Source: a virus (Duplodnaviria > Caudoviricetes). From it: DNA of 64,000 bases. Below, in pieces: positions 1 through 64,000 of this stretch (positions are counted from its first letter, which is position 1; every line of letters starts with the position of its first letter). Both the position numbers and the translations under genes were made by a program. The notes below the pieces were generated by a model. That model did no database searches, was not told where the DNA came from, and saw only the letters and a list, made by a program, of their open reading frames with translations. The DNA lies in the IMG/VR virus record IMGVR_UViG_3300009709_000004, positions 1,297 through 65,296 of that record; one strand, given 5' to 3'.

Positions 1-1
1 T

Positions 2-454
2 ACCTCGGTTATTGCTGGGGCGGATAGGCATACCGCCGCAGATGCGTTCCTGAAGTCGCAGAACGTTCCTATCTCGTTTGGTGGTTCGAAAGCCTTTTAT
101 CGAGTAGATAAGGACGAGATTGTTATGCCTGCGTTCTGTCAGTTCCACGATGCGGCAGGGTTTTATTCGACATGGTCGCATGAACTGGCGCACGCCACCG
201 GGCATGCTAGCCGGCTGGATCGGCAGTTCGGCCGGCGGTTCGGCGATGACGCATACGCCGTCGAGGAACTGGTAGCCGAGATTTCAGCGGCTTTCACCTG
301 CGCGCATTTGGGCATCAATAATGCGCCTCTACAGAACAACATCGAGTACTTGGCAGATTGGCTGCGCATCCTGAAATCAGACAAGCGCGCTATTTTCACT
401 GCGGCATCCAAAGCGCAGGCCGCGACGGATTGGCTGGTCGCACACGCCGCGTAA
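2..454 (+). CDS. ardC: ArdC-family antirestriction protein, C-terminal zincin metallopeptidase domain (5'-truncated by window edge)
   Basis: Frame is open from base 2 (…KAFYRVDKDEIVMPAF…). Contains HELAHATGH zincin motif and YAVEELVAEISAAF, both typical of the ArdC C-terminal domain. Confidence 0.85.
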   Translation, partial: TSVIAGADRHTAADAFLKSQNVPISFGGSKAFYRVDKDEIVMPAFCQFHDAAGFYSTWSHELAHATGHASRLDRQFGRRFGDDAYAVEELVAEISAAFTCAHLGINNAPLQNNIEYLADWLRILKSDKRAIFTAASKAQAATDWLVAHAA

Positions 455-509
455 AAGCGGCGGGGTTCGTCTTGTGCGGCGGGTGGTGGATGTCACACGC
501 CGCATTGCT

Positions 510-618
510 GTTTGCCGGGCCGTAGAAGCCCGTGGAAGCCGGTATCGGGGCTGTCCGGTAGGGGAGTAGCGAGGCGGTCTACGCGGGCTTCCTTGGGCTT
601 CTATGGTTGGGGAGCGGC
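510..618. repeat. Dispersed long-hairpin element, copy A
   Basis: Arms tagaagcccgtggaagcc (523-540) and ggcttccttgggcttcta (586-603). First 34 bp identical to the copy at 6984. Confidence 0.8.
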
Positions 619-2420
619 TAGTCGGTTTCCTCCTGCCAGTGCGTGCACCAGCCGAGCGGATCGATGACGCCCATGACGTGGCGGCACCGGTTTTCGCCGA
701 GGTAGTTTTGACAGTCGTCGCATATCTCGTCGCCATGCGTAGACTTGTTTTGATATTTGACTGACTTCTTTGTCAGCGTGGGTTGGTCTAGAGCCTCATC
801 TTTGGCCCTGACCGACAGCTCAGATTTTTTCGCAGCGGTATTAGATATAGCGTTGGCCGCGTCCTGCCAGCTAATCGGCGGCTGGGCTCCCGGCACCTCC
901 ATGACCGGCATATCGTCCGGGTCTAGGCCAGCGTACGGACTATCCGGGGAGTTGGCGACGCGCTGGCGGATTTCCTCGGCGGATATGGCGCCTTGCTCGG
1001 CTAGCACCGCATCCGTGTCCGCCTCCGTCTTGCGGACTGCGGCGCGGCTGGCTTCATCGAGCTGCCACAGCGGTACCCACTCGTAGGTAATTTCGGGATC
1101 GATGAAACCATATTCAGATAACTGGATAAGGTCCAAGGCATCTTTTACATGAATGTCGCAGACGTTCGCTTGTCTAGCTTGAATACTATCATAATGTACT
1201 CGTATCTCCCCTTCAGAACTCGCATTCAATCCGCTTGGGGTAATGCCGAATGCCTTGACAAGTGGAAGACCTGTTATGGAACTCATATGCTCTTGTGCTT
1301 GGGCTTGCAAGGCGTCTAGGGTACCTAGCGGGGCGGATACGTTGCCGAAACCTTCCGTATTCTTATCGATCATCAAGACGCCGCGATTATCTCTTGTCGC
1401 GGCGAATAGCTGAATACGATTGAATAGTTCGTCTGCATCGGCGGCGCCGCCTTGCAGGATGCCGAACATATTGGTTTCTAATACGTAGACCGTGAAGCTG
1501 ACTAGCAGGTCGGTAACCGCCTGTCTCGTGCGCAACCAGTTGTCTACATACGGTTTTAGCATCTGAGTTAGTGCGATGCCGCCGAAATTATAGGCGGGTT
1601 TTAGGATGTCAGGTACCGGCCGGGAGTTGAATATCATCAGCCGGGTACTGCTGACTTCCTTTCCGTTCACAAACCATGTCTGTGGTTTGTAGTATGTTGG
1701 GTTGAGCGGGTCGCTGCTATTATAGTTATTCGGCGCGATCCATGTCGGGTCTATCGGGCGGAATGCTAGCAACTGGCCTTGGCCAATTTTTTCCTTTTTG
1801 CGAGGAAGCGGGGTTTTCAGCTCGATGACGTCATCTGTGGCTCCGGTATCGATGTATAACATACCAATACCGAAATAACCATCATGCTCAAGCGCTTGTT
1901 TGATCGCTTCCTTAAGATGGTATTTGTTTTTTTGTTTATCTGTAAGGTCTTTTACCTTTTCAGACTTTTCGTTCCCGACTGCGGATATTTTAATCCACTT
2001 TCGGGTCATTTCCTCGGCTATGATTTCAACCGGGCGTCTGTACTCGGCGCGCTGCGAAAGCTCGGCTAGATACGGGTAGCCCATAAAACCTATGCCTTCG
2101 GCAAAGGTTCCATGATATGCCGTATTCAGCCAATTATAGGTTGCAGGTGCGTTCTGATTTGTGTTCTGCCACGTATTTCCGTCCAGCGCGAGCGTGGTTT
2201 TGCCGTTCGGCAGTACTCCGGGCGCATACTGTGGAAGCTTGTACGTGTTTTGGCGCTGAAGGCGCGGATCAATCGGTTTTGCGTTGGCGTGAACTAGAGC
2301 ATCCAGAGGAATTTTAATCTGAGGTTTTTTGGTTGTGAAAGCCGGGTCTATGCGCTGCGCGGGCGGAGTTCGGTTTGCAGTTCCAAAAAGCGATTTGATG
2401 CGGTTGGTTATCTGATTCAT
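618..2420 (-). CDS. Phage portal protein (DUF1073 type) with C-terminal HiPIP-like [4Fe-4S] domain
   Basis: Directly downstream of TerL. Portal motifs GYPYLAELSQRAEYRR, EEMTRKWI, AQEHMSSITGLPLVKAFGITPSGLNASSEGE. C-terminus KYQ…CDDCQNY…CRHVMGVIDPLGWCTHW. Confidence 0.9.
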   Translation of the reverse strand: MNQITNRIKSLFGTANRTPPAQRIDPAFTTKKPQIKIPLDALVHANAKPIDPRLQRQNTYKLPQYAPGVLPNGKTTLALDGNTWQNTNQNAPATYNWLNTAYHGTFAEGIGFMGYPYLAELSQRAEYRRPVEIIAEEMTRKWIKISAVGNEKSEKVKDLTDKQKNKYHLKEAIKQALEHDGYFGIGMLYIDTGATDDVIELKTPLPRKKEKIGQGQLLAFRPIDPTWIAPNNYNSSDPLNPTYYKPQTWFVNGKEVSSTRLMIFNSRPVPDILKPAYNFGGIALTQMLKPYVDNWLRTRQAVTDLLVSFTVYVLETNMFGILQGGAADADELFNRIQLFAATRDNRGVLMIDKNTEGFGNVSAPLGTLDALQAQAQEHMSSITGLPLVKAFGITPSGLNASSEGEIRVHYDSIQARQANVCDIHVKDALDLIQLSEYGFIDPEITYEWVPLWQLDEASRAAVRKTEADTDAVLAEQGAISAEEIRQRVANSPDSPYAGLDPDDMPVMEVPGAQPPISWQDAANAISNTAAKKSELSVRAKDEALDQPTLTKKSVKYQNKSTHGDEICDDCQNYLGENRCRHVMGVIDPLGWCTHWQEETD

Positions 2421-3910
2421 TAGCGGAATTTTTGCAATACGTCAGATGCTATTCGCATTGGTGGCGCAGTAGTTTGAGTGAGATTGGTGAATGCGCCCGC
2501 TAATGCATCCACTTGGTCATCGTGTGTGGAGGCCGGAAAAGATGCGAGCTCCTCAAGGAAATCTCGGTTCCAAGCGGATTGCACGATGCCGACGTTACCG
2601 ATATTGATTTGTGCCGCAACCGGTGTTGCCCGGTTGGCCTTATTCGTATCCTCACGCTCTACGCTAACAGAATACCCAGCAAGCTTTTGTACGTAGAAAA
2701 AAGCTGTGGATTTTCCGCCAGCTCCAGGGTCTTGCGGAATGCGAATGCGGCAGAACTTGCCGTCCTGTTTGGCGGTATTAATAACCGCCGAGAGAACCTC
2801 GGCAGGATCGCCACGAAACCGAACGATATTTAGCACAACAAAACGACCATCTTGAAGTCTGCCGAGCTTCAAACCGACCGTATAATCAGGGTCGCGCCCG
2901 TTCATATTTTCGGTTGCGGCCAAATCCCAAGCTCGCACCATGCTGACACAATGGGGTGCTACGTCATACGTATGAATCGCCACCGTTTTGAATAGCGAAC
3001 CTTCTATAGGTCTAGGGCGCTGCTGATAAAGCGCGGACCATTCACGTTCTCCTACCTCGCGGCGCTTATCATTTAAGATATGCAACGGATATTCTTCAGG
3101 CCAGAGAGCTTGACCGGGCAACCTGCCGAGCGGGTCCGGGATAAATTGTCCATCCTTATCGTATTGATCTTCTGCAATAGCTGGCATGCTGATCACACGC
3201 CACTGTTTACCGCCGGAAGCCATATCTTGCAGGAGCCTGCCAGCGAGGTCATCCTCATGCCATCGGGTCTGGATCAATACGATTTTCGCACCGCTGACAA
3301 GGCGAGTTATTACTTCCGCACGCCACCATGCATGCGTAGCATTGCGGATAACCTCGCTATCAGCATCTTTGCGCCCTTTGATCGGGTCATCAACGATAAA
3401 CAGATGAGCACGACGACCGGTAATTGATCCGTCCACGCCTGCAGCTCGGTAAAGACATCCGTTCGATGTACGCCAGAGCTTGCGGCTATCGTTAAGTAAG
3501 CGAAAACCAAGCAAATCTTTATGCTTTTGAATACGCTTAATGATATTCCAGGATATATCGTTCTCTGCGTATTCCGATCCGTGACTGGCGCCTATAACTG
3601 CACGAGTTTTATAGTGACCAAACTTGTTTGGTTTGGATTGCGCCATAAACCAGATTGGAAACAAGATTGCGGCGTATAAGGTTTTCGCGTGTCCTGGCGG
3701 CATGAAGATCATCAAGCGGTCTATCTCGCCTGCGGCCAGGCTTTCCAGTTCCCGAATCATAACATCGTGGTGCGCAGCCGGGAGGTACTCCTCGTCAGCC
3801 AGTGCAGACACACACCACGCGCGAAAGCTCTTTTTGACTAGCCGACGATGTTGCTCGGCTAGGACATGTAGGTATTCTTCTAGTAGCTCGCGGTTTTCGG
3901 TATCTAACAT
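2420..3910 (-). CDS. terL: Terminase large subunit
   Basis: Walker A MPPGHAKT, Walker B FIVDDP, IQTRWHEDDLAG coupling motif, nuclease motifs RAWDLAA and HDDQVDA. Confidence 0.95.
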   Translation of the reverse strand: MLDTENRELLEEYLHVLAEQHRRLVKKSFRAWCVSALADEEYLPAAHHDVMIRELESLAAGEIDRLMIFMPPGHAKTLYAAILFPIWFMAQSKPNKFGHYKTRAVIGASHGSEYAENDISWNIIKRIQKHKDLLGFRLLNDSRKLWRTSNGCLYRAAGVDGSITGRRAHLFIVDDPIKGRKDADSEVIRNATHAWWRAEVITRLVSGAKIVLIQTRWHEDDLAGRLLQDMASGGKQWRVISMPAIAEDQYDKDGQFIPDPLGRLPGQALWPEEYPLHILNDKRREVGEREWSALYQQRPRPIEGSLFKTVAIHTYDVAPHCVSMVRAWDLAATENMNGRDPDYTVGLKLGRLQDGRFVVLNIVRFRGDPAEVLSAVINTAKQDGKFCRIRIPQDPGAGGKSTAFFYVQKLAGYSVSVEREDTNKANRATPVAAQINIGNVGIVQSAWNRDFLEELASFPASTHDDQVDALAGAFTNLTQTTAPPMRIASDVLQKFR

Positions 3911-3938
3911 AGATGCAACATTATATGCCGTATCGCGG

Positions 3939-4508
3939 CTAGCCGCGCCGTTTCTCGGCTACGCCGAGGGTACGCTCTAATTCCTCACGGCGGCGGATCA
4001 GCGCATCATCGTCTAGTAACGCAAAATTGTCAGATTCCACATTGACGTTGCGTTGTACTGGCGCACCTTCGATGCGAGACAAAAGAGCTTCGCTTGCCCT
4101 AATACGGTTTGAACCATATTCGTCCGTGGTCGCAATAGTCAGCAGATTGTCTTTTAATATCTGGACAATCTCACGGTCGCTCATTCCTGCGTGCTGTGGA
4201 CGGTTGCGCATAGGGACATACCCAGCGCGCGGTCCGCCCCAACCGGCGCCATTAGCCGGCCGATGTTCGGGATGGTCCGGATGGAGCGGCGAAGCCGGCA
4301 ATAGCTTTCCTTTGGCGCGCAACCTCTTGTCATGAGCTTTTCGTTTCTCCGTCAAGGCGATGCCGGATACGCCTTCCTCGATTTTCTTAATGGGAGGCTG
4401 GGTACCCTGATCAGTTTTCGTGATATGCGGCTTGACGCCGAAACGAAAGCGCTGCGGCGATGCATCCCGGTGCGATCCAAGATGCACGATATTATCGTCT
4501 TTTTTCAT
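3939..4508 (-). CDS. Probable terminase small subunit
   Basis: Immediately upstream of TerL, 189 aa. C-terminal LDDDALIRRREELER coiled segment typical of TerS. Mainly positional evidence. Confidence 0.5.
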   Translation of the reverse strand: MKKDDNIVHLGSHRDASPQRFRFGVKPHITKTDQGTQPPIKKIEEGVSGIALTEKRKAHDKRLRAKGKLLPASPLHPDHPEHRPANGAGWGGPRAGYVPMRNRPQHAGMSDREIVQILKDNLLTIATTDEYGSNRIRASEALLSRIEGAPVQRNVNVESDNFALLDDDALIRRREELERTLGVAEKRRG

Positions 4509-5053
4509 GCCAAAGCTACTATGCTTCTAGACACAACGGTTTCTACTTCGCGTCCAAAAATATGCATCATTATTCTAATTCTATCAGCTTTAGAATATGT
4601 GCATATAACATGTTGACCCTCATACGCGCCCGAGGTTATTATTAGCCTAGTGCCCGGGTCAATCTCAACATAACCTTTTGGTGTTTCACCAATGGATTGA
4701 ACGCGAGCTAAATGACGGAGCTGCTCAACGGATTGTTCTGAGATAGTTGCCGGGATACCAGGTTCACGCTCTAAAACGCGATATATCCCGCGCGTGCTAT
4801 AGATCGGATGCCAAGCATCCGACATCGCAAATTCTATTAAGATATAGCCGGGCAAAAGCGGACGTTGTTCAGTCCACGTTCTGTCGGGGTTCTTAAATCG
4901 TTTATGTTCTACGGGAAACGTAAGATGTAGTGCTCGGAACCCTTGATTTGTCAGATTAAATAGTGCCCGCGTTTCTTCTTTATCATGCGTCTGAGCGACA
5001 TGCCATGATCTTTTATTTCGTGCCAGGAAGCTGTCTAATCTGAATCTTTTCAC
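4505..5053 (-). CDS. NusG/RfaH-family transcription antiterminator
   Basis: NGN domain (WHVAQT…E…A…NL..QGF; PLLPGYILIEF; STRGIYRVL) plus KOW domain (PGTRLIITSGAYEG; IMMHIFGRE). Confidence 0.88.
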   Translation of the reverse strand: MKRFRLDSFLARNKRSWHVAQTHDKEETRALFNLTNQGFRALHLTFPVEHKRFKNPDRTWTEQRPLLPGYILIEFAMSDAWHPIYSTRGIYRVLEREPGIPATISEQSVEQLRHLARVQSIGETPKGYVEIDPGTRLIITSGAYEGQHVICTYSKADRIRIMMHIFGREVETVVSRSIVALA

Positions 5054-5067
5054 AACTGCATCAGACG

Positions 5068-5099
5068 GCTACCGCAGGCGGCGTACCAAGCACGCCGCC
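5068..5099 (-). promoter_or_regulatory. ops-like element (GCGGTAGC) preceded by a GC hairpin in the leader of the RfaH-like gene
   Basis: Minus strand reads GGCGGCGT-gcttggt-ACGCCGCC-T-GCGGTAGC-cgtctg. The element ends 14 nt before the GTG at 5053. E. coli ops core is GGCGGTAG. Confidence 0.6.
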
Positions 5100-5163
5100 G
5101 AGTAAGGCGATGCCGCCACTGATAGCTTCGCCATCGATCGATCGTCAAGCGCCGCGAATATCA

Positions 5164-5382
5164 TCAGTCGCGAGGTACTCGCGGCACGTACACGACCGTG
5201 GGCTCAAAGCCTAGCCGCTGCGCTAGACGCTTTGGTACCCGCTTCCTGCCCCGAACGATCTTATACATGTCACTTATGTCGATACCGTAACGACGGGCGC
5301 TCATTGGAATAGTTTCCGAGGGATGATCTGATATGTCGTCTAAGAGAGCTTCTAAAACGTCTATGTGCGAAAAAGTTTCCAT
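5164..5382 (-). CDS. Small Cro-like HTH protein
   Basis: 72 aa. SARRYGIDISDMYKIVRGRKRVPKRLAQRLG fits an HTH pattern. Confidence 0.6.
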   Translation of the reverse strand: METFSHIDVLEALLDDISDHPSETIPMSARRYGIDISDMYKIVRGRKRVPKRLAQRLGFEPTVVYVPRVPRD

Positions 5383-5439
5383 AATAAGATGCTCTATTGT
5401 AGTCTATACGTTAGACAAGTCTATACACTAAGACAAATT

Positions 5440-5553
5440 CTAGTACGGCTAGGAGAACCTAGTACGGCTAGGAGAACCTAGTACGGCTAGGAGAACCTAG
5501 TACGGCTAGGAGAACCTAGTACGGCTAGGAGAACCTAGTACGGCTAGGAGAAC
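5440..5553. repeat. Six exact tandem copies of 19-bp ctagtacggctaggagaac (iteron-like)
   Basis: Read directly from the sequence. No spacers. Followed by an AT-rich tract. Confidence 0.95.
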
Positions 5554-5665
5554 TGTGTGATTTTTTGTTTCTTTTGGCTGTTTTGTTAGTTTGTTGGCCG
5601 AGCGAGCTTGCGAGCGATGCCGACACACTAACAAAACACTTGTTTAGTATCACAAAATAGACCAT

Positions 5666-5714
5666 ATGTACCAAAAGCATGCTTTTATGACGTAAAAGCA
5701 TGCTTTTGGTACAT
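5666..5714. repeat. Perfect 22-bp inverted repeat with 5-nt loop; each arm contains the palindrome aaaagcatgctttt
   Basis: atgtaccaaaagcatgctttta-tgacg-taaaagcatgcttttggtacat. Confidence 0.95.
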
Positions 5715-5952
5715 TTTTAGCTGAATTTTTCTAATCTATATTAAAACACACTAACATTATACAAACGTGTTAGTGTTTCTACCTCGGAACAATAAGTGGT
5801 TTTGTAAATTTTTTACTTTCCTGCGCCCGCGTACGCGCCCGCGTAGTATACATGACGCGCGCGTACGCGCGGAGTTTCTTTCTCTGACTCTATGCCGTAG
5901 AGGCCGAGCTTTGGCTGGCCCTACGGCGAGGGGGCGGAAGATTAATCACTAC

Positions 5953-6009
5953 CATTGACCTTTGAAAATGCCTTCCGCCTTCGGCGTCCGGCATTTTCAA
6001 AGGTCAATG
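5953..6009. repeat. Perfect 20-bp inverted repeat with 17-nt loop
   Basis: cattgacctttgaaaatgcc … ggcattttcaaaggtcaatg. Confidence 0.9.
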
Positions 6010-6262
6010 TTAATAATTAATCTCCCACACCTCCCCGCAGAAAAGCTGTGTTTTTCAGAGGTACAAAAACCGTAGAGTCCGCGTACGCGCGTGCGAGTGC
6101 AGGCGCCCGCGTACGTGCCCGCACGCGCTCGCACGTACGTGCCCGCGCGAGAAACTTGTATAACTACCGAAATGAAACTACGCTAACCATAACAGATTAC
6201 CGGGAAACTAAAATCCTTAATCGATCGTTGAAACCGCGCTAGGTAAAGTGCTAAGGGGCGGT

Positions 6263-6538
6263 ATGATTAGGACCACGAACATGCACATTCGGGATGAAAA
6301 GCTTTTTAGCTTGTCGCAAATCGTCAAAAAGTTTGATGTCACGCTTATGACATTAACGCATTGGCGTCATGGCTCTAAGTTTAGATCACCCCTGCCGGTC
6401 ATTAAAGGATCGAACGGCAAGTCTAGACGGATACGTGTAAGATCATCTGATCTTAAGAGTTGGCTGGAAATAAATAGACCTGATTTGTTACCTCGCTTCG
6501 AGGAAATGTGTGATGACCGATCTGCCGGACATAAATGA
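6263..6538 (+). CDS. Excisionase/AlpA/MerR-like HTH DNA-binding protein
   Basis: LFSLSQIVKKFDVTLMTLTHWRHG…LP…RVRSSDLKSWL. Start codon uncertain (6248, 6263 or 6281). Confidence 0.65.
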   Translation: MIRTTNMHIRDEKLFSLSQIVKKFDVTLMTLTHWRHGSKFRSPLPVIKGSNGKSRRIRVRSSDLKSWLEINRPDLLPRFEEMCDDRSAGHK

Positions 6539-6977
6539 CCTTACGGTTGAACAGCAGCGCATGCTGATGGATCGCCTCGCATACAAGCTGCAAGACGTAA
6601 AAGTCTCGCATCGACGCGAACACGTAGCGGTGTGGAACGCGATTTGTGATAACGTGGACACGGATAAGCGCCTGCTACCGCCGCTAGAGGTATTTGTCCG
6701 AACCTACGGCGCGCAACGTTATATCGCGCGGGCTGAAGTGTTCCTTGATTTTGTCCGCGAGTCGAGCAAATCGACTAATCGGGCCGTGCGCGCCGGTCTT
6801 ATGAACCTTGTGGCGGAATGCCTGGCAACGGAGGTGCGGCGAGCGGGCAGATCTGCCACGCCGAAAACGCTGCTAGACATGATTAGCCACATACAGGGGG
6901 CCGTAAACCGCAGTTTTCCCGGCTACGCCGCCGCCGGGATGCTTGAGCGCGCCATCCTGCCTAGAGCGCGCGCCTAG
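6510..6977 (+). CDS. Hypothetical protein
   Basis: 155-aa ORF overlapping the upstream gene. No recognised motif. Confidence 0.6.
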   Translation: MMTDLPDINDLTVEQQRMLMDRLAYKLQDVKVSHRREHVAVWNAICDNVDTDKRLLPPLEVFVRTYGAQRYIARAEVFLDFVRESSKSTNRAVRAGLMNLVAECLATEVRRAGRSATPKTLLDMISHIQGAVNRSFPGYAAAGMLERAILPRARA

Positions 6978-6983
6978 AGTGCC

Positions 6984-7092
6984 GTTTGCCGGGCCGTAGA
7001 AGCCCGTGGAAGCCGGTGTCGTGGTTGGCCGGTGGATTGTAGCGGAAAAGGCCGCACCGGCTTCCACGGGCTTCTATGACGGTTGGAGCGGC
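6984..7092. repeat. Dispersed long-hairpin element, copy B
   Basis: Perfect 22-bp arms tagaagcccgtggaagccggtg (6997-7018) and caccggcttccacgggcttcta (7055-7076). Confidence 0.85.
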
Positions 7093-7441
7093 AGCCCAGT
7101 GCATATATTATATTTAGCGGCGGGTTTGACCTCTAATCAGAATTTTGGGCGCAAAAAATAATGTTGACGTTCGATCGCGGGCGCTGTCTGTAGTGCTTGC
7201 AGGGACGCGATGCTTACGGCGGACATCCTCCCGCATGCGGTTATATAACTCGCATGTTTTATCCGCCTATATGGGTCTGACAGTCCGCGAACGCGAGCAT
7301 TAAACGGGGGGTGATGATGTAGTCTAGAGCAGCGCGGTGCGCGCAGTAATTAAAATTTGATCTACATCGACATCGGCCTGACGACCTTGGGAGCTATCCG
7401 CACTGCGGATAGCTGTCACAAAGAGATGAGAAAAGGCAGAC

Positions 7442-8587
7442 ATGGAAAGCAACAAAGCTTTCCATGTCTGTTTTGTATGTAAAGCGTGGCAGCCCTGGAT
7501 CGAACACCACATGGAACGTCCGTTTATTTATTACAAAACAAATCTTGGGCGAATGATATGCGCAGATTCGAGATACGTATTAAAACATTTTGGGACTAGC
7601 TCGGTTGATCTTGTTATGACCAGCCCGCCGTTCGCGCTGTTGAGCCAAAAAGAGTACGGAAATGTATCTTCTAGCGAATATTTAGAATGGTTTCGGCCGT
7701 TCGCGCTAGAGATATTTCGTTGTCTAAAAGACTCCGGCAGCTTTGTCATAGACTTAGGCGGCGCTTGGAACAAAAAATTGCCGACAAAAAGCTTGTACAA
7801 TTTCAAAATTCTTATTATGTTATGCGAGGAAATCGGCTTCAGTTTAGCCCAGGATTTTTATTGGTATAATCCCGTCACCGTGCCCGGCCCCGCAGAATGG
7901 ACATCAAAGCGCCGGATCAGGGGGAAGTCAGCGGTTAATACGATTTGGTGGCTGTCAAAGACAGAATGGCCGAAAGCAAGCAATGTGCGTGTAGCTTGGC
8001 CATATTCGGATGCTATGGTAGATTTAATTAACCGGGGCAAAAAATTCAGGGAAAAACATCCATCCGGGCACGCGTTTTCAAATTCCATTAGGTCGGATAA
8101 TGGGGCAAGCATCTGTCCTAACTTAATCGCGGTTGCAAATAACGAAGCTAATAGTTTTTACCAGAAGTACTGCGACGAGCAAAAAATAAACGCACATCCT
8201 GCTAGATTTCCTGAAGCCATTCCGGAATTTTTTATCCGGATGCTGACGGATCGAGATGATATCGTGGTTGATCCGTTCGCAGGCAGCTGCGTGACGGGCG
8301 CGGTTGCGCAGCAACATGGTCGGAAATGGTTTTGTATTGATACTAACTCTGATTATCTGCGCGGCGCCGTCGGTCGATTTACACATCAAAACGACGCGAA
8401 AATAAAAAATCGCGGCGATTTTACTGCAGATGATTATTACAAAATTCCGCGACCTGATTTGTTATGGAACCGCCCGAACGGTGACAATTTACCCCGTCCT
8501 GGCACTCTATGGTATGATTCTTCCGATAATATGTTACCGCTTGACGGTGGAAAAAACTATAAACCGCGGCCAAGAAAAAAACGATGA
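7442..8587 (+). CDS. DNA cytosine-N4 methyltransferase (M.PvuII-like, beta class)
   Basis: Motif IV DLVMTSPPF before motif I VVDPFAGS, plus HPARFP. The start may be 7511. Confidence 0.9.
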   Translation: MESNKAFHVCFVCKAWQPWIEHHMERPFIYYKTNLGRMICADSRYVLKHFGTSSVDLVMTSPPFALLSQKEYGNVSSSEYLEWFRPFALEIFRCLKDSGSFVIDLGGAWNKKLPTKSLYNFKILIMLCEEIGFSLAQDFYWYNPVTVPGPAEWTSKRRIRGKSAVNTIWWLSKTEWPKASNVRVAWPYSDAMVDLINRGKKFREKHPSGHAFSNSIRSDNGASICPNLIAVANNEANSFYQKYCDEQKINAHPARFPEAIPEFFIRMLTDRDDIVVDPFAGSCVTGAVAQQHGRKWFCIDTNSDYLRGAVGRFTHQNDAKIKNRGDFTADDYYKIPRPDLLWNRPNGDNLPRPGTLWYDSSDNMLPLDGGKNYKPRPRKKR

Positions 8588-9606
8588 AACATAATTGGCG
8601 GGGGTTGTTCAATGAAATCAAAGTAGCTTGGCGAGATCGCGGAAAGAATACATCGCAAAACAACGTTAACATCTGCTGCCCGTGGTGTGGCGATGATGGT
8701 GGATTTCATCTAGCCATTAGCGAGGAACACGGCGCTTACTATTGTTGGAGGAACCCGCGCCATGCAGGGCGTGATCCCCTTCGTTTGATCGCGTTTCTAG
8801 TCGCATCTCGTGATGCGGCTGTTCGATTGCTGAATAAGCATCGAAAAAATGTCTATAATCAAGAAATAACTAAAAAACCTGTAATTTCAGATGTATCGTC
8901 ACGTTGGGATTTCTTTGATCCTGCATATCAATCCCATAGATGCTTAGATTATCTTGAAAATAAACGCGGCATACCTTATCCGAGGGAAGTGTGCCGGCAG
9001 TACGATATTCGACATGCGCCCGTCGGAAACTGGGCGGCTCGTATTATCCTGCCTATTCACAGCAACGATAAAGTTATATCTTGGATAGGACGGTCTATGC
9101 ATGATCGTCTTTTGCCAAAGTATTACCTTTTGCCAAACTCGCCTGATAATCTCATATATGTTCCCCGCGCCGCGCGCAAAAACATGATAATAGTTGAAGG
9201 ACCGTTAGATGCTTTGAAGGGCGCTGCTGCTACCGAAGATCAAGACGTGTCGTTTCTCGCTCTTATGGGAAAAAATCTAAATTATGGGCGTCAAGCGCGG
9301 ATCAAAGATGCGTGCTTTCATTGCGAAAACGTGTTTGTTTGTTTGGATAACTCTGCTGACGTTTTACTAACAGCCCGATTTTCCTTGGTCGATACGCTTG
9401 CGCCTGTGTTGGTAAACAGTTACGTTCGTGTCGCGCGCGCCCCGGCTAGCGTGAAAGACGTGGCCGACATGGGGTTCGTCGAGATTGGCGAATGGGCGCG
9501 GCGGATTACGGAGGCGATGAATGGGCGACAAGGCGGTGACTCAAGAGCGGTTCAGGTTTTGCCGGCGGCGGCCGGTTTACCGGCCACGGTGGGGCGGTAC
9601 ATTTGA
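8584..9606 (+). CDS. DNA primase (Zn finger + TOPRIM)
   Basis: CPWC…CWRNPRH Zn-binding region, RIILPI, IIVEGPLDALK, VCLDN. Confidence 0.85.
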   Translation: MKHNWRGLFNEIKVAWRDRGKNTSQNNVNICCPWCGDDGGFHLAISEEHGAYYCWRNPRHAGRDPLRLIAFLVASRDAAVRLLNKHRKNVYNQEITKKPVISDVSSRWDFFDPAYQSHRCLDYLENKRGIPYPREVCRQYDIRHAPVGNWAARIILPIHSNDKVISWIGRSMHDRLLPKYYLLPNSPDNLIYVPRAARKNMIIVEGPLDALKGAAATEDQDVSFLALMGKNLNYGRQARIKDACFHCENVFVCLDNSADVLLTARFSLVDTLAPVLVNSYVRVARAPASVKDVADMGFVEIGEWARRITEAMNGRQGGDSRAVQVLPAAAGLPATVGRYI

Positions 9607-10072
9607 AATTTGGACAAAAAAGTACGTGTATAAAAATTTTTGGCGCGTGCGAGAAAAGTTCGGCACTCAGGAAGATGCCATTCAAGAGTGCATTGTGATC
9701 TTTTTGAAGTGTGCAGATCGCTATGCCGGCACGGTAGACAACGCACGATGGTTTATGTCGCTGTACACGCAATCCGTGCATAATGCGTGGGTCAATGCCG
9801 CCAAGGCTAGCACCAAAAGCGGCGGGTCTGTCTCTTTTGACGCCGCCACCACTCTTGTGGAAGCGCTATATCCGCAGGCAGCTGATGCTACGCTGGCAAC
9901 CTCCATCGCAGAATGCGGTGCCGAGGTAGCAGACGCATTCATGACTATCGTGAATGCTCCGGGCGAATTTGCCGAGTTTTTCGTGGGCAAACATCGTGCC
10001 AACTATCGGATTAACGGCGTCGAACCGGCGCATATCAACACAATCCGCGACATCCTCCTGCCCAGTACGTAG
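9521..10072 (+). CDS. Hypothetical protein, possible sigma-70 region-2-like domain
   Basis: GGAGG SD before 9521. FGTQEDAIQECIVIFLKC…FMSLYTQSVHNAWVN resembles ECF region 2. Confidence 0.45.
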   Translation: MGDKAVTQERFRFCRRRPVYRPRWGGTFEIWTKKYVYKNFWRVREKFGTQEDAIQECIVIFLKCADRYAGTVDNARWFMSLYTQSVHNAWVNAAKASTKSGGSVSFDAATTLVEALYPQAADATLATSIAECGAEVADAFMTIVNAPGEFAEFFVGKHRANYRINGVEPAHINTIRDILLPST

Positions 10073-10172
10073 ACGTTAGCGATTTCCGCTATTGCAGTGT
10101 GCGCCGTGATCTGGCCATATGCGGGACATCGCGTACCGCATATGGTACGACGAGGTGTAGGAGCAAAAAACC

Positions 10173-11057
10173 ATGGTGCGCCGTGTAACACAGTCTGTAC
10201 GAACTGATGAGGATGAGGTCGAGGTTGATCCTGCGCCGAAGCCGTTGACCGGCCTGGCGGCGTTCAATGCGAAACGGGCTGCGCAAGCTGCGCAAGAAAA
10301 GGCATCTCAAACGAAAGTACGGCCCCTTGCGCCGGTTACGGCGCCGACGTCATCGGCTGATGACGAAGACGATGAGCTGGACGAAGCCGATGAGGCTGAC
10401 GCCGACGAAGGCGCAGACGGGGCGGACGAAGCCGAGGAGCTGGACGAAGCCGATGAGGCTGACGCCGACGAAGGCGCAGACGAGGCGGACGAAGCTGATG
10501 AGGCTGACCCCGCAGTCGCCGCGCTGACCGGCATCCACCGGGAAATTTTCGTGTTCGGCCGTGCGGGCGATCCGACGCTAGCGCCACTACACCCCCGGGA
10601 AGCGGCCACGGCGCGGGGGCGTCAGCTGTATCTCAGTCGGCTGATGGATGCTTGCGGCGTCGCTGATGACCCGTACTACGATGCGCTGAGTGAACCGGCG
10701 AAAGCCTGGTTCAACTTCAATGGTCGCAGATATTCCCAGGGCCATCCGGTCCAAGAGTTCGATGATATGGCGGTGGCGAAAGCGCCGTCGCTCCGTCCTG
10801 TCATCCTGAAGCCGGCCGAACGCCCGGTGCGCGTCAAGCCGGCTCGGGAACCTCGCGCGCCCCGGGTCCGCAAGCACGGTCGGACGTACTACCTGCAGCT
10901 GGCCGTTGCTAAGAATCCGAACATCGCTCTTGATGATCTGATTGAGGTTATCGGCGGCGGGAAACTGAGTCGGCAGACCGTGCAAACGCAGCGGAACTGG
11001 GGTCGCGGTATGATCCAAGTGCTCCAAGAGCTGGGATGGACTGCGCCGGCAAAATAG
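10173..11057 (+). CDS. Acidic repeat protein with basic, possible HTH C-terminus
   Basis: D/E/A-rich tract built from a 63-bp tandem unit (10374-10436, 10437-10499). Confidence 0.7.
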   Translation: MVRRVTQSVRTDEDEVEVDPAPKPLTGLAAFNAKRAAQAAQEKASQTKVRPLAPVTAPTSSADDEDDELDEADEADADEGADGADEAEELDEADEADADEGADEADEADEADPAVAALTGIHREIFVFGRAGDPTLAPLHPREAATARGRQLYLSRLMDACGVADDPYYDALSEPAKAWFNFNGRRYSQGHPVQEFDDMAVAKAPSLRPVILKPAERPVRVKPAREPRAPRVRKHGRTYYLQLAVAKNPNIALDDLIEVIGGGKLSRQTVQTQRNWGRGMIQVLQELGWTAPAK

Positions 11058-11059
11058 AG

Positions 11060-11075
11060 TGTTTCACGTGAAACA
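11060..11075. promoter_or_regulatory. Canonical parS site TGTTTCACGTGAAACA
   Basis: Exact match to the bacterial chromosomal parS consensus, inside a 24-bp perfect palindrome (11056-11079). Confidence 0.8.
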
Positions 11076-11082
11076 CTCTTAG

Positions 11083-11115
11083 AAAAGGGGCGGGAAATTT
11101 CCCGCCCCTTTTTTC
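11083..11115 (+). terminator. Rho-independent terminator
   Basis: aaaaggggcgggaaatttcccgccccttttttcgtttt: GC stem followed by a T-tract. Confidence 0.85.
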
Positions 11116-11165
11116 GTTTTTGCCTGCTGTATAGTGTGGTCTATCCATTACGGAAGGCATGAGCG

Positions 11166-12227
11166 ATGTACTCGAACGAACTAAAGGCGCAGCTAGCGCC
11201 GATCAAGAGACTGACAATTTCCGCATCTTTACCTCTCGCTTACCGGGCTTTGTACCTCAGTCGAAATTCCATAAAAGGATGCTTTTCGTCAGGCATCCTA
11301 GAACTCAAGATAGATCACGGCCTTACCGAACCGGTTTACGTGTTGGGCGCGAACTTCTTGGCGATTATCGATTCTCTGCCGGATAAACAAACTGTTGATT
11401 TGAGAATAGTTGATAATGCTCTGGCTTGGACCTGCGGCAACGCCAAAGGTCGCATTGCTACGCTAAGCCATGTTGATATGCCCAGCGTGGACGAGATTAG
11501 CGGCACCTCTTGCACACCGTCCGAGGAATTTTGCAAAGCCTTGGCGCTGGGCGGAGTGTCTTGCGGCAGTGTCGCCGCGATCGCGACGGGATCATACGGC
11601 GTAGCGCTCGATAACAGCGGGGATTTTTGCATCTATTCCACTGACGACGTGACAATTAGCATTTGTTTTTGCGATATCGAAAAAGACGTTTTTCCCAAGC
11701 TTGTCACTCTGGCGCCAGAAGCGGCCGATTTGCTGTCTAGTCTTATTGATACCAAAAACGGATCATTAGTTGCAACGGAGGAAGATGTATTTTATAACGA
11801 TCCGCATTGCAAACTGCTAATTAAGCAGATGCCGGCCATGTCTAAAGATGTACCATCCGTCATCGCGGCCTATCTCGGTGGCAGTACTAAGGTTGAGATC
11901 GATCCGGATCGGGTCGGCGCTTTTATCAAAAGAGTTACACGCATTGCCGAGCAAAACACCCAGGTTTACGTAGCTTTAGGCATTAAAGACGAAAAACTTA
12001 TCTTTAGCTTTGATGACGGTATCTCATCATCAGAAGAATATTATTTGTGCGACGAGCTTAAGGGTGTGCCAGACACAGCTCTTGTCCGGATCGACGCCGT
12101 GCGGGCGGCGCGGGCGCTGAAACACAGTTCGCGCATCGTGCTAGACCACATCGATCGCGGCCCGATCGTGTTTGAGGGGTCCAAGCCAGATTTCCATTAC
12201 ATCATCGCAGGGCGGCACGCCGCCTAG
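11166..12227 (+). CDS. Sliding clamp (DNA Pol III beta-like)
   Basis: 353 aa with a DnaN-like length and alpha/beta pattern. Adjacent to the polymerase and clamp-loader genes. No diagnostic short motif. Confidence 0.6.
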   Translation: MYSNELKAQLAPIKRLTISASLPLAYRALYLSRNSIKGCFSSGILELKIDHGLTEPVYVLGANFLAIIDSLPDKQTVDLRIVDNALAWTCGNAKGRIATLSHVDMPSVDEISGTSCTPSEEFCKALALGGVSCGSVAAIATGSYGVALDNSGDFCIYSTDDVTISICFCDIEKDVFPKLVTLAPEAADLLSSLIDTKNGSLVATEEDVFYNDPHCKLLIKQMPAMSKDVPSVIAAYLGGSTKVEIDPDRVGAFIKRVTRIAEQNTQVYVALGIKDEKLIFSFDDGISSSEEYYLCDELKGVPDTALVRIDAVRAARALKHSSRIVLDHIDRGPIVFEGSKPDFHYIIAGRHAA

Positions 12228-12237
12228 CAGGGATGGT

Positions 12238-12338
12238 GTTTGCCGGCCCGAGAAAGCCGTGGGAGCCCGTGCCGTCTTTGGCCGCTATGACGGTAGCGGC
12301 GCCGCTTGTATGGGCTTCCACGGCTTTCTGAGGCCGGC
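12238..12338. repeat. Dispersed long-hairpin element, copy C
   Basis: gtttgccggcccgagaaagccgtgggagcccgt … atgggcttccacggctttct. Confidence 0.75.
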
Positions 12339-12370
12339 GCGACTAGCGCGGCATTCGGAGGTAGCGGGCT

Positions 12371-14896
12371 ATGGGCTTTTTCACTCCGGACGAGGAACTA
12401 GACCGGCAACATAAGCTCGCAAAAACAATAAAAAAGATTAACAAAGTAAGAGATAAGAAATCTGTCACCGGCCCGAGTCTCGGCTGTGATGCTTGCGCGC
12501 TTAAGCGCACATGGCCGACGTTGAAAAGCCCTATGATGAAGATGACCGGTAACATTGAAACCGGTGATATTCTAATTTTGGGAGAAGCGCCTGGCGAAAA
12601 TGAAGATTTACAAAATCAGCAATTCGTCGGCGAGAGCGGCAAGCTCCTGCGTGATATCTTGCCTTTTAAGCATACTAAAAGGCTCGCATACCAGAACATA
12701 GTTCGTTGTCATCCGGCCGGTAACGATACGCCAAATGCCGAGGTTGTGCGCGCATGCTCGATCCACCTGGAGCGCGACATAACCGCCCTGAAGCCGCGCG
12801 CGATCCTCGGAGTCGGCGGTACGCCGCTATCGGGCGTGTTTCCGGGGCAGTCGATTACGGATTTGCACGGCTTGCGTATGCCGGTACAGATCGGCAGTCA
12901 TGTTGCGTGGTATTGGCCAATCCTGCATCCGGCTTTTGTTCTGCGCATGGGCGGCAGGAAAAGCAATGCTTATCCTGTGTTCCGCGCGGATATAACTAGG
13001 TTTTTTAGCGAAGTCGATTCTTGGGATAAGCCTAAGATGGTTAGCTTGTCTATAGACAGTATAATAAAACCAAAATCATTAGCAGAAGGCATATCCTTAC
13101 TAGAAAAAATGTGCTTGCCTCTGTCTATAGACGTTGAAACCACGTCGCTTACGTCGAAAGAGATTGACGCAAAACTGTTAACCGCGGCTATTAGCGATGG
13201 AAACACAACCATAGCATTCTGCGTGGATCACCCCAGATTTCCAAATGATTGGGGCTTAAAGCTGCTTCATAAGGCGATTACTAAACCGTGGCTGTCTCAT
13301 AATGCGGCTATGGAGCTTAAATTCTTTTTACGTTACTATCCTGATACCGAGCCCGCGCCGTTTGATGATACGCAAGCTCTTGCGAGATTAAAGTATCAGC
13401 GTGTAGGGGCGGGCAGCCTTGATATCGTATCTAAGCTCAATCTGGGCATAAACGTTAAAAGCTTAAGCGATCTAGATACAAAAAATTTGATGCTTTATCC
13501 GATCGAAGGCGTTTTGAACTATAATGGTCTAGATGCGTTAGCGACGCGGCTTTGCTACGATCGTATGAAAAATACCGTAGACAAAACCAATTACCAAAGA
13601 CTTATTCGATCTATTCGCGCAGTTACCCACATGGAAATGATGGGAATTTGCACAGATCAAACTGAGGCAAAGAGGCAGCAAGAATATTGGCAAGCGGTAG
13701 AACGGGATGAAATCGCTAAGGCCAAAAAGATTTATGAAGTGCGTGAGTTTGAACTGCGCAATATGCGCCCCTTTAACATTGCGTCGAACAGCGATGTCGG
13801 CGAGGCATTGGCCGTCCATGGGAGGCTTCCGCTTCCGCCGAAAGCGGCGCGCGGTGGCAAGCGCGCGTGGTCTACCAGTGAGGAAGATTTGTTGAAGTGC
13901 GCACCAGATAACCCGCTTGTTCGAGCTGTGATAGCCTATCGAGAAGCTGTCAAGATGAATAGCACATATCTATCAAGTGTGCTTGAGGCGCCGGCTCGGT
14001 ATGGCACAAATTATATTCATCCGAAATATACTATTCTTACAGTCCGCACCGGCCGCATGTCTAGCGTGGACCCTAACGCGCAAAACTGGCCTAAGCGTGA
14101 CGCAGCGCAGATAAACCTGCGTAAAACGATTATCGCTAAGCCTGAACACATCTTTGTCGCGTTTGACTATGGTCAAATTGAGGCCAGGATCATAGCGTGC
14201 GCGACCAAAGATAAAAACTTAATACGAAAGACGATTGCGGGATATGATGTTCACGCATATTGGCGCGACAGGGCGTTGTCATTGCATCCTGACTACATCG
14301 AACGGTTTAAGCAGCTAAGCGGCAGTTTAGATCACAAAAAGATATTAAAAAGTGCTCGCGACACGATAAAGTCTGATTTTGTGTTCGCGGCTTTTTTCGG
14401 TTCTAGTGATACTTCTATAAGCGAACGCTCTGGATTGCCGCTAACTATTTCCGGTCAGATGCTTGATGAGTTATGGCAGGAGTTTCCTGGCGTTCGGGCT
14501 TGGATTAAACAACAGCGCCGACAATATTACGAAACTGGATGCATCTATACGTTAACCGGTCGTGTGCGTTACGGGATCGCGTCTGGTAATGAAATGATAA
14601 ATACTCCTATTCAGGGTAGTGCCGCAGATATTATGCTTGACGCCTGCTCAGAACTAAGTGAGATGAGCATAGCGGAAAACGATCCGTATCTGCATCCCCG
14701 CGTCGCCATTCATGATGATCTAATGTTTGAGCTGCCGGATGACGGCCGGCTGTTGATGTATATAGAACGTATCTGGCCAGTTTTGACCAAAGTTCGCTAT
14801 CCGTGGCTCGTGGTGCCGCTGATTATCGAGGCGAGAATAGGCACTACATGGCGCGATCTAGAAGACTTTGCGGTGTTTGAAGGAAAATATGCGTGA
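12371..14896 (+). CDS. polA: Family A DNA polymerase with N-terminal family-4 uracil-DNA glycosylase domain and 3'-5' exonuclease
   Basis: UDG: CDAC, LGEAPGENED, FVGESG, NIVRCHP, ILHPAF. Exonuclease: IDVETT. Polymerase: TGRMSSVDPNAQN, FDYGQIEAR, RDTIKSDFVFAAFFG, NTPIQGSAAD, IHDDL. Confidence 0.95.
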   Translation: MGFFTPDEELDRQHKLAKTIKKINKVRDKKSVTGPSLGCDACALKRTWPTLKSPMMKMTGNIETGDILILGEAPGENEDLQNQQFVGESGKLLRDILPFKHTKRLAYQNIVRCHPAGNDTPNAEVVRACSIHLERDITALKPRAILGVGGTPLSGVFPGQSITDLHGLRMPVQIGSHVAWYWPILHPAFVLRMGGRKSNAYPVFRADITRFFSEVDSWDKPKMVSLSIDSIIKPKSLAEGISLLEKMCLPLSIDVETTSLTSKEIDAKLLTAAISDGNTTIAFCVDHPRFPNDWGLKLLHKAITKPWLSHNAAMELKFFLRYYPDTEPAPFDDTQALARLKYQRVGAGSLDIVSKLNLGINVKSLSDLDTKNLMLYPIEGVLNYNGLDALATRLCYDRMKNTVDKTNYQRLIRSIRAVTHMEMMGICTDQTEAKRQQEYWQAVERDEIAKAKKIYEVREFELRNMRPFNIASNSDVGEALAVHGRLPLPPKAARGGKRAWSTSEEDLLKCAPDNPLVRAVIAYREAVKMNSTYLSSVLEAPARYGTNYIHPKYTILTVRTGRMSSVDPNAQNWPKRDAAQINLRKTIIAKPEHIFVAFDYGQIEARIIACATKDKNLIRKTIAGYDVHAYWRDRALSLHPDYIERFKQLSGSLDHKKILKSARDTIKSDFVFAAFFGSSDTSISERSGLPLTISGQMLDELWQEFPGVRAWIKQQRRQYYETGCIYTLTGRVRYGIASGNEMINTPIQGSAADIMLDACSELSEMSIAENDPYLHPRVAIHDDLMFELPDDGRLLMYIERIWPVLTKVRYPWLVVPLIIEARIGTTWRDLEDFAVFEGKYA

Positions 14897-15120
14897 TGAA
14901 AACTGATGTATGGTGTGGCGAAAGCATGAAGTTTTTTATCACACAATTCCCGGAAGGGTGGCCGCCGCATTACGCGGCAATGCGCGCATGCGAGTCGGCA
15001 AACGTCATGCAATGCGCGGTAGCGTTTAAGCTGCGGGACGTTGTCGGTATAGCGTTCCCGAATGATGATTCGTACCAGATAACTCGCGAGTGGCATGAAG
15101 ATGCGGCTAGAATAAGATGA
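14893..15120 (+). CDS. Hypothetical protein
   Basis: Overlaps the polA stop (GTGA coupling). Confidence 0.55.
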   Translation: MMKTDVWCGESMKFFITQFPEGWPPHYAAMRACESANVMQCAVAFKLRDVVGIAFPNDDSYQITREWHEDAARIR

Positions 15121-15341
15121 TCAAAAAGAAACCTACAAAGACCGAAGCTTCGGCGACGGGTTTTTCCGCTGAATACGTGCGAGATGTATCAGAGATGATA
15201 TATCGAGACCGTCTTGGTGAAAAAGACGTAGCTAGTATGATAGAGAAAGACGGTGATGGGGGCGTAAAACTTCGTCAGCGTGCGGGATGCTTTGATAGTT
15301 TGACTCGCTCATATCTAAAAATAATCCTGGAATTACCATAA
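15117..15341 (+). CDS. Hypothetical protein
   Basis: ATGA and TAATG coupling with its neighbours. Confidence 0.6.
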   Translation: MIKKKPTKTEASATGFSAEYVRDVSEMIYRDRLGEKDVASMIEKDGDGGVKLRQRAGCFDSLTRSYLKIILELP

Positions 15342-16291
15342 TGGGCGAAACAGAGTTTTCTCTGCCGCTAATTACCAAATATCGTCCGTCAAGCTGGGAC
15401 GAGATGATCGGCAATAGCGAGATCATCGGCGCGCTACAGCGGCGATTGAGCGAGGCTAGCCGGCCCCATGCCTTCCTGTTTACCGGCCCGAGCGGCACCG
15501 GAAAAACCACCTTGGCGCGTATTGTCGCGGCCGAACTGGGCTGCGAAGTCGTGGAGATCGATGCTGCAACGAATAATGGCGTAGACGCCATGCGCGAGCT
15601 TGTGGCGCTAGGTAATTATCGCGCGCTTTCCGGGGCGGGCGCGCGTATGTTTATTATAGATGAAGCGCATATGCTCTCTCGCTCCGCATTTAATTCTATT
15701 CTAAAAATGATGGAGGAACCGCCGGAGTTCCTATTTATTGCCCTATGCACTACTGAATTTCAAAAGATCATACCGACTATCGTACAACGCTGCTTTCATG
15801 TAGCGCTACGTCCCGTAAGAACTCAAGACATCGTTGATTTGCTTTCAGCGATTGCAGAATGCGAAGGCTGGAATGCGCCCGCTGAAATTATTCATACGAT
15901 TGCGGTAGCTTCAAACGGTAGCCCAAGAAAAGCTATATCGCTCCTGCAAACAGGCCATGATATCTCCGACAAAGACGAGCTTAAGCGCGTTCTGCGCATT
16001 ACAGAAGACAATGACCCGATTATGGAACTGCTGCGCTTGTTGGTTTCCGGGCAGACTAACTGGCCAGAGATACAGCGGTTGCTTAACATGATTGAGCCGG
16101 ATGTCTTAGAAGATGCGGCGACTTTGGCGGGCAGATACGTGACTGGTGCGGTCCTTAACGCGGCAACCGAAAAAGCTGCGCGTAGTGCTTGGGTTCTTCT
16201 AGACGCGCTAGTTTTCCCTGCCGATACATATGATCGAAAAGTGAGCTTCGTTGCGGCTATCGGTCGGATGTTATGGGGCGGCGCGGAATAA
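15341..16291 (+). CDS. dnaX: Clamp loader, DNA Pol III gamma/tau-like AAA+ ATPase
   Basis: KYRP, FLFTGPSGTGKTTLAR, EIDAA, IIDEAHML, LKMMEEPP, TIVQRC. Confidence 0.92.
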   Translation: MGETEFSLPLITKYRPSSWDEMIGNSEIIGALQRRLSEASRPHAFLFTGPSGTGKTTLARIVAAELGCEVVEIDAATNNGVDAMRELVALGNYRALSGAGARMFIIDEAHMLSRSAFNSILKMMEEPPEFLFIALCTTEFQKIIPTIVQRCFHVALRPVRTQDIVDLLSAIAECEGWNAPAEIIHTIAVASNGSPRKAISLLQTGHDISDKDELKRVLRITEDNDPIMELLRLLVSGQTNWPEIQRLLNMIEPDVLEDAATLAGRYVTGAVLNAATEKAARSAWVLLDALVFPADTYDRKVSFVAAIGRMLWGGAE

Positions 16292-16294
16292 GCC

Positions 16295-16507
16295 ATGATT
16301 CTTATATTTGATATTGGCGGAGATAATAGCGACGTACCTTTATGGGTTGCTATTCTTGAGCTGGTAATTGTTATAGTTGGTTGTGCCCCTATATTCTATA
16401 TTATTTTACGAGATATTATAGAACACAGAAACGGGTGTGATCCAAATTACAAAAACCAAAAATGGTATATAAGATGGATTTTTGGTATATTCAAAAAACG
16501 TAACTAG
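16295..16507 (+). CDS. Small AT-rich membrane protein
   Basis: Hydrophobic segment LWVAILELVIVIVGCAPIFYIIL. Confidence 0.55.
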   Translation: MILIFDIGGDNSDVPLWVAILELVIVIVGCAPIFYIILRDIIEHRNGCDPNYKNQKWYIRWIFGIFKKRN

Positions 16508-16557
16508 CCATCCCATAAATAGGCTTTAACACGTTTTTTTTTGTAAACGGGCGCAAG

Positions 16558-17037
16558 ATGATACACGAAATAGAATTTCGGCGGCTTCAAGAAACCCTGG
16601 TCATAGACATGATGTCTATCGATGAGACATTGATTCGTCTGCCGTCGAATCAGCAGCGCGCATCTGAGCTTTGCGCGGAAGCACTAAAACAACGTGATAT
16701 CGCGCTGAATGAGCTTATCCGTATTCAAGCGGCCGTAGAGGTCGAGATTCGTGCTATCGAACCAAAGAAAACCGCGGCCGCCGTGCAAGCAGAAATGCTA
16801 CTACATGAAGACGTGATTGTATGTCAGCAGAATGTAGAAAACGCCAAAGAAGACGCGGCGAAATGGAACGGCCTTGTTGATGCCATCAAACAGCAGGGGT
16901 CATCGATAAAACGCTTGGCTGAACTCATAACGGCCGGATTTTTATCCCCTAACACTGAATTGCGAAAAGAGATTAGTTCGGCGAGAAAACAAAAGACCAT
17001 GGAACCCCGCAAAAAGGTATCTGAAAATGATGGATAA
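16558..17037 (+). CDS. Helical protein, possible UvsY-like recombination mediator
   Basis: Coiled-coil pattern. Located upstream of the SSB and RecA genes. Confidence 0.4.
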   Translation: MIHEIEFRRLQETLVIDMMSIDETLIRLPSNQQRASELCAEALKQRDIALNELIRIQAAVEVEIRAIEPKKTAAAVQAEMLLHEDVIVCQQNVENAKEDAAKWNGLVDAIKQQGSSIKRLAELITAGFLSPNTELRKEISSARKQKTMEPRKKVSENDG

Positions 17038-17188
17038 TAACCTAATTTATGAGATTGTACGTGATTTAACATGGGGTACCATCGGCTTGTCGTGTATATT
17101 TTTTGCTTTGTTTGTGGTTTATCTAACCGCGCGTTTGGCGTCTTTTGGTTGGTATACATCTAAAAAGCAAGTCGAGAGGACAGAGTAA
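17030..17188 (+). CDS. 52-aa single-TM protein (below the ORF-track cutoff)
   Basis: MDNNLIYEIVRDLTWGTIGLSCIFFALFVVYLTARLASFGWYTSKKQVERTE*. Its stop overlaps the SSB start (TAATG). Confidence 0.6.
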   Translation: MDNNLIYEIVRDLTWGTIGLSCIFFALFVVYLTARLASFGWYTSKKQVERTE

Positions 17189-18108
17189 TGCCGTTCAAAT
17201 ACGTAAAGCGTGATCCGGCGATGGTCGAAGCGCGCACAAATCAGGTGGGGGCGAACTACGATGGCCCGATTATTTCGGGCGTAAAAATATACTCAGTTCG
17301 GACGGGCGAAAATGTCATCCGGATCATGCCGGCAACTTGGGACGTAAACGGCAAAGCTCCGGAGCATTACGGCTACGACGTGTGGGTGCATGGGCGTATC
17401 GGCCCGGATAATGAAATGGTTATCTGTCTCGCAAAGCAGTTTGAGGACAAGTGCCCCATTTGCGAGGCGCGCGAGAGCTTGGATCGTCGGGGTGATGAAG
17501 AAACCGCAAAGGGCCTAAAGCCGGTTCGTCGCGTATTTATGTGGATCATCGACCGGAAAGATGAATCTAAAGGTCCGCAGATATTTCAATGCCCTTGGAC
17601 CTTGGACCAAGATATAGCGAAAGCAAGCAAAAACAAGCGCTCGGGAACATATTATGTTGTCGAAGACCCGGAGGAAGGTCATGATATCTCTTTTGAGAAA
17701 GAGGGGGCTAATCTCGCCACGCGATATGTGACAGTTCAGGTCGAGCCAAGTTCAAGCGCACTTGCGTCCAACGAAAAACAGACGAATGCGCTTATCGAAT
17801 ATATTGCGGAACGGCCGATCCCCAATCTGTTGAACGTCAAAACCTATGAACAGATCGCCCGTCTTTACCGCGGAGGCGGTTATGATGATGAGCCGGCGGT
17901 GGCCGATCCGGCGCCGTCACCTAAGTCGCCGAAATTGTCGGGTTCCGGCGCGGCGAAAGCCGTCATTCCGGAGGATGAGCTGCCGACATTCGAGAAGCCG
18001 CCAGAAACCAAAAGAGTGCCGGAAAGCGCCGTTCCAAGCGCCGCAAAAAGCCGGGCGCAAGAGCTGCGCGAAATGCTCGCGCGCAAGAACCAGCAAGGCG
18101 GCAAATAG
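17188..18108 (+). CDS. Single-stranded DNA-binding protein (T4 gp32-like)
   Basis: ENVIRIMP, VHG, ICL…CPICE Zn motif, YYVVEDPEEGHDISFEKEG, acidic/flexible tail. Confidence 0.7.
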   Translation: MPFKYVKRDPAMVEARTNQVGANYDGPIISGVKIYSVRTGENVIRIMPATWDVNGKAPEHYGYDVWVHGRIGPDNEMVICLAKQFEDKCPICEARESLDRRGDEETAKGLKPVRRVFMWIIDRKDESKGPQIFQCPWTLDQDIAKASKNKRSGTYYVVEDPEEGHDISFEKEGANLATRYVTVQVEPSSSALASNEKQTNALIEYIAERPIPNLLNVKTYEQIARLYRGGGYDDEPAVADPAPSPKSPKLSGSGAAKAVIPEDELPTFEKPPETKRVPESAVPSAAKSRAQELREMLARKNQQGGK

Positions 18109-18128
18109 CCGCTTAGCACGTCGCTACA

Positions 18129-18164
18129 GGCCGGCAGGGATGGCTGCAGCCATCCCTGCCGGCC
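18129..18164. repeat. Perfect 36-bp palindrome between the SSB and RecA genes
   Basis: ggccggcagggatggctg|cagccatccctgccggcc. Confidence 0.9.
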
Positions 18165-18211
18165 GGCGGCGCTACCGGCTTGTACGGCTCTCTCTGGTGC
18201 AGGAAATGGCA

Positions 18212-19213
18212 ATGCAGCGGACACCCATAACGCCACCCGCCCGGCCGGCCGCGCTGGGTGATTTTTTGCCGTCTGGATCAATACTTTTGGACTGCGTACT
18301 CGGCGGCGGCTGGCGCATGGGGCGCGTGGCTAACATCGTCGGCGATCGATCGAGCGGCAAGACGTTGCTGGCAATCGAAGCATGCGCAAATTTTGCTGCG
18401 ATTACGGATGACGTATCCAGGATTAGATACGTCGAAGCTGAAGCCGCTTTCGATGACGAATACGCCCATATCCTAGGCATGCCGGAAGGTCTGTCTACAA
18501 TTTCCAGCGTACAAACCGTTGAAGCGCTTGAAGATGATCTTATAGAGTTTTTAGGACAACAGAAAGACCGTGCCGGCTGTTTGTACGTAGTGGACAGCTT
18601 AGACGCGCTCTCAGACGATAATGAAATGAAGTTGGAGCGCGGCGATGCGTCTTACGGCGCAGCTAAAGCCAAAGCGCTTTCGGAAATGTTTAGGAAGCGC
18701 ATACGCCAGATCGAAGATGCGAATTGCCTAATGTTCATAATTTCGCAGCTTCGCGATAATATCGGGGTTCGGTTTGGGGAGACGAAAAAACGATCCGGCG
18801 GTAGAGCCCTAGATTACTACGCCACGCAGATTTTATGGCTTACCGAGCTTAAGAAGCTCAAGCGCACTATTCGCGGCGCCGAACGTGTCATCGGGATCGA
18901 GGTTGGCGCACGAACAAAAAAGAACAAGGTTGGTCCGCCGTTTCGTGATTGCGAATTTACGCTGCAATTCGGCTATGGCGTAGACGATGAAACTACGATG
19001 CTGAAATGGCTCATAGACCATAAAGCATTAGATGCTGTTACCGAATTTCCGGGTGAAGATATTGGGAAGCTGATCCCGAAGCTGCGCGCGGCGGGGGACC
19101 GGCCTAAGCTGCGCAAAATTCACGCGGCGCTGTCTGCCGCCGTGCGCGCCCGTTGGGCGGAGATTGAAGACGCGCTACAGCCGCCGATGAAAAAATATGA
19201 CCGGGCAGAGTAG
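18212..19213 (+). CDS. recA: RecA/UvsX-like recombinase
   Basis: SGSILLDCVLGGG, GDRSSGKT, YVEAEAAFD, VVDSLDAL, ISQLRDNIGVRFG, SGGRALDYYA, TKKNKVGPPF. Start at 18206 or 18212 after AGGA. Confidence 0.93.
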   Translation: MQRTPITPPARPAALGDFLPSGSILLDCVLGGGWRMGRVANIVGDRSSGKTLLAIEACANFAAITDDVSRIRYVEAEAAFDDEYAHILGMPEGLSTISSVQTVEALEDDLIEFLGQQKDRAGCLYVVDSLDALSDDNEMKLERGDASYGAAKAKALSEMFRKRIRQIEDANCLMFIISQLRDNIGVRFGETKKRSGGRALDYYATQILWLTELKKLKRTIRGAERVIGIEVGARTKKNKVGPPFRDCEFTLQFGYGVDDETTMLKWLIDHKALDAVTEFPGEDIGKLIPKLRAAGDRPKLRKIHAALSAAVRARWAEIEDALQPPMKKYDRAE

Positions 19214-19772
19214 CAAGACCAAGGGCTCCGCCTGGGAACGCAAAGTCGCCATCGAGCTATCACTCTGGGTCACGCGCGGCGCCCGGGCGGACATATTCGC
19301 TCGCTCTATCGGCTCCGGAAGCCGATTCACCCGCGCCGCCGCGCGACTGGCGGAGACCGCGACGCCTGGCGATCTGATTGCCGCCCATGAAATGGCGTTT
19401 CCGTTCCTACGACTTTTTATGGTCGAATGCAAACATAGAAAGAATATTAGCATATCTGATCTAATCTTCAACGGTGTAAGCGGTAAATCTTTTCTCGCGG
19501 TCACTATCGCCAAAGCCAAGCAAGAAGCGGATACGGCCGGCTTGCACTGGATGGTCATCGCAAAGCAAGACCATAAAGAGCCGCTCGTTTTAATATCAGG
19601 AGAACACTGCGCTATGGCGTCAGACAGGGGCATATGCGCGGTTGCTATGCCATTCTCTTATGTTGACGATCCTATTAAAAATATTTCAATAATGATAATA
19701 AGACTAATTGATCTGACAAAATATGCTAAATGGAAAGAATGGCATAAACTGTTGACGGCTGATAACTTATGA
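19197..19772 (+). CDS. Holliday junction resolvase (Hjc-like PD-(D/E)xK nuclease)
   Basis: SKTKGSAWERKVA, GDL, VECKH. Confidence 0.8.
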   Translation: MTGQSSKTKGSAWERKVAIELSLWVTRGARADIFARSIGSGSRFTRAAARLAETATPGDLIAAHEMAFPFLRLFMVECKHRKNISISDLIFNGVSGKSFLAVTIAKAKQEADTAGLHWMVIAKQDHKEPLVLISGEHCAMASDRGICAVAMPFSYVDDPIKNISIMIIRLIDLTKYAKWKEWHKLLTADNL

Positions 19773-19799
19773 TAAATTGGCATAAGTCATTGGTGAGAT

Positions 19800-20024
19800 A
19801 TGAGACCTATTAAACAGCTTTTAGGTTTGGAACATCCCAGGTGTAAATGCGGTAAATGGGTGTCTTTTAGCAAACGGCACGGCTGGTATATGTCCGGGGA
19901 TTATGGTGAAGAAACTCATTATATATGCCGGGATTGTTTACCGTCTTGGGATGTAAAAGACGGTAAAGGCCGTGGGCCAGAATTTAATTATTGTGGAATA
20001 TATGAACCGGATACAAAGAAGTAA
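19800..20024 (+). CDS. Hypothetical Cys-containing protein
   Basis: 74-aa AT-rich ORF with CKCG and CRDC. Confidence 0.5.
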   Translation: MRPIKQLLGLEHPRCKCGKWVSFSKRHGWYMSGDYGEETHYICRDCLPSWDVKDGKGRGPEFNYCGIYEPDTKK

Positions 20025-20042
20025 AAGAACGAGATCAGTTAT

Positions 20043-20615
20043 ATGATGAGTTTGCAGGACCGCATAGATAACTATGTTCTGGAAACGGAGTTCCCGCGCT
20101 CTTTGTTTGTCAGCGCAGATGGGCGGATCGTGGGCACTTGGATTATGGGCAACGATTATCGAGCTACGACATCGTTGTATGGAAGTTACCCAGCTGGTTA
20201 TCTCCGCCGTATCAAGGCGCTGTTTCCGGATAAGAAATCTGTCTTGCATCTATTCAGCGGGTCTGTGGATTTATCCGCTTTTCCGGGAGAGACAGTAGAC
20301 ATTAACCCCGCCACATCGCCCACATACCTAGACAATGCGCAAACACTTTTGAATGTACCGCTGGATAAATATGATCTTATACTAGCCGATCCGCCTTATA
20401 GCGTGGAAGATGCTGAACATTACCAGACAACTATGATAAAAAGAAATTTGGTTATGCGGGCGCTTCAACGGACACATTCCGGTTGTCATATCGTTTGGTT
20501 GGATCAAGTTCTGCCTATGTATCGAAAAGATGCTTTTGATCTTCAAGCCGCAATCGGTATGTATAAGTCTACTAACCACAGGTTTCGCGGGATCAGCATC
20601 TTTTGTAGAAAGTGA
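20043..20615 (+). CDS. Small DNA adenine methyltransferase
   Basis: Motif I VLHLFSGS, VDINP, motif IV ILADPPYS. Confidence 0.75.
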   Translation: MMSLQDRIDNYVLETEFPRSLFVSADGRIVGTWIMGNDYRATTSLYGSYPAGYLRRIKALFPDKKSVLHLFSGSVDLSAFPGETVDINPATSPTYLDNAQTLLNVPLDKYDLILADPPYSVEDAEHYQTTMIKRNLVMRALQRTHSGCHIVWLDQVLPMYRKDAFDLQAAIGMYKSTNHRFRGISIFCRK

Positions 20616-20619
20616 CAAC

Positions 20620-21666
20620 ATGATACTAACCGCAGATTGGCATCTAACGGATAAACCGGAGGATGAATATCGTTGGAATATTTTTGACGTAATCAAAAGT
20701 GTTTTGATCGAACATCCGCAGCCGGTTTTTATCCTCGGGGATATCACGGATCGCGCGGACAGACATCGCGGCGCGCTGGTGAACCGGCTAGTGGACAGCC
20801 TTATGGCTCTCGCAGTACAGGCTCAGCATAACATCGTAATCCTAGCCGGTAATCACGATGCGCCCGCGCTTGGGCCGCATTTTTTTAATTTCGCTAATGA
20901 GCTAAGACTTGCCACGCTCAAGGGCGAGCTTTATTATGTTTGTACACCAAAAATGTACTATCATCAGGGTAAAAGTATACTCTTGTTGCCCTGGTCGGAT
21001 AATCCGCTTGAAGCCTGGAAAAAAGAAATAGAGCGTCAGATTGACGGTGTGTTTATGCATCAGCCGGTGACCGGGGCGGTTGGCGAAAACGGCGTGAGGC
21101 TGTCGGATGTAGCAAGCCTGCCAGTCTTTCCTCGGAGCTGTAAGATTTATAGCGGCGATATTCACACGCCGCAGCGCGTCGGGCGAATTGAGTACGTAGG
21201 GGCGCCGTTTCATATAAAATTCGGCGATAGCTATAAGACACGCATCCTTATGCTTAACAATGATTTGCGTATATCTAAAGAAATCACGGTTCGGATGATG
21301 CGCAAACATCTTGTTGAAACAGCTGGGTTTGATCTTCCGAATATAGAAGATTTGGAGGCAGGAGATCAGATAAAAATACGCGCGTCTCTTTCACCGGACC
21401 ATATGGCGCAGTGGCCGGCGCAGCAGGAAAAGTTACGAGAATGGGCTCAAAAGAAAGAAGTAACTATTAGCAGCATTGAAACTATTGTTGCTATTCCGCA
21501 ATCTATGCATGCGCCGGAGGAAGACCGTTATGTTACCGGCTACGATCCACTGTATGTTATTGGTGACTACATAACGAACAGCGAAAGGCTAACCGATGAT
21601 GATCTGATAAATCACGGTATCAACTTATTGAAAGCGGAAATAGAATTTCAACGATCGGAACGGTGA
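20620..21666 (+). CDS. sbcD: SbcD/Mre11-like metallophosphoesterase nuclease
   Basis: TADWHL, ILGDITD, LAGNHD, FMHQ, SGDIH. Confidence 0.9.
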   Translation: MILTADWHLTDKPEDEYRWNIFDVIKSVLIEHPQPVFILGDITDRADRHRGALVNRLVDSLMALAVQAQHNIVILAGNHDAPALGPHFFNFANELRLATLKGELYYVCTPKMYYHQGKSILLLPWSDNPLEAWKKEIERQIDGVFMHQPVTGAVGENGVRLSDVASLPVFPRSCKIYSGDIHTPQRVGRIEYVGAPFHIKFGDSYKTRILMLNNDLRISKEITVRMMRKHLVETAGFDLPNIEDLEAGDQIKIRASLSPDHMAQWPAQQEKLREWAQKKEVTISSIETIVAIPQSMHAPEEDRYVTGYDPLYVIGDYITNSERLTDDDLINHGINLLKAEIEFQRSER

Positions 21667-21672
21667 TATAAC

Positions 21673-21918
21673 ATGACCGAAATGCGGTGTGACAGGTGTC
21701 AGTATTGGCAACCCAGAAAGGCGCTTATCTATGTGTCCGAGTTTTCGTGCTGCACGAAAGTTTTTGCGGCTTCGGAGATCTTGTCGCCCGACCAAGAATT
21801 AAATCCCCCATACGCCGATCAGAAGATATTCGTTTTCGATGATTATGATGCACAAGAAGTGTGGACAAAAGCAGATTTTTTCTGCGCCCATTTTACGCAG
21901 ATAAAAAAGAAATATTAA
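21673..21918 (+). CDS. Hypothetical protein
   Basis: CDRCQYW and a terminal FFCAHF. Lies between sbcD and sbcC. Confidence 0.55.
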   Translation: MTEMRCDRCQYWQPRKALIYVSEFSCCTKVFAASEILSPDQELNPPYADQKIFVFDDYDAQEVWTKADFFCAHFTQIKKKY

Positions 21919-23763
21919 ATGCGCAATGTCCATGTTGCAAGCATCACCATCGAGAACTTCAAATCGTTCGTGAATGCGACAACTATTCATTTTACCGAGA
22001 CCGTAGGGCTGATATTTTTCGGCGGAGTAAATGAGGTAGAACCGCGTCTAGGCGCCAATGGCGCCGGCAAATCCAGCCTTTGGGACGCGCTGATCTGGTT
22101 GCTGTATGGCAAGACCGCGCGAGGAAATCTCGCGTCGGAAATTACGTCGTGGGGGCAATCCCGGCCCCGTGTGCAAGCGCTGTTTCGTATAGACGGGCAG
22201 TTCTTTTGGCTTGAGCGCTGGGGTTCGCCGAATAAGCTCTACACAAAAGACGATCAGAACGAAAAGCCATATGCCATAGATCAGCGTGATGTCGAAGTCA
22301 CTATTGGTCTGACATATAAGCGCTTTCTGCAAAGCGTAATATTTGGACAGATGGTGCCGCTATTTCTCGATTTAACGATTCCGCAGCGCGGCGAACTGCT
22401 CGACGAGGTGATGGATTTAGGTCTATGGCTTCGCGCAAGCGAGCGTGCGTCCAAATCCATGGCGGAATTTCAAAGCGCAGCCCGAAAAGCATCCAATCAA
22501 GCTGACGTGCTGGCGGGCGAAGTGCGCGGGCTAGAATCTGAAGATGCCATACAAAAACAAATAGATGAATGGGAAGAACAGCGCCATAAGCTTATAGAGA
22601 TCGAACTCGCAAAGATAGAAGCTCTAGAAAAAGAGCTAGACGTATCCCTAGAAAACAAAAAGCTCGCCGAACAAGAAACGGCTGGCGACAGTCGCGCCAT
22701 ATCCGAGTGCGAAACTCGGATATCTGAGCTTACAGAAAAGATAGAAACCGCATCGAAAAAGCAGTATAAATGGCGCGCAGAACGTGTAGAACTGGATGTC
22801 CAGAAAGCTTTTTTTGCGAAACATCTTAGTCACAGTGGCGCATCTTGTCCGCAATGCGGCCAGATTATGACTGAGCAGATGCTGCGTTCAAGCATCGCGA
22901 AAATTCAGGAAAAAATTAAGGAAGCTGAGAAGGAGGAAACCAGATACCTCGCACAGCGCGATAGTCTGAGGAAAGCGCTCGCGGGCGTGACATCGCGACT
23001 AGAGACGCTGCGTCGGCAGGACCGGGATATCGAAACCCGGATCAGCATGCTGTCTCTGCGGATATCCGCGCAAGAGCGGGCGATCGAGGAAGCGATTGCC
23101 CGAGTGGAGCAGCAGCACGCATCGCACGCAAATCCCCACGCCAAGCGGCTACAGGCGGTCTTACAGCGGCGCGCCGCGCTGGCCGCACAGATAGACGAGC
23201 TGCGCGCGGAAGCGGCTGTAGCCGCCGCTAATGCCGCGCGTAGCGACTATTGGCGCACAGCGTTCAAGCGGGTGCGGCTGTTTTTAGTCGCGCGCGTGCT
23301 CACGACGTTTGAGGTCGAAACCGCGAACGCGGCTAGCGTCTTAGGTCTGCCAGGATGGCAGATCAAATACGCTACCGAAGTAGAAACAAAATCCGGAAGC
23401 ATGAAAGCCGGCATTCAGGTTCTCGTGCAATCCCCGTTGGCGTCGGCGCCATGGGAAGTATGGAGCGGAGGCGAGGGGCAGCGGATCAAGCTAGCTGTGT
23501 CGCTCGGTATGGCGGCGATGATCCAGCGCAGCGCAGGTGTAAATTTCACGTGGGAGGTCTACGACGAACCAGCCGCGTGGCTTTCTTCCGAGGGCATAGA
23601 CGATCTTCTAGAATGCCTAGATTATCGCGCACAAATTACTAAAAAAGCGGTTTGGATTATCGATCCGCGCGGTTTTAATTACGGCGGATTTATTGAACAG
23701 TGGCAAGCTATTAAAACCGTTACGGGCACTTGTATAAGGAGGATAGGCGCAACGGTGTCCTAA
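21919..23763 (+). CDS. sbcC: SbcC/Rad50-like ABC ATPase
   Basis: GANGAGKSS Walker A, CPQC zinc hook, coiled coils, SGGEGQR signature, YDEP Walker B. Confidence 0.92.
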   Translation: MRNVHVASITIENFKSFVNATTIHFTETVGLIFFGGVNEVEPRLGANGAGKSSLWDALIWLLYGKTARGNLASEITSWGQSRPRVQALFRIDGQFFWLERWGSPNKLYTKDDQNEKPYAIDQRDVEVTIGLTYKRFLQSVIFGQMVPLFLDLTIPQRGELLDEVMDLGLWLRASERASKSMAEFQSAARKASNQADVLAGEVRGLESEDAIQKQIDEWEEQRHKLIEIELAKIEALEKELDVSLENKKLAEQETAGDSRAISECETRISELTEKIETASKKQYKWRAERVELDVQKAFFAKHLSHSGASCPQCGQIMTEQMLRSSIAKIQEKIKEAEKEETRYLAQRDSLRKALAGVTSRLETLRRQDRDIETRISMLSLRISAQERAIEEAIARVEQQHASHANPHAKRLQAVLQRRAALAAQIDELRAEAAVAAANAARSDYWRTAFKRVRLFLVARVLTTFEVETANAASVLGLPGWQIKYATEVETKSGSMKAGIQVLVQSPLASAPWEVWSGGEGQRIKLAVSLGMAAMIQRSAGVNFTWEVYDEPAAWLSSEGIDDLLECLDYRAQITKKAVWIIDPRGFNYGGFIEQWQAIKTVTGTCIRRIGATVS

Positions 23764-23777
23764 CGGAAGGGTTACAT

Positions 23778-24074
23778 ATGTATTTCGATGTAGTGACGGC
23801 GGTGGTCAACGGCGAGCATCACGAGCTTTCGCTCCGCAACTTGGCGATCCTGGCGGCCGTGCACGGCCAGCCGGAATGCTCCGTTCGTGACGTTCACCAA
23901 AAGCTCGGCATCTCCAAACCATCCATTACCCGAAATGCTCAGATGCTCGCCGAACTCGGCTTGTTGGAGATCAAAAAAAGCAATATGGATCGGCGCCTCG
24001 TATATATAAGCCTTACCAAAAAAGGCAAAGGTTTTTGTAAGAAATATGCGAAGCATGACAATGTGACCGCGTAA
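23778..24074 (+). CDS. MarR-family winged-HTH protein
   Basis: LSLRNLAIL…SVRDVHQKLGISKPSITR…L.ELGLL…DRRLVYISLTKKG. Confidence 0.85.
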   Translation: MYFDVVTAVVNGEHHELSLRNLAILAAVHGQPECSVRDVHQKLGISKPSITRNAQMLAELGLLEIKKSNMDRRLVYISLTKKGKGFCKKYAKHDNVTA

Positions 24075-24102
24075 AAACTAACATATAAACGCGAGGCATG
24101 TC

Positions 24103-24513
24103 ATGGCCAAGATCACGATTGAAGCGAACGTTATCGTTTCTGCCATTGAGATAACGTGTCAACCGGGCGATTCATTGATCGTTCTTGACGACTATGTTGT
24201 CGGCGTCATGAGAAAAGATGCGACGAGTGAACGCACTGTTGACACAAACGTGTCTTTGAAAGTGCCAGTTCGGCGAAAAGCCAGAAACGACCTTCCGACG
24301 TTGGATGATGTGCTGAAACTCCTGAAAAAGTACCCAACCGGACTGCAAACCCGGCAGATTGCGGATAAACTTAACGTTGAAAACGTCTCAGAGCGTAACT
24401 CCCTAGCTAACATGCTAGCCTCCGCATACAAGAGAGGGGAACTATCAGTTTTGGATAACAGTCAGCGGTTTAAGCGTTACAGACTTCCCACAGTACAGGA
24501 ACCAGCGACATGA
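24103..24513 (+). CDS. Hypothetical protein with probable C-terminal winged HTH
   Basis: VLKLLKKYPTGLQTRQIADKL…LASAYKRGEL. Confidence 0.55.
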   Translation: MAKITIEANVIVSAIEITCQPGDSLIVLDDYVVGVMRKDATSERTVDTNVSLKVPVRRKARNDLPTLDDVLKLLKKYPTGLQTRQIADKLNVENVSERNSLANMLASAYKRGELSVLDNSQRFKRYRLPTVQEPAT

Positions 24514-24758
24514 TAACTGGTAAATATGTCCCGCCGACAGAACAACAGCTTGATGACATACTACGCAAACATAGGGAGGAAGTAAACGCGATACGACGAT
24601 CGCTAAACTATAGAATTGACGATTTAGCAAGCCAGCTCGAAATAGAGAGAAGCAAAGCGAAAAATCTTCTAGCTACGTTGAAGAAAATTAAGACTAATTT
24701 ACAAGCGGCCGAGAATACGATTATGGCGGCGAGAGAAGCCGGTATAGTGTTTGATTGA
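24510..24758 (+). CDS. Hypothetical coiled-coil protein
   Basis: ATGA-coupled 82-aa ORF. Confidence 0.55.
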   Translation: MITGKYVPPTEQQLDDILRKHREEVNAIRRSLNYRIDDLASQLEIERSKAKNLLATLKKIKTNLQAAENTIMAAREAGIVFD

Positions 24759-24780
24759 TAAACCGTGAAAGGCTTCCTCG

Positions 24781-25257
24781 ATGGACGAGAGCGCATCAAA
24801 GCCAGTATTAAAAATCGCGGTAGGTGGCCCGCGCATGTCGGGCAAAACAGCTCTAATCCAGAGCTTGATTGTGATGCTTGAAGGCATAGGCGCTCACGTC
24901 CATTTTCATGATGGCGACAAGCACAAACAAAAAGAAAAACGTCCGTTTAATACGCTTGTCGGAAAACAAGTCATTATTTACGAGATTAACGCGCCCGTTA
25001 AGCACATTGATGTCATCGATGGTGTGACGCCAGATCAGGATAAGGCGCTGGCGCCGAGCCCGGAACCTTATCATGTCCGCGATGTTCCCGAGGCGTCCCC
25101 AACTAAGAGCGGCCACAAATCCCCGCCGCGCGAACCCATAATTCGCGAGCCCAAACCGAGGTTAAATCTGCCGCCATCGGGCACGAGAGTTACCTTGTGG
25201 CCGGACAGCGATGTCCCGCAAAAGCGCGCGCAGATTACCCGGAACAAATCAAAATGA
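24781..25257 (+). CDS. Hypothetical protein with a P-loop-like motif
   Basis: IAVGGPRMSGKT near the N-terminus, Pro-rich tail. No Walker B recognised. Confidence 0.5.
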   Translation: MDESASKPVLKIAVGGPRMSGKTALIQSLIVMLEGIGAHVHFHDGDKHKQKEKRPFNTLVGKQVIIYEINAPVKHIDVIDGVTPDQDKALAPSPEPYHVRDVPEASPTKSGHKSPPREPIIREPKPRLNLPPSGTRVTLWPDSDVPQKRAQITRNKSK

Positions 25258-25487
25258 TTATCATATCTATACAGCAGTATGCGCCCGTATTTTGGGGCAT
25301 CTTTATTTGTGTTCTCGGTATAGCCGCCACTGCGTATGGATTTGCATATTTGTGGAATCTGAGTGGCGGCTATATGCGAATTTTCAAAGCCGCCTTGATC
25401 GGCAGCCTGTGGGCGGCCGTAGGGACCGTAGCGGTCCTTTCGGGGTTTGAGCGGCTGATCGATGTCATCCTGTGGGCGGCCCGATAG
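25254..25487 (+). CDS. Small two-TM membrane protein
   Basis: ATGA-coupled. Two hydrophobic segments. Confidence 0.6.
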   Translation: MIIISIQQYAPVFWGIFICVLGIAATAYGFAYLWNLSGGYMRIFKAALIGSLWAAVGTVAVLSGFERLIDVILWAAR

Positions 25488-25489
25488 GG

Positions 25490-25585
25490 CGCTACAGAAG
25501 GCGCTATAGGCCGGTATGGGCGACAGCTGGGCCTAGTCCCTGCCCAGTTTTTCTCTGGCTTGTGGCGTCTTCTATAGCCGTTCTG
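25490..25585. repeat. Dispersed long-hairpin element, variant copy E
   Basis: ctacagaaggcgctataggccgg … ctggcttgtggcgtcttctatag (imperfect stem). Confidence 0.6.
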
Positions 25586-25672
25586 GGGGCATCGTGCGCC
25601 GGCACACCCGGGCAAGCCCGGCGGCGTCAATCGGTCTAGCATGTCTTTCAACAACAGATGAGGAATGTGCTC

Positions 25673-25936
25673 ATGTCTACATCTACAGAGACACATACCG
25701 ACGTGCCAAATAAGATATATATTACCATTTATGGTGATGATAGCGACGCTCTTTGCGCGGTGCTATCTTCTATAACCTCGTTGTTGTATTCATACAAGGT
25801 TAAAGTCGAGTTCGCCGATAATTCGGCAACAGATCGCGCTTTGCGCATTATCGAGGATAAGGCGCAAGCTTTGGTAAATCAGAAAGTTCAGATACGAGCA
25901 GTGATATTTAACGAGGACGGTTACGCCCGGCCGTAG
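25673..25936 (+). CDS. Hypothetical protein
   Basis: GAGGA SD upstream of the start. Confidence 0.55.
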   Translation: MSTSTETHTDVPNKIYITIYGDDSDALCAVLSSITSLLYSYKVKVEFADNSATDRALRIIEDKAQALVNQKVQIRAVIFNEDGYARP

Positions 25937-25942
25937 CGCGCA

Positions 25943-26243
25943 TTGTATGTTACCCGCGTAACATTTTATGGGAAACGTGTCGTGAGCGTTTTAGTTAGTA
26001 AAAGCGTAAAAATTGACGGGCGCCGAACAAGCCTCCGTATGAGCCCGGAATTTTGGAACGCCATAGATGAGATCGCAAAAGAACTCAATCAAGGTCGGGA
26101 CGCATGTATAGACATGATATGCCGCCAAGCGCGGCCCGGAAAAAAACAACCGATCTAACGCGATCCGCGTGTATGTCTTGCTATGGTTTCAAAACAAATA
26201 CCACGAAACGCGAGATCAAATGGGGGCACGCTATGCTGGGTAA
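25943..26243 (+). pseudogene. Ribbon-helix-helix (RHH_4-type) regulator split by a frameshift at an A7 run
   Basis: The N-terminal half SKSVKIDGRRTSLRMSPEFWNAIDEIA stops at 26158. The expected C-terminal NAIRVYVLLWF continues in the +1 frame to TAA at 26241-26243. Confidence 0.7.
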
Positions 26244-26937
26244 GAACGCGATCGCGCCAGTACTTGCTGATAATTGGAAACTGAACGTTCACAGCGTGTG
26301 GTACACCATCCGCAATACCGGTCCCTGGATGGGCTACCCTGTCATCGTCATTCGGCTGGCCGGCTGCAATCTGCGGTGCTTTTGGTGTGATGTGGATTTT
26401 GAGCGCGGCGCCAAAGAGATCGAGGTCGATGCTCTCGTTAATACGATCGTCGGCCTTTCGCGCACTCATCGGGTGCGCAAAGTGCTGATTACCGGCGGCG
26501 AGCCGATGATACAAGCCGGAATTGTCTCTCTTATCCATCAGCTTGCGCGGCAATATATTAGGTTTGAGATCGAGACGAACGGGCTGGAATGGCCGGCAAA
26601 GATGGAAACCGTCCTGCCGTTTGTTACGATCAACGTATCCCCCAAGACACAGCATATTATTGAGCAAGTTACCAGGTTTGCTGGCGCATGGAGCTATGTC
26701 ATCGCTGCCGGCGAGACGCATGTGACGGACGGCTTGCCGATGATGAGTACACAAGAACGCGATGAGCCAACGAAGATCGCACGGCCTTTTCATCGGTACT
26801 CTAACACATTTGTGCAACCCCGGAATGATGGCGATCCGATCAAGAACAAGGCCAACACAGACGCCGCGATCAAGATCGCGATGAAATTTGGATATCGTCT
26901 GAGCCTTCAAACCAATAAAATGGTCGGTCTGGACTGA
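26233..26937 (+). CDS. queE: QueE-like radical SAM protein (7-carboxy-7-deazaguanine synthase family)
   Basis: IRLAGCNLRCFWCD (CxxxCxxC), VLITGGEP, IETNG, NVSPK, YRLSLQTNK. Confidence 0.85.
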   Translation: MLGKNAIAPVLADNWKLNVHSVWYTIRNTGPWMGYPVIVIRLAGCNLRCFWCDVDFERGAKEIEVDALVNTIVGLSRTHRVRKVLITGGEPMIQAGIVSLIHQLARQYIRFEIETNGLEWPAKMETVLPFVTINVSPKTQHIIEQVTRFAGAWSYVIAAGETHVTDGLPMMSTQERDEPTKIARPFHRYSNTFVQPRNDGDPIKNKANTDAAIKIAMKFGYRLSLQTNKMVGLD

Positions 26938-26942
26938 TACGA

Positions 26943-28337
26943 ATGCAGCCAGACCTACGGGGATCGCTAGAAGAAAACGTATTAACATTGCTAGTCTGGG
27001 ACGATAGTAACGCAACAACCGTTGCGTTATCTGTTCGTCCTGATCTTTTTTCTACAAAAGCTTATCGCGAGATTGCTGCTGCCGCTACTGCTTATCTTGA
27101 TCGGTTCGGTCGCGCCCCAAAAAATCACATCGCCGATCTTCTAGAAAACACTATCCGTAAGGCGGATGGCGGCCATTTGATCTTGGATATCATATGGCAC
27201 ATGGAAAAGCTGCATCCTACATTGCACGTTGAATACGTGCTGTCCGAGCTAGAGCGCTTCGTCACGCTGCGCACCATGGCGATGGCCCTGGAAGACGCCG
27301 TGGAAGCTGTACACGCGGGCGACATCGAGAGGGCGTACGAAGCGCTTAATCAACAAATCAAGCCGGTAAACTATTCGCCAGGCATCTGGATGCACGATCC
27401 TGATGCGGTTCTAAGTTTTCTAGATCACACGGAGGAAGATCGCTTTTCTTCCGGTGTCGAAGTGCTAGATCGGCGAAATGTAGTCCCGCAGCGGAAAACC
27501 ATGACATTGCTCGTGGCGCCAACGAAGCGCGGCAAGTCTTGGTACCTGGTGAACGTCGGCAAGGCTAATATGATGATTGGCCGGAGCGTTCTGCACATCA
27601 CACTTGAAATGAGCGAGCAACAAACAGCTAAAAGATATGTTCAAGCATTATTCGGGCTAACACAGGAACATTCGGCGCGTGTTCGTATACCCATTATCAG
27701 ACGCGATAATGACAAAGATGATGGGAATTTTTTGGGCATAGATTTTGATACTATACAGACTGAGAAGCTAGACGCGGATATGAGAACTAAAATAGCCAAC
27801 AAACTTAGGGCATTAAAGAACAGAAAACCTATTCTGATAAAAGAGTTTCCAACCGGCTCGCTAACGGTGTCCCAGCTTAAAAACTATCTGGAAATGCTAA
27901 AACGTACGAGCAGTTACGTTCCCGACGTTTTGCTTGTGGATTATCCTGATCTAATGGCCATAGACTCGAAAGATCGTCGCGGCTCGCTGGGTAACACGTT
28001 CGTGCAGCTGCGGGGAATCGCTGTTGCGAATAACATGGCTTTGGTCACAGTCACACAAAGCAACCGAGATTCTGATAATGCTAACGTTGTCGGTATTAGC
28101 ATGGTGTCCGAGGATTGGAGTAAGATCGCAACCGCTGATACGGTACTTACATTCAACCGAACCGACGCAGAAGAAAAGCGCGGGCTCGCGCGTCTTTATG
28201 CAGCTGCTTTACGTGGACAACAGGGCAATTTCTTCGTTCTCATAACACAATCTTATATGACAGGTCAATTCTGCTTGGACAGTGTATATTTCGATAATGC
28301 TGTCAAGGAGGAGGCGAGCAATGCGGGCATCGATTAA
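26943..28337 (+). CDS. dnaB: DnaB-like replicative helicase
   Basis: APTKRGKS, HITLEMSE, LLVDYPDL, VTVTQSNR. Confidence 0.88.
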   Translation: MQPDLRGSLEENVLTLLVWDDSNATTVALSVRPDLFSTKAYREIAAAATAYLDRFGRAPKNHIADLLENTIRKADGGHLILDIIWHMEKLHPTLHVEYVLSELERFVTLRTMAMALEDAVEAVHAGDIERAYEALNQQIKPVNYSPGIWMHDPDAVLSFLDHTEEDRFSSGVEVLDRRNVVPQRKTMTLLVAPTKRGKSWYLVNVGKANMMIGRSVLHITLEMSEQQTAKRYVQALFGLTQEHSARVRIPIIRRDNDKDDGNFLGIDFDTIQTEKLDADMRTKIANKLRALKNRKPILIKEFPTGSLTVSQLKNYLEMLKRTSSYVPDVLLVDYPDLMAIDSKDRRGSLGNTFVQLRGIAVANNMALVTVTQSNRDSDNANVVGISMVSEDWSKIATADTVLTFNRTDAEEKRGLARLYAAALRGQQGNFFVLITQSYMTGQFCLDSVYFDNAVKEEASNAGID

Positions 28338-28752
28338 CGGCGGTCAGCCGCTACGGCGGGTTTATCGAATGCAAAACAAGCTTGGCCAAGGGCCTTTCCA
28401 TGGCAGTAGTATGTCATGGCTGGACGATCCGGAACATCTTTCCCCTTCTCAAAGCTTGGGCAGTGTTACGGATGATTTTGGGTATGGCATTCTGCTGGAG
28501 CTTTACGCGGATTTGCTAGAGCATGGCGGCTATTTTGCGTGTGGCGTCAGTGCGCTGTCCAAGATAGACCTGTGGTTTAGCGCCACCGAACAAAAGCGGC
28601 TGGCCTTGATCGGCTTTTTCGTCGCGGCATTTTCGGATGTCACGGTGCTGTACGAAAACGACAATCAGCTGGTATTCTGGCGTAAGTCTCCTTTGTCTGA
28701 CGGGTACGAGCCTATCATACAAGTGAGCGAAAGTTCCGCTATATCGGCATGA
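28321..28752 (+). CDS. Hypothetical phage protein
   Basis: VYRMQNKLGQGPF. Coupled to the downstream helicase gene. Confidence 0.55.
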   Translation: MRASINGGQPLRRVYRMQNKLGQGPFHGSSMSWLDDPEHLSPSQSLGSVTDDFGYGILLELYADLLEHGGYFACGVSALSKIDLWFSATEQKRLALIGFFVAAFSDVTVLYENDNQLVFWRKSPLSDGYEPIIQVSESSAISA

Positions 28753-30314
28753 CCATCAATCCGGAAATTATTGAGCGGTTTTTGAGGCAGCGCCCAAAGC
28801 CCGGGCCTGATACTAAAAACATGCCGATAGCTGATATTGACGCGCTAGTACGTCAGCACATCGGCACGGATATGTACTTCAAAACCGAGCCCCGGCTGTC
28901 TCAGTACGTGGGCGTAGCCTTTGCGCTCATTCAGCGCCGAGCTCTCCTGTTTCACGGGATGCGCACGGGCAAGACCAAGTTGTGCTTGGACTGGGCGGCA
29001 AATCTGCGCCGCGCTGGGCTATGGCGGGGCAAGGGGCTTGTGATGGTGCCCGCGCCGGTCTTGCTGGCCATATGGCAGACACAAGCCCATCGCCACACGG
29101 ACCTGAAGACCGCGATCGTTGGTACGAGAGAAGACCAACTTATCCAGGCGATCGAAAGCGATGCCGATCTGGTCATATCTTCCTGGACGGGGTTACAGAT
29201 GTTCTGCACTGTAACCAGAAAAAGCAAAAAAGGAGATAATAAACGGTATATTAACGTAGATATATGCCAGAAGTTTGCGCAGCATTTTACTCTATCGATT
29301 ATCGATGAAATCCATATGTTTGGTAACCCGGATGGATTACCATTTAAGATAGCTAAAGAGTTTACCCAAGCTTGCACTTTTCGGGTTGGGTGTACTGGCA
29401 CGCCATTCGGGCGCGATCCTTTTCGGATATGGGCACAGACATATTTGATTGATGAGGGTCAAACCCTCGGGCGTAACTTTCATTTTTTTAGTACGGCGTT
29501 CGGAATGGAAGAACCGATATTTTTTAGATCGCCCATTAAAAAATGGGTTTTTGATAGACGAAGATTGCCGACATTGAAAAGCAAGCTAGCCGGCATCTCC
29601 CAGTCGTACGAACGTCGGGAATTTGAGGAAGGCGTACAACGAAACGTTGTGGAACTGACTATGTCCGGGGATCAGCGCGATGCTTACTGGAAAGCGATGT
29701 CCGAGGTAATACAGTACGAAGGATCGGACATACAGATAAAATCAGCGTTCATTCGTACGCGACAGATAGCTAGCGGATTTGTCAAGTTTGCCGATACGAA
29801 TGGGCAGGAAAGAGTAATAAAGTTTGAGAACAACATAAAATTGGATTGGCTCAAAAATCTGTTAACTGAAATCGGGGATATCCAATTTATTATATTCCAC
29901 GAGTTTACCGTGACCGGCGAAATGATTTGCGATGAACTCAAAAAGATGAAGATCAAGTATGCTTGGCTGCACGGCGGCGTAGCCGGTAAGGGGGCAATCA
30001 TTGAGAAATTCCGCACGGGCGAAATCCAAGCGACTGTAGTGCAGTCTGCGGCCGGCGGGATGGGCATCGAGCTGGCGGCGGCCGACTACGTGCTGTTTTT
30101 TGAGTCGCCGTTGGACTCCACCCTCCGGAACCAAGCCGAAATGCGCGCGCTCGGCGAGGCGCGCGGCGGCCGCCCCCTAGAGATGGATGACCTCACATGT
30201 TCCACGGTGGAAAAACGTGTGCTGGAAATGATCAAAGACGGCCAGGATGTTATGACCAAGGCCATATTCGATCGCTCGCTATGGCGCGACGCCATGTCTG
30301 AGTTTGAAAAGTAA
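28749..30314 (+). CDS. SNF2-like superfamily 2 helicase
   Basis: GMRTGKT, IIDEIH, CTGTP, SAAGGMGIEL, VLFFESP, QAEMR. Confidence 0.88.
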   Translation: MTINPEIIERFLRQRPKPGPDTKNMPIADIDALVRQHIGTDMYFKTEPRLSQYVGVAFALIQRRALLFHGMRTGKTKLCLDWAANLRRAGLWRGKGLVMVPAPVLLAIWQTQAHRHTDLKTAIVGTREDQLIQAIESDADLVISSWTGLQMFCTVTRKSKKGDNKRYINVDICQKFAQHFTLSIIDEIHMFGNPDGLPFKIAKEFTQACTFRVGCTGTPFGRDPFRIWAQTYLIDEGQTLGRNFHFFSTAFGMEEPIFFRSPIKKWVFDRRRLPTLKSKLAGISQSYERREFEEGVQRNVVELTMSGDQRDAYWKAMSEVIQYEGSDIQIKSAFIRTRQIASGFVKFADTNGQERVIKFENNIKLDWLKNLLTEIGDIQFIIFHEFTVTGEMICDELKKMKIKYAWLHGGVAGKGAIIEKFRTGEIQATVVQSAAGGMGIELAAADYVLFFESPLDSTLRNQAEMRALGEARGGRPLEMDDLTCSTVEKRVLEMIKDGQDVMTKAIFDRSLWRDAMSEFEK

Positions 30315-30315
30315 C

Positions 30316-30336
30316 GGCCGGGATATCCCGGCCTTT
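30316..30336 (+). terminator. Probable terminator
   Basis: ggccgggatatcccggcc followed by ttt, directly after the helicase stop. Confidence 0.6.
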
Positions 30337-30691
30337 GTCGTGTCAGAGGGGAAATATGTAGTGACTTCTACGCCCGTTTTCTCGGGCGAGAGTTTGGACC
30401 CTCTTTTCGTGTCATGATAGTCTCTGTGATACGCATAATGCGTATCACAGTAATAGGATTTGTGTGAGTAGCGGGTTAGTTCCCATGTGGGCCGCGCGGA
30501 ACACTAATAATGGCATCCCGTAGAAAAATCCCAGCCATCGCAAGAAAGGTTAGATTTTCCGGCTATATCACTCTCCTAAATGAAAGCGGCTCAGGGTTAG
30601 TTACCGCTTCGACGTTTTATATAGCACTACGCTTTAGATATGTAAAGCGGTATGCGAAAGAAAATAGCATAATTTTTATGAGCATATTCTG

Positions 30692-30720
30692 TTGACCGAA
30701 TGCCCCGGACGTTGTATGTA
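30692..30720 (+). promoter_or_regulatory. Sigma70-type promoter
   Basis: TTGACC-N17-TATGTA. Confidence 0.55.
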
Positions 30721-30769
30721 AATGCCATCAGCAGGCGATCACGCTTTGCTGTATATGCCGGAGGGCTAT

Positions 30770-31006
30770 ATGACCGACGCGGAAAAAGACTACGAACGTC
30801 TTAATGCCATTCAGAAGATGCACCTAACGCTGCTTCAGGAGATCCGCCAGGAGCGCAACGATGATTTCGTCAGGCTGAAAAGCCTGCCCAACACCAAGTT
30901 CGCCGATTTCTACCTAGGGCGGATTTCTGGGTTGAATTTCGCGATCCGCGTCGTCGAGGGATATTGGCGCGATCCCCCCGTCAGTATGGATTCCAGCACG
31001 GATTGA
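30770..31006 (+). CDS. Hypothetical protein
   Basis: GGAGGG SD before the ATG at 30770. Confidence 0.6.
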   Translation: MTDAEKDYERLNAIQKMHLTLLQEIRQERNDDFVRLKSLPNTKFADFYLGRISGLNFAIRVVEGYWRDPPVSMDSSTD

Positions 31007-31042
31007 CATATCAACCAGCGCTGTATATATACAGCGCTGGTT
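31003..31042 (+). promoter_or_regulatory. Sigma70 promoter overlapped by a 30-bp palindromic operator
   Basis: TTGACA-N17-TATATA. Palindrome aaccagcgctgtata|tatacagcgctggtt at 31013-31042. Confidence 0.8.
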
Positions 31043-31070
31043 TTGTCATTTGCGTTTACCGGAGGGTAAC

Positions 31071-31577
31071 ATGAAGTATAAAAGGCGCGTCCCGGCCCGT
31101 GTTCTGAGAGCGATCGATCGCCTCCACAACCGTGCGTCTGTCAAGCAGGACGAAGTTGCGGCCAAAATCTGCGACGAGATACTAGACTGGGCGGTAGGCG
31201 GCATGTCGCTAAGCCACAAGCTTGACACGCCACAACAGACACATACTGACAGAGAGCGGGCGCCCATGTGGCTTCATACGCTAGATACGTACTATCAGCC
31301 GAATATCGGCCGGTACGGAAGGTACGTATTGCCAGACGGCGCCGCTCAGGTCATTCTCGCATATCAACCCCCGCGTTGTGACCCGCAAGCTACCCTAATC
31401 GTGAGATTGGCCGGCGAAACCAATTCTGAAGCGGCAGCGGCATGGGCTGAAGAATACCTCGCACGCTATCTTGAGCGAGTCGAGGTATTAGCTTGTTCAG
31501 AAAATGACCGGGACATATCTCTAGCGCTGCTTGCCCAGTCGTTTGCAAGTACACTTCCGGGAACACCTCATGATTAG
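31071..31577 (+). CDS. Hypothetical protein
   Basis: SD ggaggg. Leader tttaccggagggtaa is shared with the gene at 63922. Confidence 0.6.
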   Translation: MKYKRRVPARVLRAIDRLHNRASVKQDEVAAKICDEILDWAVGGMSLSHKLDTPQQTHTDRERAPMWLHTLDTYYQPNIGRYGRYVLPDGAAQVILAYQPPRCDPQATLIVRLAGETNSEAAAAWAEEYLARYLERVEVLACSENDRDISLALLAQSFASTLPGTPHD

Positions 31578-31791
31578 TAAGACAGAGATCAAAATGCGTC
31601 AGGCGATATCTGCTTTGGATAAAACATTTTCTGGGCGCGCCGTGGTTTTAATTGTGACATCAAAAGATGCCACAGAAAAACAAGAGGTCAATTTCGTCAC
31701 CAACGCAGATTTTACCTATATGCGCGCAGTGCTGGAATCCATGGTCGAGGATTGGTCGCTTATTCACCGTGACACTCATGGGAGACACTAG
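31570..31791 (+). CDS. Hypothetical protein
   Basis: Overlaps the upstream stop codon. Confidence 0.55.
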   Translation: MISKTEIKMRQAISALDKTFSGRAVVLIVTSKDATEKQEVNFVTNADFTYMRAVLESMVEDWSLIHRDTHGRH

Positions 31792-31793
31792 CC

Positions 31794-32060
31794 GTGGACA
31801 AGTCAGATTTTACGCTTCGCGATGTGCCGATTTCGATAATTAATCGGGCACTTGATCTGTACAATTGCCCCCGCGAGACTCGCTTGCTTTCGGCCTGGAA
31901 TGCTCTATACAAAGCTGATGTCAGCAAAGACGCGCCGGACGGCCCGTACACGCCATTTGCGCAAGCCGTGGCAGAGTATCTGTCCGAAGTTGGGCCGTGG
32001 GGCGAAGGGGGTAAATACTACGGCGAAAACGGCTATAAGATAGATTCCAGCTTGACGTAG
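31794..32060 (+). CDS. Hypothetical protein
   Basis: GGGAG SD. 88 aa. Confidence 0.5.
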   Translation: MDKSDFTLRDVPISIINRALDLYNCPRETRLLSAWNALYKADVSKDAPDGPYTPFAQAVAEYLSEVGPWGEGGKYYGENGYKIDSSLT

Positions 32061-32084
32061 CCGATCCGATTACCCAGCTGCCAT

Positions 32085-32123
32085 AGATTATCATACACCC
32101 GTTTAACGGGTGTATGATAATCT
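32085..32123. promoter_or_regulatory. 39-bp palindrome (19-bp arms) upstream of the gene at 32150
   Basis: agattatcatacacccgtt-t-aacgggtgtatgataatct; contains a -10-like TATGAT/GATAAT. Confidence 0.7.
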
Positions 32124-32149
32124 GTTACCGCGAATAGGGAATCAAGACA

Positions 32150-32443
32150 ATGGACGAAAAAATTCCTATGGAATTTTTAACTGACGAGCAAGTCGAAGAC
32201 TTTTACAAAAGCTCTATTCGTATGGCCATGGAGATCAACAATTTGATTTGTGCAGCGCGAAAAAGGAACGAGCTTTCTGAAAAAGGCAGATTCATCGTGC
32301 CCGGCTTGGCAGTGCTCTGCGCCTTCGCGATTGCCGGTGATTTCGATGATCCGGAAACGTTTGATGGAGCGCTTAATTCGATATGCGACATCCTCCGTGA
32401 CGCGGCCACACGCTCTTTTCAGGCGAAAGCCGTACATCATTAG
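32150..32443 (+). CDS. Hypothetical protein (paralog of 32502-32810)
   Basis: DFYKSS…ARK…FIVPGLAVLCAFAIA. Confidence 0.65.
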   Translation: MDEKIPMEFLTDEQVEDFYKSSIRMAMEINNLICAARKRNELSEKGRFIVPGLAVLCAFAIAGDFDDPETFDGALNSICDILRDAATRSFQAKAVHH

Positions 32444-32501
32444 GCGCGACAAGTTTTGGCGCTCATAAAACCGGTTTTAGTAAACCTTAAATACGGAGAC
32501 C

Positions 32502-32810
32502 TTGACGATGAATATCCTAAATCTCATAGGCGACATGTCAGAGGAAGAAATAATGCTAGATTTCTTCAAAAGGTCTAATAATGTGGCCGGATTAATTGAT
32601 AGTCTCTTGAACAACGCCCGTAAACAGGGTGTTGCCTTTGAACCAAAAGAATTTTTGGCGCCGGGAGCGGCCATATTCTGCGCCGTCGCTATCGCGAGCG
32701 GCAGCTCTGATAGAAAAGCTCTAGAACATAACATCACTGCGATGCAGGAGCTTATAGACTTGCAGGCGAAACACGCATTCAAAAAGCTGGAGGAAGAATA
32801 CCAACCTTGA
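32502..32810 (+). CDS. Hypothetical protein (paralog of 32150-32443)
   Basis: DFFKRS…ARK…FLAPGAAIFCAVAIA. Confidence 0.65.
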   Translation: MTMNILNLIGDMSEEEIMLDFFKRSNNVAGLIDSLLNNARKQGVAFEPKEFLAPGAAIFCAVAIASGSSDRKALEHNITAMQELIDLQAKHAFKKLEEEYQP

Positions 32811-32857
32811 TACTACTCTAGATTACTAAACGATTTTTCATAGACTTACACAGGAGG

Positions 32858-33211
32858 ATGATGATGGCTTTTCCGTGGGTTGATGGCGTTCGCTATGGCA
32901 ACGCCCCGATGAATCTGCGACTAGCGACGGCGGAAGAAATCGCAGCGGTGCCAAGCCCCCTACCGCCCGCGCCGACGTGGTGGTGCTTTGGCAATATTTT
33001 TGATCCTGTCGAAGCAGAAGCCGCAAAGCGGGCAATACAAGAGACATCCGCGCCTGTACACCTAGGCATCGCCGGCTACGGGATTAATGACCCCTCGGTT
33101 ATTGGTATGTGGTCTAAATCCGGCGCGAACGTAGATCGGTTCTTTGCCGCGTACTATCGGCATGTGCGCGCACTTAGGGCTGATGCTGTACGGACTGCCA
33201 CGTATGGGTGA
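32858..33211 (+). CDS. Hypothetical protein
   Basis: AGGAGG SD upstream. Confidence 0.6.
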   Translation: MMMAFPWVDGVRYGNAPMNLRLATAEEIAAVPSPLPPAPTWWCFGNIFDPVEAEAAKRAIQETSAPVHLGIAGYGINDPSVIGMWSKSGANVDRFFAAYYRHVRALRADAVRTATYG

Positions 33212-33446
33212 AATGGCGGACTACATGCTGAATGGCAATGATTGCGCCGGCTGCGGCATGCCGTTCATGGATGACAATGCCGCCAACATCCCGAGGTATT
33301 GCTCCCGCGAATGCGAGCCTGTCGGATATCGCACGCCGTCGCCCAAGCCAAACAAAGGCAAGCGCACGACGCCATGTCCAGGCTGCGGAAGATGGCTGGC
33401 AGGGGCATTCGCGCTCAAACAACACCGCGCCATGAAAAGACATTAA
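33204..33446 (+). CDS. Small Zn-finger protein
   Basis: CAGC…YCSREC and CPGC…H…H (C2H2-like). Confidence 0.6.
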   Translation: MGEMADYMLNGNDCAGCGMPFMDDNAANIPRYCSRECEPVGYRTPSPKPNKGKRTTPCPGCGRWLAGAFALKQHRAMKRH

Positions 33447-33449
33447 CGG

Positions 33450-34001
33450 ATGATTGCTACATCAGCGGTACATACTCACGATCCGGGCGGTAAATCAAAG
33501 CCGCATTGGCCAATCGATTCCAAAATTCGCGCCCGGTTCTCGGAATGCGGAAGGTATCGATACGAATTAGAGGAAGTGTGGACAGGCGGACATCCCCGTC
33601 TCGTGATGTGGCTCATGATGAACCCCAGCGTTGCCAGGATTGAACACGCCGACCCGACTCTGATCCGCACCGGACGATTTTCGCGGACCTGGGGGTTCGG
33701 CGGCCAGCTGATCGGCAATGTTTATGCCTATCGTGCGACCAACGGTCGCGAGCTGCTCCGTGCGGGTGATCCAGCCGGACCCGGTAATGATGCGGCGATT
33801 CTGGCGATGGCGGCGCGCGCCGAGATTGTGGTGCTAGCTTATGGCCAACTTCCGACATTTCTGCGACCGGGCGCCAGAAATGTGGTCAACATGTTACGCC
33901 GTAGTAATGCGCGGCTGACATATCTGCGTTTGTCGAAAGACGGCACACCGCAGCATCCGTTATATTTGCCAGGTAATCTCGAACCCCAAGATTTTATTTG
34001 A
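33450..34001 (+). CDS. DUF1643-family protein
   Basis: RYRYEL..VW, WLMMNPSVA, DPTL, GNVYAYRAT, VVLAYG, PQHPLY. Confidence 0.85.
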   Translation: MIATSAVHTHDPGGKSKPHWPIDSKIRARFSECGRYRYELEEVWTGGHPRLVMWLMMNPSVARIEHADPTLIRTGRFSRTWGFGGQLIGNVYAYRATNGRELLRAGDPAGPGNDAAILAMAARAEIVVLAYGQLPTFLRPGARNVVNMLRRSNARLTYLRLSKDGTPQHPLYLPGNLEPQDFI

Positions 34002-34255
34002 TTACAAACAGGTGTGCCACGTCCTGATTTGCATCAGGACGTGGCTGGCGCACCCGGAGGGGTGAAGCAGCTTTATAGCGCCTATCAGCCGCAGTGCCGT
34101 CCCCGATGGGAGCCGAGCAGTGGCCGAACGATGGTGCGGCTGATGACGACAGGCAATAGAGACGGTTAATCCCACGGGTGGGGCGGCTTCTGATGTCTGC
34201 GAGAGAATAGTGGCACATGCCAGCGTGTCTGCAAAGACCGCCCCGCGCTCAACGC

Positions 34256-34373
34256 TTCGTCAGAGACGGGCGTACAGGCCGCCGGGCTACGCCGCCGGGG
34301 TAGACGACCCGGACGCGGGGTTATCGGTCTGGGCGACGATCCTGGGCGACGATCCTGGGCGGCGGGGCGGGCA
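34256..34373. repeat. Direct-repeat copy of 37122-37226 with an internal 13-bp duplication
   Basis: ttcgtcagagacgggcgtacagg…gcggggcgggca is identical in both places apart from an extra gggcgacgatcct here. Confidence 0.95.
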
Positions 34374-35006
34374 CTGAGGTGGCTTACCGTAGCCGAGGGT
34401 CGAGCCCGCTGCCGGGCCGGAAATATGCTCCGCGCTCCGTAATGGGTGCAGGCAGTAAGCGACGCAAGGGCGGCCTTCAGCAGCGGGGCGCAGCCGCACC
34501 CTCCTCGGGGCTCGCCGTGACAGTGTGCAGGACCGGATTGCCGTCAAACGCGCCGCCGTACCCTTTAACCCCTACGGCCGGACGAACAAACCAGAACCCT
34601 GTAGTAACCCCCACGACCCCCGCACTTAGGGGCGCCGCCTGCTGCCTGCAGGACTACGATAGCGTGATTGCTCGGGTTTGTATAGGGGTCGATAGCCCGC
34701 ACGTAACACGACAGCGCGTTATGGGAAAGTTCCCCTAATGCGCTGTAAAATCGTTTGAATATGACCTTATTCGATGCCGTTGATCAAGTCATGGCACATT
34801 GTATTAGCCAAATATTTTGAGACACTAGTATCTTCTCCATAAAATCTGTGTAAGACGGTGCGATTAGTATCGCAGACAGCGTGCCCGACTGCGATACTAG
34901 AGACGTTGCGCAACTTTCGGCAGATTCTCGCGACGAAGAAATCGCCGCGAGGTGTGAACTAATCAAAATACTCAGTCTCGCTCTTTTCGGCCATATTGAG
35001 TTCCCA

Positions 35007-35177
35007 TATATCAGACAGGCATGATTACCGGTCTGATGTTTGTATAGCAAAATCCGCCCCAACCGTCAATAGCTGATCTTAGATATTTTTATATCATATG
35101 CCTAAGATCAGCTATTGACGGTTGGGGCGGATTTTGCTATACAAACATCAGACCGGTAATCATGCCTGTCTGATATA
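35007..35177. repeat. Perfect 76-bp inverted repeat with 19-nt spacer; each arm carries an outward-facing sigma70 promoter
   Basis: Arms 35007-35082 and 35102-35177. TTGACG-N17-TATACA at 35115-35143 (+) and 35069-35041 (-). Confidence 0.95.
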
Positions 35178-35229
35178 CCCTAGCGCTTGCCGGCGCTGTA
35201 TATCACATATGACTAGCACGGAGAATGAC

Positions 35230-35937
35230 ATGTCTGATTATCGAATTTTGGTTGATGGCCGCTTGACCACAATCGCCGATTTTCAATCATCGCGTAATCC
35301 ATGTGTGGAGGGGACTTTGTCCTTTCCATATGACGCTATTCCTAATCTGCCGGAGGGTTTGACGGTGTCTGGCAATCTGGAACTGGTCGGCTCAAACATT
35401 ACGAATTTACCGCGCGGCCTTCGCGTCCACGGAACGCTCAATCTGGCGCACTCAACCATCACGGAGCTACCGAGTGACTTGTTTGTCGGAGAACATTTGA
35501 TATTGTATAAAACCGGAATTGCCGAGCTACCGGAAGGTCTACACGTCGGCGGCGAAATTGGCATTCGCGGAACCAAAATAACCAAGTTTCCGCAATCAAT
35601 AATCGGCCGGCACGACGTGCCATTCGTGCCGGACATTGATCTTCAGCTTTGGAATATCCTTAATTCCGTCGGATATTTGGATATGTCGGACTGGCATAGA
35701 TGTGAAACCACGCATTGTCGCGGCGGCTGGGCTATTAAGCTGGCCGGAGAGCGCGGCGAAAAGCTTGAGCGCGAAGTCGGCTCTTTGATGGCGGCGGCTA
35801 TGATCTATCAAGCCTCCCGACCGGATCAGGGATTTCCCGATTTCTTTGCCGGCCGTCTGGACGCGCTGTCGGACATCCAGCGGGGCGCTGAAGCTCAGAG
35901 AAGCATATTGACGATTTCGGGTGATACCCCCGGTTGA
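35230..35937 (+). CDS. Leucine-rich-repeat-like protein with C-terminal 'DMSDWHRCETTHCRGGW' domain
   Basis: Four ~21-aa repeats of the form LP(E)GL.V.G.L.L….I..LP. GGAG SD before the ATG at 35230. Confidence 0.75.
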   Translation: MSDYRILVDGRLTTIADFQSSRNPCVEGTLSFPYDAIPNLPEGLTVSGNLELVGSNITNLPRGLRVHGTLNLAHSTITELPSDLFVGEHLILYKTGIAELPEGLHVGGEIGIRGTKITKFPQSIIGRHDVPFVPDIDLQLWNILNSVGYLDMSDWHRCETTHCRGGWAIKLAGERGEKLEREVGSLMAAAMIYQASRPDQGFPDFFAGRLDALSDIQRGAEAQRSILTISGDTPG

Positions 35938-35975
35938 CGCAGAACAAACAGCGCTGTATATATACAGCGCTGTTT
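35934..35975 (+). promoter_or_regulatory. Sigma70 promoter overlapped by a 30-bp palindromic operator
   Basis: TTGACG-N17-TATATA. Palindrome aaacagcgctgtata|tatacagcgctgttt at 35946-35975. Confidence 0.8.
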
Positions 35976-36010
35976 TTCAATATGCATATGCAAACTGGAG
36001 ATCTCTCATA

Positions 36011-36211
36011 ATGAAGAAAGTTGTAATCTGTTTGTCAGAAGACGAAACTGAAGCTATAATATCTGCTGCCCACATCGGAACGATAGATGACGCTATCGAT
36101 AATATCGGTTGGGATCGAAAAAAGAAGGCGGCGTATCGACGTGCGCGCCGCAAGATGTATTCTGCGCTTTGGAATTACAAACGTCTGAATGAGGAAAAAC
36201 ATGAGCAATAG
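36011..36211 (+). CDS. Hypothetical protein
   Basis: GGAG SD, directly behind the promoter. Confidence 0.6.
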   Translation: MKKVVICLSEDETEAIISAAHIGTIDDAIDNIGWDRKKKAAYRRARRKMYSALWNYKRLNEEKHEQ

Positions 36212-36434
36212 CGGTCTTAGCGAGTGGACGTCAGCCCGTATTCGGACGGAAGTGTACTGCGGAGCGAATGGTGACAAGGCAAAATATGTTTTTATCCAAA
36301 TACACCACGGGAAAGACGAATTTTCAACGCACTTGATTTGGGACGGTGACCTTTGTCCTACCGCCGAAGTTCGGGCCATTTTGAAAGCTCACGGCTATAG
36401 CGATACTCCGCCGTTCGCGAAGCTCAAACAATAA
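36201..36434 (+). CDS. Hypothetical protein
   Basis: GAGG SD. Last plus-strand gene before the convergence point. Confidence 0.55.
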   Translation: MSNSGLSEWTSARIRTEVYCGANGDKAKYVFIQIHHGKDEFSTHLIWDGDLCPTAEVRAILKAHGYSDTPPFAKLKQ

Positions 36435-36466
36435 AAACCCCGGTAGGATATCCTACCGGGGTTTTT
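36433..36466. terminator. Bidirectional terminator at the junction of early (+) and late (-) transcription
   Basis: Perfect palindrome aaaaaccccggtaggatatcctaccggggttttt. Confidence 0.9.
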
Positions 36467-36485
36467 CGGCTTCGGCGGGAAGGGG

Positions 36486-36710
36486 TTAGTCCGAGCCGAA
36501 TACGACGATTTTCTGGCCGCCGGCTAGCGTCACTGTCGGAGTAGTCGGCGCGACTCCGGCGGCGGGTGGCACGCTCTGCGCCATCAGCCGAATGTCCAGC
36601 CATATATAGTCGGCGGCGGCTGCTGCCAACGCGGTGTTGAGCGCAGTCACGGCGGTCTGCACGGCGCCGTAGAGCGTGCTGTCGGTGGTACTGTTGTCCG
36701 ACCCGCTCAC
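36486..36710 (-). CDS. Hypothetical protein
   Basis: GTGA-coupled to the upstream lipoprotein gene. Confidence 0.5.
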   Translation of the reverse strand: MSGSDNSTTDSTLYGAVQTAVTALNTALAAAAADYIWLDIRLMAQSVPPAAGVAPTTPTVTLAGGQKIVVFGSD

Positions 36711-37099
36711 GTCTTGTTGCTCACGACTTTTATCGCCGGCGCTGCGATGACCTGCAGCTGTGATGCCTGTGTCGTGATCTGGTTCGCCAGCGCCGTCAGC
36801 GAAGCCACATCCGTGCTGGCGCTGTTGAGCGCGGTCTGCGCCGCTGATGCGATCGGATCCAGCACAGCGATCGCGGCATTGATGCTGGGCGCCAATGAGG
36901 GATCGGCGAGTGCCGCGATCTGCGCCAGCCCCTTCGCCGTACCATAAAAATTGACGGCCGTGCTCAACGCGGTTTGGGCCTGCGTCAAGGCATTGCTCGC
37001 GGACGTACTCGCGGTGGTAATGGCCGCAGTCGAAGCGGCACAGCCGGTTGCCGATAGCGCGCCGAGTAATGCGATGAGAGCGGGGGTGCGGCTGGTCAT
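36707..37099 (-). CDS. Predicted lipoprotein, candidate spanin
   Basis: MTSRTPALIALLGALSATG|C lipobox-like signal, Ala/Thr-rich helical body, downstream of the endolysin. Confidence 0.55.
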   Translation of the reverse strand: MTSRTPALIALLGALSATGCAASTAAITTASTSASNALTQAQTALSTAVNFYGTAKGLAQIAALADPSLAPSINAAIAVLDPIASAAQTALNSASTDVASLTALANQITTQASQLQVIAAPAIKVVSNKT

Positions 37100-37152
37100 G
37101 GGATTATTCCTCATTCGTAATTTCGTCAGAGACGGGCGTACAGGCCGCCGGG

Positions 37153-37719
37153 CTACGCCGCCGGGGTAGACGACCCGGACGCGGGGTTATCGGTCTGGGC
37201 GACGATCCTGGGCGGCGGGGCGGGCATTGTGGTGGAGACAGAAACCGGCGGCGTCACAGGCAGGATAACACCGGCCGGGACCGCTGGCACGCTTTTGGCC
37301 GGCGCGGGGATCGGCGATGCCAGGTTGAGGTGCAGCGCCAAAGCCGCCTCGATCTTCGCCGCGATGTCAGTGGGCGTCTGGCCGAAATATGCCATGGCCT
37401 TTGGCGCTTGGTCACTGACATAGCCGATGGCGAGCTGGAGCGCGGTATTCCGAATCGGTACATTGCTAAGAAACTGGTCACCTTGCTGCTGGCCGTAATT
37501 AGCGGCTACGCCGACTGCATTGGTGATAGCGGTCTGCAGCGCTGCGCGAGACGAGGTGTCTTTCACGTAGCGTTGAACGAGAGACATTAGAACCGGCACC
37601 GCCACAGCGGCGATAACGGCCAGCACATCATTAAAGACTGGCACCAACGCTGCCGCAGTACCGGCCGCGTAGGCGGGCACAGCAAAAGCCACGCTGCCGA
37701 GCAAGATCAGCTTATTCAT
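37153..37719 (-). CDS. Membrane protein, candidate holin or inner-membrane spanin
   Basis: Two N-terminal hydrophobic segments, RAALQTAITNAV, Pro-rich tail. Coupled to the endolysin. Confidence 0.45.
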   Translation of the reverse strand: MNKLILLGSVAFAVPAYAAGTAAALVPVFNDVLAVIAAVAVPVLMSLVQRYVKDTSSRAALQTAITNAVGVAANYGQQQGDQFLSNVPIRNTALQLAIGYVSDQAPKAMAYFGQTPTDIAAKIEAALALHLNLASPIPAPAKSVPAVPAGVILPVTPPVSVSTTMPAPPPRIVAQTDNPASGSSTPAA

Positions 37720-38321
37720 TGCGAAACCTCGGATGCTTTCGGAGTTGAGGAGGGTGTCGGTTCGGGCGCGCCGGCCGGCGCCGTGTCCACCACATGCAGC
37801 GGTTCTGTCCAGGACGTGGCCAGTGCTACACGCGCGGCTAGCCGATTGTTAAAACCGCGTTCAAAACGGCGGTAGTCAGACCGCGACTGATAATATCCGG
37901 CCTGAAAAACCGCAAGTATCTTGATGAGCGTCGGTGGATCACGCTCTTTCAAAACCGAAAGCGTGTCTCGCCCGATCCAGCCGTCTAGATCGTCATCGGT
38001 CATGCCGAGCGCTTTTTGCAGGCACAGCCCTGACGCATGCACTCCGCAGTTTACGGCCATGTCCATTACCATCAGATCAAGACCGCGCGGTATGTCCTGC
38101 GATCTGGTGGCGTGAAAGTAGCTGACGGCGTAAAACGGTACGACTTCGTCCCAAGTGAGGCGCTGCATATCGTACACGCTTACGGGCTTGCGCGTATATG
38201 CCTGCCAAGCGCGCAACGTGACACCGAAGTTTGTGGCGCCGCCGGGATCATCGGGATTGTCCACGAAGCCGCCTTCGGACTTTTTGACGAAGCTCATGAT
38301 AGGCGCAAAGCTATGTTCCAC
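37716..38321 (-). CDS. Endolysin, glycoside hydrolase family 108 with PG-binding domain
   Basis: EGGFVDNPDDPGGATNFGVT, DMAVNCG, LQKALG…DGWIG, F.RGFNNR. Confidence 0.92.
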   Translation of the reverse strand: MEHSFAPIMSFVKKSEGGFVDNPDDPGGATNFGVTLRAWQAYTRKPVSVYDMQRLTWDEVVPFYAVSYFHATRSQDIPRGLDLMVMDMAVNCGVHASGLCLQKALGMTDDDLDGWIGRDTLSVLKERDPPTLIKILAVFQAGYYQSRSDYRRFERGFNNRLAARVALATSWTEPLHVVDTAPAGAPEPTPSSTPKASEVSQ

Positions 38322-38330
38322 GCGGGGCTC

Positions 38331-38975
38331 CTATTCTGTTATCACGATCGGGATATCCGCACTGACGTACACATGCTCAGGAGCGAGAATCGGCAACCAC
38401 CCACATTGCTCGCTGATGACGGAGTTGTACATCCAGTTGCCGGCCGGGATAGCGGGCAGAAGCGGAACGCTCACCACGACCTCATTCTTGCCTATGTGTG
38501 TGGATGGCGTATCGATACTACCAAGATAGTATATTTGTCGTACAGGCGGACCATTTTGATATACAGGCAGGTAACGCCAAACTTTCCAGGTAATGCGCGA
38601 GATGCATCGTTCCGAGCGGGTGATGCTGTATAGCACATCCAGCGCTTCGCCGCGCTTGACACTGGTGTGAAGCATGACCGGCGGCGCGTCCTGGCGCACG
38701 CTCTGGCCGCTTTCTACGACTTGCGTGAGAATGCTGCCGAGGATCATCCCTAGCAAAAACGTGACGCAGCTCTGTTTTGATGGACGCCATTTGTACAAAC
38801 GGCGCCACTCTTTTATTTTGACATGAGCGCGGATAATACCTTGGGGATGATCGGCCACAAATAGCCGCCGAATACGGCTCCTGCGATCAATATAATCGCT
38901 TGTTCTATTGCGGAACGTTGTATGGCTCGCCTGCGCGCTAAACGGTCCTGCCGCTGCTGTACGCTCTCCGTCCAT
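38331..38975 (-). CDS. Hypothetical membrane-anchored protein (true start probably near 38750-38800)
   Basis: Hydrophobic FLLGMILGSILTQVV followed by a beta-rich domain. The N-terminal part overlaps the upstream gene. Confidence 0.5.
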   Translation of the reverse strand: MDGERTAAAGPFSAQASHTTFRNRTSDYIDRRSRIRRLFVADHPQGIIRAHVKIKEWRRLYKWRPSKQSCVTFLLGMILGSILTQVVESGQSVRQDAPPVMLHTSVKRGEALDVLYSITRSERCISRITWKVWRYLPVYQNGPPVRQIYYLGSIDTPSTHIGKNEVVVSVPLLPAIPAGNWMYNSVISEQCGWLPILAPEHVYVSADIPIVITE

Positions 38976-39112
38976 GCTTCTCTCACCTCTTTTACGGAAT
39001 CGCTATCTTCTAGATCGACATCAAACAGTCTAAAAGCCGCTCTAATAGCATCTTCCGCTTCTGTTTTTGCTAGTCGTCGTATCCGATCATCCAAGTCCCC
39101 ACTTTGTGGCAT
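38813..39112 (-). CDS. Hypothetical protein with C-terminal TM (holin-like)
   Basis: Charged N-terminus and a C-terminal TM AIILIAGAVFGGYLWPII. Lies in the lysis cluster. Confidence 0.5.
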   Translation of the reverse strand: MPQSGDLDDRIRRLAKTEAEDAIRAAFRLFDVDLEDSDSVKEVREAWTESVQQRQDRLARRRAIQRSAIEQAIILIAGAVFGGYLWPIIPKVLSALMSK

Positions 39113-39148
39113 GAACTGCCCCGAAATATTATTTGTTAGACCTTTGTT

Positions 39149-39514
39149 TTATATTGCTGTTAACAGCAATATCCCGCTGCTCGATACAGCAAAAATCGCT
39201 GTGTGTCCGTTGTTGAGCGATATACCGGTGTTTACCGCATTCGTTTCAATCTGGTCACCGCTGTACGGATATACCGTCAACATTGATCCGCATCTGTTGA
39301 ATACGAAAACCATATTGCCGTTGAACGTCGCGGCTTGCGGCAGCACAATTCCACCGGAACCGCTGGCGACTAATATCTGCGCGAGCGACGTGGGCGTGGC
39401 CGTGAGCTGATTTGTGCCCGCTGCGACGACGGTGATGGCCGGCAACGGCTGCGGGAACAGCCCGACAAACGGCGGCATGCCCGGCTGCGGCGGGCACCAT
39501 GTGGGATAGGTCAT
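39149..39514 (-). CDS. Hypothetical virion protein
   Basis: Small-residue beta-rich ORF in the tail region. Confidence 0.55.
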   Translation of the reverse strand: MTYPTWCPPQPGMPPFVGLFPQPLPAITVVAAGTNQLTATPTSLAQILVASGSGGIVLPQAATFNGNMVFVFNRCGSMLTVYPYSGDQIETNAVNTGISLNNGHTAIFAVSSSGILLLTAI

Positions 39515-39643
39515 GCCTCGATCCTCAACGCTGATGGCGGAAATTTCGCGCTACAAGCCAATATAGGCGCGGCCGGTAGGCTAGAGCGGTGATGCCTGTC
39601 GCCCGGCTTGTAGCCGCTTCCGGCGCCGCGCACGGGCCACTGG

Positions 39644-40042
39644 TCAGTTGGCCGGATCGAGCGGCGGGAAGGCTAGGTACCGACGGCTGATGGCCATGGA
39701 CACGTGCCATTGCCACGTTCGGCCCGATGCGCCGATGGCTTGCGCGGTAATCGTATATAGCCGCCCCGATACGCCGCCTCCGAGCTTAGTCCCGATGACA
39801 TAGCCTCGATAAGCTAGCGCGAGAACTTGTAATTCGCCGGTTCCTGTGGGGCTTACCGTGATATTAACCCTAGATATTGTATCTTGACATATCGCTATTG
39901 GATACGTGACATCTAGATAGTAATCTAGGATATCGCCCGGATCGGCCGTTGGCCACGTCAAGCCGCTATTAGTCATCGGCGCCGCTTCAGTCGGCGGCCG
40001 GATCACAAGAGTTCTCGGCGAATATGTATCTTGGAAAATCAC
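39644..40042 (-). CDS. Conserved tail-associated protein
   Basis: DPGDILDYYLD motif. Downstream of the fibre and chaperone genes. Confidence 0.6.
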   Translation of the reverse strand: MIFQDTYSPRTLVIRPPTEAAPMTNSGLTWPTADPGDILDYYLDVTYPIAICQDTISRVNITVSPTGTGELQVLALAYRGYVIGTKLGGGVSGRLYTITAQAIGASGRTWQWHVSMAISRRYLAFPPLDPAN

Positions 40043-40045
40043 GGA

Positions 40046-40435
40046 TTAACTTCCCGCCGGATAGTCTGGCCTTTTTGGCAGAGATGTCAGTTTGTTTGTT
40101 ATGACAAGACGAAGCTGCTTTCTGTAATATTTCCAATCTTCAGGAACGATAACGTTATTCTCAATACACCTTAACACTGTTTTGTCAGTGGCCACTATTA
40201 GCGCACGCGCTTCAGCGGCGATCTGTTTTACGACATGCTCCGGATCGGGCTGCGGTTTGGAAAAAGCCCAGACTTCGCCAGTCTTTTTCGCGATATCGCC
40301 GACTGCCGGCATGGGGTTTATTTCGTCAACCCGCACCCACACCCAATCTTTATGAAACCGATTTGTAGGATCAATGCGCGTCAGTTCGGCGATCTTATCA
40401 TTTAAGATCAGCGCCCATGTAGGAATAGGTGTCAT
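40046..40435 (-). CDS. Tail fibre assembly chaperone
   Basis: C-terminal WKYYRKQLR…LPKRPDYP typical of Tfa chaperones. TAATG-coupled to the fibre gene. Confidence 0.8.
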   Translation of the reverse strand: MTPIPTWALILNDKIAELTRIDPTNRFHKDWVWVRVDEINPMPAVGDIAKKTGEVWAFSKPQPDPEHVVKQIAAEARALIVATDKTVLRCIENNVIVPEDWKYYRKQLRLVITNKLTSLPKRPDYPAGS

Positions 40436-41517
40436 TAGTATGAGTACTCCCACACATTAACTAATCCGGGGCCGCCGTTGCCGCCGGCCGCGCCGCCGCT
40501 GCCTTGGCTCTGGGACGATCCCCCGCCGCCGGCCCCGAAACCGGTTGCATTGTATCCTATATTCTCAACAGCGCCTTGGCCTGGCGTGCCCAGTGCACTG
40601 ATACCTCCGTCACCGCCACGAATGGTATTATTCAAAACTCCTAGAACAATCTGGCCGTTTCCAAGGCAGCCAGAGACGGCGGATAGTCTGACAACGCCCG
40701 ACGCAAATACAGCCGGAGTAACCGAGGCTGTCCCCGAAAAGGTCTGCGATGTAGATGCGCTCGCAACCCCAGAGCCACCAGCATAGCCTCCCTGGCATGA
40801 GATCAGCGAACCAAAAGAAGATGATCCGCCCGCGCTCGGCGGATTGCCGTATTGATCGCCGCCGCTGCCCGCAGCGCCCACAGTCACGGTCACGCCCGAA
40901 AACCCGCTCGTGATAAAGCCACGCCCGTAAGACCCCGAGTAGCCCCCCGTCCCGGTGGCCTGCTGGCCGCTTCCGGTTGGCGGGCAGCCACCGCCACCGC
41001 CGCCGGCGGCTTGCACGTCCACGATGACGAAATTGGTACCTACCGAAGGTGTGTATGTCGCCCCGGAATTAGACACTGTGAATTGTTGGATGTTTAACAA
41101 CCTTCCCTCGGACGAAGATCGCCATCCCGTAGTGTTGGAGTCTGGGTTATTAGTATTGTTATCAACTTCGGATATCCATAATAGTCCTGGATAGCTCGCA
41201 CTCATGAGAATGGCGTTTTTTGGGTAACCACCAATAGACGTGCAAAAACTGCTATCGTAAAATACAGGCGCACCAGCTTGCTGCCACTGGTTCCAAAGAG
41301 TAATCTGTTTCAAAATACCATTCATATCCTGGCCAAAAGGCCAGGAACCGCCGACACCAATGGCGATAAAGCAATTTGGTGGAAAACCGTCAGTTAATGA
41401 AGCAGCGCCATTTTGAACGCTTTGCTGCGATGCTTGCGGAATTGATCTAATATATCCCGTCCCAGCCGCATTTGCGAATGGGATCGGAAACTTTGGCGGT
41501 ATGCTAGTATCTTGCAT
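40435..41517 (-). CDS. Tail fibre protein with glycine-rich C-terminal domain
   Basis: N-terminal PIPFA…DGFPP…GQDMNGIL…GYPKNAIL, then AAGGGGGG Gly-rich domain. Confidence 0.85.
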   Translation of the reverse strand: MQDTSIPPKFPIPFANAAGTGYIRSIPQASQQSVQNGAASLTDGFPPNCFIAIGVGGSWPFGQDMNGILKQITLWNQWQQAGAPVFYDSSFCTSIGGYPKNAILMSASYPGLLWISEVDNNTNNPDSNTTGWRSSSEGRLLNIQQFTVSNSGATYTPSVGTNFVIVDVQAAGGGGGGCPPTGSGQQATGTGGYSGSYGRGFITSGFSGVTVTVGAAGSGGDQYGNPPSAGGSSSFGSLISCQGGYAGGSGVASASTSQTFSGTASVTPAVFASGVVRLSAVSGCLGNGQIVLGVLNNTIRGGDGGISALGTPGQGAVENIGYNATGFGAGGGGSSQSQGSGGAAGGNGGPGLVNVWEYSY

Positions 41518-41520
41518 ATG

Positions 41521-42087
41521 CTATCCATTCACAACTGTAAGCGCGACACCAGCAGGTTTTGGTAATATTCCAGATTGAGTTACAATCGCATAATTAACGG
41601 GGGACAGAACGGTTGAGAATGTATACGTCATGGTCATATTTTGACCATCCGTCACGTAGCAATTCCCGATGCCCGGAAACAGCGTCATAAGAATGCTATT
41701 GATCGCTTGGATCGATCCATCACATATATTAGCTAATGCTTTGGCATATATTAGTGTGCGAAAAGCTGCATCGGTTAGCGCGTAGTTTCCGGTAGTCGTT
41801 TGACCGGAATAAAACGGCTGCTGATTAAACGGAAATTCAGACGCATCCCCGGCTTCCGCAAAGCCGAAATATGTCCCTGATGGAACTTGCAGGACGCGCT
41901 GCACACCAACGATCCGCCCCCAAACGTCTAGCCCATAGCCTTGGGCGGTAGCAACGTTCCAAATGTCATCATAAAACGAGTTGAGGTTGGCTTGCGGGTC
42001 TATGTACGTATTAAAATTAGTGATTAACTGCAATAATGTCGGGGAATTTCCGTACTGACTTATTACGGTTTGCTCTGGATTTTGCAT
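41521..42087 (-). CDS. Baseplate wedge protein (DUF2612)
   Basis: SQYGNSP, TAQGYGLDVWGRIVGV, LPKPAGV. Confidence 0.85.
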   Translation of the reverse strand: MQNPEQTVISQYGNSPTLLQLITNFNTYIDPQANLNSFYDDIWNVATAQGYGLDVWGRIVGVQRVLQVPSGTYFGFAEAGDASEFPFNQQPFYSGQTTTGNYALTDAAFRTLIYAKALANICDGSIQAINSILMTLFPGIGNCYVTDGQNMTMTYTFSTVLSPVNYAIVTQSGILPKPAGVALTVVNG

Positions 42088-42089
42088 TT

Positions 42090-43514
42090 TTATTGCAGTG
42101 TCAGTATTACATTCGCGGCGTAAAAAGCGGGTATCTGGTTTATTTGAACGACAAGATCATTCAAGTTAGGGGCTACACTTATGACCTGCTCACTTGAAAC
42201 AGTAAGCGTATTACTCACAACGTACACGCCCGTCCCGCCTGTCGTGCCGGAGCTTTGAGATACGATCGTCGTGCCGGGAGTGATCTGTCCGGTTGTGTCT
42301 GTGAGAACTTGATTAAGCGCAAGGGTGCCCGACGCAACGGCGCTCACAGTCATATTCGTGCCGCTGATCGAGGCGGTAAACGTCGCGGCTGGATTATTCG
42401 GCGAGCCGACCAGTATAGATATGATCTTTACCCATGAGCCGACAGCCGCCACAACGGGATAAAAGTTGCTGGCATATATCGTAGAACCAATGCGCGGGCG
42501 CACGCCCGTGGTGCCCGCAAACACAGATTGAATAGCGGCCTGAATGGTGGCTAGCGCGGTGTTGGGCACTTGTGTGCTGTTTTTTAATATAACGTTGATA
42601 ATGATCGGCAGCGCGGCCGGAATTTCATACGTAACGGAGTACGGAATTGGGGCGGAATATAACGGATTGCTGTCATAAACAGTAATAGTTGTGTTTCCGG
42701 TATAACCGCAGCCAGGGGACTTTTTGCTGAATATGGCTTGAGCAACAGCTGACGAGATACCACCTGATACACAGATAAATATAGAATTAGCCGCAATCGT
42801 CTGCCCCTGAACGGTCACCGGCGCCGACGTGGCATTATCATATCCGTAATAGTCTAAAACGCCAGACACCTTTGCTACGGCGCCGATAATTGATCCAATC
42901 GCACCAAAGCTGTTTCCTTCAACGGTCTGCTGTCGGCGTATTTCAAACTGTGTACTGGTTTCAACAGCGTTGCCGAGAACGCCCGACACAACCGTGACAT
43001 CATCCCAACCAGGAATAGCTTGATATATAGATACGGTTTCCGGAACAGCTATCGGCCCGGTAGTCTGATTAGCAAAAGTGAGCGTAATACTGCCGCCGGT
43101 TGGGATAGTTCCCGCTTCGGTACAGGAATATATGTTACCGTTTGGGTCTTGTATTAAAGCGCCTATTGGGATATTGACGTTATACAATCCGACGCATGTA
43201 ACTTCAATAACCGTCGATTGCGCCGGGTTTCGCGTGAGAAAATATATGCGCGCAATCGCGTCTTGCATTCGCCCAGACGAATAAGCCGGATCAACCAGAT
43301 TAGTATATAGCAGGAATTGACTATTACAATCGCCGATAATTGCAGCTTCAGAAGATGCGAGCTGGCCTTGCGGGGAGCTGAGCTGCTGACTGAGATTGCC
43401 CCCAAACGCCGCAGTCAAGTCGGCGAACAGGCCGGTCAAAATCGCGCTTTCTTGCGGCGCGATAAAGCCGTTCGGGCCGAATGTGACGGTCGGGACGGAG
43501 GTGGTACCGCTCAT
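42090..43514 (-). CDS. Baseplate J-like protein
   Basis: SPQGQL, DPAYSSGRMQDAI, GWDDV, G..VETSTQFEIRR. Confidence 0.88.
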   Translation of the reverse strand: MSGTTSVPTVTFGPNGFIAPQESAILTGLFADLTAAFGGNLSQQLSSPQGQLASSEAAIIGDCNSQFLLYTNLVDPAYSSGRMQDAIARIYFLTRNPAQSTVIEVTCVGLYNVNIPIGALIQDPNGNIYSCTEAGTIPTGGSITLTFANQTTGPIAVPETVSIYQAIPGWDDVTVVSGVLGNAVETSTQFEIRRQQTVEGNSFGAIGSIIGAVAKVSGVLDYYGYDNATSAPVTVQGQTIAANSIFICVSGGISSAVAQAIFSKKSPGCGYTGNTTITVYDSNPLYSAPIPYSVTYEIPAALPIIINVILKNSTQVPNTALATIQAAIQSVFAGTTGVRPRIGSTIYASNFYPVVAAVGSWVKIISILVGSPNNPAATFTASISGTNMTVSAVASGTLALNQVLTDTTGQITPGTTIVSQSSGTTGGTGVYVVSNTLTVSSEQVISVAPNLNDLVVQINQIPAFYAANVILTLQ

Positions 43515-43874
43515 TTAGAAGCTCGCGACTTGTGTGATGCCGGTACTGTCCACAAATTGAATTTGTCCTGTAATGGTTCTCGTGGAAAATGATATGTTTG
43601 TCAAATAAACCACGGCGGAAGAAACTCCGGAAACCGTATTAGTTTGTGCGAGAATGAGGGATTTTAGCATCTGAATGTTTGGCAGCTTACCTAGCACCTG
43701 CTGAAAATACGGAAGACCTGCCGGCGTGTCATACCAGAGTTCGCCTAAAAATGTCCGTACAGCGTTTGCGACGCATTGAGCCGTCGCATACGGGTCGGAC
43801 GCAACGGCTATATTTCCGTCTACATCTAAGCATAAATCCCATATAGTCTGATCTAGGAGAAGGGTGGTGGTCAT
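43515..43874 (-). CDS. Baseplate wedge protein (gp25/gp46-like)
   Basis: WDLCLD..GNIA, RTFLGELWYD…GLPY. Confidence 0.8.
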   Translation of the reverse strand: MTTTLLLDQTIWDLCLDVDGNIAVASDPYATAQCVANAVRTFLGELWYDTPAGLPYFQQVLGKLPNIQMLKSLILAQTNTVSGVSSAVVYLTNISFSTRTITGQIQFVDSTGITQVASF

Positions 43875-44608
43875 ACCGGTGGCCCCGTATCGCTGCTACC
43901 GACTTCCACGCCGGAATGTACGTGGCCTTCCAGGGATTTGCCTCCGGCAACGACATCATTGCTCACGTTGACGGGGCCGGTCATGCTGACATCCCCGCTC
44001 GATCCGCTACCCTGTACCTGCGTCACTTGGCCGGCCAAGGCGATCAGCGGCGAATCGATGACTACGCTATCCGTGGCGCCGATCTGGACGGTGGGAGCGG
44101 TAATGGTCACAGCCGTCGGAGAAAACAACGTAATGCCGTCACCGGAAAATCGAATATATTGTGATGGCGAGCCGTTCAAGATGCCACCTATGTACACGCC
44201 ATCGGCGTAATCAAATAGCCGAAACGATCCAGGATTGCTGACTTTTTTCGTTCGCTTGACGCTCGATATATCCCTTTGTGCAAAAGCGCACCACCCGATA
44301 TCCCCGATGACGGGATCAAGAATAACCGCGTTGGTGCCGCCTTGAATGCGGGTGTACGGGACATTATAGATTATACCGTGCGGTGTGGCGTTACCCGCGC
44401 CGTCCACCTGATTTACCATGATCTGTACATCTACAAATCCAACCGCCGAGAGACCGCCGGAATTTGTGGAGTTAATAACTTTTACCACTTGAATAGTATT
44501 GATATTGGCCATGCGCTGCGCGATCAAAAAACACGCGGCATTCATATCCGAATTGCGATCGCCTAGCCTTTGAAATCCTACATAAGCTTGTGTAACACTA
44601 TCAGACAC
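43871..44608 (-). CDS. Baseplate central spike (gpV/gp45-like)
   Basis: VPY.RIQGG, DPVIGDIG, RDIS, C-terminal HVHSGV metal-binding tip. Confidence 0.88.
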   Translation of the reverse strand: MSDSVTQAYVGFQRLGDRNSDMNAACFLIAQRMANINTIQVVKVINSTNSGGLSAVGFVDVQIMVNQVDGAGNATPHGIIYNVPYTRIQGGTNAVILDPVIGDIGWCAFAQRDISSVKRTKKVSNPGSFRLFDYADGVYIGGILNGSPSQYIRFSGDGITLFSPTAVTITAPTVQIGATDSVVIDSPLIALAGQVTQVQGSGSSGDVSMTGPVNVSNDVVAGGKSLEGHVHSGVEVGSSDTGPPV

Positions 44609-44614
44609 GTTATG

Positions 44615-45505
44615 TCATCCGATCGTCGGCAAGCCGATATAAGAGCAAGCTAGTTCGGTAAACCAAGAACCTTCTGGCTGCTCTGATTCTAGGGTATGCG
44701 CAACCTTGTACACGTTCCATACGCCGTTTGCGCTCGTTATGCTGCTTTGCACTTTAATCTGAGAGCCAAACTTTATAGCTGGATTGAACAGCGTTTTTAG
44801 AGAGATCCCGTTATCAGCGAATGTAGGATAGCCGATAAGCCCGGTGGACGGAGACAGCAGAAGCGCAGTCCCGGCCCGCGTGCCATTGATCGGCCAGATA
44901 GCTAGTACGCCGTCCTCCACCACCATATTTATGTTGGCTTGATTAGCGAGAGATTGTATCTGCTGCCACGCCGTGCCCGCCAAGTAAGGCGAACTGATCT
45001 GAACTGAGACGCCGTTATTCTCAAATTTCAGGCCCATAGTGGACGCAAGCGACTGCATGACTGTCGCCACGTCCACGTTATTCGGCGCGCTCGTCGGCGG
45101 TACCGGCGCGAAAGCTTGGATCAAGCCGCCGTAAGCATTAACAACAAAAGCGACCTCCGGGATGGCTTGATAGTCCTGTAGCGCCTCCGCGATCGTGCCT
45201 TGAAAAACCGTCGCGGGTTTTTGATCTTCGCTATAGGCGTTCAAGGTAAGCATATTATTTCGGTTAGTCACAGATAATGGCGCGCCGATTAACGGCTTGC
45301 CCAGTGTACTAAGCTGGTTCATCAACGATTCGTTCATGCCGAACACGCGCACTTGCGCATTCGTCATGCTCACGCCGCCGGCTTTGACCACGTTCGCCAG
45401 GACGCGCAGTCCTGACAAGGTGACTACGTTGAAGCCTGAATTTCCGAAATTGCCGGTCCCGAGGCTGAACGTCACGTCCAGGCTTCTTTTGGCGTAGCCG
45501 GACAT
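44615..45505 (-). CDS. Baseplate hub protein
   Basis: Position upstream of the spike. GLIGYPT, LFNPAIKFG, W..YKVAHTLES. Confidence 0.75.
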   Translation of the reverse strand: MSGYAKRSLDVTFSLGTGNFGNSGFNVVTLSGLRVLANVVKAGGVSMTNAQVRVFGMNESLMNQLSTLGKPLIGAPLSVTNRNNMLTLNAYSEDQKPATVFQGTIAEALQDYQAIPEVAFVVNAYGGLIQAFAPVPPTSAPNNVDVATVMQSLASTMGLKFENNGVSVQISSPYLAGTAWQQIQSLANQANINMVVEDGVLAIWPINGTRAGTALLLSPSTGLIGYPTFADNGISLKTLFNPAIKFGSQIKVQSSITSANGVWNVYKVAHTLESEQPEGSWFTELACSYIGLPTIG

Positions 45506-45648
45506 GGGTTTCCTTGGCCTAGGAGCGTCGTACGGGCCGATCCTAGCAACGGCCGGTGTCATAGGCCACAGGCGTCACTCTGGCCGCCCAGCGCGCTTTG
45601 ACGGGCGCGATTGTATAGAGAGACGGGGATAAACACGGAGAAGGCGAT

Positions 45649-46071
45649 ATGTTGGCAACATATAGCTGCATGAACGAACAACGTAACGCGACAGCTGTAA
45701 TTGACTTAGTAAAAATAGAAGAAGATGATATATCTTGTGATCTAGAAGATGTTTTTATAGCTTCTGGTCTGCGCGATATGTGGAAAAACCGGGCATATAT
45801 AATAACCCGATTGAGCGTGCCAAAAACGATGCGGAACAAGGGAATAGCTACAAAGTTATTACACCGCGTTTGCCAAGACGCGGATGCAGAAGAAAATTTT
45901 TTAGTCTTGGCAAGGTTGCCTTATTATGGTATCGACGATGATCGGCTCAAAAAATTATATGAGCGCTTTAATTTCTTTGAAGTGTGCGAAGATTTAGAAG
46001 GTCTTATGATGCGAAAACCGGCAACGGTTCAACCCAAAAATGTTTCGTCTGCTTCAACATACCAAAGCTGA
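45649..46071 (+). CDS. GNAT-family acetyltransferase, antisense moron in the baseplate operon
   Basis: LSVPKTMRNKGIATKLL (motif A) and LKKLYERFNF (motif B). GGAG SD. AT-rich. Confidence 0.75.
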   Translation: MLATYSCMNEQRNATAVIDLVKIEEDDISCDLEDVFIASGLRDMWKNRAYIITRLSVPKTMRNKGIATKLLHRVCQDADAEENFLVLARLPYYGIDDDRLKKLYERFNFFEVCEDLEGLMMRKPATVQPKNVSSASTYQS

Positions 46072-46340
46072 AACTGCGTTCCGAGACCTGTATATGTCGG
46101 GTCCGACCCAGTTCCGTACGTATCAACCCAAAAAAAGTCACCGATAAACCCTAGGTACGCATCGCGTACTATGTTTCTCTGATTTAGGCAGATAACACCG
46201 CCAATAATTAGAGTGTTACCTACATAGACATCCATGAACATGCCCGTACTTTTTTGGTATATGTTTAGGGATGTCTGTTGACCTCCTAGATAACACGTCA
46301 AGGTTTGATTGGCCAATGACTGAATTGGAATTATCTGCAT
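46029..46340 (-). CDS. Small baseplate protein
   Basis: MQIIPIQSLANQ…GFIGDFFWVDT. TAATG-coupled. Confidence 0.7.
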   Translation of the reverse strand: MQIIPIQSLANQTLTCYLGGQQTSLNIYQKSTGMFMDVYVGNTLIIGGVICLNQRNIVRDAYLGFIGDFFWVDTYGTGSDPTYTGLGTQFQLWYVEADETFLG

Positions 46341-47359
46341 TACGGCCCCGCCGGGACATATGGTGTTCCGTCTGGATTAGGAATGGTTTGGCCGGGCTGT
46401 AACAGAGTAAGACCGCCTGTTGTGCTCGGCACATAAAACGGTTTATCCGCGACAAAGCCCGGGGTACCCAATCCCATCGCCATCGTATCTTGATCATAAA
46501 CTGGTGTGAGTGGCGCTGTACCGCCACTTAGCGGCGTGGTGGACGGCGTCCCGGTTGCCGGTGTCACAGTTATCTCGCCAACAGAATTACTTGATGCTGT
46601 CGAACTAGACACGGAGGTAGGCTGTACTGTACCGGTCTGTGTCTGTGGCGCGCCATCCGGTTGTTGTGCGCTGCCTGTCGGATTGGATACGCTGGCGCTC
46701 TGCGCGGGCTGCTGTTGGCCGTTAATGGTCACGTACTGCGCTGCACTGGGCTCGCGAATTTCCATGAGCCAAACTTCTACCAACAACAGCGTAGTGCCCT
46801 GATCGTTGCTGCGTCTATAAGCGTAGTGTGTTATGTTACAATTCGTGTATGCCGCTTCTGGTGTAACTACATTCACAAAAGATAAGGAGGCGGCCGCGTT
46901 TGCAACTGCTTGAAGAAAATCCGCCCGTGTAGATTGATTAGGGCTGCTGCCCATTAGTAATGTTCCAATGGCGCCTCCATTTAAAATAGTGCTCAAAAGA
47001 GATTGAGCGCCGCCGCAAGCAAACACCACCCTTACATCAAACGGGATTTCTACCTTATTATAATTTGCGAATGAACCCCCCTCAATCGGATATGACGGTA
47101 TTTTATAATCTTTAGCGTATTGAACAGATACCACGCTGTCTGCTAGCAACACCGGATCACCAGTAGACGCCGAAAATATTCCCCACCGTGGTCCCGGCGT
47201 CACGCCGAGGATTTGTAGTACTTGCGATGCGTCAGCCGTTAACAACGTTGCTGTATTCACCACCGAATTAAAAGATATAGGCGGCTGGTTAACGGCGGGT
47301 ACTCCGGGCGCTATAGGTACGTTCGGGTATTGCGGGACCGGGATATTCGGCATCGCCAT
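46340..47359 (-). CDS. Baseplate/tube-initiator protein
   Basis: WGIF, YPIEGGSFANYNKV..PF. Directly after the tape measure gene. Confidence 0.7.
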   Translation of the reverse strand: MAMPNIPVPQYPNVPIAPGVPAVNQPPISFNSVVNTATLLTADASQVLQILGVTPGPRWGIFSASTGDPVLLADSVVSVQYAKDYKIPSYPIEGGSFANYNKVEIPFDVRVVFACGGAQSLLSTILNGGAIGTLLMGSSPNQSTRADFLQAVANAAASLSFVNVVTPEAAYTNCNITHYAYRRSNDQGTTLLLVEVWLMEIREPSAAQYVTINGQQQPAQSASVSNPTGSAQQPDGAPQTQTGTVQPTSVSSSTASSNSVGEITVTPATGTPSTTPLSGGTAPLTPVYDQDTMAMGLGTPGFVADKPFYVPSTTGGLTLLQPGQTIPNPDGTPYVPAGP

Positions 47360-49365
47360 TAGCGTAATCCCGTATTGGCCTGCGGCACGTAGGCATATTT
47401 CTCAATCGCGCTGCTAATCCCCCTCGCTACACCATTTGCGTCAGTAGCTTGAGTGTTTACCGTAATTACACCTATGTTCGTCGTGCTGGAATTTGAGCTG
47501 CTTAATTGGCTGTTGCTATTACTATTCTGTACAAGAGAGGGAACAGATGCCGCCCCGACAATAGGCGCTCTAGATATTCCCATAGCTAGATTTTTATCTA
47601 GTGTTTGCTGTGTTTCCAACTGTTGCGAGCCTCCCGGTAGGGACGGCCACAAGCCCCGCAGCGCCGCCGCTATCTGCGCTCCATGTCCGCCTTCGGCCAC
47701 GTCCGCCTCAAGGCTCCGGCCGCCTGTCGCCGCGCGGTACCGTTGCGCGGCGTAAAACCACGCCGCCCGGTCCTGGCTGACAGGCGATCTATCTGTTAGA
47801 CCGAGCTGTGTTGACACTTCTTGCCATGTACTAGGCAAAAACTGATACCGACCGAATGCGCCCGATGTCGGGTTGATAGCAGAATAATTTCCTTTGCTCT
47901 CTGGCGCAGACAAAGCATCTAAGAACGCTTTTTTTGGCGCCGTCATGGTTTGATCTGCGATAGGTGAATTTCCGACTTCGATGGATGATCCGCCAGTCAA
48001 GCCTAGATATTTGCCCAAACCGGTAAACCGCGCCACCACGTAGCCGAGCACCCCCAATAGCGCCCCGCCAGCACTCACTGCGAGCCCAAAGCCCCCCGCG
48101 ACGGCCCCCAAGGCGGCCACCAGGCCACCCGTCAGGGCCACGGATAGCGCCAGGATAGCGCCGGTAAGCGCTGCAAAGGCCGCTTCTGCGACCCTTGGAT
48201 GCGCAACCAGCCATTCCATGACGCGCGTCAAAACTTGCAGAAAACCGACAAGCGCAGGCGTTAAATCTGTCAGAATGCGTCGGCCAAGGGTTCCCGAAGA
48301 TTGAGTTAGATCAAGCCATGCTCTTTGTAGCGCGATACCTGCTTCCGCATCTTCCTGCGTAGTATTACCTAGTCTGTGCTGTTGTTCTAGTAGTAACTCA
48401 ACGCCTTCTCTACCTTGTTCCAATAAACGAATAGTACCGGGATCAAGGCCCATCTGCTGACCGATCGTCATAGCGAGACGTGGGTCCATCGCTTTGAATG
48501 CGTTTGCGACGGACAGCAGAAGCGTAGGTAAATCCTTTAGCTGATCTGCATTTGTGATCCCAAGAAACCGCAAAGCCGGAACGATAGATGATTGTCCAGT
48601 TGTTAGAAGTTCCTCATACGAATTGGTCAAATTCTGCAATGACCCGGCGGTTGCTTGCGCCGAGCCACCGACGCGCTGCGCAGCACCTTCCCATTCGGAC
48701 AGAGTTTCCGTGGATAAAGTAAGGCTGGCAGCAAGCCGGCCTGTGCTTGCTTCGGCGCTCACTGTGTCGGCTATAAACGACCTAAGGCCGCGCCCGGCCG
48801 TAAAGATCGCAAACAGACCAAGAAGCTCGTTTCTAAGCTTTCCAGTCCGATCTATAGCCTCTTTCTGCTGTTTTTCTTGATCGTCAGCCTGCTTTTTTTC
48901 TTCGTTTGCTCTCGCTTTTTCCCTAGCTTTAGCTTCATCGGCAGCTTGTTTTTCCGCAGCTTCGGCTTCTTTGACGGCTTTTTCCTTGGCGCGCGCTAAA
49001 TCTTCCGCTGCTTTTTGTTGATCTTTAGCTGCTTGTTTGGCGTCTTTAACAGCTTGTTTTTGTGCGTTAGTCGCGTCTTTATCGGCCTGTTTTTGATCGG
49101 CGGCGGCTTTTTTTGCCGCATCTGCGGCGTCTTTGTCGGCCTGCTTTTTGTCAGCGGCAGCTTTCTTGGCGGCTTCGGCGGCATCTTGTGCAGCTTGTTT
49201 AGCAGCTGCGGCTTTTTCTCGTTCGGCTTTCAAAACCTCGACAACCGCCTCTTTAGCGGCTTGCTTAAACGCCCTTATAGCTGCCGTGGATTTTTTCTGC
49301 CCAGCTTCAAAACTAGAAGCGTCTAGGCCAAGCGTAATAAGAAGCTGGTCTATTACGGTTGGCAT
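47359..49365 (-). CDS. Tape measure protein with C-terminal lysozyme/lytic transglycosylase domain
   Basis: MPTVIDQLLITLGLD, A/K/Q-rich helical repeats, TM segments, ESKGNY…GAFGRYQFLPSTW…QDRAAW. Confidence 0.88.
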   Translation of the reverse strand: MPTVIDQLLITLGLDASSFEAGQKKSTAAIRAFKQAAKEAVVEVLKAEREKAAAAKQAAQDAAEAAKKAAADKKQADKDAADAAKKAAADQKQADKDATNAQKQAVKDAKQAAKDQQKAAEDLARAKEKAVKEAEAAEKQAADEAKAREKARANEEKKQADDQEKQQKEAIDRTGKLRNELLGLFAIFTAGRGLRSFIADTVSAEASTGRLAASLTLSTETLSEWEGAAQRVGGSAQATAGSLQNLTNSYEELLTTGQSSIVPALRFLGITNADQLKDLPTLLLSVANAFKAMDPRLAMTIGQQMGLDPGTIRLLEQGREGVELLLEQQHRLGNTTQEDAEAGIALQRAWLDLTQSSGTLGRRILTDLTPALVGFLQVLTRVMEWLVAHPRVAEAAFAALTGAILALSVALTGGLVAALGAVAGGFGLAVSAGGALLGVLGYVVARFTGLGKYLGLTGGSSIEVGNSPIADQTMTAPKKAFLDALSAPESKGNYSAINPTSGAFGRYQFLPSTWQEVSTQLGLTDRSPVSQDRAAWFYAAQRYRAATGGRSLEADVAEGGHGAQIAAALRGLWPSLPGGSQQLETQQTLDKNLAMGISRAPIVGAASVPSLVQNSNSNSQLSSSNSSTTNIGVITVNTQATDANGVARGISSAIEKYAYVPQANTGLR

Positions 49366-49604
49366 TAGTCGCGATCTTTCCTTTTCATCAACATTTGCTG
49401 ATTATGGTTATTAACAGCTATAATTTCTATAAACTTATATAAATCCTCGGTTCCGTATACCGTCTGCAATTCATAAAGGGTAGCTAGGCCGCTTGATACT
49501 ACGGCTCCAATGGCTCGGTTGATGTTGACGTATTCAATGATTCCGCGAGTTTCGCCAACGAGTACTCGCGCAACTTCGCAATCTCGCCAGCTACGGAAAA
49601 ACCC
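49365..49604 (-). CDS. -1 frameshift extension of the tail assembly chaperone
   Basis: In-frame slippery site G GGT TTT at 49604-49598. The -1 frame encodes YVNINRAIGAVVSSGLATLYELQTVYGTEDLYKFIEII and ends in TAATG overlapping the TMP start. Confidence 0.75.
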   Translation of the reverse strand, partial: GFFRSWRDCEVARVLVGETRGIIEYVNINRAIGAVVSSGLATLYELQTVYGTEDLYKFIEIIAVNNHNQQMLMKRKDRD

Positions 49605-49984
49605 AAGTGAAGCTCCAACACCGCATCCCGTAGGCGAAGTCGGGTGGACACTTCCTCGATTTGAGATGACATTACCGGGTCTTTGATCCGCATCTGCGGC
49701 GAACCCGGCGGAATGAGCGCCACACAGCCGAACATTTCATCCAGCAACGGCTTCAGCTCCGCCCAAGGGATAGAACCGAATGCCTTGATCCCAACCATGA
49801 CGATGCCCGCCATGCCTCGATCTAGAACGTCTGGCGGTATTTCATTATTCGATCTGCCTAGCGCGCCCAGTGCGCGGGCCGCCCATGCCTCGGCTTGCTC
49901 CGCCGCCATTTCGGTGATTTCAAAGATTTTGCCGTTATCACGATCATCGCTAGATATCGTGATCTGCGTGACTTTGCGTGCCAT
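49499..49984 (-). CDS. Tail assembly chaperone
   Basis: RDNGKIFEITEMAAEQAEAWA…IEEVSTRLRLR. Between the tube and TMP genes. Confidence 0.8.
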   Translation of the reverse strand: MARKVTQITISSDDRDNGKIFEITEMAAEQAEAWAARALGALGRSNNEIPPDVLDRGMAGIVMVGIKAFGSIPWAELKPLLDEMFGCVALIPPGSPQMRIKDPVMSSQIEEVSTRLRLRDAVLELHLGFSVAGEIAKLREYSLAKLAESLNTSTSTEPLEP

Positions 49985-49985
49985 G

Positions 49986-50432
49986 TTAAGGTGACGGTGA
50001 TTGCAGAACACTCTGCCAATGGATCGAAAAACTTCTGGGTTTTAGTATCGTTCCGGCATCTGGCATCGGTTTATAGCCGATAAGAATACCGCGATTAAGC
50101 GCCCAGCTCTGTCCCAGCGACGGAAATATGATTACGCCTGACGCGAAATATACTTCGCGGGCCGCTTCGCTCGCGCTCCACCACGTATCGAAATACGCTA
50201 TGGATGTACTGTCAGCCTGTAGCTCATATTTTTGCTTCTTGATGGTCGCGCGCCAGCCCGCCGACATGCCGCCATCCACGCCAATAACAGTTTCGGCACT
50301 TTCTAGATCGTCCATGCTGACAACATTATCAGCTGAAAACCCCTGAAGCTGAAACGGGGTTGTCAGCAATGCCGGCACCGTCAGCGTAATAGCCGAGTTA
50401 GCGGCGGTAAGAGTTGGGGTCGTGAGGGACAT
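49986..50432 (-). CDS. Tail tube protein
   Basis: TLTAANS, LQGFSADN, GVDG.MSAG, LQADS.S. Follows the sheath gene. Confidence 0.85.
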   Translation of the reverse strand: MSLTTPTLTAANSAITLTVPALLTTPFQLQGFSADNVVSMDDLESAETVIGVDGGMSAGWRATIKKQKYELQADSTSIAYFDTWWSASEAAREVYFASGVIIFPSLGQSWALNRGILIGYKPMPDAGTILKPRSFSIHWQSVLQSPSP

Positions 50433-50433
50433 G

Positions 50434-52380
50434 CTACTGAACCTCCGTTGAGTTCAGACTAAGTTTGTTAATATTGCCGCCGTCTACGTACCAGAAATTT
50501 GCGGGCGGCGATCCTCGATTAGCCCGAACCTGTGCGCTGGCAGCAAGAATTTGCACATACCAGCCGCGAGACGAGAGGAATGTGTCGATCTTGGTGCCGG
50601 CTTGATAATTGACTTCGGCAATCTGAGCCTGCGATAACGGCACATTCGGCGTTATAGAGCCAAAATTAACCGCAGACTGAATCGGATCAAGAAGCGCTGC
50701 ATAAATGAGAGCGTACCCGGAAGGTGCATACGGTATCGATTTTACCGTCGTGTACAAAGTCATAACGGCCAGCTGTAAAGCGGCGTTTAGACTAATCTGG
50801 TTTACGTAACTATCCGCCCACTGAAAAGGTCCGGTAACCGACCCGGGAAACAAAAACTGAAAATCTGCATCACTTTCAGCAGAAACCAATCCGTAATAAT
50901 TATAGCCGTTCGCCACAAGATTTGTCGCGGCTGTCGCGGTAGACACCGTAGTCGGCAGTCCCGATTGGGATTTGTAAGCGAATGCCGTTCGGCCATTCAC
51001 CTCATTGAAATTGATAGATGCAACCAAGCCGGCTACGAATGATGCATAATTGTAATCAGTGGGCTCATAGATCAGGAATGTGCCCGAATTGCCGTTCTGC
51101 TGAAGGATGTAGCCGAGCGATGATGTGGCTTGCGTGCTTTCCGTGGGCGTGATGTCCGTGTCGAAGCATATGTACATAAACTCGTCGTCAGTGCCATTAA
51201 CCCACTGAGCAAAGAGCTGTTTTTGTGCGTTGCCGTTGCCGCCGTCCGGGTCGAAAAGGGTAAAGAATGTTGCCCAGTTCGTGGTAATAGCGATGATGTT
51301 AGTCATGAACGCGATGGGCGTAGCAGCTTGCGACCCCTGCGACAAAACCGCACCCGTAGCCGATGTGAGCGCCAGCGATGCGGATAGCGTGCCCGTCGCG
51401 AACGTAATGGTGCCCGTGCCCGGCGTACCGCCCGTCGCAACGAATGCATTCGATACGCTATCATAAGTGAATACCAGCTGGCCGGCGGATATGGCCTCAG
51501 ATGCGACAGTCTGTGCCCCGCCGGATATGATGTAAGTACCCGTACCACCGGTGCCGGTGCCCAGCTGCGTAATCGTAGAGCCCGACAATACGCTGCTGCC
51601 GCTCAATGTCTGTCCGACAGCAAACGTGCCGGAACCCATAGTCGTGACCGTCATCAAGCCGTAATTCTGCGTAATAGTCTCAGATGCAACATTCTGCGAT
51701 ATGCTAACGATGTATGTACCCACACCGCCCGTAGTGCCGCTGGCTTGTGATAAGATCGCGGTGCCAGTAGAAACATTGGAACCGGATAGCACGCCGCCGA
51801 TGACGATCGAACCCGCTGTTGCCGTTGTCACGGTCATTAGGTTGCCGGTTATCGATCCGGTAAACGTAATGACAGAACCAGCAGCAATAGACGCAGCCGT
51901 AGCAACCGCATCAAAATCAGACGGGAAATCGTTGGTGATAATAGTGGCGGCGCTGGAAAAGCTTGTAGCCGCTGCGAGGGATATCGTGCTGCTCGTGCGA
52001 GTCACACCATTGACCACCAAGGACAGCGTCCCGGATAGCGCTTGGAGCTGCGCTAATGTCAGTGATCCCAGGCTTCCGCCGCGCAAATAGGGATAGACCG
52101 CCGTTTGTGGGTACTGCGTAAACAGCATCGCGCCGGGCTTTTGGTCGCTATTCGTAAAGCCGTTGAAGTACACGGTAGCGGCTGCCGCTTGTTTTGATGT
52201 CGCGCCGAAATACGCGGCAACAGCGGCTTGTGTCGGAAAGGACAAGATCGATCCGATCGGCACGCGCGTGCCGCCATCCAACGCCAGGCCGATCATTTGC
52301 AGACCTTGGCCGCCCGCGCCCAACACCCCGGGGATGACATCCACGTAAAGGCTGGCCGGGATACTCGCGGTATAACTCAT
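50434..52380 (-). CDS. Tail sheath protein (DUF3383)
   Basis: IPAS..V.VIPGVL.AGG, NWATF, GGNYYG-like segment, GPFQWADSYVNQI, RANRGSPP. Confidence 0.9.
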   Translation of the reverse strand: MSYTASIPASLYVDVIPGVLGAGGQGLQMIGLALDGGTRVPIGSILSFPTQAAVAAYFGATSKQAAAATVYFNGFTNSDQKPGAMLFTQYPQTAVYPYLRGGSLGSLTLAQLQALSGTLSLVVNGVTRTSSTISLAAATSFSSAATIITNDFPSDFDAVATAASIAAGSVITFTGSITGNLMTVTTATAGSIVIGGVLSGSNVSTGTAILSQASGTTGGVGTYIVSISQNVASETITQNYGLMTVTTMGSGTFAVGQTLSGSSVLSGSTITQLGTGTGGTGTYIISGGAQTVASEAISAGQLVFTYDSVSNAFVATGGTPGTGTITFATGTLSASLALTSATGAVLSQGSQAATPIAFMTNIIAITTNWATFFTLFDPDGGNGNAQKQLFAQWVNGTDDEFMYICFDTDITPTESTQATSSLGYILQQNGNSGTFLIYEPTDYNYASFVAGLVASINFNEVNGRTAFAYKSQSGLPTTVSTATAATNLVANGYNYYGLVSAESDADFQFLFPGSVTGPFQWADSYVNQISLNAALQLAVMTLYTTVKSIPYAPSGYALIYAALLDPIQSAVNFGSITPNVPLSQAQIAEVNYQAGTKIDTFLSSRGWYVQILAASAQVRANRGSPPANFWYVDGGNINKLSLNSTEVQ

Positions 52381-52391
52381 GAGACAAGCTC

Positions 52392-53129
52392 CTACGACTT
52401 AGCCGGTAATTGGAAAATATTAGTTACAAACTGGGTAAAGAACTGTTGCGGAGTTATGACCATTTGATTTGCTTGCATATGCAGATCCATCGACCATCGC
52501 CGCTCATACTGCGACTCTGCATTCATGAACGGCATTTGGTGTGCTTGATCTGCGTATAGCGGCGCTACGCCTAGACCAGTTTCATCAAAAAACCTGCACG
52601 CATAATAATCACGAAATAGCGTGGCGATTATCTGCACATTATCAGCCGAACACGGGCCGTGAACATCCACCTGAACCGTGACCCGCGTGGATTGCTCTTT
52701 GGTCGCGGTGCCGGCAAACAACGAAGCCGCGTTAAGAGGCACAAGCGGGGCGCATGAAATTTGATACGTGCCCGGGCCGCCAAGCGGGCCGCCGGCGTTC
52801 GTGATCTGACATTGAATAGTCGTGTTTGGCAGAACGTTTTCGCCGAACAGCGGGGCGCCAGCTATAATCGTACCCAACGATACAGATGCGACTGTCAATA
52901 CATTATCTGATGTACTGCCGATGAGCGCGCAATCACCAAACGTATTGATGTTCGTATTCATCCGAACACGGAACAAAGGCGTTAGCTCTATCCAGTCTTT
53001 GGCGCGCGGTTCCGGCACGCGATTATCCTGCGATAAGACGATTTCAATGTCCCGGGGCATAATATCGCGCAGGAATGCGGCGAGCGCTGACATGACTTGA
53101 TAGTCAGTCAGGGACAGCGATACGGCCAT
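52392..53129 (-). CDS. Tail completion/neck protein
   Basis: SQDNRVPEP, QVDVHG, PLYAD…PFMNAESQYE.RW. Confidence 0.8.
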   Translation of the reverse strand: MAVSLSLTDYQVMSALAAFLRDIMPRDIEIVLSQDNRVPEPRAKDWIELTPLFRVRMNTNINTFGDCALIGSTSDNVLTVASVSLGTIIAGAPLFGENVLPNTTIQCQITNAGGPLGGPGTYQISCAPLVPLNAASLFAGTATKEQSTRVTVQVDVHGPCSADNVQIIATLFRDYYACRFFDETGLGVAPLYADQAHQMPFMNAESQYERRWSMDLHMQANQMVITPQQFFTQFVTNIFQLPAKS

Positions 53130-53163
53130 GACGGCGCCTAGCTAGGATGCGGTTTGTCGGGCT

Positions 53164-53246
53164 TCAGAAGGCGCTACAGGCCGGTCTGCCGTCAAGCGGC
53201 TACCGTTGGGGCGGAAAAGCGCTGGATGGCGTGTAGCGCCTTCTGA
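53164..53246. repeat. Dispersed long-hairpin element, variant copy F
   Basis: Perfect arms tcagaaggcgctaca and tgtagcgccttctga. Confidence 0.75.
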
Positions 53247-53277
53247 GACCAAAAATGGGCACAAATCGCGCCGAAAT

Positions 53278-53601
53278 TTACGGGTAGGACACCACCACAC
53301 GTTTGCCCGACGCGAGCATCGTTTGCGTGATTTTCTGCTTCCCGCCAAACCATGACATATAAATATGTTCACGCCCCTGAACAATGTATTTGTTATTTTT
53401 ATTCTTTGTCAATTCTGAGTTTTTTATTAGATGTTCAATTTTCTTACTAATCCGTGTTTTGGGGCTTTTAGGCCATGTTCTACTATCGAGAAAATGCTGG
53501 GGATAAATAAATATGCGCGACGGCCGACGTTTGGGGAAACGCCGCATCGAGGTACGGATTAAAGCACGATCAGCCCAAAGCTCGCATTTGTATGACAGCA
53601 T
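53278..53601 (-). CDS. Hypothetical basic protein (moron)
   Basis: 107-aa K/R-rich ORF, partly AT-rich. Confidence 0.4.
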   Translation of the reverse strand: MLSYKCELWADRALIRTSMRRFPKRRPSRIFIYPQHFLDSRTWPKSPKTRISKKIEHLIKNSELTKNKNNKYIVQGREHIYMSWFGGKQKITQTMLASGKRVVVSYP

Positions 53602-53605
53602 TACA

Positions 53606-53887
53606 CTACTCTACAAGATGTAACTTAAAGCCGCGTACCGGGCGATCATCTTCCTCGGCATCGCACGGCGGAAACTCGATCCGGGCTTGATCTGCCGCTG
53701 CGCCGGTAATTTCATCCAATAAAACGCGCATGCGTTTTACCTCGACCAAAGCCAGTTCCAGCTGCCGCCGCAGCCGATCAATGTCCATTTCCCAATGCGC
53801 GAAAATGAACGGAAACTGATCTAGGGACTGCCGGATCAGCGCTAAGCGCTGATCCGCAGTCAAATCTTGTTCGTCGGCGTCTATCAC
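53606..53887 (-). CDS. Hypothetical protein (moron)
   Basis: GTG at 53887 overlaps the upstream TGA. Confidence 0.45.
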   Translation of the reverse strand: MIDADEQDLTADQRLALIRQSLDQFPFIFAHWEMDIDRLRRQLELALVEVKRMRVLLDEITGAAADQARIEFPPCDAEEDDRPVRGFKLHLVE

Positions 53888-54054
53888 GAGAGTTTCGCGC
53901 AGACGTAGACCAGTGTGAAGATCAGCGCTAGGATCGGATAAAGAACGACCCGCTTCAGCCATTCCGAAGCGCCAGGAAACATCGCCGGCTTGGTCGGAAT
54001 GTACTCCCGCGCTTTGGCCGCAGGTCGATAGTCATCAAGTTCGATCACTGGCAT
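53884..54054 (-). CDS. Small protein with C-terminal TM (moron)
   Basis: AGGGAG SD. MPVIELDDY…VVLYPILALIFTLVYV. Confidence 0.55.
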   Translation of the reverse strand: MPVIELDDYRPAAKAREYIPTKPAMFPGASEWLKRVVLYPILALIFTLVYVCAKLS

Positions 54055-54075
54055 TTGCCGCTCCCTAATAGACGC

Positions 54076-54097
54076 ACCGCTGTCTATATACAGCGGT
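54076..54097. promoter_or_regulatory. Third copy of the CGCTGT-N6-ACAGCG operator-like palindrome
   Basis: accgctgtctatatacagcggt. Confidence 0.6.
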
Positions 54098-54100
54098 CTG

Positions 54101-54304
54101 TCACGCGCGGCGACCGGGCCATGGGTAGCTACGGCTGACATTGGGCGGGGCGGCGTTGGGCGCGGTCACGGCGGCCGGCTGCACGTCTTTGCCGGCAGCG
54201 CGATACGCAGCTGCTACGGCTTGCTTTTGTGGATATCCCGCATCCACCATTTCTTTGATATTCGCTGACAAGGTTTGCGGGCTTGAGCCTTTTTTGAGCG
54301 GCAT
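54101..54304 (-). CDS. Small conserved phage protein (MPLKKG…QAVAAAY type)
   Basis: MPLKKGSSPQTLSANIKEMVDAGYPQKQAVAAAY. AGGAG SD. Confidence 0.75.
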   Translation of the reverse strand: MPLKKGSSPQTLSANIKEMVDAGYPQKQAVAAAYRAAGKDVQPAAVTAPNAAPPNVSRSYPWPGRRA

Positions 54305-54313
54305 TTTCTGCTC

Positions 54314-54703
54314 CTAAGCGATTTCAGGGGGCTGCGTTTCATTTTGCATGGTAACGGCTACTTTGCACCAGTCAGGCCACTTTTCTAATACGCCAACCAC
54401 AAGCCAATAGCGGTTATTGGCGAATATGAGATCACCGCCTTTTGCTAGGATGCGGATCGCGCCACTCAATGCGCCGTTCATATATATTGTTGTGTCAACG
54501 CTTTGAAGGTTCATGCCTTCAAGCTTTTTCAGATCACTCTGCGCGGCCGCTTGTATCTGCACGTAGGCAGTAACCGGCGGTGCATAGATCGGGGTGCGCC
54601 CCGCATTCGGCAGCGATTTATAGCCTATGTTTTGATACAGACCTGCAGCAACTTCCGGATTAACCGAAGCTATGGCACCGCGCACAATGTTATGCAAATT
54701 CAT
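54314..54703 (-). CDS. Head-closure/adaptor protein
   Basis: MNLHNIVRGAI, GGDL, WLVVGVLEKWPDWCKV. Confidence 0.8.
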   Translation of the reverse strand: MNLHNIVRGAIASVNPEVAAGLYQNIGYKSLPNAGRTPIYAPPVTAYVQIQAAAQSDLKKLEGMNLQSVDTTIYMNGALSGAIRILAKGGDLIFANNRYWLVVGVLEKWPDWCKVAVTMQNETQPPEIA

Positions 54704-55290
54704 GTGTTGATGACGTTATATTCAGCGCTATTCCACATAAACCCAGTATCAATTAAGGGCTTGTCATGGCCTTTTTTCGCGATCGTACTTGGCGCATTTG
54801 GCGGTTCCCAAAGATCGTTTATGGACTGCCGCAGCTGGCCAACTATCAATTCGCCCATCATGCTTAAGGTCAAATTGACATCGTAATCGTTCATTTCAAG
54901 ACGCTTGGCGATTTCCTCGCCCCACGTGTTCCCGTACTGAGCGATCATGTTCCGAAAAAACGGCCTAGGTGGGATGTTTATGACATGCGCGCCGACATAG
55001 TGATCTGATGCAAAGTCTGCTTTAGATTTTTTAACAAATTTGCCTTGTTTCGCAAAACCGGTGCCGTCTTTGTTCAGCTTTCGATAAACAGTAGTCGTAG
55101 TCGGTTCGCGCTCTATTCTGGCACCAAATTCGTTAATGAATGCGATATAGGCAACAGATTCACCGGTTTCCGGATAGGTCTTGTTACCGAGAAATCCAAC
55201 TTGTACCGTAGGCTGTTTTCCTACGCTGAGCTTCTTGCCGATTTCGGCTAGAACCTTGACCGCTTTTTCGCCGCCTGTGACGCCCGACAT
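54700..55290 (-). CDS. Neck/virion morphogenesis protein
   Basis: YP.G.SVAYIA.INEFG, IPPRPFFR, PNAPSTIAKKG..KPLIDTG. Start at the TAATG overlap. Confidence 0.8.
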   Translation of the reverse strand: MSGVTGGEKAVKVLAEIGKKLSVGKQPTVQVGFLGNKTYPETGESVAYIAFINEFGARIEREPTTTTVYRKLNKDGTGFAKQGKFVKKSKADFASDHYVGAHVINIPPRPFFRNMIAQYGNTWGEEIAKRLEMNDYDVNLTLSMMGELIVGQLRQSINDLWEPPNAPSTIAKKGHDKPLIDTGFMWNSAEYNVINT

Positions 55291-55769
55291 TACCAGCCCC
55301 GACCATAATAGCCGCGACCATAGTAGCCGCCATAGGGACCAACGCCAAGATATGGCTGCGGTCCCGACGTATACCGAAACGTCCGATAGACCGCTGTCGC
55401 CGTCCAAAATGCGGCGCCGTACTTGGTTTGCAAGAACCATGCGCCGTTAGGATCATCAGGCATAACCGCTGACACGGATACGCTGCCTTCCGAAGCAGTG
55501 GACACGCGGCCAACAAGATCGGGCGCCGGTTGCCCATGCATGGGCTGAAACAGCTTTGCTAGATGCGCTACCAACATATTCAGCAGTGTCAGACGTTTGC
55601 GCGGATTACGCACAAGGCTATAAGGCCCGCTATCGAGATACAGCGTTGCCGTATCAAAATACATCTGCGCTTCGCCGGGGCTTACGCTGCCGTTGAACTC
55701 CGGATACGATATCTGCCAAAGCGAATAGTCAAAGCAAACCGGCCCGCAGGGCGTACATGTACCAGACAT
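55290..55769 (-). CDS. Head-tail connector (DUF4054)
   Basis: YPEF, LVAHLA.L, VGRVSTASEGSVSVS, W..QTKYGAAFW. Confidence 0.85.
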   Translation of the reverse strand: MSGTCTPCGPVCFDYSLWQISYPEFNGSVSPGEAQMYFDTATLYLDSGPYSLVRNPRKRLTLLNMLVAHLAKLFQPMHGQPAPDLVGRVSTASEGSVSVSAVMPDDPNGAWFLQTKYGAAFWTATAVYRTFRYTSGPQPYLGVGPYGGYYGRGYYGRGW

Positions 55770-56212
55770 TACGTTTCCCAATCGTTCTCTTTGAATGTTT
55801 TGAGCTTACGTTTCGGAACTCGTATATCATCGTCGGGCTTGATACGCTCCATCCCGCTTTTCAGCTCTTTTTTCTCTTTGGCTTCTCCCTGTGCCATGCT
55901 GGGCTTTTCGTATGCGAAGATCAGCCCATGCTTGACGATATCGCTATCCTGATTTTGTTCCAGCCATACTTCCCAAATTTCAGCCGGTACATTAGGCGTC
56001 AAAGCAAACCCGCCGATGACCATGCAGGACGGCGATCGGCCGTGCGGCGCGGCGTTGCCGTTAATCTTGACGCGCGTGCTACCGCCGCCGACCTCCATAT
56101 GCTGTTCTACAGTCCGAATCCCGCCAGGCATGGGCTCGGAAACTTCGGTTTTTTCAAACACCCGCAGAACAATACCCAACGGCAGCTTACACGCCACGGT
56201 CACAACAGACAT
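55769..56212 (-). CDS. Conserved phage protein downstream of the capsid gene
   Basis: VTVACKLP.G, GFALTPNVP..W..W, SGMERI.P. Confidence 0.75.
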   Translation of the reverse strand: MSVVTVACKLPLGIVLRVFEKTEVSEPMPGGIRTVEQHMEVGGGSTRVKINGNAAPHGRSPSCMVIGGFALTPNVPAEIWEVWLEQNQDSDIVKHGLIFAYEKPSMAQGEAKEKKELKSGMERIKPDDDIRVPKRKLKTFKENDWET

Positions 56213-56226
56213 GGATCGTTTCCTGA

Positions 56227-57300
56227 TTAAACGCCAACCATGGAAGCAATGGCGAAAGGCTGCCGCACGACAGCGCCCCAGGTGCCTTGCGTCATTTTCT
56301 GCTTAAAGCTAGACATCGCGCGGATGATCGGATGAGCACGCAGCTTTTCGTTGAAAGCGCAGTACCCCGTATCTTGACCTTCCACGCTCTCGCAAATCAG
56401 CTGCACAAAATTGCCGGCCGCGATACCCTGTGGGTTAGCCGCGCTGATGGCGCCGTACTGAACGGCGGTTTCGATGCGCAAATTGGGAAAGTTCTTTTTC
56501 AGCAGATCGTTGACGTTGACGTTAAAGCTGTTAGTCGCAGTCAAGGCTGTGGCGGAGCTGGGAGACATCGCCAGTACCAGGCGATCCTCCTGCGTAATCA
56601 AGCCGCCCGCCTGCGCTACCAGCTCCAAAAACAAACTTTGAATATCAAGATAGACCTCATTAGCCTGTGCCGCGATGACCCCCGCATTGATCCACTTAAC
56701 ACCGCCATATGCCTTCAACGCTGGTGTCAGACTGGCAGACAGATATGGATCATTCAACAATCCATAGTTCTGCAACCCCTGCACGCCGAAAGCATAGGTG
56801 AAGTTCTGAAATTTGTTCAAAACCAAAATAGCCGCCTCGTTCAGCGCCGCAGCCCATGCGATGCGCGCAAGCCCCGCGCGTTCCATTTCCAGCTCACCAT
56901 ACTCGATGATGGTCTGATACAGATATGACTGCCGCTGCGGGAACTCATAGTTCACGCCGGCATGGCCGTTCTCGGCAAAATCGCCGTAGCTAGACACTTC
57001 GCCGTCGCGTTCCACAAGCGGGAACATGATGGTCTGATCGAGCCACGAACCTTTGCGTACTTCACTGAAGATCGTGGCCAGCTTGTTCGGCGCGATCAAC
57101 ACCTTCAGAATGTTGGGATCGATCATCGTCGTAAGCATCGCCGGGATGCCGCTATTCGGCGTGGTGACAAGCCCCGGCTGGGCGTCCATCGCCAAGCGAA
57201 AATCACGCTTCCATTCCGGGCGAATATAATCCACCGCGTCAGTATAGATGCCCCACTGACTCTGCATTAGGGCAAGTTCGGGATTAACGTGCATTATCAT
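56227..57300 (-). CDS. Major capsid protein (DUF2184)
   Basis: LAMDAQPGLVTTPNSGIP, KGSW, SYGDF..NG, RQSY.YQT…YGELE, GLQNYGLLNDP, TWGAVVRQPFAI. Confidence 0.93.
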   Translation of the reverse strand: MIMHVNPELALMQSQWGIYTDAVDYIRPEWKRDFRLAMDAQPGLVTTPNSGIPAMLTTMIDPNILKVLIAPNKLATIFSEVRKGSWLDQTIMFPLVERDGEVSSYGDFAENGHAGVNYEFPQRQSYLYQTIIEYGELEMERAGLARIAWAAALNEAAILVLNKFQNFTYAFGVQGLQNYGLLNDPYLSASLTPALKAYGGVKWINAGVIAAQANEVYLDIQSLFLELVAQAGGLITQEDRLVLAMSPSSATALTATNSFNVNVNDLLKKNFPNLRIETAVQYGAISAANPQGIAAGNFVQLICESVEGQDTGYCAFNEKLRAHPIIRAMSSFKQKMTQGTWGAVVRQPFAIASMVGV

Positions 57301-57312
57301 TATACTCCTGGA

Positions 57313-58242
57313 TTAGCCTAATGCGTGCGAAGACATCTTGATAAGCTCACCTGCGGCACCGGTAGACATCGCAAACCACTTCGTTTCGATATTCGCGGCA
57401 ACCGTCAGCGTTTCAGACGCCACGGTCTGCGATGGCGAAACGAAGTAGGTACCAGCACCGCCGGTCCCGGTCCCTAGCTGGGCGATATAAGTGCCCGCCG
57501 TCACACCGGTGCCGGTAAGCGTATCGCCCAGCGCCAGCGCGCCGGATGCGACGCTAGTAACCGTCAATGTGCCGTACGTGGCCGTGATGGTGGTAGACGC
57601 TACGGTCTGTTCGGGAATGCTGACGTAGTACGAGCCGATCCCGCCGGCCGTGCCGCTGATCTGCGAAGTGATCTGCGTGCCGCTGGCGACGTTCGCGCCG
57701 GACAAGATCGCGCCGGTCACCAGCGTACCGGATGTGACGCCGGTAACCGTCAGCACATTGCCGGCAATCGAACCTGTCACAGAGGCGGTAGACGCCGCGA
57801 TCGAGCCCGTGACAGAAGCACCGGTAGTCGGATTGCCGGTAGCCGCAAAGTTAATCGCGCCGGTACTGAGGCTAGCATACGCTTTCATTCCGATAGCAAC
57901 TTCATTGCTGCCCGCGTTTTTGACCCAAAAATCGCCGCCGGAGAATAGCACCACAGGAAAGCCCTGCGGAATAACGCTACTGGCTTCCGCCAGATACAGC
58001 GTAATCAGCGCCTGCTGTGATCTGTGCACGAAACCAGTCGGCGCGATCCCGTTGGGCGAATAATTATTGACGGTACCGTTGCCGGCTTCGTCCTGCCAGG
58101 CGAATGTGCCAACAGTCACCCCGTTCGGGCCCGCAACAAAAGCGCCCGGCCCGGCAAGAGCCGTCCATCGGGGATTGGCGCTGGCAAAATCACCCGCCAC
58201 CCCGGGCGCGGGCTGCGTATTAACGACCTGCTGAAACGGCAT
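57313..58242 (-). CDS. Head decoration/cement protein with two inserted beta modules
   Basis: [31 protein letters not shown]. Upstream of the MCP gene. Confidence 0.8.
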
Positions 58243-58254
58243 GATATGTACTCC

Positions 58255-59772
58255 TTATGCGACCGATTTCAGCCGATAAAAGCCGGGAAACCGTTCTTCG
58301 ATCGATTTTGTGGCCGCCGAGTCATTCGCTAGGGGCGGCGACGAGCGGCGATCATCGCCGGGCTTGGGCTGTGCCAGCAAGATATGCTTGTACGCATCCG
58401 GATGTACGCCGTTCACGCTAATTCCCAGCGTATTGAGCGCAAAACGGAATACATCCTCGGCGGTATCCTGCGCAATCGCTAGATCGCCGATATATGGCCG
58501 CACGATGCGCTCCGCCTCGCGCACGGCCGACTGGCGGGCGCGGTCCTGCGCTAGGGCCACGCCTATCGCGGCATCCATGGCCTTTTTGTCGCGCGCTTTT
58601 CTGTCGCGCCCCTCGCGCATTTTGACCGCGCGTTCCTCGGGCGTCTCATCTTCCTCGGCTTCGTCGCCGGCATCCATCATATCATCTTCGTAATCGTCAT
58701 CTTCTGCGCGGCGATCTTTCGCGGCCTTCATATCGCGCGCTTTCTTATCCTTCGCCGCTTTGTCTTTCGCGGCCTTATCCTTCGCCGCCTTCATGTCACG
58801 CGCCTTTTTATCCTTGGCTTCTTTCTTCTTTTTTTCTTCCTCATCCATATCCTCATCGATGCCGGAATTGGTATCTTCCGGATCGGGATCGCCGGTCAGA
58901 CCCTCGGGGATATCCGCATCTTCGCCTTCGCGATCGAGGCTATCCAGGAAGCCATGCACATCCTCCATGCTGGCATCCTGAGCCAATTTGCCGGCCGCCG
59001 CCGCCATCAGCCGGCGGGCAATGACCGGCTTCGCCTCCGGCCAATTACTGGCCGTAGTGCCCAGCAGGACCGATTTGAGATCGATCTGAGCGTCAGCTGC
59101 AAGCTTAGGCTTGAGGTAGGCACTCAAGGCGCCACGCACATAAATCGCCTTGCCAGAGATAACAGGCTTTGCATTCGGCATTGGGAACTCCTCGACAATA
59201 GTACGGATACGTTTTGAAAGACGCAATGGCATCGCGTCGCCTATAACCACGTCGGGGCCCGCGCGGCCTTCTGCTACGATAGCGACATGGTTGCCGACGA
59301 TGTCGCGCATCACACCATCGTAGTGCTGGCCCAGGAAACTGCCGGGCGACATATCCGGATAATATCCGTAACCGCATGACAGCTGCAATTTGCGGCCGCT
59401 TTCGATGTCGCGGATATCATTGCCGTCCCAGATAACTAAACTGTTGCGCAGATATTCGCCATCAAAGTTAGCATCCGTTCCCGTCGATCCAGCAACAACA
59501 TTCTTATGCGGGTCATCGGCGGATACGCCGATATGCAAGCTCATGATCTGGATGTTGTTGAAGGAATGCGCGGCTTTTCGTAGTTCATCCGACGAACGGT
59601 AAAGATAGTATATCTTATCCGGACGAAGCCCTAATTCCTCCCAAAGAGGTATTTCACTGCCGATATAAGGACAAATGTTGGCCTTTGATATATTAGCCAT
59701 GCGGACATGCAGCCTCTTATATGCATCGTAATAGCGCATAGACGCATCTAGGGCGAGGTTGGCTGATGGCAT
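58255..59772 (-). CDS. DUF2213 prohead protease/scaffold protein
   Basis: ISKANICPY.G.EI, LSCGY.Y.PDM.PG, YDGVMRDIVGNHVAIV..GRAG.DV.IGD, then a charged repeat scaffold region. Confidence 0.9.
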   Translation of the reverse strand: MPSANLALDASMRYYDAYKRLHVRMANISKANICPYIGSEIPLWEELGLRPDKIYYLYRSSDELRKAAHSFNNIQIMSLHIGVSADDPHKNVVAGSTGTDANFDGEYLRNSLVIWDGNDIRDIESGRKLQLSCGYGYYPDMSPGSFLGQHYDGVMRDIVGNHVAIVAEGRAGPDVVIGDAMPLRLSKRIRTIVEEFPMPNAKPVISGKAIYVRGALSAYLKPKLAADAQIDLKSVLLGTTASNWPEAKPVIARRLMAAAAGKLAQDASMEDVHGFLDSLDREGEDADIPEGLTGDPDPEDTNSGIDEDMDEEEKKKKEAKDKKARDMKAAKDKAAKDKAAKDKKARDMKAAKDRRAEDDDYEDDMMDAGDEAEEDETPEERAVKMREGRDRKARDKKAMDAAIGVALAQDRARQSAVREAERIVRPYIGDLAIAQDTAEDVFRFALNTLGISVNGVHPDAYKHILLAQPKPGDDRRSSPPLANDSAATKSIEERFPGFYRLKSVA

Positions 59773-59784
59773 GCTAGAAAACCT

Positions 59785-61281
59785 TTAGGCCGCGAACGTC
59801 AGCGGCGCGCGCCCGCTAGGTACATACGTAGGAAAGTTCATATTGCTCGCGATATACATCTGCGCGGAAGCCGTGCTATCAACGTAGACCTGATATTCCG
59901 GAGATATAGCCGCCGCAAACACAGAATCGCTAAACCACATTTGAGAGTTTATCAGCGCGGCTGCGTTTACGTCATAAGAGCTAACATTATCCGTAGACGG
60001 ACCTATGAAGCAGCCGACATTCCACGTTTTGCAATAGTTATCATCGATTATCGGCCCGCTAGTGGAATTAATAGCGAGGCATAGAACACGAGTACCCCAA
60101 CAATAGTCATGTCCGGTAAAGCAATTATTGGAAGCCGCAGCCGTGTTGAACCCTGCATAGATCGCGACGCACTCAAACTCATGAAAATTTGGCGATGTGT
60201 TGGGTGTAACACCATCCGCTTCATAGGAATGATAGTTGAATGTGTCAGCCTGCCCGGACGCGCCTAGGCATTGGTAGACGTAGACCGTGCAATAACTTTG
60301 AATAGACAAACAGTTGTTATTATTAGACGAACCCTGAAACGAACAATTATTAAAAACGAAGGTCTGCCCGGTAACGGTCGAGACGTTGTACGCGATAAAG
60401 CACGCGCTACCGCCGACAAAATCCAATCCCTCAACATATGTGAACTGATTATTCTGAGAGCCGGCACGCCCATTGTTAACAGAGACGCTGCCGATAACAT
60501 TCGCGTCTGCGGCACGGCCAGTCGGCGTGCTAACATACGTGTTAGTGCCATCATAATAATAACTGCCAGGATTGGCCGCTACCGCCGCGACAGATGTCTG
60601 TAGCGTATAGACCTGATACATCGGCGGGCAGTGGGTGACCGTGTGCACTGTCGCGCCATCGCCGAGAATATACTGGCCATTGACCGTGCATTTCTGCCCA
60701 GCCGGGATGACGAGCGATGGTTGCGACGCCGATGCAATATCGATGACGCTATAGAAGTGCGTCGCGACCTGATAGACGTTGCTATAGGTCCCGTTCTGCG
60801 TCCATGAAGTGGGCGTGGACGCGCCGGTCTGCGTACAGATAAACCGGTAGCCGGTGCGATTAGTTATTACAACGTTCGCGGTTGGCTGGTAATTGCTCCA
60901 TCCCGCACTGCCCAGCGCCACATAGTTCGCCGACAGAACGAGCTGAATGCCGATTGTGACACCCGCGCTGCCTTGGGCAAGCGCATGCCCCAACGTTTTG
61001 AATGCAGCTGACGATGACAATCCGGAATTACTATCCGATCCGTTGACGGGATCAAGATAGTACTGCGTATTGATTGTCGGGATAAGTGATGTAGGATTGA
61101 AATTGTGAACGATCTGCCCGGACGGGAGCCGCCCGACCGTCCACGACGTGGTATAGCCGAAACCGCTTGGTGGCGCGACGGCGGTGTAGGGGCGCGCGGC
61201 GCCATGACCGCGCGCCCAAGCAGGCGATGCGGCGATGGCAAGGGCACTGACCCCGGCTAGGAGCTGTCTACGCCGGATCAT
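59785..61281 (-). CDS. Predicted Tat-exported parallel beta-helix (pectin-lyase-like) protein
   Basis: MIRRRQLLAGVSALAIAASPAWA signal, YYLDPVNGSDSNSGLSSSAAFKTL motif, Asn/Cys-ladder repeats. ATGA-coupled start. Confidence 0.65.
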   Translation of the reverse strand: MIRRRQLLAGVSALAIAASPAWARGHGAARPYTAVAPPSGFGYTTSWTVGRLPSGQIVHNFNPTSLIPTINTQYYLDPVNGSDSNSGLSSSAAFKTLGHALAQGSAGVTIGIQLVLSANYVALGSAGWSNYQPTANVVITNRTGYRFICTQTGASTPTSWTQNGTYSNVYQVATHFYSVIDIASASQPSLVIPAGQKCTVNGQYILGDGATVHTVTHCPPMYQVYTLQTSVAAVAANPGSYYYDGTNTYVSTPTGRAADANVIGSVSVNNGRAGSQNNQFTYVEGLDFVGGSACFIAYNVSTVTGQTFVFNNCSFQGSSNNNNCLSIQSYCTVYVYQCLGASGQADTFNYHSYEADGVTPNTSPNFHEFECVAIYAGFNTAAASNNCFTGHDYCWGTRVLCLAINSTSGPIIDDNYCKTWNVGCFIGPSTDNVSSYDVNAAALINSQMWFSDSVFAAAISPEYQVYVDSTASAQMYIASNMNFPTYVPSGRAPLTFAA

Positions 61282-62651
61282 TGGCCGTCGCACCCATATG
61301 TAGCCGTACCAGACAAAGATGCTCCGTTGAACGTTATGCCGGTGAGATTGTAAGTGACATAAAATCCGCTTAATGCAGAGTTAGGCTCTCCGTGACAATG
61401 ATTGTAGATCGTGAATGCGTTGGTAAACGTCAGCAAGCACGATGTCGGCGAGCCCGTGCCAAACGTTACGCTGCCAGACCAGTCCGTCGCGTTTGCGTCT
61501 GCCGCCGGAGTGCCGCCCCCGCATGCGCTGACGACTGGCTTGACATTGGAACCACTGACAAGATGCTGAACTGAAACATGATCATTTTGATCTATCTCAA
61601 ACGCATGCGCGGAATTGATATCCAGCGCTAGACAGTTCGATGCCGCGCACCCGCTCATGCCCGTGCCGCTCGCCGTGGTCGTGAGCCCGCTCAAATTGTA
61701 TCGGTTGAGCAAGATTGTGGTGACGATGGCCGGAAACGATGCCGAGGTCGTGGCGTTGGCCACGATCGAGGAAGCCGGAAAGGTCGAGAGATACGTACCG
61801 ACCTGCTCGCCTGCTAGGGTGCTAGATGAGGTGACGTAGAAGCGCCAGATGCCGGATTGACCGGAAATCAGATGCGCAGTGGTAAGCTGCGTAATACCGG
61901 AGCCCCACGTAATCGACATATCGTAAGCGGTAGTGTTTTTGGCCGTAAACCAGAACATCTGGCCGACCTGAGGGGTAGTCAGCGCGGCGATAATGTTGGC
62001 CGCGGTGTCGGTGGTATCCGTGAACGCAGCTGTCGGGCCGCTGCGCTGGATGTCGCCACCAGCGATAGCCGACGCCGTCAGCGTAGTATTAGAGGTCGCT
62101 GTGACGCTCGTGCTGGATGCGGTCTGGAAGATGCTCGGCGTGGTGCTGGAATTGATCGTGGATATGCCGCCACCACCCAAACCAGTGACCGACGTGACGC
62201 CGCCTCCGCCGCCCGGGACGATAGCCGTGCACGCATCGCCGAAATAATTGGTGCCGTCCGATACAATGTTGCACTGAGTATTTGGCGCGATCGAGAGTGA
62301 TAATGCGCCTCGGATTGTGCTGCCACTGGGCGTGAGCGTGATGGTACCGGAGGGACTGTCATTGACGATGGTCACGGAGAAGCCGGCGCCGTAGCCGGTT
62401 GTGGTGGGCGCGACGATCGTCCACGCAGATGCTGATGTCCCGGTGTATCGCAGATCAGTGGCGTTGTCGCCGGGCTGGATCGGGTAAGATGTTCCGGTGA
62501 CGGGCGTGCCGCCGTTGCCCAGCAAGGTCGTGGTGGAGATAACTCCCAAGGGGCTTTGCGCCAAGCCGGCGCCGATTGAATAAGGGTTTGCGGCGAACGC
62601 ATGAAGCGCTAGCAGCGAAAGAGATGCAGCGCAGACTATGAGTTTTTTCAT
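61278..62651 (-). CDS. Predicted Sec-exported Thr/Ser/Gly-rich beta protein
   Basis: MKKLIVCAASLSLLALHAFA|A signal peptide, fibre/adhesin-like composition. Confidence 0.6.
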   Translation of the reverse strand: MKKLIVCAASLSLLALHAFAANPYSIGAGLAQSPLGVISTTTLLGNGGTPVTGTSYPIQPGDNATDLRYTGTSASAWTIVAPTTTGYGAGFSVTIVNDSPSGTITLTPSGSTIRGALSLSIAPNTQCNIVSDGTNYFGDACTAIVPGGGGGVTSVTGLGGGGISTINSSTTPSIFQTASSTSVTATSNTTLTASAIAGGDIQRSGPTAAFTDTTDTAANIIAALTTPQVGQMFWFTAKNTTAYDMSITWGSGITQLTTAHLISGQSGIWRFYVTSSSTLAGEQVGTYLSTFPASSIVANATTSASFPAIVTTILLNRYNLSGLTTTASGTGMSGCAASNCLALDINSAHAFEIDQNDHVSVQHLVSGSNVKPVVSACGGGTPAADANATDWSGSVTFGTGSPTSCLLTFTNAFTIYNHCHGEPNSALSGFYVTYNLTGITFNGASLSGTATYGCDGQ

Positions 62652-62653
62652 GA

Positions 62654-63121
62654 TCAAAAAACGCTCCATACGGAGGTAGTGGTATTGGGGTAGAAGACGA
62701 AACCTCCGCCATTAACATCGATTACGGCGGAGCTAAGCCCCGTTGAAAGCGTCCAACCGGCAGCCGGGACGATTGTCTGCGGGTTGGCGCCTTCATTGCC
62801 GTTGGCGCCGCCGACGATGTAAGGCTGACCATTGCCGTTGCCTGCGTTGATGGCGGCGGTTGTCGGCAGCGTAAATGTCGTGATGCCGGAACCTCCCTCG
62901 ATCTGCGTCAATCGGGGAGTACCGGATATCGATGCAGCTGTGCCCGCCGGTAGCGTGACAGGTGCCGCCAGGCCGCCTCCGCCGCCCCCTCCGGACGCTA
63001 GAGCTGCGGCGAGCGTCTGCTGACTGCCGCCTGACGGGGTGACTAGCAGCGTGCCGATCGCCTGGACGCGCAGGTCCGGGGCCGTGACTAGCAATGCATC
63101 ACCGTTAAGGGCGCCGCTCAT
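62654..63121 (-). CDS. Hypothetical Gly/Thr-rich protein
   Basis: 155-aa ORF adjacent to the next gene. Confidence 0.55.
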   Translation of the reverse strand: MSGALNGDALLVTAPDLRVQAIGTLLVTPSGGSQQTLAAALASGGGGGGGLAAPVTLPAGTAASISGTPRLTQIEGGSGITTFTLPTTAAINAGNGNGQPYIVGGANGNEGANPQTIVPAAGWTLSTGLSSAVIDVNGGGFVFYPNTTTSVWSVF

Positions 63122-63181
63122 GCTCGCACCGTGGGGGCTATCCGTGACATGGGGTTTCCTTGATTTTGGGAGAGGCTACAT

Positions 63182-63407
63182 GCCGGTCGGCTTAGCGCCG
63201 GTCGGCCTAGCGATCGGCTTAGCGCCGGTCGGCTTAGCGCCGGTCGGCCTAGCGATCGGCTTAGCGCCGGTCGGCCTAGCGATCGGCTTAGCGCCGGTCG
63301 GCCTAGCGATCGGCTTAGCGAGCGGCTTAGCGAGCGGCTTAGCGCCGGTCGGCCTGGCGCCGGTCGGCCTAGCGATCGGCTTAGCGCCGGTCGGCTTAGC
63401 GCCGGTC
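63182..63407. repeat. Mosaic tandem array of sixteen 12- and 15-bp units
   Basis: Units ggcttagcgccggtc, ggcctagcgatc, ggcttagcgagc. Confidence 0.95.
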
Positions 63408-63484
63408 GCTAGGCCAATGCGTGGCTTGGCTAATAGGGTAGTAGCGCCCGGGTGATGGTCGGCTTCCACGGGCAGATTTGGCGC

Positions 63485-63802
63485 CTAGAAATAGGACACG
63501 GATAGTTGCGCCCCGGTCGGTACCGCCGACAGCGCGATGCCGGTTCCGCAGGGCCACTCTAGCGTAATGATCTGGCCGGACGTCAGCGCCGTGTAGGGTG
63601 CGGAATAGACCTCATTAGTGGCGGAGGCGGATGCTAACGACGCCGTATCATTGAGGGTGAGCGCGCCCGCGCTGCCCGGCGCGATGACAATGAGACGCGC
63701 GATCGCGCCCGGACCTGCCTTGACGACTGTCGCGGCGGTTACGCCCAGCGCGCTACTGCCTCCGCCCGTGTACACGTCCGGGATGCCCGGCGGTAATGTC
63801 AT
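63485..63802 (-). CDS. Hypothetical phage protein
   Basis: 105 aa. VVKAGPGAIARLIV…GALTLND…GIALSAVPTG. Confidence 0.6.
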   Translation of the reverse strand: MTLPPGIPDVYTGGGSSALGVTAATVVKAGPGAIARLIVIAPGSAGALTLNDTASLASASATNEVYSAPYTALTSGQIITLEWPCGTGIALSAVPTGAQLSVSYF

Positions 63803-63840
63803 GTTTTTATGATCCTAAACTGGATTTAACATATATGGCG

Positions 63841-63869
63841 TTGACGGCAGTACAGAACAACGCTATATA
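63841..63869 (+). promoter_or_regulatory. Sigma70 promoter
   Basis: TTGACG-N17-TATATA. Confidence 0.75.
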
Positions 63870-63921
63870 AACAACAGCAGCAGGCGATCATGTTCTGCTA
63901 GATTTACCGGAGGGTAATATC

Positions 63922-64000
63922 ATGACGAAGTTTCATGTTATGCGCGGCGACTATCTCGTTAACGGCTATATCAGTGACTTGCACGGGCGTCGGCTGTACG
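63922..64000 (+). CDS. Start of a hypothetical gene (3'-truncated by window edge)
   Basis: Leader tttaccggagggtaa identical to that of the gene at 31071. Begins MTKFHVMRGDY. Confidence 0.5.
   Translation, partial: MTKFHVMRGDYLVNGYISDLHGRRLY

Follow-up and report, generated by a model that had tools for sequence, protein, structure and literature searches.

A predicted HiPIP-type domain at the C-terminus of the portal protein of an uncultured tailed phage

The portal gene and its C-terminal tail

HiPIPs are periplasmic electron carriers of phototrophs and iron oxidisers, and portals are the DNA gates of phage heads. At the locus described here the two are joined in one gene. The window analysed is a 64,000-nucleotide stretch (positions 1,297 to 65,296 of IMG/VR record IMGVR_UViG_3300009709_000004) from an uncultured phage whose 65 kb genome is complete, with an exact 122-bp terminal repeat and a CheckV completeness of 100%. 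It carries a large terminase gene, a portal gene whose product ends in a short HiPIP-like domain, and a distant gene for a prohead protease (Table 1). The whole portal-HiPIP protein (600 aa) matches PF06381 at 4.4e-82 and phrog_146 at 6.9e-104. The PF06381 match, at 276 bits, covers profile positions 2-356 of 357 and is therefore full-length for the family. Against solved structures, the portal aligned to E217 gp19 (8fvh) at 1.4e-35 and to 9b41 at 7.1e-35, each entry comprising 12 chains. A genome-wide search for a second HiPIP domain found none, leaving the portal tail as the sole copy. The first-pass annotation had also named two other Fe-S-type proteins in this genome, and at the level of family both were recovered: a UDG domain in an 841-aa ORF (69.9 bits) and a radical-SAM, QueE-like protein (48.1 bits).

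Table 1. Features of the portal-HiPIP locus and of the prohead protease gene in the window
Feature	Position	Strand	Evidence or remark
Portal-HiPIP gene, whole	618..2420	(-)	open frame, 600 codons plus TAG stop at 618-620
HiPIP domain, residues 547-598	627..782	(-)	domain HMM 74 bits; PDB 3h31 1.5e-4; AF2 pLDDT 94.7
Cys592 in G-W-C, predicted cluster ligand 4	645..647	(-)	invariant column
Cys579, predicted cluster ligand 3	684..686	(-)	invariant column
Cys570, predicted cluster ligand 2	711..713	(-)	invariant column
Cys567, predicted cluster ligand 1	720..722	(-)	near-invariant to invariant column (A1, A2, A6)
Linker, residues 533-546 (…KKSELSVRAKDEALDQ)	783..824	(-)	without homologue, without start codon
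Residues 472-532, counterpart of the E217/Pa193 gp19 crown and C-terminal helical barrel	825..1007	(-)	alignment to 8fvh, 9b41
Portal core, residues 116-471 (Phage_portal_3 / DUF1073)	1008..2075	(-)	Pfam match; aligns to dodecameric portals 8fvh, 9b41
Large terminase	2420..3910	(-)	Terminase_6C, Terminase_6N; immediately upstream, one-base overlap with portal start
DUF2213-type prohead protease/scaffold	58255..59772	(-)	phrog_2229 at 4.7e-117

The final 53 residues of the open frame are exactly those quoted in the first-pass annotation, which had described them as in frame with the portal. No stop lies between the two parts, and the domain is internal and without an export signal. From residue 509 to the end of the domain there is no in-frame ATG, GTG or TTG except the ATG of Met583, which falls inside the HiPIP domain behind three of the four cysteines, and both alternative frames across the junction region contain stops. 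The matches of the closest portal relatives reach residues 530-534, and the alignments to the E217 and Pa193 portals reach residues 524 (8fvh) and 532 (9b41), leaving only about 14 residues between the end of portal homology and the HiPIP domain; none of the portal relatives aligns to linker residues 533-546. Portal and HiPIP domain share a single reading frame, with no separate start for the latter. An artefact, in which a separate small downstream HiPIP gene became joined to the portal through loss of a stop codon or an indel introduced in sequencing or assembly, is scarcely credible given this uninterrupted frame, the lack of an in-frame start codon or ribosome-binding site ahead of the domain, the short spacing, and the occurrence of in-frame portal-HiPIP fusions on independent contigs (L088, L057/P0110, P0113 and P0112). 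One of these, L088, has the same portal-linker-HiPIP-stop layout, with a portal only about 25% identical and a HiPIP 47% identical to those of the window.

Identity and predicted fold of the tail

The cysteines of the tail are spaced C567-x2-C570-x8-C579-x12-C592, which fits the HiPIP arrangement C-x2-C-x(8-16)-C-x(12-14)-C, and they are accompanied by the aromatics Tyr556, Tyr573, Trp591 and Trp595. The signature C-x(6,9)-[LIVM]-x3-G-[YW]-C-x2-[FYW], which we take to be the PROSITE HiPIP pattern, had been read in the tail from the outset and is indeed present as C579-RHVMGV-I586-DPL-G590-W591-C592-TH-W595; the upstream Tyr556 occupies a near-invariant column. Column conservation was judged in alignments of 41, 20 and 149 sequences (A1, A2 and A6, respectively), and beside the four cysteines a Tyr, a Gly, a Pro and the G-W pair are near-invariant in the HiPIP-tail alignments. 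The four tail cysteines align with those of 3h31 and PioC.

A phmmer search of the 60-aa tail against 1.84 billion proteins returned 106 matches at E<=1e-3 (best 7.8e-12), and an HMM built from those matches scores the tail at 74 bits, aligned to residues 547-598. Searched on its own, the tail found PDB 3h31 at 1.5e-4, while its family profile found PioC at 6.1e-15 and 3h31 at 7.9e-10, as well as 1isu and 1hlq. The Pfam HIPIP check proposed in the first-pass annotation gave a divided result. The tail scored 15.9 bits alone, 12.7 within the whole protein and 15.3 in the genome search, all below the cut-off of 22, and because of this the Pfam model cannot serve alone; homology was nevertheless established through intermediates, since 28 of 41 relatives match Pfam HIPIP at E<=0.01 and the profile leads on to PioC. 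By sequence comparison the tail domain (~52 residues) is homologous to PioC/Iro-type HiPIPs, far beyond chance, and the suggested kinship with short HiPIPs such as Iro stands, this being the type that the tail most resembles.

The AF2 model of the tail, computed on the 149-sequence alignment, has a pLDDT of 94.7; it was built without a cluster and from an alignment containing true HiPIPs, and is thus not independent of the homology. A model from the 20-sequence alignment reached a pLDDT of 50 and was discarded, the 149-sequence model alone being used. All 18 Foldseek matches in the PDB were HiPIPs, with 3h31 the best at TM 0.81 and PioC at TM 0.77/0.79 (rmsd 1.9 A); the range over known HiPIPs was TM 0.77-0.81 and rmsd 1.9-2.2 A. 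The prediction that the tail folds as a HiPIP is thereby a confident one, and it upholds the original identification. PioC of Rhodopseudomonas palustris TIE-1 (6xyv), the Iro-type proteins, 3h31, 1isu and 1hlq share this fold of about 50 residues, and the four cysteines, the upstream Tyr, the G-W-C and the flanking aromatics are common to them and the tail. Those proteins (PF01355), however, are free, Tat-exported and periplasmic, whereas here a leaderless domain ends a 600-aa virion protein, scores under the Pfam threshold and groups with leaderless phage copies. We infer that a [4Fe-4S] cluster is bound by the tail domain in the host cytoplasm during assembly.

The domain might instead be a purely structural, metal-stabilised knob (Fe-S or possibly zinc) with no redox role, for example a compact stopper or spacer on head-interior proteins. 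Such a knob would suit a domain that is tiny and, in the model, mostly loops around a metal site, that usually sits at a terminus or between larger domains, and that has no evident redox partner in the genome. We consider it highly improbable. Across 149 sequences conservation extends beyond the cysteines to the cluster-shielding aromatics (Tyr556, Trp591 and an aromatic residue following C-x2-C). Phages also maintain the domain as an independent, free-standing gene, which implies autonomous activity, and no zinc-binding HiPIP fold is known to us.

Recurrence and lineage of the domain

A HiPIP on a portal is not a one-off: most copies of the module stand alone, and others turn up repeatedly on portals, on prohead proteases and in effector chains. 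The proposed search for other portals with HiPIP or cargo fusions yielded four more HiPIP portals from two portal families. One ends as portal-HiPIP-stop, and three add topoisomerase IB, InPase or kinase-like cargo. Among them, L057/P0110 is arranged portal-HiPIP-TopIB, P0113 is portal-HiPIP-InPase plus more, and P0112 is a phrog_12-type portal-HiPIP protein; in the multi-cargo fusions the HiPIP is the bead adjoining the portal. The DUF2213-type prohead protease of the window's own genome is without a HiPIP, but homologues elsewhere (P0108, P0109, P0111, L060 and L083) carry one at the N-terminus, and the domain is also found on proteases of the S78, XkdF and phrog_80 types. Entries in BFVD combine it with zeta toxin, ParB/Srx, SppA, XkdF and prohead protease. 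Many uncultured phages thus have the same HiPIP domain attached to a protein of the head interior. It also lies, as a leaderless gene of its own, on at least 120 IMG/VR contigs, a count from a scan with one DNA motif (at least 120 loci); the protein matches were picked by likeness to the tail and so form a biased sample. Most stand-alone phage copies lie among nucleotide-metabolism and early-type genes rather than head genes, and for this reason the function of the domain would not be intrinsically a virion function. A word-indexed search for portal-length proteins with the same tail returned only the window's own protein, and an IMG/VR search with the tail alone gave no match.

Extensions of 94-1311 aa are carried by 17 of the 80 closest portals, among them ADP-ribosyltransferase (five), topoisomerase IB (two) and zeta toxin (one); in sister portals the C-terminal slot taken here by the HiPIP is thus filled by domains known as injected effectors. 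Fusions of this kind occur among the polyvalent proteins, in which a portal or MuF is fused to PBECR, 2H or InPase; according to Iyer et al. (2017, PMC5512222), portals fused to effectors are packaged and then injected. That work lists no Fe-S or HiPIP module. The window's protein resembles them in bearing an extra domain on the capsid-interior end of the portal within one polypeptide, in having sisters with effectors in the same slot, and through P0113, which combines HiPIP with InPase. It differs in that the add-on is single, small and non-enzymatic and not an enzyme chain. By the polyvalent criterion of 2 to 15 effector domains, P0110 and P0113 are included and the window's fusion is not; with its one add-on, it is also without the HPR...G-x-F linker found between the beads of multi-cargo relatives.

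The only HiPIP copy found in a cultured phage is that of Synechococcus phage S-SRM01 (QPX48026.1, UniProt A0A879R316; tblastn 7e-7). In a tblastn search of GenBank phages, the window's tail retrieved S-SRM01 only, at E=0.4, and the tail of L088 had no match. The S-SRM01 protein is alike in fold (TM 0.87) and is auto-labelled in UniProt with a HiPIP profile; unlike the tail, it is encoded by a free-standing 67-aa gene among small hypothetical genes and is not fused to a virion protein. Our literature search found no paper discussing it.

In a HiPIP tree, which rests on about 50 residues, none of 32 fused copies had a Tat-type HiPIP as nearest neighbour, and 31 of the 32 paired with a fused, a viral stand-alone or a bare leaderless copy. 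An 80-tip clade without any Tat-type member had a support of 0.87. The nearest neighbours of the window's tail are leaderless, and Tat-type HiPIPs pair only among themselves. The clusters of bare (leaderless) protein matches consist of metagenomic singletons only. A twin-arginine leader, a typical but non-defining HiPIP trait, is absent from the tail domain, which is internal at 547-598. From these phylogenetic placements, the tail belongs to a leaderless, phage-type lineage and not to the Tat-exported host HiPIPs.

One could suppose that the tail derives from the recent capture of a host gene for a periplasmic, Tat-exported HiPIP, which lost its leader and came to stand on the portal by accident; it would be an auxiliary metabolic gene with a role in photosynthetic electron transfer or iron oxidation. 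Several Tat-leader proteins, 40-46% identical, do figure among the best single-sequence matches, including P0005, which is 46% identical to the tail and named 'iron oxidase'. The tree nevertheless speaks for the phage-type lineage, the domain is absent from all 19 prophage relatives from named genomes, which have no HiPIP near their portals, and a leaderless periplasmic carrier locked on the capsid vertex could not reach its partners. Capture from a host is accordingly rejected and has, in our judgement, a negligible chance of being correct. Prophage relatives occur among Alphaproteobacteria, in Bradyrhizobium, Mesorhizobium and Caulobacteraceae.

Position in the virion and possible roles

In the homologous gp19 portals of E217 and Pa193 (8fvh and 9b41), the ordered model stops at residue 528, with the barrel projecting into the head, and residues 529-765 are without density (PMC10329688, PMC11456595). 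Since these relatives end in a head-projecting barrel, the window's tail would likewise hang inside the capsid. The first-pass annotation had put the domain at the DNA gate; homology instead places it past the C-terminal barrel, in the capsid interior and not in the channel. Each virion would contain twelve copies of the domain, on the inward face of its portal vertex, and a HiPIP-tailed portal thus probably puts twelve iron-sulfur clusters in the interior of the head. The E217 and Pa193 portals are similar in having a barrel followed by a C-terminal extension without density inside the head. Their extension, by contrast, is about 237 aa and covers an InPase-like region by PHROG alignment, not a HiPIP; positions 627-749 of phrog_4660 align to the InPase region of P0113.

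We favour, with some reservation, the reading that the tail belongs to a phage-specific lineage of HiPIPs and serves as an Fe-S cargo bead, carried in the virion and held on the dodecameric portal beyond the barrel by a short flexible linker. As such it would be cargo and not part of the DNA channel, our best guess being a pre-assembled Fe-S redox module that is ready from the first moment of infection and may serve the same purpose as the phage HiPIPs that are expressed from free-standing genes in the genome. At an estimated 24 A or so across, the folded 6-kDa domain would fit a lumen such as the ~37 A reported for the tail tube of the related Pa193, and its delivery with the cluster in place would therefore be possible, were the prohead protease to free the tail; the DUF2213-type enzyme would be the one needed, if cleavage occurs. 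The linkers of twelve fusions share no motif, and the earlier proposal of cleavage at RAKD/ALD found no support, A-x-D occurring six times against 3.7 expected. No cleavage site could be recognised, which leaves delivery to the host conjectural.

The domain may instead work while tethered inside the head, with twelve Fe-S clusters at the barrel tip either sensing redox state or oxidants and so conditioning ejection, or giving up electrons sacrificially to protect the packaged DNA end. This we regard as unlikely. It would accord with the terminal place of the tail, which is the last element of the protein and has none of the linker motif that separates beads elsewhere, with the position of the HiPIP next to the portal in multi-cargo fusions, and with the E217 portal barrel, which folds only in the presence of DNA, so that the region responds to DNA. 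A portal-specific role is at odds, however, with the same domain on prohead protease N-termini, in effector chains and, mostly, free among metabolic genes, and the domain is net acidic by a hand count that leaves the cluster uncounted (4 Lys and 2 Arg against 5 Asp and 4 Glu), which disfavours DNA contact.

Beyond the favoured cargo-bead reading lies a broader proposal, one that we offer as distinctly speculative and probably wrong in its full form. Phages would have their own lineage of minimal, leaderless HiPIPs and would load them into the capsid with the cluster already bound; here that would mean twelve [4Fe-4S] clusters tethered to the portal. The domain would be small enough for folded passage of the tail channel, and would represent either the first known Fe-S protein injected with a genome or a redox-active part of the portal vertex, serving there as a sensor of, or buffer against, oxidation of packaged DNA.

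The first-pass annotation knew of no HiPIP on a phage portal, and in the literature that we searched no paper describes this combination or phage HiPIP modules in general. If the cluster is truly incorporated, the virions of many uncultured phages carry redox-active iron-sulfur centres, and the catalogue of phage head cargo would gain a non-enzymatic, cofactor-bearing module, one whose being missed would be explained by S-SRM01 being the sole cultured phage with a copy. It would then be asked what role a high-potential cluster has in the capsid or in a freshly infected cell, whether tails can deliver a metalloprotein, and why phage-specific leaderless HiPIPs have spread so widely, whether encoded by free genes or joined to portals, prohead proteases and effector chains.

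The portal gene and the in-frame fusion

The portal gene lies directly downstream of the large terminase gene. The IMG/VR virus genome that encodes both is complete (CheckV completeness 100%), with a length of 65,296 bp, a GC content of 52% and an exact 122-bp direct terminal repeat. Residues 116-471 of its product match Phage_portal_3 (PF06381; Pfam, 4.4e-82), and the protein belongs to phrog_146 (PHROGs, 6.9e-104). Prophage relatives of the portal are 35-50% identical. Most reside in alphaproteobacterial genomes (Bradyrhizobium, Mesorhizobium, Rhizobium, Caulobacteraceae and Acetobacteraceae), which hints at this host group and points to no specific host.

The first-pass annotation had placed a HiPIP domain in frame at the portal C-terminus, and this was borne out. 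The reading frame is uninterrupted, with stops in both other frames. No ATG, GTG or TTG occurs from residue 509 to the domain end except the ATG of Met583, which is inside the HiPIP domain after three of the four Cys. Portal homology, judged from relatives and solved portals, reaches residue ~524-534 and the HiPIP domain begins at 547, leaving a linker of only ~14 residues without explanation. The same kind of portal-HiPIP fusion was found in independent contigs.

Two further Fe-S proteins claimed for this genome, one with a UDG domain and one QueE-like, were recovered (see table); the phage would therefore draw on the host's Fe-S assembly for these as well. The ArdC-like gene converges on the portal stop and breaks the usual portal-to-head-gene order. 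Domains of its MPTase-PolyVal family typify polyvalent anti-restriction proteins. Another unusual feature is the presence of two exported-type proteins inside the head gene cluster, one with a Sec-like signal and the other with a twin-arginine leader; the latter matches 'hydrolase/tail fibre' PHROGs.

Coordinates of the features discussed
Feature	Position	Strand	Remarks
Portal-HiPIP ORF	window 618..2420	-	open for 600 codons; last 53 residues are those quoted in the first-pass annotation
ArdC-like gene, 286 aa	window 2-454; full gene, genome 890-1750	+	C-terminal MPTase-PolyVal zincin domain, 6.2e-47
Two large proteins with export signals	window 59785-62669	-	between genome end and DUF2213 protease
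UDG domain inside 841-aa ORF	window 12371-14896	+	69.9 bits
QueE-like radical-SAM protein	window 26104-26937	+	48.1 bits
S-SRM01 HiPIP-type protein QPX48026.1, 67 aa	L223, MW015081.1 47292-47495		annotated 'hypothetical protein'
HPR...G-x-F linker, L057	residues ~715-735 of ORF 3129-6191
HPR...G-x-F linker, L083	after residue 254 of ORF 2529-5153	-
HPR...G-x-F linker, P0113	near residues 869 and 1136

HiPIP homology and fold of the tail

In a search with the tail alone, the solved structure of the Rhodothermus marinus HiPIP (3h31) scored 1.5e-4, its cysteines in register, and PioC gave a weaker match. An exhaustive phmmer search of 1.84 billion representatives returned 106 matches with E-values of 1e-3 or less, the lowest being 7.8e-12. 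Almost every match was a protein of 50-240 aa; tandem di-HiPIP metagenomic proteins of 154-239 aa (P0002, P0003, P0004 and P0096) were among the best. The aligned relatives share the motif K-x-[ST]-K-x3-x-Y...C-x2-C-x2-F...C-x2-V-x-G-x-I-x-P-x-G-W-C with four invariant Cys, and 28 of 41 match Pfam HIPIP. A profile of this family matched PioC (6.1e-15), 3h31 (7.9e-10), 1isu and 1hlq. The AlphaFold2 (AF2) model was poor with 20 sequences (pLDDT 50) and reached pLDDT 94.7 with 149; all 18 Foldseek matches of the tail model in the PDB were HiPIPs, including 3h31 (TM 0.81, 2.2 A) and PioC (TM 0.77/0.79, 1.9 A). Structure prediction thus agrees with the original assignment, and homology to HiPIPs stands, although Pfam HIPIP itself stayed below its cut-off of 22 bits (15.9 for the tail, 12.7 for the whole portal protein). 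Because the phmmer, alignment, profile, AF2 and Foldseek evidence is consistent, we accept HiPIP homology and a predicted HiPIP fold, and we infer that the tail binds an iron-sulfur cluster. Counting charged residues by hand gives 6 Lys+Arg vs 9 Asp+Glu; with this net acidic balance of the domain, a DNA-contacting role is not favoured.

Distribution and lineage of the domain

Other portals with HiPIP fusions were found (L057, L088, P0112 and P0113). A domain HMM run on the 80 closest IMG/VR portal loci identified L057 (1020 aa; portal, HiPIP at 652-706, then type IB topoisomerase) and L060 (582 aa; N-terminal HiPIP on a DUF2213 prohead protease). A search of a 5.8-billion-protein set, restricted to longer proteins, added two HiPIP-DUF2213 proteases (P0108 and P0111), P0113 (1641 aa; portal, HiPIP, InPase, then regions that by eye are kinase-like and ADP-ribosyltransferase-like) and P0112 (896 aa), in which HiPIP and then a C-terminal domain follow a portal from another family (phrog_12/2662). 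The DUF2213 fusions P0108, P0109, P0111 and L083 have a common N-terminal segment before HiPIP, TDPPVSE-x-QRRAMWAAREG...GIP-x-SVG.

Scanning IMG/VR DNA for C-x2-V-x-G-x-I-x-P-x-G-W-C returned at least 120 contigs, a sample biased by the motif. Among the matches listed, 120 of 120 were true domain matches (30-80 bits); 88 copies lay in short ORFs (<160 codons, in most cases leaderless and of ~55-100 codons) and 30 within long ones (243-903 codons). Among the long-ORF carriers listed were portals, a 'tail protein' family (at least nine cases), 2H/LigT, cytidylyltransferase, a methyltransferase and several kinds of prohead protease (DUF2213, S78, XkdF and phrog_80). L088 exactly repeats the window's design (phrog_146 portal, linker, HiPIP, stop), with a portal only ~25% identical and a HiPIP 47% identical. 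UniProt viral entries that show the fold in BFVD include, from uncultured phages, zeta-toxin, ParB/Srx, SppA/ClpP-type protease, XkdF and prohead-protease proteins. The surroundings of free-standing copies are metabolic or early in type and not those of head genes: mostly unknown PHROGs and genes for SAM decarboxylase, ribonucleotide reductase, nucleotidase and endonuclease.

A FastTree phylogeny of 203 distinct domain sequences is weak, being based on ~50 residues, midpoint-rooted and subject to biased sampling. Even so, it shows a clear pattern. The partners of Tat-leader proteins are always Tat-type or unclassified; the 32 fused copies never have a Tat-type protein as closest neighbour, and 31 of them pair with a fused, viral stand-alone or leaderless bare copy. 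Tat-type members are missing from an 80-tip clade with support 0.87. The window's domain, placed on a long branch, lies closest to leaderless copies. Repeated fusion of the domain is suggested by the many separate points of the tree at which fused and viral stand-alone copies are adjacent.

The literature search found no paper in which HiPIP is tied to a phage portal or virion, in keeping with the earlier statement that none was known on a portal; among the matches listed, papers naming both 'HiPIP' and 'phage' appear incidental from their titles and abstracts. Among 50,697 GenBank phage records, the only HiPIP-type gene is that of the Synechococcus phage S-SRM01, which UniProt automatically labels with the HiPIP profile and which has other small hypothetical genes on both sides. 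As this phage is cultured, its copy is a possible experimental handle.

The portal C-terminus and proposed carriage in the virion

Solved relatives of the portal are E217 gp19 (8fvh) and a 765-aa gp19 portal (9b41). The E217/Pa193 models span residues ~94/97-528 and end in a C-terminal barrel that points into the head, and residues 529-765 are without density (PMC10329688, PMC11456595). By homology, residues 533-600 of the window's portal would extend past the end of this barrel and into the interior of the capsid, twelve per virion. The density-less part of gp19 (529-765; 9b41) appears to carry an InPase-like domain, so a structurally characterised portal would already have invisible cargo in the same slot; phrog_4660 positions 627-749 align with the InPase region of P0113.

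In 17 of the 80 closest portals, HiPIP-bearing L057 among them, the protein continues beyond the shared core by 94-1311 aa, and in these 17 Pfam identified ADP-ribosyltransferase in five, topoisomerase IB in two and zeta toxin in one. From this domain content, the portal C-terminus is an apparent cargo slot. Portal and MuF fusions have been described as packaged, injected effectors in a paper on polyvalent proteins that leaves iron-sulfur, Fe-S, cysteine and HiPIP unmentioned (PMC5512222).

Regarding release, A-x-D was not enriched (6 observed vs 3.7 expected), and no motif common to the linkers of twelve fusions was found. A linker motif, (D/E)-x2-H-P-R-x3-5-G-x-F...G-G(-G), comes after the HiPIP bead and sets further cargo domains apart; most extensions of sister portals begin with it as well (A5 consensus). 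The motif may denote the borders of beads or sites of processing; present in the multi-cargo relatives, it is absent from the window's tail.

Prohead-interior delivery is the common denominator of the HiPIP fusions. Since that interior is the destination of portal C-termini, prohead protease/scaffold proteins and effector chains alike, we read the window's tail as a putative virion-carried Fe-S cargo bead. A folded 6-kDa domain would be ~24 A across, as estimated from its mass, and would fit the ~37 A lumen reported for the Pa193 tail tube (PMC11456595); speculatively, delivery of the HiPIP domain through the tail tube with its cluster in place would thus be physically conceivable.

Follow-up and report, generated by a model that had tools for sequence, protein, structure and literature searches.

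An orphan, perfect chromosomal-type parS site as a candidate docking site for host ParB in a virulent-looking contractile-tailed phage

The ParB-parS system segregates bacterial chromosomes and recruits SMC, and ParABS is absent from some Proteobacteria. Chromosomal centromeres of this type consist of a cluster of origin-proximal parS sites that share a 16-bp sequence, and some of these sites are embedded in longer palindromes that resemble terminators. Centromere-like sites are also found on phage genomes. The plasmid prophages P1 and N15 carry them as part of parABS and sopABC, respectively, where they could segregate unintegrated DNA; both phages encode their own ParA/ParB (SopA/SopB) and use site sequences of their own. 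A different arrangement is represented by phi29, which is classed as lytic and has five parS sites for Spo0J, the ParB of its host (PMC2731898). According to the evidence that this paper cites from Meijer et al. 2005, Spo0J helps the phi29 genome to segregate into the prespore (PMC2731898). Within the phi29 genome (NC_011048, L161), four of the sites carry 1 mismatch (TGTTTCACGTGGAACA) and the remaining one carries 3. One of the five, at 17243-17258, directly follows the gene 16 stop codon, with the annotated bidirectional terminator TD1 3 nt further on. In the literature that was searched, orphan host-type parS sites are described solely for phi29-type phages, and none was found for lytic phages of Gram-negative hosts.

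The window analysed here is a stretch of 64,000 nucleotides that corresponds to bases 1297-65296 of a 65,296-bp IMG/VR record (IMGVR_UViG_3300009709_000004). The record has a 122-bp terminal overlap and is rated 100% complete by CheckV, and the 1,296 bases outside the window were searched as well. The sequence TGTTTCACGTGAAACA at 11060-11075 is a perfect 16-bp canonical parS, identical at 16 of 16 positions to the consensus TGTTNCACGTGAAACA, which may not be the consensus of this phage's host. It is the sole match within the window at up to 3 mismatches and the single match in the whole record at up to 2, and it sits at the centre of a 24-bp perfect palindrome, AGAGTGTTTCACGTGAAACACTCT (11056-11079). 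This palindrome begins with the last two bases (AG) of the TAG stop codon (11055-11057) that ends the upstream gene P0001 (10173-11057, plus strand); the palindrome therefore touches the stop codon, whereas its 16-bp core is intergenic. The core is separated by 2 nt from the stop codon and by 5 nt from a strong intrinsic terminator, a plus-strand hairpin at 11081-11114 that begins one base past the palindrome and closes a methylase-primase-P0001 block. This hairpin satisfies the definition of an intrinsic terminator, with a GC-rich stem of 15 pairs followed by a T-run (a U-run in the transcript). The next gene downstream, encoding the sliding clamp or DNA polymerase processivity factor (11166-12227, plus strand; phrog_947, E = 1.3e-13), opens a clamp-PolA-clamp loader block. 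A sequence-only reading of this stretch had recognised a canonical ParB loading site lying in a palindrome and separate from the neighbouring terminator, and both points are borne out, the former by the exact consensus match of an orphan site. Its description of the site as intergenic holds for the 16-bp core and fails for the 24-bp palindrome, which overlaps the stop codon by two bases.

No partner for the site is recognisable in the phage itself. Six-frame Pfam searches of the complete genome yielded neither the ParB_N, AAA_31 and CbiA domains of ParB and ParA nor Phage_integrase, Resolvase, ResT-TelK, rve or Peptidase_S24, and the complete genome has no recognisable ParB, ParA, integrase, resolvase, protelomerase, transposase or CI-type repressor. 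The earlier statement that the window lacks ParA, ParB, integrase and protelomerase genes thus extends to the complete genome, with no parA/parB or integrase in the remaining 1,296 bases. Unlike P1 and N15, the phage has no partition proteins of its own and no site sequence of its own: the neighbours of parS are P0001 and the sliding clamp, and the site is of the host type. Unlike the clustered parS sites of chromosomes, it is a lone site on a viral genome with no linked parA/parB.

The remaining gene content points to a lytic way of life. A block on the plus strand encodes an N6/N4 methylase, a primase, P0001, the sliding clamp, a UDG-exonuclease-PolA fusion, a clamp loader, a gp32-like SSB, a UvsX/RecA-like recombinase, a PDDEXK resolvase and an Mre11/Rad50-like pair, and further a MarR-type protein, a radical-SAM protein, a DnaB-like helicase and an SNF2 helicase; the virion and lysis genes are on the minus strand. 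This 65-kb phage is of the contractile-tail type with a T4-like replisome, and because it combines such a replisome with the absence of integrase, repressor and partition genes, it looks virulent by gene content. Its host is probably a Gram-negative proteobacterium, as indicated by a GH108 endolysin with a PG_binding_3 domain (37716-38321, minus strand), by a lipoprotein in the lysis region and by capsid and terminase relatives in proteobacterial phages. The capsid protein is ~51% identical to the capsids of Klebsiella and Aeromonas phages and matches 541 records, mostly from Pseudomonas, Acinetobacter and Xanthomonas phages, and the closest relative of the large terminase is found in an Acetobacter phage (46%). 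In addition to the endolysin, the lysis region (36707-38321, minus strand) encodes a membrane protein (37153-37719) and the lipobox lipoprotein (36707-37114), which could be a spanin.

Compared with phi29, the likeness lies in a host-type parS, the absence of an own ParB and ParA, a lytic classification with no module for integration or lysogeny, and, for one of the phi29 sites, the same order of stop codon, parS and terminator. The differences are also considerable. Phi29 has five sites, none of them perfect, whereas the window phage has a single perfect one; phi29 is a 19-kb podovirus with protein-primed replication, whereas the window phage is a 65-kb phage of the contractile-tail type with a T4-like replisome. 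Moreover, phi29 infects a spore-former, in which its sites together with Spo0A boxes serve spore entrapment, whereas the lysis genes of the window phage are of the Gram-negative type, so that spore entry cannot be the purpose here.

Palindromes and repeats are a prominent feature of this genome in general. A divergent intergenic region of 1.4 kb between the late and replication blocks, ~5.5 kb from parS, holds seven perfect 19-bp iterons in tandem (CTAGTACGGCTAGGAGAAC, 5440-5572), in agreement with the iterons mentioned in the sequence-only reading, as well as a family of CGCGTACGCG-type palindromes (5820-6150). It is a candidate origin or control/regulatory region. Nine perfect loop-less palindromes of 16-36 bp occur in the whole genome, mostly at gene ends, including those at window positions 18129-18164, 36433-36466, 35946-35975, 31013-31042, 39151-39172 and 30316-30333. 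Many palindromes of 6 bp, on the other hand, are strongly avoided: the genome has no AGGCCT, CTCGAG, GAATTC or GTCGAC and a single copy each of GGATCC and ACGCGT, a depletion that looks like restriction avoidance.

Could the match to parS be accidental? A given 16-mer palindrome is expected ~1.5e-5 times per 64 kb of random sequence. As the genome is unusually rich in perfect palindromes and in hairpins, a fairer figure is the chance that one of its nine palindromes of at least 16 bp is parS, which amounts to 9/65,536 or ~1.4e-4. Across IMG/VR, the perfect parS is present in at least 119 contigs, compared to 2 for the same palindrome read backwards, a control of identical composition that is thus ~60 times rarer. 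The parS loci fall into at least 101 clusters by flank similarity, and therefore one abundant lineage does not account for their number. In addition, CACGTG, the core of the site, is avoided in this genome (4 observed versus 11 expected) and is retained in parS. On the strength of these sequence counts, we conclude that the site is not a product of chance, and its strong enrichment in viral contigs without ParB makes it probably functional. Mis-binned contigs that contain host DNA could account for part of the enrichment in IMG/VR. Genome-wide, there is no excess of ParB half-sites (GTTTCAC 3 and GTGAAAC 2, with ~4 expected).

Orphan parS sites are by no means confined to this phage. ParB_N was found in 3 of the first 100 parS-bearing viral records tested. 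Of the 25 among them with a completeness of 90% or more, a single one has ParB_N and it alone has a tyrosine integrase, leaving 24 near-complete genomes with neither. Orphan parS therefore has the appearance, judging from gene content, of a recurrent trait of non-integrating phages. A phi29-like polymerase, capsid, connector or packaging ATPase is encoded at 25 of the at least 119 parS loci, often with 2-4 sites each, and 22 other loci have a large terminase related to that of the window phage. In 9 of these 22, no more than 150 bp separate parS from terL downstream of it, and arrays of five perfect sites stand upstream of terL in two (L022 and L061), which suggests that parS is linked with the packaging or genome-start region in these phages. 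Measured from the inferred terL start, parS is located 24-149 bp upstream in L011, L026, L036, L039, L059, L062, L093 and L119, and also in L061, L105 and L022. Eight phage loci form an unrelated group in which the non-coding DNA upstream of terL has diverged and is rich in indels while the 16-mer is identical; by its pattern this island of identity is a footprint of selection, in a set from which only contigs with a perfect site were retrievable. Proximity to a terminator was considered as a general rule for such sites and rejected: a terminator-like hairpin lies within 20 nt of 6 of 162 viral sites, versus 16 of 1,620 random positions, a control that was not matched for intergenic DNA. From these comparisons it may be, at somewhat less than an even chance, that borrowing of host ParB via an orphan chromosomal parS is a widespread strategy of non-integrating phages in multiple lineages, including virulent phages of Gram-negative, non-sporulating hosts. 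It would serve an as yet undescribed purpose, such as the inheritance of unintegrated genomes in carrier or pseudolysogenic states or the manipulation of ParB/SMC.

On the bacterial side, the exact 16-mer was found in 50 of 301 sampled genomes of the proteobacterial class that contains Marinobacterium, compared to none of 301 for the reversed control. The entire 24-mer is present at 34 bacterial loci from many phyla, of which 11 belong to Eggerthellaceae or close kin and 3 are proteobacterial. These loci give no taxon signal and have no flanking sequence or genes in common with the phage, and for that reason no donor or host is indicated.

Relatives of the window phage are scarce. Megablast of 9000-13000 against GenBank phages and tblastn with the clamp returned no match, and no cultured phage has a PolA more than 31.6% identical to that of the window phage. 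When IMG/VR was scanned with PolA, the clamp and an alignment of clamps, L121 came up as the sole related contig; two metagenome scans added nothing new, as L162 and L121 are one and the same contig. A 13.9-kb Logan contig encodes P0004, a second clamp relative. L121 is a 9.6-kb fragment of a distant relative, with 31-64% amino-acid identity (primase 53%, P0001 homologue 31%, clamp 50%, PolA 64%). Its P0001 homologue (2760-3698) has the same architecture and is followed, directly past the stop codon, by a long terminator hairpin with 28-nt arms (L121:3702-3762), in the same place as the terminator at 11081-11114. The position of the terminator is thus conserved between the two phages, whereas parS is not. 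The sequence-only reading had pointed to the syntenic position in related phages as the place to look for parS; in L121 the palindrome is absent from that spot, and the closest parS-like matches overall have 3 mismatches and lie within ORFs. Consequently, there is no evidence of conservation for the site in the window. L121 also has two extra genes (3779-5423) between the terminator of the P0001 homologue and the clamp gene, which are absent from the window phage, and its clamp gene overlaps the gene upstream.

What, then, might the site be for? We give an even chance to its being a functional docking site for the chromosomal ParB of the host, in a phage that looks virulent and encodes no ParB, in the manner of phi29. 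Confidence in this reading of the sequence is moderate because parS is not conserved in L121 and the host is known no more closely than as a probable Gram-negative proteobacterium. After injection, dimers of host ParB would recognise the 16-bp site and, having bound CTP, would close into clamps that slide outwards. The sliding clamps would build a partition complex on every copy of the phage genome, which would couple phage DNA to the ParA/SMC machinery that organises the host chromosome. The likeliest benefit would be the positioning and inheritance of unintegrated phage DNA during a delayed lytic cycle, for instance in starved or slow-growing cells or in a carrier state, as a Gram-negative counterpart of the ParB-dependent entry of phi29 into the prespore. 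We infer both the binding of ParB in this host and all that would follow from it, and a cognate ParB is assumed; positioning or inheritance of unintegrated genomes in a delayed infection is our preferred guess as to the purpose. The sequence-only reading had likewise proposed that the phage may borrow host ParABS/SMC, and listed four purposes: segregation as an episome, localisation of replication, titration of ParB with disturbance of the host cell cycle, or a chromosome-like appearance to SMC-type anti-plasmid defences. The orphan canonical site is in favour of the borrowing itself, for which phi29 is a precedent that the reading did not mention, while the four purposes are not separated from each other. 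Of these, the stable episome has lost ground, given that the phage has a full replisome and recombination set like those of T4 and that no repressor, integrase or plasmid gene is recognisable in it.

Alternatively, ParB binds and the purpose is to manipulate the host, either by titrating ParB or SMC or by letting ParB/SMC compact phage DNA or shield it from nuclease or SMC-type defences. Each genome has one site, and its replicating copies, in their hundreds, would soak up ParB or SMC and disturb the organisation of the host chromosome. The same sequence evidence speaks for manipulation as for docking, and the virulent-looking gene content provides little reason for plasmid-like maintenance. 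It is also in favour of manipulation that promoters can be repressed by ParB bound in their vicinity in Pseudomonas aeruginosa (PMC5521831). However, no gene of the phage points to interplay with SMC or defence systems, and phi29, the one experimentally studied case, uses its sites for segregation. Manipulation as the purpose is therefore an improbable one in our judgement.

A second alternative is that the palindrome is mainly a structural RNA or DNA hairpin, acting as the first hairpin of a compound terminator or as a stabiliser of the 3' end, with its identity to parS being incidental or inherited from a donor. As RNA, the palindrome forms a stem of 10 bp capped by a 4-nt loop, and the fold of 11040-11125 consists of two adjacent hairpins inside an outer 7-bp stem (GGCAAAA 11048-11054 / TTTTGCC 11118-11124, plus strand), with an energy of -46.1 kcal/mol (z = -8.0 versus shuffles). 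The hairpin begins inside the stop codon, ends 1 nt from the terminator-like hairpin and has company in the other long perfect palindromes of the genome, most of which are at gene ends. It also reaches 4 bp past the ParB core on either side, and since this symmetric extension is not required for ParB binding, it points to a role as a hairpin. Bacterial copies of the 24-mer often form the stem within a longer palindrome that has A and T tracts on its flanks and resembles a terminator, and hence parS doubling as a hairpin occurs naturally. Hairpins of this kind that resemble bidirectional terminators are found in L127, L129, L132, L136, L138, L142, L150, L152, L157 and others, and are conserved across Eggerthellaceae MAGs. 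Among Rfam families, all matches are under their thresholds, and identity with a known RNA family was rejected on that basis; one sRNA model of the same two-hairpin shape, SpF03_sRNA (RF02426), scored 37.6 bits versus a gathering threshold of 50, and its first hairpin is not parS. Against a mainly structural role, the parS hairpin is no intrinsic terminator by definition, as it is followed by UAGAAAAGG and no U-run, and a strong terminator already stands next to it. L121 makes do with the terminator alone at this position. An incidental identity to parS would furthermore have to overcome the ~1.4e-4 calculated above and the rarity of the reversed control. We therefore doubt that structure is the main function, and a hairpin role would in any case be compatible with ParB binding.

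The third alternative is a recent and selectively neutral acquisition, in which a short insertion derived from a host or donor has no role in the phage. The parS palindrome looks like an insertion into the 5' arm of a long terminator hairpin, because the outer stem brackets both hairpins and because the terminator of L121 has 28-nt arms. The putative inserted segment is ~25 bp long, is bounded by TAG...TAG and has parS inside it. Both this segment, within what appears to be an older long terminator hairpin, and the lack of the site at the exact syntenic spot in the only relative are in keeping with a neutral insertion. Yet the flanks are unlike those of any of the 34 bacterial loci with the same 24-mer, the segment is exactly symmetric about parS, and the otherwise avoided CACGTG has been kept. 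Across ~100 independent lineages of phages, moreover, orphan sites recur, and at least one of these lineages has conserved them, which makes neutrality unlikely.

The protein encoded directly upstream offers little in the way of a dedicated partner. P0001 has an N-terminus of acidic repeats and then two small helical domains with a basic linker between them, the C-terminal one ending in a three-helix HTH, and is next to replication genes in both the window phage and L121. Its AlphaFold model has a pLDDT of 89.7, and in Foldseek its last three helices weakly resemble HTH and homeodomain folds. The C-terminal half has ~47 remote relatives, and 21 of 28 match phrog_38529, a family of unknown function. 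Members of the P0001 family have an acidic or charged repeat at the N-terminus and a conserved helical domain, RQxYLxRL...W..LS..AQxW. P0001 was also considered as a hidden ParB and rejected, in view of its domain searches and predicted structure: there is no ParB_N domain, and two small helical domains and weak HTH matches are all that it presents. As it is not ParB-like and its L121 homologue is found without the palindrome, P0001 as a palindrome binder is given low weight. That the palindrome is an operator for a phage DNA-binding protein rather than a ParB site, be it for the HTH of P0001, confidently modelled and encoded directly upstream, or for the winged-helix MarR-family protein at 23730-24074, is very improbable, as the site is present in one copy per genome with no excess of related half-sites, lies at the 3' end of a gene and not at a promoter, is missing from L121 despite the P0001 homologue there, and would have its exact identity to the host consensus left unexplained.

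Docking of host ParB is the reading that we carry forward. Taken alone, one unconserved site in an uncultured phage is a modest finding. What is new is an arrangement like that of phi29 in a very different phage with a probably Gram-negative host, and the perfect site in at least 101 independent viral lineages, almost all of them without ParB, suggests that the trick is a common one. If host ParB does load onto the site, a virulent phage of a Gram-negative host would gain a handle of 16 bp, cheap to carry, on the machinery that segregates the host chromosome. Little is understood of pseudolysogeny and carrier states, and the docking reading, if true, would provide them with a concrete, testable mechanism for the positioning or inheritance of unintegrated phage genomes.
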